From Solirubrobacteraceae bacterium (GTDB lineage Bacteria > Actinomycetota > Thermoleophilia > Solirubrobacterales > Solirubrobacteraceae): 24,643 nt of DNA. Shown here in pieces: positions 1 to 24,643 of the stretch (within the stretch, counting starts at the first letter, position 1; every line of letters starts with the position of its first letter). The stretch spans positions 1-24,643 of the forward strand of contig JAXDHC010000064.1 in assembly GCA_034664705.1 (NCBI GenBank), read 5' to 3'. The translations under genes and the position numbers were made by a program. Under the pieces are notes generated by a model that was not told where the DNA came from, searched no databases, and worked only from the letters and a program-made list of their open reading frames with translations.

Positions 1-56
1 GCAGCCGCGCCCCCACGTACATCCTGTCCGGGCGCAGTGCCCACCACACCGCCCGG

Positions 57-88
57 CGGAGGGGTATTGCCCCCTCCGACGGGAGGGG
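57..88. promoter_or_regulatory. Overlapping inverted repeats (A-B-A' arrangement) upstream of the first CDS
   Basis: CGGAGGGG (57-64) is the reverse complement of CCCCTCCG (71-78), and CCCCTCC (71-77) also pairs with GGAGGGG (82-88). Function unknown. Confidence 0.35.
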
Positions 89-169
89 CGAGGGTAGTGC
101 GCGAGCGCCGCTGCAGACTCGGCGCACTCCGCGCCCCACACGCGCAGATTCGCCTGCGAGCCTGGCTAC

Positions 170-1120
170 ATGGCGCAGGTGTGGCGAACAGTGGACCGCA
201 GAGGTCCAGAATTCGACACACCCGGCTGGGACAGAGCGGTCGCGGATCTTGCGACGCGCCAGTACGGCGTCGTGTCGCGCCCGCAGCTGCGCGCACTCGG
301 CCTGACGGATCGCGCGATCGCCCGTCGGCTCGGGGCCGGGCGTCTGCACCGGATCCATCGGGGCGTGTACGCCGTCGGCCATCCGGTGCTGAGCCGCCAC
401 GGACGCTGGCTGGCCGCGGTGCTGGCGTGCGGTCCGGGCGCCGCGCTGAGCCACACCTCCGCCGGCGCGCTGTGGCAGGTCCGGCGAAGCGCCGCGACGA
501 AGATCGACGTCACGGTCGCGAGTCTCAACGGCCGGGCCCGGCCGGGGCTGCGCATCCACCGCAGTCGGTCGCTGCCGGCCAACGAGACGACGCTCCATGA
601 TGGCATCCCCGTCACCACGCTCGCCCGGACGCTCCTCGATCTCGCTGCCGGGCTCCCCCGCCGCCAGCTCGAACGAGCGCTCGAGCAGGCCGAGATCCTT
701 CGCCTCCTCGATGCCGCCTCCATCGATGCCATCTGTCGAGTCCACCCGAACCACCGCGGCACCACAAAGCTGCGCGCCGCGCTGGCCGGCTACGACCCCG
801 CCGGCGCGCTGACGAAGAGCGATCTCGAGAAGCGCATGCTCGCGCTCTGCCGCGCGCACGCCCTCCCCCCGCCGCTCGTCAACTCGATCGCCGCCGGCCT
901 GGAGGTCGACTTCCTCTTCCCCGATCAGCGGCTCGTCGTCGAGACCGACGGCTGGGCCTACCATCGCACGCGGGCCGCGTTCGAGCGCGATCGCCGGCGT
1001 GACGCGACGCTCGCCCGCGCCGGCCACCGCGTCCTGCGCTTCACCGACCGCCAGGTCGAGCGCGAGCCGCAAACGGTCGCGGAGACGATCGCCGCCGCGC
1101 TCGCGACGATCGCGTCCTAG
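170..1120 (+). CDS. Type IV TA AbiEi-family antitoxin N-terminal domain + DUF559 (Vsr-like) endonuclease-domain protein
   Basis: N-terminal RQYGVVSRPQL...LHRIHRGVYAVG and ALSHTSAGALW typical of AbiEi-like proteins; C-terminal EVDFLFPDQRLVVETDGWAYH...FERDRRRDATLARAGHRVLRFT typical of DUF559. No AbiEii toxin adjacent. Confidence 0.85.
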   Translation: MAQVWRTVDRRGPEFDTPGWDRAVADLATRQYGVVSRPQLRALGLTDRAIARRLGAGRLHRIHRGVYAVGHPVLSRHGRWLAAVLACGPGAALSHTSAGALWQVRRSAATKIDVTVASLNGRARPGLRIHRSRSLPANETTLHDGIPVTTLARTLLDLAAGLPRRQLERALEQAEILRLLDAASIDAICRVHPNHRGTTKLRAALAGYDPAGALTKSDLEKRMLALCRAHALPPPLVNSIAAGLEVDFLFPDQRLVVETDGWAYHRTRAAFERDRRRDATLARAGHRVLRFTDRQVEREPQTVAETIAAALATIAS

Positions 1121-1122
1121 AT

Positions 1123-2301
1123 CTACCCTCCCGGCCAGCCCCGGCGCGCCCCCTCGCCGCCGTCGCCGTGGCGCAGCGACATGTGCAGGTAGCGCGACGT
1201 CGCCTCCGCGCGGTTGGAGGCGTGCAGCTTGCGCAGGATGTTCTTCACGTGGAACTTCACGGTGCCCTCGGAGACGACGAGCGCGCGGGCGATGTCGGCG
1301 TTCGTCTCGCCCTTGACCATGTGCTCGAGGACGTCGAGCTCGCGCCGGGTGAGCAGGTCGCGGAGCGCCGAGTCCGGCCCCTGTGCGCGCACGGGGTCCT
1401 CCCCGGCCGGCGCCTCGCGCTCCACGGCCAGATCGATCGCGCCGTCGCTGAGCTCGCTCGTCCGCGCGTCGGCCCAGCTCGCGACCTGGCGCAGCTCCTG
1501 GCGCTGGATGCGCAGGCGCCGGCGCAGCACGGCGCGCTCGAAGACCTGGCCGAACGCGAGGGCGAAGCGCCACAGCGCGTCGCGGTCGGCGGCGCGCAGG
1601 GGCGTGCCCGACGCGACGCGATCGCCGTGCAGGAAGCCGATCACGCGGCCCTCGAGGACGATCGGGGTGGCGACGTGCTCGCCCCAGCTCATGATCTCGG
1701 CGAAGGCGTGGCGGGCGCTCGGCGCGCCGTCCCCCTCGCGCACGATGAGCGCGCGGCGGCGGCGCAGCATCTCGGCCTCGAGCAGCGGATAGCCGAGCGG
1801 CACCGGCGCGGCCTGCAGCGCGGCGAGCGCGGCCGCGGCGTCGCCGGCGCCCACGCGGCAGTGGATCGCCTCGGCGACGAGGCGGCCGTCGTCGATGCGG
1901 CTGAGCACCACGCGGTCCAGGCCGACCGCATCGCACGCCGCCGCCGGGGCGCGGTCGACGATCTCGCTCACCGGCCCCGCCTCCGCCAGGCGGTCGGCGC
2001 TCGCCTGCACGCGCTCCAGGGCGCGCACGCGGGCCACCAGACCGTCCTCGACGAGCAGGCCGGCCAGGCGGTGCAGCTCACGCGCCTCGGCGTCGCCGAG
2101 GGCGTCGAGCCGCCCGGCGAGCAGCGCGCCGAGCGTGTGGTGCAGGTCGGTGAGGTCCTCGGTGAGGGTCCCGGCGTCGGGGCCGGCCGGGTCGCCGAGC
2201 AGGGCCGTGACGCGCTCCTCGAGCGGGGCGATCGCGCGGGCGCGGGCCCGCGCCGAGGCGGAGCGCTCCGGCGAGCCGCCGGGCGACCGCGTGGCGCTCA
2301 C
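1123..2301 (-). CDS. GAF-domain + LuxR C-terminal HTH transcriptional regulator (392 aa)
   Basis: C-terminal LTRRELDVLEHMVKGETNADIARALVVSEGTVKFHVKNILRKL is a LuxR HTH; central TPIVLEGRVIGFLHGD is GAF-like. Start re-called at GTG 2301, which overlaps the upstream TGA (GTGA). The longer 1123..3096 ORF N-terminus is shadow sequence. Confidence 0.85.
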   Translation of the reverse strand: MSATRSPGGSPERSASARARARAIAPLEERVTALLGDPAGPDAGTLTEDLTDLHHTLGALLAGRLDALGDAEARELHRLAGLLVEDGLVARVRALERVQASADRLAEAGPVSEIVDRAPAAACDAVGLDRVVLSRIDDGRLVAEAIHCRVGAGDAAAALAALQAAPVPLGYPLLEAEMLRRRRALIVREGDGAPSARHAFAEIMSWGEHVATPIVLEGRVIGFLHGDRVASGTPLRAADRDALWRFALAFGQVFERAVLRRRLRIQRQELRQVASWADARTSELSDGAIDLAVEREAPAGEDPVRAQGPDSALRDLLTRRELDVLEHMVKGETNADIARALVVSEGTVKFHVKNILRKLHASNRAEATSRYLHMSLRHGDGGEGARRGWPGG

Positions 2302-4178
2302 CGGCGCTCCCGCGGCGGCCCGGCCGACGGCGGCGCGACGGCGCCGCGGCCGCGCCCGGGCAGGCCGAGCCGGCCGTTCCCGTTGGCCTTCGCCGTGACC
2401 TCGAGCAGGTAGGCGACCATCACGTCGCGCTCGCCGACGGCGAGGTGGTGGGCGTCGCTGAGCTCCTCCACGCGCGCGATCTGCTCGCGCGTGTCCGCCA
2501 GCTCGGGCGCGAAGCCGAACATCGCCCAGTCGACGACCTCTGCGCGGAACCCCGCCGCGTCGAGCAGGTGGGCGGTGCGCTGCTGGGAGATGATCGACAG
2601 CTGCATGACATACGCCACGCCCTCGGGCGCGAGCGCGTCGGACAGCTTGCCGATGAGCTGATCGACGAGGTTGCGCCCCCAGTAGTCGACCGCGCGGTGC
2701 GTCGACACGGCGCCGACCGGGTCGGCCGGGTGCTGGTGCAGGCTGGCGACGAGCACCTCGTAGCGCTCCTCCGGCGTCCACGGGAACAGGTCGACGACCG
2801 TGGCGGTGAGGCGGTCGTCGACCCCGTTGCGGAACGCGTTCGTCAGCGTGTTGGCGACGGCCCGGCGATCGACGTCGATCGCGCGCACATGCGCCGCGCC
2901 GTTCAGGGCGAGCTGGACGCCGAGGATGCCGGTCCCGCAGCCGACGTCGAGGCAGCGCTGGTGGGCGCCGACGCCCTCGCGGAAGAGGTGGCGCCAGACC
3001 ATGAAGCTCGCCTCGTCGGGCGGATGCACACCGGGGTCCACGGCGAGGTCGGGGAACGGCAGCGGGTACAGGCGGCGGTCGCGGCCGTCGGTCCACGGCG
3101 CGGGCGCCGGGGGCCGCGGCGCCGGCCGCTCGCCGTCCGCGTCGAGGTCGTCCAGGCCGCCCCGGCGCCGGCTGCCGAGCGGCGCGCCCTCCAGGCGCTC
3201 GCGGGCCGCCGCGATGTGGTCGGGCCCGGTGCCGCAGCAGCCGCCGACGATCGCCGCGCCCTCCTCGCGCCAGCCGAGCGCCATGCGCCCGTACTCCTCG
3301 CCCCCGACGCCGGGATCGAAGCGCCAGCCCGCGTCGGTGAAGTAGCCGAGGTTCGGATACACGCCGAGCGGCAGGTCGGAGAAGTCGCGCAGGTAGGAGA
3401 CCATCCCGGCGACGTGGTCGGGCGGGATGCAGTTGACGAGCAGCGCGCCGACGCCCATCCGCTCGAAGCGCCGCGCCGCACGGCCGAAGTCATCGCCCTC
3501 GGGCCCGCCCCAGTGCTCGCCGTAGACGCCGCAGATCCCGTGGCGACACCGGCGGAAGGACAGCCAGACGGGAAGGCCGATCCCGAGCAGCTCCTCCACC
3601 GTCTCCATGAGCGAGGGCCGCAGGACCGACAGCGTCTCGACGAGGACGAGGTCGGGCGGCCGCGGCTCGTCGGCGAAGAGCCGGCCGAGCAGCGAGATCG
3701 TCTCGCGGCCGTCGGGCGAGTCCACGTCGGCGTTCAGCGAGAACGCGACGGCCGTGTCCGGGCGCTCGCTCTCCTCCACCGCCGAGACGGCGAGGCGCAG
3801 CCCGCGCCGCGCGATGTCCATCCAGTGCACCGGCGCGCCCGCATCGCCCCACCGCCGCGGTCCGTCGGCGGCGAGCGCCGAGGCGAGGCCCCACGTGTTC
3901 GCGGAGACGACGTCGGCCCCCGCAGCGACGTAGCGGCGATGCACGTCGAGCACCAGGTCCGGCGTGTCGATCAGCGCGCGCGTGCCCCACAGGCGCTCGT
4001 CGGCGTCCCGTGCGCCCCCGCGCGCGACGCGCGGCAGCTCGGTGCCCATCGCGCCGTCCAGCACGACGCAGCGCTGCTCGTCGAGCATCCGGGCGACGCG
4101 GTGAAACGCCGGCGACGCGCCCGCGCGGGGCGGCCGGCGGGCGGGATCGCCCTCGATGCTCTGCTGCGCCTCCGTCAT
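2298..4178 (-). CDS. Fusion: homocysteine S-methyltransferase domain + C-terminal class I SAM-dependent (HemK/MTS-like) methyltransferase (626 aa)
   Basis: VVLDGAMGTEL, LLVNC and IVGGCCGTGPDHI (three Zn-ligand Cys of the HMT family); C-terminal CLDVGCGTGILG SAM motif I, VRAIDVD, LAPEGVAY. Start at ATG 4178 preferred over GTG 4208. Confidence 0.85.
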   Translation of the reverse strand: MTEAQQSIEGDPARRPPRAGASPAFHRVARMLDEQRCVVLDGAMGTELPRVARGGARDADERLWGTRALIDTPDLVLDVHRRYVAAGADVVSANTWGLASALAADGPRRWGDAGAPVHWMDIARRGLRLAVSAVEESERPDTAVAFSLNADVDSPDGRETISLLGRLFADEPRPPDLVLVETLSVLRPSLMETVEELLGIGLPVWLSFRRCRHGICGVYGEHWGGPEGDDFGRAARRFERMGVGALLVNCIPPDHVAGMVSYLRDFSDLPLGVYPNLGYFTDAGWRFDPGVGGEEYGRMALGWREEGAAIVGGCCGTGPDHIAAARERLEGAPLGSRRRGGLDDLDADGERPAPRPPAPAPWTDGRDRRLYPLPFPDLAVDPGVHPPDEASFMVWRHLFREGVGAHQRCLDVGCGTGILGVQLALNGAAHVRAIDVDRRAVANTLTNAFRNGVDDRLTATVVDLFPWTPEERYEVLVASLHQHPADPVGAVSTHRAVDYWGRNLVDQLIGKLSDALAPEGVAYVMQLSIISQQRTAHLLDAAGFRAEVVDWAMFGFAPELADTREQIARVEELSDAHHLAVGERDVMVAYLLEVTAKANGNGRLGLPGRGRGAVAPPSAGPPRERR

Positions 4179-4274
4179 CGCCAGTTGACCGTCCGCCGCG
4201 CCGCGCACGGGCGCCGCGGAGGCCGTGACAAGGGTACTCGCGCCCGGGAGGGGCCGCGCAGCGTCGCGGCGCCC

Positions 4275-4982
4275 TCAGAGAGCGAGGGCGTGCGGCCGCG
4301 CCGCGGCGGCGAGCCGGCCGACCGCCTCGCTGCCGACGAGCGACAGGCCCACCGGCCGGCCGCCCTCGAACAGCGCGTGGCATGCCTCGCTGTCGCCCGC
4401 CGAGTCGACGAGCAGCAGCCAGTGGTCCGCGGCGGTCCGCAGGACGAGGGTCTCCACGCCCGCGAGCGTGGTGGTCCGCAGGCCGTGGACCGGTAGGTCG
4501 GTCGGAAGCCCGGCGACGTCCAGCAGGCGCCCGGCCTTCGGCCCGATCAGCGACATGGGCGACCACGCGTCGGTCAGCTCGGTCGCGGTGATCGGGCTGC
4601 CGCCGATCACGGCCTCGCGGGCCACGCGGCGCCACCGCTCCACCGCGCCCGACGCGCCGACGACGAGCGCGTGGTGCTGGTCGAGCCGGCAGCACCAGGT
4701 CCCGGCGGCCACCGCGGCGGTGCCGGGCCGGGGGTCGATCCCGCCGTGCGCGCGGCTCAGCAGGCGCTCGAGCCACGGCTCGCGGCCCGCGAGCTCGAGG
4801 ACGCGCAGCTCGGTGCGGAAGGCGAGGCCGACGGCCTTGCGGCAGACCGCGATCTCGGTCGCGACCGAGCCGTAGTGGGCGGTCACGGCACGCCCGTCAC
4901 GGGCCACCACCATCGCGCCGGGGGCCGTGCGGCGGGCGAAGCGGGCGGCGGGCCGGTCGCCCGTGAGGATGTCGGTCTGCAT
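4275..4982 (-). CDS. GcvT/aminomethyltransferase-like folate-binding-fold protein, short (235 aa)
   Basis: VTAHYGSVATEIAVCRKAVGL...LELAGRE and LTDAWSPMSLIGPKAGRLL resemble the GcvT N-terminal (heavy 'E..A.R..VGL.D') and SoxG-like segments. Start re-called at ATG 4982 with a TACGGT -10-like hexamer 8 nt upstream. Confidence 0.65.
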   Translation of the reverse strand: MQTDILTGDRPAARFARRTAPGAMVVARDGRAVTAHYGSVATEIAVCRKAVGLAFRTELRVLELAGREPWLERLLSRAHGGIDPRPGTAAVAAGTWCCRLDQHHALVVGASGAVERWRRVAREAVIGGSPITATELTDAWSPMSLIGPKAGRLLDVAGLPTDLPVHGLRTTTLAGVETLVLRTAADHWLLLVDSAGDSEACHALFEGGRPVGLSLVGSEAVGRLAAAARPHALAL

Positions 4983-5108
4983 CCCGACGGACCGTAGTCC
5001 TGCCCACGCGCGCGCACGCCTCCCGATGGAGGGGTCTTGCCTCCCCGACCGGGCAGGTGAGGCGGGACGGCGGCGACGGGCTCCGCACCGGCGAGCCGTC
5101 CTGCTTCG

Positions 5109-5118
5109 CTGCATGCAG
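5109..5118. promoter_or_regulatory. Palindrome CTGCATGCAG, candidate GntR (FadR/VanR-type) operator in the divergent intergenic region
   Basis: Perfect 10-bp palindrome; the GCATGC core recurs at 5171 and 5241. A VanR-like GntR gene lies downstream. Assignment to that regulator is inference. Confidence 0.4.
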
Positions 5119-5294
5119 ACCCTCTGGTAGTTTGCCCGCCCGGAGGAGGAGGGACCTGGACGTGGCCAGCGCATGCCCCGTGTTCATCGGAGTTCACCGA
5201 TCGAGTCGCCGTCGCCCGCAGGGGCACGCGCGCGCCGACGGCATGCAGCGCACACCGGCGTCCCGGCAGGCACCCGGTCCGAAGGAGCACCGCC

Positions 5295-6362
5295 GTGAAT
5301 GAGCATCCCCGCCCTGTCGACCCGCGACCCGGCGGCACGTCCCCGCGACCCCGGCGCCGGCCGTCGCGCGCGGCCTTCGCGCTGCTGGCGTCGCTGCTGC
5401 TGATCAGCGGCGTCCTCGCCGCCTGTGGCGGCGATGGCGGAGGCGGGAGCGGCGGCAGCGGCAGCAGCGGGTCGGCCTCCGAGGAGGTCAAGCCGGCGAC
5501 GCTCAACGTCGGCGTCATCCCCATCGCCGACGTCGCGCCGCTGTACGTCGGCATCAAGCAGGGCTTCTTCAAGGAGCAGCAGCTCACGATCAACCCGAAG
5601 CTCGCAGAGGGCGGCGCGGCCATCACGCCGGCGGTCCTCAGCGGCGACTTCCAGATCGGCTTCTCGAACACGATCTCGCTGCTCATCGCCAGCTCGAAGG
5701 GCCTCCCCGTGGAGGTCATCACCCAGGGGGTGCTCGGCGGCAAGGACGAGTCCGAGGCGTGGGCGGACCTGATGGTCCTCAAGAACGGCTCCGTCAGGAC
5801 GCCGAAGGACCTCGAGGGCAAGACGATCGCCGTCAACACCCTGAAGAACATCTGCGAGGTCACGATCAAGGCGTCGCTGGCCAAGAAGGGCGTCGACATC
5901 AACACCCTGAAGTTCATCGAGGTGCCGTTCCCCGACATGAACGCCGCGATCGAGGCCAAGCGCGTCGACGGCGCGTGCGTCGTCGAGCCGTTCGTGAGCC
6001 AGGGCAAGGCGGGCAAGGCGCGGGGCATCGACCCGTTCTACGTCGGCACCGCGCCGGACCTGACGGTCGCGACGTACTTCACCTCGAAGCAGTACGCCGA
6101 GAAGAACAAGGGCGTCGTGGACCGCTTCATCACGGCGATGAACAAGTCGCTCGACTACTCGCAGCAGAACCCCGACGCCGTGCGCGCGGTCCTCGCCGAC
6201 TACACGAAGATCCCGCCGGAGGCCGCGAAGAACATCAAGCTGCCGGTCTGGCGCTCGGAGCTGACGACGGACACGATCCAGCAGCTGTCGAAGCTCAGCA
6301 AGGAGTACGGCCTCATCGAGAAGGAGCCGGACCTCGGCCAGCTGATCCGGCCGGGATCCTGA
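5295..6362 (+). CDS. ABC transporter substrate-binding lipoprotein, SsuA/THI5/NMT1-like
   Basis: RBS GAAGGAG at 5281-5287; lipobox VLAAC; motifs GFFKEQQL, AEGGAA, DLEGKTIAVNTL, FIEVPFPDM. Confidence 0.9.
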   Translation: MNEHPRPVDPRPGGTSPRPRRRPSRAAFALLASLLLISGVLAACGGDGGGGSGGSGSSGSASEEVKPATLNVGVIPIADVAPLYVGIKQGFFKEQQLTINPKLAEGGAAITPAVLSGDFQIGFSNTISLLIASSKGLPVEVITQGVLGGKDESEAWADLMVLKNGSVRTPKDLEGKTIAVNTLKNICEVTIKASLAKKGVDINTLKFIEVPFPDMNAAIEAKRVDGACVVEPFVSQGKAGKARGIDPFYVGTAPDLTVATYFTSKQYAEKNKGVVDRFITAMNKSLDYSQQNPDAVRAVLADYTKIPPEAAKNIKLPVWRSELTTDTIQQLSKLSKEYGLIEKEPDLGQLIRPGS

Positions 6363-6388
6363 TCGGAGCCCGACGGCCGGAGGGTGCG

Positions 6389-7177
6389 ATGTCGCCGTCC
6401 GCCTCGGGAGCGCCCGCGTCGCAGATGGCGCGGGCGCTCCTCGGTCTCCGCGAGCTGCTCTACAGCGGCGAGTACCCGCCGGGGCAGCGGCTGTCCGAGC
6501 TGCCGCTCGTCGAGCGCCTCGGCGTCTCGCGCACGCCGCTGCGCCTCGCGCTGGCGCGCCTCGAGCACGAGGGCCTGATCGAGGCGCTCCCCGCCGGCGG
6601 CTACGTCGTGCGGCGCTTCACGCGCGCCGACATCGACGACGCGATCGAGCTGCGCGGCGTCCTCGAGGGGACCGCGGCACGGCTCGCGGCCGAGCGGCGG
6701 CCGGGCCGGCGGCCGCTGGGCCGGCTGCGCTCCTGCTGCGAGGAGATCGCCGAGCACGTCCGCCGCGACGACCGCTCGTTCGACGCGCTCGTCCGCTACA
6801 CGCGCCTCAACGAGCGCTTCCACGCGCGCCTCGTCGACCTCGCGTCGAGCCCGGTGCTCACGCGGGCGATCGAGGGCGTCGTCGCGCTGCCGTTCGCGTC
6901 GCCGAGCGCCGCGCTCGTGGCGATCCAGGCCGAGCTCGACGAGTCGCGCGAGATCCTCGTCATCGCGCAGAGCCAGCACGCGGCGCTCGTGGCCGCGATC
7001 GCCGCCGGCGAGGGCACGCGCGCCGAGGCGCTCGCCCGCGAGCACGCGCGCCTGGCGCGGCGCAACCTCGAGGTCGCGCTGCGCCACCGCGACGTGCTCG
7101 ACCACGTGCGGGACGGCTCGGCGGTCGTCCACCTCGCCGCCGGCGACGAGCCGGCTACCGCGCCGGCAGGCCGATGA
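6389..7177 (+). CDS. GntR-family regulator (FCD domain, VanR-like), 262 aa
   Basis: RALLGLRELLYSGEYPPGQRLSELPLVERLGVSRTPLRLALARLEHEGLI winged HTH; NERFHARLVDLASS and QHAALVAAIAAGEGTRAEALAREHA of the FCD domain. Start re-called at ATG 6389 within ORF 5759..7177. Confidence 0.9.
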   Translation: MSPSASGAPASQMARALLGLRELLYSGEYPPGQRLSELPLVERLGVSRTPLRLALARLEHEGLIEALPAGGYVVRRFTRADIDDAIELRGVLEGTAARLAAERRPGRRPLGRLRSCCEEIAEHVRRDDRSFDALVRYTRLNERFHARLVDLASSPVLTRAIEGVVALPFASPSAALVAIQAELDESREILVIAQSQHAALVAAIAAGEGTRAEALAREHARLARRNLEVALRHRDVLDHVRDGSAVVHLAAGDEPATAPAGR

Positions 7178-8177
7178 CCGCGCGGGCGTTGCCCTCGTAG
7201 ATCTGCGCGCGCTCGGCCTCGCCGAGCCCGAGCGACTCGATGTTCGCGATCGTCTCGCGGATGTAGCCGGGCCCCTTCTCCGGGTCGAACGGCGAGTCCG
7301 AGGCGAAGAGGATGCGATCCACGCCGAAGAAGTCGATGCAGCAGCGCAGGGCGTGGGCGGCGCCGAACAGCGCGGTGTCGGCGTAGAACATCCGGAAGTA
7401 GTCGATCGGCCGCTTGGAGAGCTCGGGCCCCTCGATCTCCGCGCGGCGGTCCGGCGGGGTGCGCGCGCCGAGCTGGTCCCACCCGGGCCCGACGCGCCCG
7501 GCGAAGTGCGGGACCATGCTGCCGCCGTGATGGGTGAGGATCTTCAGGCCCGGATGGCGCTCCAGCACGCCCGAGAACACGATGCGCGACATGAATACCG
7601 CCGTCTCGTAGGGCCAGCCGAAGACCCACCAGATCTCATACCGGGACGTGTCCTCGGCCGGGTAGTCCGGCGTCGACGCGCTGCGGCTCGGGTGCACCCA
7701 GATCATCCGGTCCAGCTCGGCCATCGTGGCCCAGAACGGCTCGAAGCGCGGCTCGTCGAGCGGATGGCCGTTGACGTTCGTGTAGATCTGCGCGCCCAGC
7801 GCGCCGATGCCGACCGCGCGCTCGGCCTCCGCGGCGGCCGCCTCGGGGTCGTTCATCGGCACGGCGGCCACCCACCCGGCGAAGCGGTCCGGGTGATCGG
7901 CGACGAGCGCGGCGAGCTCGTCGTTGGCCAGGCGCGCCATCTCGCGCGAGACGCGCGGCTCGCCGAGATCCTCCGGCGGCGGCGCGGGCAGGCTGACGAT
8001 CTGCTGGTAGTCCTCGCCGAACTCGTCCATGTGACGAAAGCGCACGTCGAGGTCGACGAGCGACGGGATGCCGTCGATCCGCGTGCGGATGTTGACGGCG
8101 GCCGGCGTGTCGACGAGCTCGTCCAGCCGGTCGGCGTAGGGCCGGGGCATGATGTGGCAGAACGCGTCGAGCTTCAT
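7155..8177 (-). CDS. Amidohydrolase_2 family protein (non-oxidative aromatic/heteroaromatic acid decarboxylase-like)
   Basis: N-terminal DAFCHI metal motif, IWVHP, FGWPYET, THHGG, YADTA, LFASDSPF; RBS GAAGGAG upstream. Confidence 0.85.
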   Translation of the reverse strand: MKLDAFCHIMPRPYADRLDELVDTPAAVNIRTRIDGIPSLVDLDVRFRHMDEFGEDYQQIVSLPAPPPEDLGEPRVSREMARLANDELAALVADHPDRFAGWVAAVPMNDPEAAAAEAERAVGIGALGAQIYTNVNGHPLDEPRFEPFWATMAELDRMIWVHPSRSASTPDYPAEDTSRYEIWWVFGWPYETAVFMSRIVFSGVLERHPGLKILTHHGGSMVPHFAGRVGPGWDQLGARTPPDRRAEIEGPELSKRPIDYFRMFYADTALFGAAHALRCCIDFFGVDRILFASDSPFDPEKGPGYIRETIANIESLGLGEAERAQIYEGNARAVIGLPAR

Positions 8178-8215
8178 CGGCGGCTCCTTCGGGTCGGTTC
8201 GGGCATGGCGGGCGG

Positions 8216-9217
8216 CTACGCCCCGCCGGCGCCGACCAGGTCGCCCACCGAGACGGGCTCGGTCACGAGCCCGTAGCGCCGGACGAGGCGGGCGGTGCGC
8301 TGCATCGACGCCGTGTCGAGCGTCGTGGTGAAGGTCGGCAGCTGCATGGTCCGGGCCAGCCGCGCGGGCGTCTTGGCGCGCTCGGACAGGAACGCGCGGA
8401 ACTCGTCCTGATGGGCCATGAGGTACGTCGCCGTCTGTCCCACGGCCGCCCGGAAGCGCCGCACCACACCGGGGCTCTCCCGCGCGAACCTGCGGCTGAC
8501 CGCGTAGGCGCCGACCTGCAGGCCCGGCTCCGTGCTCACGTAGGAGTAGTCGATGATCCGGTCCCCGTCGCGGCGGGCGATGGTCACGAACGGCTCGATC
8601 GCGAAGGCCGCGTCGACGTCGCCCTTGGCGAGCGCCGGCCCCATCTCGGGGAAGTCGACCTCGCTGAGCTTGACCTTCGAGGCGTCGACGCCCGCCTTCT
8701 GCAGCGACGCCCTGACCACGACCTCGGCGATGTTGTTGAGCGTGTTGACCGCGACCGTCCGGCCCTCGAGGTCGGCGACGTGGCGGATGGGGCTGTCCTT
8801 GGCCACCATGAGGGCGCCGAAGTCCTTCTCGTTCGCGCCGTGCGCCGAGGTGCCCGGCGCGATGGCCTGGATCGGCAGGCCCTTCGCGGCGGCGATCAGC
8901 AGCGAGACGACGTTGGAACCGCCGACCTGGATCTTGCCGCTCACGAGCGCGGGCACCGTCGCGGCGCCACCCTGCGCGCTCTGGAGGTCGACCTTCAGCC
9001 GGTGGCGGTCGAAGAAGCCCTTCGCGATGCCGAAGGCGACGAAGGCCGACGGCACGCCGGCGGTCTCCTGGACGGTCAGCGTGACCGCCCCGCTCCCGCC
9101 GCCGCTCGCGTTGCCGCTGCTCGCCCCGCCGCCGGCCGAGCCGCCGCAGCCCGCCACGGCCAGGACCGCCACGGTGGCCGCGGCGCTCGCCGCGAGCCGG
9201 TGCCTGCGAAGCCTCAT
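8216..9217 (-). CDS. ABC transporter substrate-binding lipoprotein, SsuA/THI5-like (333 aa)
   Basis: RBS GGAGGAGG; lipobox AVAGC; AKGFFDRHRL, AQGGAA, DLEGRTVAVNTL. Start re-called at ATG 9217 within ORF 8216..10477. Confidence 0.9.
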   Translation of the reverse strand: MRLRRHRLAASAAATVAVLAVAGCGGSAGGGASSGNASGGGSGAVTLTVQETAGVPSAFVAFGIAKGFFDRHRLKVDLQSAQGGAATVPALVSGKIQVGGSNVVSLLIAAAKGLPIQAIAPGTSAHGANEKDFGALMVAKDSPIRHVADLEGRTVAVNTLNNIAEVVVRASLQKAGVDASKVKLSEVDFPEMGPALAKGDVDAAFAIEPFVTIARRDGDRIIDYSYVSTEPGLQVGAYAVSRRFARESPGVVRRFRAAVGQTATYLMAHQDEFRAFLSERAKTPARLARTMQLPTFTTTLDTASMQRTARLVRRYGLVTEPVSVGDLVGAGGA

Positions 9218-9285
9218 CTGCGCTCCTCCTCCACGCGTGCTCGGAACTCTCCTGTCCCGAACGCGCGGTTCTGAACCCCGCGGCG

Positions 9286-10065
9286 TCAGGCGCCCGCGCC
9301 GGCGGGCGCGGGCACGCGGCCGGACAGCAGGCTGCCGGCGCCGGGCACCTCGGCGGGCAGGCCGAGGCGCGTGAGGATCGCGTACGTCGTCGCGGTCGCC
9401 GCCGAGATCACCGGGAGGCCCAGGTGGTCCTCGACGGGCTGCACGGACGGCAGCGAGGGCATCTGCACGCAGGCGGAGAGGATCAGCGCGTCGACGTCGC
9501 TCGTGTCGAGCTCGTCGGCGATGTCGACGAGCCGGGCGGGATCGAGGCGGCCGACCTCGAGGTTGTCGGCGACCTCGAGGCTCACCGAGCGGCGGACGTC
9601 GATGCTGCCGGCGCCGATGTAGTCGCAGACCATGCCGGTCAGGGACTTCACGTACGGCGCGATCACGGCCACGCGGCCGGCGCCGAGGACCCCCAGCGCC
9701 TCGACGAGCGCGCCGGCGCTGCTGATCGTCGGGATCTCGTGGCCGGCCGTCTCCGCCGCGCGCGCGGCGAGGCGCCGCTCGATCTCGGCGTGGGCCCCGG
9801 GGCCCTCGTTCATGACCGCGACGAGGCAGGCGTAGGCGATCACGTCGACGCCGGCGTCGGCGACCTCGGCGGCGCACCGCTCGCTGTCGCGGACCATCGC
9901 GGAGAGCTCCTCGGAGCTGACCTGCTTGAGGTGCGCGCGGCTGGAGTGGAACGTGAACGTCTCCGGCGCCACCTCCTCGCGGCGGCGGAACAGGAGCGGC
10001 AGCTCGGTCTCCATCGTCGTGTTCGAGCTCGGCACGATGAGCCCGATGCGGTGAGGGGTCGGCAT
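9286..10065 (-). CDS. maiA: Maleate cis-trans isomerase (Asp/Glu racemase superfamily), 259 aa
   Basis: [16 protein letters not shown] start and both catalytic-Cys motifs YACLVA and LSACVQMPS, characteristic of maleate isomerases (MaiA/NicE). Confidence 0.8.
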
Positions 10066-10123
10066 ATCCGTCTGGTGCCCGCCCGCACCGCCCGTCAGAC
10101 GCGATCCGGCGATCATGCGCGCC

Positions 10124-10564
10124 GTGAGCCGCCCGGAGCGCCCCTCCCCCGCCGACTACGCCCACCGGCGCGCGATCCCGACGCGCTGGAAGGACAACGA
10201 CGTCTACGGGCACGTCAACAACGTCGAGTACTACTCGTTCTTCGACACGGTGATCAACGCGTGGCTCGTCGCCGAGGGCGGCCTCGACATCCACGGCGGA
10301 GCGGTCATCGGGCTGTGCGTCGAGTCGCACTGTGAGTTCCACGCGCCGCTCGCGTTCCCCGACACCGTCGAGGCCGCGCTGCGCGTCGGCCACCTGGGGC
10401 GCTCGAGCGTGCGCTACGAGATCGGGCTCTTCCGCGAGGGCGAGCGGGGCCCCGCGGCGACCGGCTGGTTCGTGCACGTGTTCGTCGACCGCGAGGCGCG
10501 CCGGGCCGTCGAGATCCCGCCGCCGCTGCGCGGCGCGCTGCAGCGGCTGATCGTCGCGGGGTGA
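10124..10564 (+). CDS. Acyl-CoA thioesterase, hot-dog fold (4HBT/YbgC-FadM family)
   Basis: [14 protein letters not shown] motif and [13 protein letters not shown]. Start is GTG 10124 (GATCAT -10-like hexamer 7 nt upstream) or ATG 10115. Confidence 0.88.
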
Positions 10565-10595
10565 GCGGCGCGCCGCCCGTGGGCATCATGCGCGT

Positions 10596-12227
<1,632 letters not shown>

Positions 12228-12337
12228 GACGGCCGGGAAGCGTCGGCCGCCGGGCCGGCGGCGGCGGCAACCGCGGTGTCGCGCGCGTGACCGGGGCTAG
12301 GATCGGCCCGGATGGGCCACTTCACGGAGGAGAGAGC

Positions 12338-13231
12338 ATGCGCACGAGACTGATCGCCGCCGTCGCCGCGGCCGTGGCGGTGGGCGCCGTCGCCACGGCG
12401 GCCGCCCAGACGTTCCCGGCCCGCATCGACCTGCCGCGCGGCTGGCAGCCCGAGGGCATCGCCGCCGCCGGCGGCAACGCGCTGCTCGTCGGCTCGATCC
12501 CCACCGGCGGGGTCTACCGCGTCGACTCGCGGACCGGGCGCGGGCGGGTGTTCGTGAGCGGCCGTCGGGGCCGCGCGGCGATCGGCCTGAAGGTGGCCGG
12601 CGGCCGGCTCTTCGTCGCCGGCGGGCCGACCGGCCGGGGCTTCGTGTACAGCGCCCGGACCGGCCGTCCGGTCAAGGCGTTCCGGCTCGCGCCGGCGGGC
12701 CAGGAGACCTTCGTCAACGACGTCGCCGTCACCCCGAAGGCCGCGTACTTCACGGACTCGCGGCGCAGCGCGCTCTACGTACTGCCGCGCAACCTGTCCC
12801 AGCCCACGCGGCTCGATCTGCCCGACATCCCGCTGGCCGCCGGGAACAACCTCAACGGCATCGTCGCCACGCCGGACGGCCGCACGCTCATCGCCGTCCA
12901 GACGAACGCGGCCAAGCTGTGGCGGATCAACCCGACGACCGGCCGGGCGACCGAGATCGACCTCAACGGGACCTCCGTGGCCAACGGCGACGGCCTCCTG
13001 CTCGTCGGGCGGACGCTCTACGTCGTGCGCAACCGCGACAACCGCATCGCGGTGCTGACGCTGAACAGCGGCCTGTCCGAGGCCACGCTCGCGCGGACGA
13101 TCCGCAGCTCGCGCTTCGACGTGCCGACGACGCTGGCGCGGATCGACCGCCGCCTGTACGCGGTCAACGCGCGCTTCGGCACGACGCCCAGGCCCTCGAC
13201 GCCGTACTCGGTGACGGGCTTCGCGCGGTAG
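12338..13231 (+). CDS. Secreted SMP-30/gluconolactonase-like beta-propeller protein
   Basis: RBS GGAGGAGA, signal peptide MRTRLIAAVAAAVAVGAVATAAAQ; GWQPEGIA, FVNDVAVT, AYFTDS, NLNGIVAT, NGDGLLL propeller blade motifs. Start re-called at ATG 12338. Confidence 0.8.
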   Translation: MRTRLIAAVAAAVAVGAVATAAAQTFPARIDLPRGWQPEGIAAAGGNALLVGSIPTGGVYRVDSRTGRGRVFVSGRRGRAAIGLKVAGGRLFVAGGPTGRGFVYSARTGRPVKAFRLAPAGQETFVNDVAVTPKAAYFTDSRRSALYVLPRNLSQPTRLDLPDIPLAAGNNLNGIVATPDGRTLIAVQTNAAKLWRINPTTGRATEIDLNGTSVANGDGLLLVGRTLYVVRNRDNRIAVLTLNSGLSEATLARTIRSSRFDVPTTLARIDRRLYAVNARFGTTPRPSTPYSVTGFAR

Positions 13232-13234
13232 CCG

Positions 13235-13897
13235 TCAGGGCACGCGCGGGGCGGCGCCGGGGCGACCCGCGCCGGCCGCCGCGAGGAAGACCGCGACGAG
13301 GCGCGGGTCGTAGCGCCGGCCCGCGCCGCGGCGCAGCTGGTCGAGCGCGTCGGGCACCGAGCGCGCCGACCGGTAGGGCCGGGCGTGGGTCATCGCGTCG
13401 TAGGCGTCGCAGATCGTGATGATGCGGGCGCCCAGCGGGATGTCCTCGCCGCACAGCCCGTCGGGGTAGCCGCTGCCGTCCCAGCGCTCGTGCGACGAGC
13501 GGACCATGGCGGCAACGGGCGCCGGCTCGGCGGCGGCGGCGATGATCGCCTCGCCGACGACGGTGTGGCGGCGCATGACCTCGAGCTCGTCGTCCGACAG
13601 CGACCCGGGCTTGTTCAGGATGCTGTCGGGCACCGCGACCTTCCCGACGTCGTGGAGCTCCGCGGCGCGGACCACGAGGTGCAGGTCGTCCTCGCCCAGC
13701 CCGAGGCCGTGCCCGACGCGGCCGGCGAGCGCGGCGACGGCGCCGTGATGGGTCGCCATGCGCGGCGCGCGCTGCGCCAGCGCCTCGGTCAGGCGGTCGG
13801 GGCTCGGCGCGGCCGCCGGGCACCCGGAGGCGCGCAGGCGGACGCTTCGCCCGAGGGCGGCACGTCGCACGCGCAGAGGCCGGGTCGGCTTCCCCAT
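13235..13897 (-). CDS. Stand-alone HD-GYP domain protein (putative cyclic-dinucleotide phosphodiesterase)
   Basis: LHDVGK, RRHTVVG, HERWDGSGYP, ARIITICDAYDAMTHARPYR. Start uncertain (13897 or 13960). Confidence 0.85.
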   Translation of the reverse strand: MGKPTRPLRVRRAALGRSVRLRASGCPAAAPSPDRLTEALAQRAPRMATHHGAVAALAGRVGHGLGLGEDDLHLVVRAAELHDVGKVAVPDSILNKPGSLSDDELEVMRRHTVVGEAIIAAAAEPAPVAAMVRSSHERWDGSGYPDGLCGEDIPLGARIITICDAYDAMTHARPYRSARSVPDALDQLRRGAGRRYDPRLVAVFLAAAGAGRPGAAPRVP

Positions 13898-13949
13898 GCC
13901 GACAGGAATCGGCTCTGGAGGAACATTTCTTGACCGCTCGGGGCGGCAC

Positions 13950-13998
13950 CTGACGCCCACTGACTCCTCCTTGACGCCCCCGGCGCGACAATCCGCCG
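13950..13998 (+). promoter_or_regulatory. Leaderless promoter with phased TGAC direct repeats
   Basis: TGAC at 13951, 13961 and 13972 (also 13931); GACAAT at 13987-13992; ATG 6 nt later at 13999. Confidence 0.6.
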
Positions 13999-15216
13999 AT
14001 GGCGGCGAGCGCCAAGCTCCTGGGGACGGCGGCTGCGCTGGCCCTGGTCGGCGCCGGTGCGGCGGTGGCGGTGACGCGGGACGGCGGCGCGGCCGCGCCG
14101 CCGAGGCCGAGCGCCGCGGCGCCTCCGATCACGCCACCCGAGGCGACGGTGACCGCCGCGCCGGAGACCCCCACCGCCCCCGACGTCGTCATGGTCCGCC
14201 GGGCCGGCGGCGTGCCGGACGCGTGGGCCGGGCGCCTGCGCCGGATGGCGGGCGTCGGCGCCGTCTCGCGCGTCACGCGCGCGCAGGCGCTCCTGCGCGC
14301 CACGCGGGCTGCCGGCGACGGGCGCGGGCGCCAGGTCCCCGCCGGGTACGCCGTCGTGCTCGACACGCTGGTCGTCGAGCCGCGGAGCTACGCCGCGATG
14401 CTCCCGGCCACCGACGCGCGGACCTTCGCCCGCCTGCGCCCCGGCGCCGCGCTGCTCTCGCGCAGCTCCGCGCGCGTGCGCCGCGCCGGACGCGGATCGA
14501 CGCTCACGCTCGCCGGCGGACGGCGCCTGCGCGTCGTCGGGATCGTCGACGACGGTCTCGTGCGCTCGGCGGAGCTCGTCGTCAGCCGGGCGGAGGGACG
14601 GCGGCTCGGGCCGGCCGGGGCCTACCTGCTCGCGGCGATCCGGACGCCGTCCTCCGTGCGCCGCGCGTCGCACGCGTTCGACGGCGCGCGCTCGGTCGTC
14701 GCCGACCTCGGCCCGGCCCCGTGGCCGGTGCGCGGGCGCATCGCGCGGCCCGCCGCGCTCAAGCTGCGCTTCGGGGAGTTCGCGGTGCGCGAGCCGGTCG
14801 GCGCCGACTGGATCCAGCCGCACCCCGCGTGGGTCCGGCGCAACATCGTCTCCCGGCGCGTGCCCGTGCTCGGGTCCGTGACCTGCCACCGGCGCATGGT
14901 CCCCGCGCTGCGCCGCGCGATGGCCGAGCTCGTGCGGCGCCGGCTCACGCGACTCGTGGACCCCCGCGACTACGCCGGGTGCTACGCGCCGCGCCGGATC
15001 CCCGGCTCGGGCACGTTGTCGCTGCACGCGTGGGGGCTCGCCGTCGACCTCAACGCCGGCCGCAACCCGCAGGGCTCCCGGCCGCGCCAGGACCGGCGCC
15101 TCGTCGCGGTGATGGAGCGCCACGGCTTCTCGTGGGGCGGGCGCTGGCCGACCGTGCCCGACGGCATGCACTTCGAGTTCCACGGCGACGGCGCCGCCGC
15201 CGGGGCTCCGCTGTAG
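13999..15216 (+). CDS. M15-family (D-Ala-D-Ala-type) Zn metallopeptidase with N-terminal membrane anchor and a large central domain
   Basis: C-terminal GCYAPR...SLHAWGLAVDLN and WPTVPDGMHFE; hydrophobic N-terminus. Confidence 0.85.
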   Translation: MAASAKLLGTAAALALVGAGAAVAVTRDGGAAAPPRPSAAAPPITPPEATVTAAPETPTAPDVVMVRRAGGVPDAWAGRLRRMAGVGAVSRVTRAQALLRATRAAGDGRGRQVPAGYAVVLDTLVVEPRSYAAMLPATDARTFARLRPGAALLSRSSARVRRAGRGSTLTLAGGRRLRVVGIVDDGLVRSAELVVSRAEGRRLGPAGAYLLAAIRTPSSVRRASHAFDGARSVVADLGPAPWPVRGRIARPAALKLRFGEFAVREPVGADWIQPHPAWVRRNIVSRRVPVLGSVTCHRRMVPALRRAMAELVRRRLTRLVDPRDYAGCYAPRRIPGSGTLSLHAWGLAVDLNAGRNPQGSRPRQDRRLVAVMERHGFSWGGRWPTVPDGMHFEFHGDGAAAGAPL

Positions 15217-15240
15217 CGCCGGGGGCGCCCGCCCGCCCGG

Positions 15241-16113
15241 CTACTCGGCGCGGCTGAACTGCACGATCGCCACGCCGAGCATCGCGAGGCCGAGCACCGC
15301 GACGACGCCCGCCTCGACGAGGGTGGGCACGTGCCAGCCCCACCAGGTCACGCCGGGGTCGAGCGCGGCACGCGCGGCCGGGCTGATGTCGAGCTCCGCA
15401 AACACGGCGCGGCGCATCGGGTCGACCGCGTAGGTGAGCGGGTCGACGCGGTTCAGCAGCTCCAGCCAGCGCGGCAGGTCGCCCACGGGGAAGAGCGCGC
15501 CCGACAGGAAGAACATCGGCATGACGAGCATCTGCGTCAGCGCCATGAACGACTGCATCTGGGTGATGCGCGCCGCGGCCATGACCCCGAACGCCGTGAT
15601 CGAGAACGCGAGCAGCAGCTGCAGCGCGAACAGCTCGAGCAGCATCAGCGGCGCGTAGGGCACGCCGACGAGGCCGGCCAGGGCGAGCACGACGATCCCC
15701 TGGAAGCCGGCCACCGTCGCGCCGCCGAGGCACTTGCCCAGGACGATCGACCCGCGGCGCACGGGCGCGACGAGCATCTCGCGCAGGAAGCCGAACTCGC
15801 GGTCCCACACGATCGACGCCGCCGAGAAGATCGCGGTGAACATCACCGCCATCGCGAGCACGCCCGGGTAGACGAACGTGCGCAGGTCGACGCCGTGGGT
15901 GCCGGCCGACGCGAGGCGCTGCAGGCCGCCGCCGAGGACGAACAGGAACAGCAGCGGCTGCAGCAGCGACGTGACGATCCGCACGCGGTCGCGGCTGAAG
16001 CGGATGAGCTCGCGCTGCCAGACGATCTTGACCGCGCGCAGGTCGCCGCGCACGCTGCGCGCCGGGACGTGGACGCGCGCGACGGGCGCCGTGGTCCCGC
16101 CGGTCGCGCTCAC
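15241..16113 (-). CDS. ABC-2 type exporter permease (DrrB-like)
   Basis: IVWDREFGFLREMLVAP, MFFLSGALFP, DPLTYAVD; multiple TM segments. Confidence 0.93.
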   Translation of the reverse strand: MSATGGTTAPVARVHVPARSVRGDLRAVKIVWQRELIRFSRDRVRIVTSLLQPLLFLFVLGGGLQRLASAGTHGVDLRTFVYPGVLAMAVMFTAIFSAASIVWDREFGFLREMLVAPVRRGSIVLGKCLGGATVAGFQGIVVLALAGLVGVPYAPLMLLELFALQLLLAFSITAFGVMAAARITQMQSFMALTQMLVMPMFFLSGALFPVGDLPRWLELLNRVDPLTYAVDPMRRAVFAELDISPAARAALDPGVTWWGWHVPTLVEAGVVAVLGLAMLGVAIVQFSRAE

Positions 16114-17126
16114 CGCGCCATCATCCTGGCCATCGGCCGGGCGCGCTCGGCGCGCGACGCCTCGGCGTCGCGGATCGTCGTGCCCGTGTAGGACATGAAG
16201 ACGTCGTCGAGCGACGGCCGCGCGACGCTCACCGAGCGGATCGGCACGCCGAGCTCGGCGAACAGGCGCGGCACGAACTGCTCGCCCGCCTCCACGGCGA
16301 AGGTGACCATCCCCTCGGCGACCGTCGCCTCGATCCCGAAGCGCTCCGCGAGCGCGGCGATCGCCGCCGCGTCGTCGTCGGTGGAGATCTGGACGCGGTC
16401 GCGCCCGACGCTCGCCTTCAGCGCCGGCGGCGTGTCGACCACGATGATCCGGCCCTGGTCCATGATCGCGATGCGGTCGCAGTACTCCGCCTCGTCCATG
16501 TAGTGCGTGGTGAGGAAGATCGTGATGTCCTCGGCGTCCTTGAGCTCGCGGATGTAGCGCCAGATCGAGCTGCGCGTCTGCGGGTCCAGGCCGATCGTCG
16601 GCTCGTCGAGGAACAGGACCCGCGGCGAGTGCAGCAGCCCGCGCGCGATCTCGAGGCGGCGCTTCATGCCGCCCGAGAACGTCGCCACGCGGCTGCGCCG
16701 GCGCTCCCAGAGGCCGACCATCTCGAGGACCTGGCGCATCCGGTCGGCGACCGCCGCCCGCGGCACCCCGTACAGCTCGGCGTGCAGGCGCAGGTTCTGC
16801 TCGGCGGTGAGGTAGCCGTCGAGCGTCGTGTCCTGGAAGACGAGGCCGATGTTCCGGCGCACCTCGTCGCGCTCGGACGCGACGTCGTGGCCGGCCACCG
16901 TGGCGCTGCCGGCGGTCGGGCGCACGAGGGTGCAGAGCACGCCGATCGTCGTCGTCTTGCCGGCCCCGTTGGGCCCGAGGAAGCCGAACGTCTCCCCCGC
17001 CGCGACATCGAAGTCGATGCCGCTGATCGCCTCGATGTCGCCGTAGCGCTTCACGAGGCCGCGCACGCGCACCGCGGGCGGGCGCGTCGCGACCGGCGCT
17101 GTCCGGTGCCCTTCGGCGACGGTCAC
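16110..17126 (-). CDS. ABC exporter ATP-binding protein (DrrA-like)
   Basis: Walker A GPNGAGKTT, signature FSGGM, Walker B LFLDEP, TTHY; 4-nt overlaps with both neighbours. Confidence 0.95.
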   Translation of the reverse strand: MTVAEGHRTAPVATRPPAVRVRGLVKRYGDIEAISGIDFDVAAGETFGFLGPNGAGKTTTIGVLCTLVRPTAGSATVAGHDVASERDEVRRNIGLVFQDTTLDGYLTAEQNLRLHAELYGVPRAAVADRMRQVLEMVGLWERRRSRVATFSGGMKRRLEIARGLLHSPRVLFLDEPTIGLDPQTRSSIWRYIRELKDAEDITIFLTTHYMDEAEYCDRIAIMDQGRIIVVDTPPALKASVGRDRVQISTDDDAAAIAALAERFGIEATVAEGMVTFAVEAGEQFVPRLFAELGVPIRSVSVARPSLDDVFMSYTGTTIRDAEASRAERARPMARMMAR

Positions 17127-17779
17127 GCGCGCGCCTCGTCCCCCGGGTCGCCGTCGGCGAGGATCCGGTACAGGGCGCGCCGCGTGTCGGCGAGCACGCG
17201 CCCGGCCGCGGCGATCTGCGTCTCGCTGCCCGCGTGCATCACCTGGGCGAACGCCATGGCGACGTCACGCATCAGCGCGCCGTTCTCCACGACCTGGCCG
17301 CTCAGGGTGTCGGTGAACGTCTCCCACGGCGCGGGGCCCTCCGGGCGCTCGGCCACATACGCGCGACCGGCGTCGGTCAGATGGAAGAGACGGCGCCCAT
17401 CCGTCTCGGCGGACCGGACGAGCCCCTCGTCCTCGAGCTGCTGCAGCGCGGGGTACACCGAGCCGGGGCTCGGCCGCCACATGCCCTCGCTGCGCTCCTC
17501 GAGCGCCTGCATGATCCCGTAGCCGTTGCGCGGCTCCTCGGCCAGCAGCAGCAGCGCGGCAGTGCGGACGTCGCCGCGGCGCGCCTTGGGCCGGCGCCCC
17601 GACGGCCCACCGCCGGGCAGCGGGAACATGTGCCGGCCGGGGCCGAACCCGCCGAGACCCCGCCCGGGCGGGCCGAAGGGGCGCCGGGCGCGGCCGCCCA
17701 TGGCGAGCAGCGCGGCGGCCGCTCGCAGCAGGCGATGGGAATGGACGGGGCGCTCCCACGTCGCATGGATGGCGGTCAT
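17123..17779 (-). CDS. PadR-family transcriptional regulator with Gly/Pro-rich N-terminal extension (218 aa)
   Basis: RRGDVRTAALLLLAEEPRNGYGIMQ...WRPSPGSVYPALQQLEDEGLV; RBS GGAGAGG before ATG 17779. Confidence 0.92.
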   Translation of the reverse strand: MTAIHATWERPVHSHRLLRAAAALLAMGGRARRPFGPPGRGLGGFGPGRHMFPLPGGGPSGRRPKARRGDVRTAALLLLAEEPRNGYGIMQALEERSEGMWRPSPGSVYPALQQLEDEGLVRSAETDGRRLFHLTDAGRAYVAERPEGPAPWETFTDTLSGQVVENGALMRDVAMAFAQVMHAGSETQIAAAGRVLADTRRALYRILADGDPGDEARA

Positions 17780-17804
17780 GACATCCTCTCCGTCGGATCG
17801 ATCA

Positions 17805-17830
17805 CGATAGTCGACGATATATCGGTATCG
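17805..17830. promoter_or_regulatory. Candidate PadR autoregulatory operator
   Basis: Perfect palindrome CGATATATCG (17815-17824) flanked by degenerate copies CGATAGTCG (17805-17813) and CGGTATCG (17823-17830), in an AT-enriched patch about 35 nt upstream of padR. Confidence 0.6.
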
Positions 17831-17873
17831 AGGACGGGGCAACCAGGGTGGTCCGAGCGGCGACAATCCCCCG

Positions 17874-18899
17874 ATGACCTACGTCCCGGCCCCGGACCGC
17901 TACGACTCGATGCGCTACCGCCGAAGCGGACGCAGCGGCCTCAAGCTTCCCGAGATCTCGCTCGGCCTGTGGCACAACTTCGGCTTCGACCGCCCGATCG
18001 AGACGTCGCGCGCGATCGTGCGCCGCGCGTTCGACCTCGGCATCACGCACTTCGACCTCGCCAACAACTACGGCCCGCCGTACGGCTCCGCGGAGCGGAC
18101 GTTCGGGCAGATCCTCGCCGACGACCTGCGCCCCCACCGCGACGAGCTCGTCATCTCCACCAAGGCCGGCTACGACATGTGGCCCGGCCCGTACGGCGAG
18201 TGGGGCTCGCGCAAGTACCTGCTCTCGAGCCTCGACCAGAGCCTCCAGCGCATGGGTCTCGACTACGTCGACATCTTCTACTCGCACCGGTTCGACCCGG
18301 ACACGCCGCTCGAGGAGACGATGGGCGCGCTGGACACCGCGGTGCGCCAGGGCAAGGCGCTGTACGTCGGGATCTCGTCGTACTCGGCCGCGCGCACCGC
18401 CGAGGCCGCGCGGATCCTGCGCGAGCTCGGCACGCCGCTCGTGATCCACCAGCCCTCGTACTCGCTGCTGAACCGCTGGATCGAGCCCGATCTCCTCGAC
18501 GTCCTCGGCGAGGAGGGCATCGGCTGCATCGTCTTCTCGCCGCTCGCCCAGGGGATGCTCACCGACAAGTACCTCGGCGGCGTGCCGGAGGGCTCGCGCG
18601 CCTCGCGCGACAGCTCGCTGTCCACCGATCTGCTCTCCGAGCAGAACCTCGCCCACGTGCGCGCGCTGAACGAGCGCGCCCAGGAGCGCGGGCAGTCGCT
18701 CGCCCAGATGGCGCTCGCGTGGACGCTGCGCGACCCGCGGGTCACCTCGACGCTGATCGGCGCCAGCAGCGTCCGTCAGCTCGAGGAGAACGTCGCGGCC
18801 CTCGAGCGGCTGCCGTTCACCGACGACGAGCTCGAGGCGATCGACCGGCACGCGGTCGACGCCGGGATCAACCTGTGGGCGCCGTCGAGCGCGGAGTGA
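17874..18899 (+). CDS. mgrA: Aldo/keto reductase, L-glyceraldehyde 3-phosphate reductase (MgrA/YghZ type)
   Basis: RSGRSGLKLPEISLGLWHNFG, THFDLANNYGPPYGSAE, ISTKAGYDMWPGPYGEWGSRKYL, DIFYSHRFDP. GACAAT (17862-17867) 6 nt before the ATG suggests a leaderless transcript. Confidence 0.93.
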   Translation: MTYVPAPDRYDSMRYRRSGRSGLKLPEISLGLWHNFGFDRPIETSRAIVRRAFDLGITHFDLANNYGPPYGSAERTFGQILADDLRPHRDELVISTKAGYDMWPGPYGEWGSRKYLLSSLDQSLQRMGLDYVDIFYSHRFDPDTPLEETMGALDTAVRQGKALYVGISSYSAARTAEAARILRELGTPLVIHQPSYSLLNRWIEPDLLDVLGEEGIGCIVFSPLAQGMLTDKYLGGVPEGSRASRDSSLSTDLLSEQNLAHVRALNERAQERGQSLAQMALAWTLRDPRVTSTLIGASSVRQLEENVAALERLPFTDDELEAIDRHAVDAGINLWAPSSAE

Positions 18900-18950
18900 G
18901 GGCCGCGGGCATCTCGTAGCGCGCGAGGGCAACGAGCGCGTGTTCGACCA

Positions 18951-18982
18951 CACCGTTCGTCGTGCACGACGCACCGTTCGTC
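18951..18982. promoter_or_regulatory. Composite operator-like element
   Basis: 11-bp direct repeat CACCGTTCGTC at 18951 and 18972 (21-bp period) overlapping the perfect 14-bp palindrome CGTCGTGCACGACG (18958-18971). Confidence 0.45.
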
Positions 18983-19048
18983 CAGCCCCGGCGCGTGATC
19001 TTCAAGGCACGCCATCGCGGCGCCGATACGACTCGGACACCAGAGCAG

Positions 19049-19213
19049 CCCTTCTCACTCAGGACACCCTCGTCGCGAGGCGCGTCCTCAGAGTCAGGGG
19101 ACTCCACCGGAGTCCGCCGGGCCACCGAAGGGCGCCACCGTGCCGACCGCTCGCATGAGCGGTCCGTGGCGGCCGCAGGAAACGTCGGACGGGCTGCTCG
19201 CCCATAAGGGAGG
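19049..19213 (+). other. Structured non-coding leader (four stem-loops) preceding the RBS of the DUF3494 gene
   Basis: Stems: 19057-19094 (ACTC/GAGT, AGGAC/GTCCT, CCTCG/CGAGG), 19099-19115 (GGACTCC/GGAGTCC), 19134-19170 (GCCAC/GTGGC, GACCGCTC/GAGCGGTC), 19191-19203; RBS AAGGGAGG at 19206-19213. No RNA family recognised. Confidence 0.45.
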
Positions 19214-19219
19214 ACGATC

Positions 19220-20410
19220 ATGTCCCGCCCCACCCCCCATCTCGTGCGCGTCAGGCGCGCAGGCATCGCGCTCGCCGCCGTGGGCCTCGCGCTCGTCGCC
19301 GTTCCGGTCGCCGCGCAGGCCGCGCCCGTGAACCTGGCCACCGTCGCTCCCTTCGTGGTGCTCGGCGGCGCCACCGTGACGAACACCGGTCCGTCCGTGC
19401 TCAACGGCGATCTCGGCGTCGCCCCCGGGACGGCGCTCCCCGGCTTCGGCCTCCCGGCCGTGGTCAACGGAGCCACACATGCCAACGACGCCGTCGCCAA
19501 CCAGGCGCAGGCCGACCTCACGGTCGCCTACGACGTCGCGGCGGCGCAGCCGCTGACGGCGGACCTGTCCGGCACGGACCTCGGCAACCGGACGCTGACC
19601 ACCGGTGCCTATCGGTACACGTCCAGCGCGCAGCTCACCGGTGCTCTCACGCTCGACGCCCAGGGCGACCCCAACGCCCAGTTCGTCTTCCAGGTGGCCT
19701 CGGCGCTGACCACCGCATCGGCCAGCTCGGTGGTGCTGATCAACGGCGCCTCCCCGTGCAACGTGTTCTGGCAGGTCGGTACCTCCGCGACCCTGGGCAG
19801 CACCACGGCCTTCCAGGGCAACCTGATGGCGCTCGCGTCGATCTCGCTGAACAACGCGGCGACCGTCGTCGGTCGCGTGCTCGCCCGCAACGGCCAGGTC
19901 AGCCTGATCAACAACGTGCTCACCGCGTCCACGTGTGCCACCGCCCCCACGACGGCGACCACGCCCGGCACGACGACGCCCGGCACCACGGCGCCGACCA
20001 CGACGACGACGAGCGGCGGTGGGCCGCCCGCGGGCGCCACCCAGCGCCGACCCGGCACTGAGGCGAGGCTCCCGGGCCGCAACGGCACGGCGCTCCTGCG
20101 GCGCACCTCGATCCGCGGGGGGACGCCGCTGCGGGCGACGCCGCCCGGTGGCTGCACCGCCGGCTTCCGCGCCGCCGTCCGCGGTCGCATGATCGCGCGC
20201 GTCGTCTTCAGCCTCGACGGCAGGCGCATCCGCAGCCGCGTCAGGTCGCCGTTCCAGGTGAGCGTGCGGGCGCTCCCCGGCGCGCACAAGGTCACGGCGC
20301 GCGTCACGTTCAAGGACACCACCCGCGCCAGGACCCTGACGCTGAAGTACCGCGCCTGCGCGGCCGCAGTGCTCAACCCGCGCAACGGCCCGTCGAAGTT
20401 CGCCGGATGA
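19220..20410 (+). CDS. Secreted ice-binding-family (DUF3494) protein with Thr-rich linker and C-terminal Ig-like domain
   Basis: Signal peptide ending AAQA; FVVLGGATVTNTGPSVLNGDLGV, AQADLTVAYD, DLGNRTLTTGAY, LTLDAQGDPNAQFVFQV, LINGASPCNVFWQVGTSATLG are DUF3494 hallmarks. Confidence 0.92.
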   Translation: MSRPTPHLVRVRRAGIALAAVGLALVAVPVAAQAAPVNLATVAPFVVLGGATVTNTGPSVLNGDLGVAPGTALPGFGLPAVVNGATHANDAVANQAQADLTVAYDVAAAQPLTADLSGTDLGNRTLTTGAYRYTSSAQLTGALTLDAQGDPNAQFVFQVASALTTASASSVVLINGASPCNVFWQVGTSATLGSTTAFQGNLMALASISLNNAATVVGRVLARNGQVSLINNVLTASTCATAPTTATTPGTTTPGTTAPTTTTTSGGGPPAGATQRRPGTEARLPGRNGTALLRRTSIRGGTPLRATPPGGCTAGFRAAVRGRMIARVVFSLDGRRIRSRVRSPFQVSVRALPGAHKVTARVTFKDTTRARTLTLKYRACAAAVLNPRNGPSKFAG

Positions 20411-21162
20411 GCCACGCCCCCCGCGACGTCCCGACACCCCCCGGCCTTCGCCGGGGGGTGTCGGCGTCGGCGGTGGCGCTCCTCCTCGCCGGCAGCGGCT
20501 GGCTCCTCGCCGCTCCGGCCGGCGCCGCGGGCTCCGGCGTGGCCGCGAGCCAGCCCCTGGTGGTGCTGCTGCACGATCACGTCGCCCGCACCGCGCCGAA
20601 GGTCACCGCGCGCCGGATCCGGCGGGTCGGCGCCCGGCGGCCGCTGACGAGCGTGCGAACCGTGCTCCCGGTGCTCGGCCGGCGCATCGGCAGCGACGGC
20701 AGCTCATGGCTGCACGTCCGCCTTCCCGGGCGGCCCAGCGGGCACACCGGCTGGATCCCCGCCGACCGCACCCGGCGCGCCTCCACTGCCTGGCACATCA
20801 CCATCGACCTCTCCGCCCGCCGGGTCACGGTGCACCACGACGGCCGCGCCGAACGCCGGTTCCGCGCGATCGTGGGCAAGCCCGCGACGCCGACGCCCAC
20901 CGGTGCGTTCTTCATCGAGGAGGCGCTCCGACTCTCGCCGGGCGCCGCCGGCGGGCCCTTCGCCCTGGCGACCAGCGCGCGATCGCGCGTCCTGCAGGAG
21001 TTCAACGGCGGGCCGGGCCAGATCGCGCTCCACGGGACCGACCACCTCTCGGGTGCGCTCGGGACCGCGGCCTCGCACGGCTGCGTCCGGCTCAGCCCCC
21101 GCGCCATCACGTGGCTGGCACGACGCATCGGCGCCGGAGTCCCGGTCACCGTCCAACGGTGA
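20407..21162 (+). CDS. Secreted L,D-transpeptidase (YkuD domain) with N-terminal SH3-like segment
   Basis: ITIDLSARRV, AIVGKPATPTPTGAF, IALHG and ASHGCVRL (catalytic His/Cys); WLHVRLPGRPSGHTGWI N-domain; ATGA overlap with the upstream gene. Confidence 0.92.
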   Translation: MSHAPRDVPTPPGLRRGVSASAVALLLAGSGWLLAAPAGAAGSGVAASQPLVVLLHDHVARTAPKVTARRIRRVGARRPLTSVRTVLPVLGRRIGSDGSSWLHVRLPGRPSGHTGWIPADRTRRASTAWHITIDLSARRVTVHHDGRAERRFRAIVGKPATPTPTGAFFIEEALRLSPGAAGGPFALATSARSRVLQEFNGGPGQIALHGTDHLSGALGTAASHGCVRLSPRAITWLARRIGAGVPVTVQR

Positions 21163-21414
21163 CGCGGCGCCAGACCGGCCCCGCGTCGCCCGGCGCTCCG
21201 CGCGCCGACACAGCAACCGATCCTTTGCTCACCGGCCACGCTTGGGGTAGTTCGGAACCAGGGCCGCGACGGTCCCGCAGGTCGCGCGCCCGTTCCCACT
21301 CCCCGAAGTCCTCGACGTCTGCCCCAGTCCGCGGGAGACCATGTACGACGCCGACGACAACGACCGGTAGATCCCGTGGCCTTCTTCACCGGAGGCCCCC
21401 GGCCGTAGCGTCAT

Positions 21415-21446
21415 GCCGGGACCGCATCCTCGGATGCGGACCCGGC
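21415..21446. terminator. Strong GC-rich hairpin, possible terminator or insulator
   Basis: GCCGGG-A-CCGCATCC-TC-GGATGCGG-A-CCCGGC; no U-tract, so the terminator role is unproven. Confidence 0.4.
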
Positions 21447-21464
21447 TGGCGCATCGCGTCGCAG

Positions 21465-21503
21465 TTGACGCCCCGCTGACGCCGCGCGGTCTACGCTGGC
21501 CGC
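21465..21503 (+). promoter_or_regulatory. Leaderless promoter with 11-bp-period TGACG direct repeats
   Basis: TGACG at 21466 and 21477; TACGCT at 21492-21497; GTG 6 nt later at 21504. Confidence 0.6.
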
Positions 21504-22427
21504 GTGACCGTCCCCGCGCCGCGTCGTGCCGCGCTCGCCGCCGGAGTCGCGCTCCTCGTGGGCGCGTGCGGCGGTCAGGGCGAGCGCTCCGGCCGGTCGC
21601 CCTCCACGGCTGCGGCGGCCCCGGCCGCCGCCACGACGCAGGCGCAGGCGCAGGCCTCATGTGCGCCCGCCGGCCTACGCGAGGTCGAGGGCGGGCTGCT
21701 GCGGATGCCGTCGGGTGCCCCGGCCGGAGCGACGCCGCTGTTGATCGTCGTCATCCCCGGCGGGCGCGGGGACCCGACCGATCGGCTCGGGGTCGGGACG
21801 GCGGCGAACCGCGCGGGCTTCGGGGTCCTCTACCCCACGTCGGCGGGCAGTGGCTTCTGGCCGCTCAACGACGCCCAGGGCACGTCCGACGTCACCGACG
21901 TCACGGCCCTGCTCGACCGGCAGATGGCGACCGGCTGCTTCGACGCGAACCGCGTCTCGATCACGGGCGTGTCGAACGGCGCCGGGTTCTCGGCGCGCAT
22001 GGCGTGCGAGCTGCCGGGCCGCTTCGCCGCGGTCGTGCCGGTCGCCGCGGGCTACCGGGCGCTCGACCCCTGTCCGGCGAGCGCCCGCGGCTCGTTCCTC
22101 GCCATCCACGGGACGGCCGACACCGTCGTGCCGTTCAACGGCAAGCGCCCCGACCGCAAGGGCAACGTGCCGCGCTACACGGCCCGCTGGGCGCGCCGCG
22201 ACGGCTGCTCGACACCGCCGCGCACGAGCACGCCGCGCCCGCTCGTGACGCGCTTCACCTACCGCGCCTGCGCCGCGGGCACGCGCGTCGAGCTGCTGCG
22301 CCTCTCCGGCACCGACCACGGCTGGCCGGGCGCCGGCCCGCCACTGCCCGACGACAACCCGTCGGGGCTGAGCGCCACGCGCGAGGTCGTGCGGTTCATC
22401 CGCGACGCGCGCCGGCCCGCGGGCTGA
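21504..22427 (+). CDS. Lipoprotein alpha/beta hydrolase, PHB-depolymerase/LpqC-like esterase
   Basis: Lipobox LVGAC; nucleophile ITGVSNG (GxSxG), AIHGTADTVVP (Asp), DHGWPG (His). Confidence 0.85.
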   Translation: MTVPAPRRAALAAGVALLVGACGGQGERSGRSPSTAAAAPAAATTQAQAQASCAPAGLREVEGGLLRMPSGAPAGATPLLIVVIPGGRGDPTDRLGVGTAANRAGFGVLYPTSAGSGFWPLNDAQGTSDVTDVTALLDRQMATGCFDANRVSITGVSNGAGFSARMACELPGRFAAVVPVAAGYRALDPCPASARGSFLAIHGTADTVVPFNGKRPDRKGNVPRYTARWARRDGCSTPPRTSTPRPLVTRFTYRACAAGTRVELLRLSGTDHGWPGAGPPLPDDNPSGLSATREVVRFIRDARRPAG

Positions 22428-22461
22428 GCGACCGGGCCCGCGCGGCCGACGGGCCGCGTCG

Positions 22462-22689
22462 CTACTGGTTCCAGTTGTCCGCGGTGACGTGCCCCTTCCG
22501 CGAGTTCTTGGCGCGGACGTCGTAGGCGTCCTGCGGGCGGCCCGTCTCGACCTCGGACGCCTGGACCTCCTCGCTGACGGGCGACCCCGGCGCGCCGGTG
22601 ACGTCGGGCGCCTGCTCCGAGCGCGCCTTCGCCTCCGCCTTCTTGCGCTCGACGGCCTCGGCGAAGCGCTCCTGCTGTTCGCGTTCCAT
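22462..22689 (-). CDS. Small charged hypothetical protein (75 aa)
   Basis: GC3-biased codons and Glu/Lys-rich composition unlike the Arg/Pro-rich shadow ORFs; fills the gap between two solid genes. Confidence 0.65.
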   Translation of the reverse strand: MEREQQERFAEAVERKKAEAKARSEQAPDVTGAPGSPVSEEVQASEVETGRPQDAYDVRAKNSRKGHVTADNWNQ

Positions 22690-22758
22690 GCCACCGCGCT
22701 ACCCGCCGCGGCGGTCACCGCCCGCGGCGACGTTGAGCGCGAACACTCCCCACGGCGT

Positions 22759-24360
22759 TCAGGACCGGCGCCTGGCGCGCGCCAGCGCAGCGGGCGCCGC
22801 CAGCGCCCGGCGCCGCTGGGCGTTGAGCGCGACGCGGGCGGCGTTGGCCCCCGGCCCGCCGTGCACGCCGCCGCCCGGATGGGCCGACGCCGAGGCCAGG
22901 TACAGGCGGGCGATCGGCGTCTCGGGCCGTCCGAAGCCCGGCGTCGGGCGGAAGATCGCCTGCTGGTGCAGCTGAGCGGTGCCGGCGTGCATGGAGCCGA
23001 GGTCGAGGTTGCGATCGAGCTCCTGGAAGCGCGCCGGGACGAGGATGTGGCGGTCGCGGATGAGGTCGCGGAACCCGGGCGCCAGAAGCTCGATGCGGTC
23101 CTCGATGCGCTCGGCGAACGCCTCCGCCTCGCGCGCGTCCCACGCGCCGGTGAGGTCGCCGCCGGCGTCGCCGCGGACCGCGCGGGGCACGTGCGTGTAG
23201 GCCCACGCGGTCTCCGTCCCCGGCGGCGAGCGGGTGGCGTCGACCATGCTGTACTGCCCCATGACGAGGAACGGCCTGGCGGGGAGCAGGCCGCGGACCA
23301 CCTGGCCGGCCCCGACCGTCAGCTCGTCGACGTCGTCGGCGACGTGGACGACGCCGGCGCGGCGCGCGTCGCCGGCCTCCCACGGGATCGGGGCCCCGAG
23401 CGCCCAGTCGACCTTCACGGTGGCCCAGTCGTACTGGAAGCGCCGCATGTCCTGGACCGTCCGCGCCGGCAGGTGCTCCTCGCCCACCATCGCGCCGTAG
23501 AGCACCGGCGCCGCGACGTCGGCGAGCACGGCCCGCGTCGCGTCGATGCGCTCCCCGCCGGCCAGCTCCACGCCGACGGCGACGCGGTCGCGGACGATCA
23601 CGCGGGCCACGGGCGCGTCGCAGCGCAGCGCCCCGCCCTTCGCGCGCAGGCGGCGCACGAGCGCGGCGGTCAGCTCGCCGGCGCCCCCGCGCGGCGTCGG
23701 GAACCCGTGCTCCTGGCCGAGGCAGGCGAGCAGCCAGCCGAACGCGCCCGACGGCGGCACCTCGGGCGACAGGTCGGCGTGCGCGGCGTTCCCGGCGAGC
23801 AGCCTCGCCCCGCCGTCGCCGCGGAACTCCTCCTCGGCGAGACGCCGCATGGGCAGCGAGAGCATCCGGGCGAACCGCACGAGGTCCCCGCGCAGCTCGG
23901 CGGCGATGCGCAGGCCCGGCCGGACCGGCGGCATCGGCGTCGTGAGCGACGCGACGATGTGCTCGCCGACGCGCTCCCACAGGCCGTACAGGCGCCGCCA
24001 CGCCTCGCCGTCGCCGGGCGCGAACGCGTCGAGCGAGGCCATCGTCTCCTCGATCCGGGGCGAGAGCACGACGCACGTGCCGTCCTGCGCCGGGTGGGCG
24101 ACGGCGAAGTCGCCGTGACACCAGCGCAGCCCGTAGGACGGGAGGTCGAGCGCGCGGAACGCCGGCGAGGCGACGACGAACGGGTAGAAGGCGCTGAACA
24201 GGTCGTGGCGGAAGCCCGGCTGCGTGAGCTCGGCGGTGCGCACGCCGCCGCCCGGCTCGGGCGCCGCCTCGAGGACGAGGACGTCCCAGCCGCGGTCGGC
24301 CAGCACGTTGGCGGCCACGAGGCCGTTCGGCCCTGCGCCGATCACGATCGCGTCGTGCAT
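22759..24360 (-). CDS. NAD(P)/FAD-dependent oxidoreductase, phytoene desaturase superfamily (COG1233-like)
   Basis: DAIVIGAGPNGLVAA Rossmann motif, GGGVRTAELTQPGFRHDLFSA, PRGGAGEL, RLYLASASAHPGGGVHGGPG. Confidence 0.9.
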   Translation of the reverse strand: MHDAIVIGAGPNGLVAANVLADRGWDVLVLEAAPEPGGGVRTAELTQPGFRHDLFSAFYPFVVASPAFRALDLPSYGLRWCHGDFAVAHPAQDGTCVVLSPRIEETMASLDAFAPGDGEAWRRLYGLWERVGEHIVASLTTPMPPVRPGLRIAAELRGDLVRFARMLSLPMRRLAEEEFRGDGGARLLAGNAAHADLSPEVPPSGAFGWLLACLGQEHGFPTPRGGAGELTAALVRRLRAKGGALRCDAPVARVIVRDRVAVGVELAGGERIDATRAVLADVAAPVLYGAMVGEEHLPARTVQDMRRFQYDWATVKVDWALGAPIPWEAGDARRAGVVHVADDVDELTVGAGQVVRGLLPARPFLVMGQYSMVDATRSPPGTETAWAYTHVPRAVRGDAGGDLTGAWDAREAEAFAERIEDRIELLAPGFRDLIRDRHILVPARFQELDRNLDLGSMHAGTAQLHQQAIFRPTPGFGRPETPIARLYLASASAHPGGGVHGGPGANAARVALNAQRRRALAAPAALARARRRS

Positions 24361-24361
24361 G

Positions 24362-24643
24362 TCAGCCCTCGACCTCTCCCGGCGGCCAGAACACCACGTC
24401 CTGGCGGCGCGCGTAGTGCAGCAGCGGCGGCTCGCCGAGCGCGACCCCGATCGGCTCGGCCATCGTGTTGACGCGGATGTCGGCCTCGGCGGGTCGCAGC
24501 GGCCAGGGCGGATGGTGGATGTCGGCGGTGAGCACGCGGCGGCGCCGGTCGCGCGTGTAGAGGCAGTAGCGCTCGACGAGCCAGTGGTCGAGCGTCCCGG
24601 GTTCGGCCGGCGCGGCCGGGCCCGTCGGGCGGTAGCGCGCCTC
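24362..24643 (-). CDS. DUF2071/YqjF-family protein, C-terminal part (start lies beyond the window)
   Basis: Own translation: EARYRPTGPAAPAEPGTLDHWLVERYCLYT...ADIHHPPWPLRPAEADIRVNTM...PLLHYARRQDVVFW. Stop TGA lies 1 nt before the next ATG. Confidence 0.85.
   Translation of the reverse strand, partial: EARYRPTGPAAPAEPGTLDHWLVERYCLYTRDRRRRVLTADIHHPPWPLRPAEADIRVNTMAEPIGVALGEPPLLHYARRQDVVFWPPGEVEG

Follow-up and report, generated by a model that had tools for sequence, protein, structure and literature searches.

Covalent protein display on Gram-positive walls is ascribed almost wholly to sortases; sortase sorting belongs to Gram-positive bacteria, with class E enzymes in Actinomycetota. The T9SS CTD of Bacteroidota is a sorting and attachment tag which is read by PorU, a sortase-like peptidase. 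L,D-transpeptidases (LDTs), whose YkuD fold is a carbapenem target, remove just one D-Ala from the C-terminus of their donor and also take Gly or D-amino acids in its place; to our knowledge, Gly is the sole ribosomal residue able to fill a D-amino-acid site.

NCDAA exchange is also listed for LDTs (PMC12729407). All known cases of protein tethering by LDTs concern diderm proteobacteria and employ as the amine a Lys in the C-terminal region or the N-terminal residue, the protein being always the amine acceptor and never the acyl donor (PMC12729407). In the order Solirubrobacterales, to which the DNA described here belongs, meso-DAP occupies stem position 3 in all members (PMC3035278).

Organization of the Locus

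The window, that is, the whole analyzed stretch of 24,643 nucleotides, contains a predicted two-gene surface-display module in which an LDT is translationally coupled to a protein with a distinctive C-terminal tail. The features of the locus are the following.

19037..19219, + strand: structured 5' leader of the operon, putative divergent c-di-GMP-I (GEMM-I) clan variant (conservation, model R1)
19206..19214, + strand: ribosome-binding site AAGGGAGGA, 5 nt 5' of the gene 1 ATG (sequence)
19220..20410, + strand: gene 1, FAG-ended surface protein, 396 aa (ORF, Pfam, orthologues)
19220..19321, + strand: predicted signal peptide of gene 1, residues 1–34 (read from the translation)
19358..19921, + strand: DUF3494/Ice_binding beta-solenoid passenger domain, residues 47–234 (PF11999)
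19937..20038, + strand: Thr/Pro/Gly-rich linker, residues 240–273 (composition read from the translation)
20087..20359, + strand: C-terminal Ig-like (Big_7/Fn3-like) beta-sandwich (AF2, Foldseek, ESM Atlas, alignments A3 and A6)
20360..20407, + strand: flexible 16-residue tail AAAVLNPRNGPSKFAG (AF2 model, family consensus)
20407..20410, + strand: ATGA overlap of the gene 1 stop and the LDT start, with translational coupling (sequence)
20407..21162, + strand: gene 2, dedicated L,D-transpeptidase gene, 251 aa (ORF, PF03734, alignment A4, tree)
20407..20526, + strand: predicted signal peptide or signal anchor of the LDT, residues 1 to about 40 (translation)
20542..20790, + strand: putative SH3b-like N-terminal domain of the LDT, residues 46–128 (ESM Atlas, AF2)
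20794..21153, + strand: YkuD catalytic domain, residues 130–249 (PF03734)

The product of gene 1 starts with a basic N-region and a hydrophobic core followed by AQA and AP, where cleavage would take place. Its passenger domain matches PF11999 with 209.6 bits (cut-off 28.7, E 5.4e-62), although ice binding is not to be assumed because the match to the NCBIfam equivalog IBP_CFB (NF045625) scores 85.9, under the cut-off of 400. The linker is of the type spanning walls in Gram-positive surface proteins and may have the same role here. The Ig-like domain, in which Cys 312 and Cys 380 are near-invariant (alignments A3 and A6), is modelled by AF2 with seven strands and a core pLDDT above 89; it resembles the Fn3-like modules of CbhA in Foldseek (1.4e-4) and Big_7 models in the ESM Atlas (TM 0.6–0.72), while its scores against Pfam Big_7 (PF17957), 14.1–21.4 bits, lie under the cut-off of 24.1, and the likeness suggested by the models is at the level of the fold only. 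The tail has pLDDT 50–64 and no secondary structure in the AF2 model and falls outside the ESM Atlas Ig alignment.

The sequence-only reading had described gene 1 as a DUF3494 protein lacking an LPxTG motif, a TM helix and a charged tail, and the translation and Pfam confirm it, neither LPxTG nor a C-terminal hydrophobic segment nor a basic end being found. Its placing of the end ...NPRNGPSKFAG-stop at 20378–20410 is also right, stop codon included: the F-A-G codons are at 20399–20407 and the TGA at 20408–20410, and the LDT ATG at 20407–20409 lies within the terminal codons of gene 1. The overlap with an intact YkuD LDT bearing the SHGC motif was likewise borne out, the PF03734 match reaching 71.9 bits against a cut-off of 23.4.

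The catalytic residues of the LDT are all in place, namely His209 (21031–21033) and S223-H-G-C226-V-R228 (21073–21090), and the H, S, G, C, and R of the motif are invariant in 32 subfamily members (alignment A4). The conserved Arg is the one that is missing from the amidase DpaA (PMC12729407). The AF2 model of the protein (pLDDT 92.9) has the YkuD fold, the closest solved structures being B. subtilis YkuD, 4A1I and 1Y7M (Foldseek E 1e-10), and mycobacterial LDTs are matched as well; by profile, motif, and fold, gene 2 is a member of the YkuD family and a predicted L,D-transpeptidase. Its N-terminus, as read from the translation, contains no lipobox Cys, and the following domain resembles SH3_3 models in the ESM Atlas (TM 0.73–0.77; AF2 pLDDT above 90), with a sub-threshold match to Pfam SH3_3 (PF08239) of 13.5 bits (cut-off 27, E 0.085).

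Conservation of the Tail on Unrelated Passengers

Orthologous loci in other Solirubrobacterales carry the same gene pair, with its overlap and its tail. The 30 ORFs with the C-terminal domain that were collected from the order all finish with [FY][TA]G-stop, and among 93 cluster representatives carrying the domain at the C-terminus the ends are FTG in 89, LTG in two, VTG in one, and FAG in one. The family consensus is P-[RQK]-F-T-G-stop or G-P-S-x-F-T-G-stop, and coding DNA for P-x-F-T-G-TGA is matched 185 times in 151 genomes, compared with 14 times for the reversed control; the P-x-F-[TA]-G ends which the sequence-only reading ascribed to secreted proteins of this lineage are real. This end does not vary, whereas identity over the remainder of the C-terminal domain is 30–60%.

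The passengers of the tailed proteins are mutually unrelated (DUF7507, DUF11, SpaA-like, Ice_binding, CARDB, SdrD_B, and VWA) and are recognizable as typical Gram-positive surface domains. In public sources the relatives go under 'hypothetical' or 'DUF11' only, the tail domain is not covered by any NCBIfam model, and a sample of 385 other Actinomycetota genomes from outside Solirubrobacterales did not yield it. Hundreds of clusters now called 'hypothetical' or DUF11 share the PhiTG-type end.

The Ig-like domain was considered as the signal and ruled out, since tailed proteins exist that do without it: an F[TA]G end is found on Ig-less DUF3494 proteins adjoining LDTs in four loci (L059, L061, L064, and L065) and on Ig-less proteins of contigs C2 and C440 of the source genome, in all of which a low-complexity basic or Pro-rich stretch precedes F[TA]G. 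The tail itself is thus the invariant part. An artefact of the overlap, in which the Gly codon would be retained only to provide the ATG of the next gene or a ribosome site, was also rejected because the FTG end is retained just as well where a GGC-TGA end overlaps nothing and where no LDT lies downstream.

Position -4 of the tail is variable, being R in 48, Q in 30, and K in 9 of 109 family members; among the orthologues a Lys is present in this copy only, the others having Q, R, T, or G. The proposal that the nearby Lys acts as the acceptor consequently finds no support, and such a mechanism is unlikely. In one genus five or six further residues follow the motif (FTG-RAPAR, FTG-RAATTR), which is at odds with a strict single-residue leaving group.

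Linkage of the Tail to One LDT Subfamily

When the proteins beside LDT homologues were tabulated, [F/Y/L/V][T/A]G-stop ends appeared on unrelated passengers and were strongly linked to one subfamily, the outcome that the sequence-only reading had named as support, so far as sequence comparison can give it. An LDT lies within 1.5 kb in 26 of 30 loci collected from the tail, at least 14 of 20 loci collected from the LDT have an FTG-ended neighbor, and 42 of the 68 tail-domain matches in 151 Solirubrobacterales genomes have a subfamily LDT at a distance of about 3 kb or less, counts that are not independent, many of the loci coming from related genomes. The linkage is seen whichever gene comes first and also where the two genes diverge, spans five families of Solirubrobacterales and other actinobacterial families, and includes an ATGA/GTGA overlap in the LDT frame in 17 of 40 pairs in which the tail gene precedes the LDT. 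In the source genome two of the three proteins with the same C-terminal domain adjoin two of the six YkuD genes, with a chance probability roughly estimated at 3e-5. Each of the three tail genes of genome G125 has its own LDT, and genome G083 contains eight tail-domain genes with only one LDT nearby. The flanks differ among orthologous loci and no further gene is conserved beside the pair.

The linked LDTs score 150–430 bits on the subfamily profile, versus 33–103 for other YkuD genes, and are separated in the tree by a long branch from nine housekeeping YkuD genes; two of their subclades match the two tail types, GPSxFTG and P[RQK]FTG. The subfamily reaches beyond the tail domain, being present in 92 of 151 genomes and the domain in 43; its loci outside the order have an xTG-ended neighbor in only 5 of 22 cases, and of the 59 genomes in which no subfamily LDT reaches E ≤ 1e-35, 19 have a P-x-F-T-G-stop match. 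Genomic linkage and co-diversification of the tail genes with one LDT subfamily are evident at the sequence level, and the tail is very probably a signal tied to these enzymes.

Comparison with Sortases and Other Systems

The tail/LDT system has in common with the LPXTG/LAXTG system of sortases a C-terminal signal on secreted surface proteins, the same kinds of passengers (SpaA-like, SdrD_B, DUF11), and a Cys transpeptidase, with a proposed Thr-Gly scissile bond and a thioester that would be resolved by a peptidoglycan amine. In contrast, the enzyme has the YkuD fold, unrelated to that of sortases; the signal is a bare carboxyl end, whereas in the sortase signal a hydrophobic segment and a basic anchor follow; and one Gly alone would leave. 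The sortase genes of the order are unlinked to the tail/LDT genes.

A sortase signal or a pilus-type polymerisation was ruled out, since 47 tailed relatives have neither L[PA]xTG nor a C-terminal hydrophobic run nor a pilin-type YPKN motif, and no conserved Lys. No PF04203 sortase match was obtained at the locus or in the source genome (82% complete). The absence of sortase was nevertheless dropped as an argument, because PF04203 is present in 114 of the 151 Solirubrobacterales genomes. One family (f5) keeps the tail/LDT pair with a sortase match in 0 of 15 genomes and the LDT subfamily in 14 of 15, which speaks for independence from sortase; in most of the order sortase coexists with the system.

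With Lpp (E. coli LdtA/B/C), Dickeya OutB, and the OMPs of Coxiella, Brucella, and Legionella, the locus would share a YkuD enzyme and the joining of protein to meso-DAP. It differs from them in the monoderm actinobacterial host, in the invariant carboxyl end, in the absence from the tail family of the conserved C-terminal acceptor Lys of the Lpp/OutB type, and in the polarity of donor and acceptor, which would be reversed. The catalytic domain and motif are common to B. subtilis YkuD (1Y7M/4A1I), E. faecium Ldtfm (1ZAT), and M. tuberculosis LdtMt1-5, and as in these cross-linking LDTs one C-terminal residue of the donor would be released; their N-terminal modules are LysM or Ig-like, whereas that of the tail-linked LDTs is probably SH3b-like. 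The tail-linked LDTs further form a clade apart from the other YkuD genes of the genome, each beside the gene of a PhiTG-ended protein. The T9SS CTD presents what we take to be a likeness, in that an Ig-like beta-sandwich closes many surface proteins that are otherwise unrelated, DUF3494 ones among them, but it belongs to a different phylum and machinery; in the present system there is no outer membrane, the Ig domain is dispensable, and the three-residue end is invariant. Full-text literature searches yielded no paper on PhiTG tails, on DUF3494 with a transpeptidase, or on an LDT with a protein donor, and the recurrence of the pairing across soil actinobacteria points to a putative, undescribed route of fastening proteins to the Gram-positive wall.

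Proposed Mechanism and Alternative Explanations

The main reading, to which a probability of roughly 0.45 is given, is that the LDT takes the terminal Thr/Ala-Gly as the acyl donor, Gly replacing D-Ala, and joins the protein to meso-DAP. Both products would be exported, that of gene 1 as a DUF3494 solenoid, a Thr/Pro-rich stalk, a disulfide-bearing Ig-like domain, and a flexible tail leading to Phe-Ala-Gly-COOH, and that of gene 2 as an LDT with a putative SH3b domain and a YkuD domain bearing an intact His/Cys/Arg site. The last Thr/Ala-Gly bond would be handled like the meso-DAP-D-Ala bond of the tetrapeptide stem: the catalytic Cys would attack it with departure of Gly, a protein-Thr-CO-S-enzyme thioester would arise, and the free amine of meso-DAP in a neighboring stem would resolve it, leaving the protein covalently on the peptidoglycan. 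The LDT would in effect be a sortase analogue on a YkuD fold and the bare C-terminal PhiTG its sorting signal. Export, tail recognition by this enzyme, donor chemistry, and the nature of the acceptor are here inferred. Such chemistry is made plausible by the invariant H, SxGC, and R of the enzyme, by the predicted disorder of the tail, by the presence of meso-DAP at the third stem position, and by the release of one D-Ala by LDTs, which also take Gly or D-amino acids in its place. Co-folded, the mature LDT (A4) and the tail domain (A3) scored 0.34, with no specificity over the control at 0.48, and the result counts for neither side.

The same linkage and tail evidence would also be accounted for by an LDT that reads the tail without attaching the protein to peptidoglycan, either trimming Gly as an L,D-carboxypeptidase-like maturase or passing the protein on to something else, for example a Lys on a second protein or a secondary wall polymer. 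YkuD-fold enzymes do include carboxypeptidases and endopeptidases (LdtCd2, PMC12729407), but the transpeptidase-typical catalytic Arg is invariant, neither a pilin-type YPKN motif nor a conserved Lys was found among the 47 tailed proteins, and surface-stalk architectures suggest retention over mere trimming; trimming and transfer taken together seem unlikely. In the classical direction the peptidoglycan tetrapeptide would be the donor and a protein amine, at the mature N-terminus or a Lys, the acceptor, the FTG tail and Ig domain serving only to dock, perhaps on the SH3b-like domain. So far, protein links made by LDTs have been demonstrated with this chemistry alone (PMC12729407), and it suits a Pro-rich, basic tail and an enzyme with a predicted SH3b-like peptide-binding domain; it is quite improbable given that the tail Lys varies, that unrelated passengers mean unrelated mature N-termini, and that docking alone does not account for a Gly fixed as the very last residue.

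The many tailed genes with no LDT nearby, as in G083, together with the tail matches in genomes lacking a strong subfamily match and the variant in which residues extend beyond FTG, would suit a tail read by unlinked machinery (another peptidase, a secretion or quality-control factor, or a PDZ-type reader), the LDT remodelling the wall locally through 3-3 cross-links. Yet the variable flanks yield no other candidate gene, the LDT subclades follow the tail types, and sortase substrates are likewise mostly unlinked to sortase, so unlinked tail genes are no argument against an enzyme-substrate relation; this explanation is rather improbable. Hardly credible, and already disfavored, is the absence of any functional relation, in which the tail would simply have been inherited with a mobile C-terminal domain and the arrangement of the genes would reflect phylogenetic inertia: the relatedness of the genomes speaks for it, but the tail is retained where the Ig domain is lost, its end is fixed in an otherwise diverging domain, and the linkage persists across gene orders, orientations, and families.

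If donor chemistry of the kind proposed is real, this would be the first LDT known with a protein as donor and a second cysteine-transpeptidase route with a three-residue signal; the substrate range of the YkuD fold would be widened, prediction of the surface proteome of soil Actinomycetota would change, and a minimal tag for protein-to-peptidoglycan or protein ligation would be at hand. More tentative is the broader proposal that PhiTG may be a general actinobacterial wall-sorting signal, the YkuD LDT subfamily a convergent sortase with a protein donor, and the leader described below a new ligand-pocket variant of the c-di-GMP-I riboswitch that sets the expression of the DUF3494 pair.

The Leader RNA

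The leader upstream of gene 1, with an aptamer-like part at about 19050–19131, retains 73–81% nucleotide identity over at least 12 orthologous loci and folds with an MFE z of -3.2; GGGAGGAC, in the region of the ribosome-binding site, is kept in the alignment. The copy in the window has no Rfam match at E ≤ 1, and the orthologous leaders reach 47–53 bits, below the gathering score of 59. The clan is assigned only via R1, a model built from the orthologous leaders, which finds bona fide RF03167 copies elsewhere in the source genome; these pass RF03167 gathering with 73.4, 66.8, and 59.8 bits and align block for block with the leaders. By this route the leader is judged homologous to the c-di-GMP-I riboswitch clan CL00126 (RF01051; variant RF03167, c-di-GMP-I-GGC), and the riboswitch variant probably sets the expression of the operon. 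Like members of the clan it precedes surface-structure genes, and it has the same architecture with most blocks in common (…CGCAAAGCCACGGG…CCGGGCU.CCGA…), while a core of GGCACCC…GGGUCCGC…GCUACCGA replaces the GGCAAACC…GGGGACGC…GCUGCCGA of the clan.

Gene Pair and C-Terminal Domain

The gene pair belongs to an assembly of 4.4 Mb (74% G+C, 696 contigs, 82% complete, 4.8% contamination), in which the window is contig C64 and whose nearest public relatives are MAGs of Solirubrobacterales:

19220-20410 (+): tail-protein gene, 396 aa; signal-like N-terminus, Ice_binding/DUF3494 domain (residues 47-234, Pfam 209.6 bits), linker and ~110 more residues
20407-21162 (+): L,D-transpeptidase (LDT) gene, 251 aa; signal-like N-terminus, N-terminal domain, YkuD domain (residues 130-249)

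The sequence-only reading had described an FAG-ended DUF3494 protein whose stop overlaps the ATG of a YkuD LDT with an SHGC motif, and ORFs, Pfam and sequence bear it out. The TG of the tail-gene TGA is the TG of the LDT ATG, and the catalytic residues of the enzyme are His209 and S-H-G-C226-V-R. In the tail protein, DUF3494 is followed by a Thr/Pro-rich linker and the C-terminal end is ...NPRNGPSKFAG-stop, with LPxTG, a C-terminal hydrophobic segment and a basic segment all absent. The downstream gene (21504-22427, +) encodes a PHA/PHB-depolymerase-like esterase (NF050058, 107.8 bits, under cut-off) with a lipobox-like LLVGAC signal, and its adjacency to the pair is not conserved in orthologous loci.

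The last ~100 residues of the tail protein are common to two further proteins of the same genome:

C248, 5054-7447: 797 aa, SpaA/DUF11-like, end RPQFTG
C332, 1095-2717 (-): 540 aa, low-complexity, end SPQFTG

This domain, with two near-invariant Cys, is modeled by AlphaFold2 (79-sequence alignment) as a seven-stranded beta-sandwich with a core pLDDT of 89-96, while the last ~16 residues are without secondary structure (pLDDT 50-64). Among solved structures, Fn3/Ig-like modules are nearest (3PE9, E 1.4e-4), and ESM Atlas Big_7 models align with residues 287 to ~385, leaving the tail outside the alignment; Pfam Big_7 matches the domain at sub-threshold level only and no NCBIfam model was found for it. 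The domain profile retrieves 1,410 clusters (50% identity) at E<=1e-3 and 440 at 1e-10. Among the cluster representatives, a related group with two tandem Ig-like copies (P0032, P0046, P0051, P0053, P0056, P0080, P0087) ends right after the second Cys as ...F-x-K-C-[PRS]-stop, without a PhiTG tail.

Terminal Motif and Passenger Domains

Among the best 150 clusters, the domain forms the extreme C-terminus in 93, whose last three residues are FTG (89), LTG (2), VTG (1) and FAG (1), and ~17 more carry an F[TA]G end with a shorter tail; the rest comprise giant proteins with internal Ig-like repeats, a group ending right after the second Cys and gene calls that probably reflect read-through. Tails follow one of two consensus forms, C-x7-P-[RQK]-F-T-G-stop or C-x(9-11)-G-P-S-x-F-T-G-stop; as the underlying tally was selected by its end, it is informative just for position -4 and those beyond. 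The FAG of the window is a minor variant seen repeatedly (loci L012 and L041, representative P0088, contig C440). A DNA-level search of the 151 genomes of the order for P-x(1-2)-F-T-G-TGA returned 185 matches, with some sites entered at several gap lengths, versus 14 for the reversed control.

The passengers of 47 full-length tailed relatives include DUF7507 (28 members with a match), DUF11 (23), SpaA_4 (17), SpaA_3 (15) and Ice_binding (8), and also CARDB, Big_7, SdrD_B and VWA. Elsewhere in Gram-positives, such domains usually stand before LPXTG; in the 47 relatives, L[PA]xTG, a C-terminal hydrophobic run and the YPKN pilin motif were each found in none. The Ig-like domain is itself dispensable in several members: the LDT-adjoining DUF3494 proteins of four loci (L059, L061, L064, L065) lack it and end in ...GFTG or ...PFTG after an Arg/Pro-rich, low-complexity sequence. 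Two paralogous tail proteins of the genome under study are further members of the class, with neither the Ig-like domain nor an LDT nearby:

C2, 6214-6648 (-): basic stretch, then ...VRIPHFTG
C440, 5958-7001 (-): basic stretch, then ...VRSPHFAG

In these sequences, the invariant feature is the tail, which outlasts loss of the Ig domain. One exception to a strictly terminal motif is observed in a single genus, where the LDT-adjoining DUF3494 protein ends P-x-F-T-G-R-A-x(2-3)-R-stop (L071:4215-4290, -; L073:3244-3318, +); this extension of 5-6 residues past the motif (FTG-RAPAR or FTG-RAATTR) is kept in two genomes that differ in DNA.

Linkage to a Distinct LDT Subfamily

The PhiTG end is probably (~85%) a signal functionally tied to one LDT subfamily. 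The own genome has six YkuD genes, and two of the three tail-domain genes adjoin two of them; the LDT on C248 is a paralogue of the window LDT, 36% identical and of shared architecture. A third subfamily LDT is on C665, where 3-899 precedes 1109-1708; the upstream protein is ferritin-like and exported, with a twin-Arg-type signal and the end ...RRQAPQTTG (Thr for Phe at -3). In related loci found by an LDT-based search, a DUF3494 gene lies upstream in four of five, the fifth being interrupted by a contig end, and the four proteins end in PSTFTG, PSQFTG (twice) and PARLTG with ATGA or GTGA overlaps.

Across the order, the tail domain occurs in 43/151 genomes, and 26 of 30 fetched loci contain an LDT of the window type inside 1.5-kb flanks. 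In the combined hit tables, a subfamily LDT lies within ~3 kb of 42/68 distinct domain hits, the chance expectation being ~0.3% as estimated from 1-2 subfamily LDT genes per 3-Mb genome. Starting instead from the LDT, in 20 loci from genomes or sites without a tail-domain hit, an FTG-ended neighbor is present in at least 14, 13 of them DUF3494 proteins. Among 57 distinct LDT loci, the tail gene precedes the LDT in 40, follows it in 5, is on the opposite strand in 4 and is missing in 8, with doubt about two or three of the counted tail-gene hits; ATGA or GTGA overlaps in the LDT frame join 17 of the 40 pairs. Flanking genes vary between loci, thus conservation is limited to the leader and the gene pair. 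The arrangement is also variable in copy number: one genome (G125) has three tail genes, each with its own LDT, and another (G083) has eight tail genes and three subfamily LDTs, just one of which is close to a tail gene.

On the subfamily profile, linked LDTs reach 150-430 bits and the remaining YkuD genes in their genomes 33-103. A maximum-likelihood tree built from 49 catalytic domains puts all 34 linked enzymes together in a single broad group, with a long branch between it and nine unlinked housekeeping YkuD genes. Subclade 1 pairs with DUF3494 proteins ending in GPSxFTG or xGFTG, and subclade 2 with diverse passengers ending in P[RQK]FTG; this match of two LDT subclades to two tail types is clustering and not proof of co-evolution, since kin carry the same labels. 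The window LDT model (AF2, pLDDT 92.9) is nearest to B. subtilis YkuD and mycobacterial LDTs, and its N-terminal domain matches bacterial SH3 models structurally (TM 0.73-0.77) and weakly by sequence. All 32 members compared have the His, the S-x-G-C motif and the Arg that follows it; this Arg is kept in LD-transpeptidases and absent from the amidase DpaA (2025 LDT review, PMC12729407).

Proposed Mechanism and Known Systems

In the established LDT reaction, the L-centre carbonyl of residue 3 in a tetrapeptide stem becomes bound to the enzyme's Cys as a thioester, and the single C-terminal D-Ala is released; an amine, as a rule the D-centre amine of meso-DAP, then takes over the acyl group. LDTs also replace stem residue 4 with Gly or a D-amino acid. 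In all Solirubrobacterales, meso-DAP is at position 3 and the peptidoglycan is of type A1gamma (PMC3035278). The tail is defined by an unvarying Gly as its very last residue, a small Thr/Ala before it and a flexible arm, which are the requirements for a protein imitating an LDT donor, since Gly alone among ribosomal residues fits a D-amino-acid site. From these features and LDT chemistry we propose that the tail would imitate the tetrapeptide donor, its Thr/Ala-Gly end taking the place of residue 3-D-Ala, and that the enzyme would release Gly and yield protein-Thr/Ala-CO-NH-(meso-DAP). This donor model is held tentatively, at slightly under even odds: no LDT using a protein as donor is known (PMC12729407), and the FTG ends extended by RAPAR or RAATTR in one genus also count against it. 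The other route put forward by the sequence-only reading, in which the Lys of the tail acts as acceptor, fails because this Lys is not conserved.

The proposed module resembles the sortase/LPXTG system in its Cys transpeptidase, Thr-Gly bond and wall amine, and in G083 also in the combination of one enzyme type with scattered substrate genes, but its enzyme belongs to the YkuD family. With the tethering of Lpp and OMPs it shares enzyme family and target and differs in reversed polarity, a monoderm host and a C-terminal signal. A description of the tail/LDT system was not found by full-text literature searches or in the 2025 LDT review (PMC12729407).

Distribution and Coexistence with Sortase

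The Ig-like tail domain occurs in five families of Solirubrobacterales and in 0/385 sampled Actinomycetota genomes outside the order. The LDT subfamily is more widespread, being present at E<=1e-35 in 92/151 genomes of the order (39 of the 43 with the tail domain) and beyond it; at E<=1e-30 it occurs in 102/401 Actinomycetota genomes, a tally that takes in three unpublished genomes (G237, G474, G197), which enter none of the other results; locus L111 was excluded. Outside the order, an adjacent ORF has a tail-like end in 5/22 LDT loci: FGLTG (twice, one locus), APRFTG, TPTFTG, TPNFTG and PVMTG. In one non-order actinobacterium (L091:2310-3594, -), a subfamily LDT (246 bits) has two ORFs in succession on its upstream side, each ending in ...SFGLTG, a Leu variant of the tail. 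P-x-F-T-G-stop matches are found in 60/92 genomes with the LDT subfamily versus 19/59 without it, an association that has exceptions and is uncorrected for phylogeny.

Sortase (PF04203) is encoded in 114/151 genomes of the order, usually in one copy, hence the two systems coexist; a search of the own, incomplete genome found none. In family f5 (genus g24), PF04203 is present in 0/15 genomes and the LDT subfamily in 14/15, which makes this family a natural place for testing independence from sortase.

Leader RNA

The 183-nt leader upstream of the start codon (19037-19219) has a more stable predicted fold than shuffled sequences (z = -3.2), and its identity is 73-81% across at least 12 orthologous loci of three families, the 5' half being nearly invariant. 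RNAalifold predicts 32 pairs on the alignment, with compensatory changes in only two. Searched with a covariance model built on the 5' half, 76/150 genomes contain copies, 1-4 in each, and in the own genome the leader-like copies are:

C94:2053-2152: precedes a secreted-protein gene
C93:2023-2110: precedes a type IV pilin-like gene
C466:313-402

All three exceed the Rfam gathering score of RF03167 (c-di-GMP-I-GGC variant). The leaders of DUF3494 operons score 47-53 bits against this family, under the gathering score of 59, and that of the window, with extra changes and more diverged than its orthologues, gives no Rfam hit. The DUF3494-operon leaders match the three copies block for block with altered core nucleotides, reading GGCACCC, GGGUCCGC and GCUACCGA where RF03167 copies instead have GGCAAACC, GGGGACGC and GCUGCCGA; by this alignment and the altered core, the operon is preceded by a distinct and conserved riboswitch variant from the c-di-GMP-I (GEMM-I) clan. 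This assignment replaces an earlier reading of glycine-riboswitch resemblance in the leader. Such a leader would agree with a surface or adhesion role of the operon.
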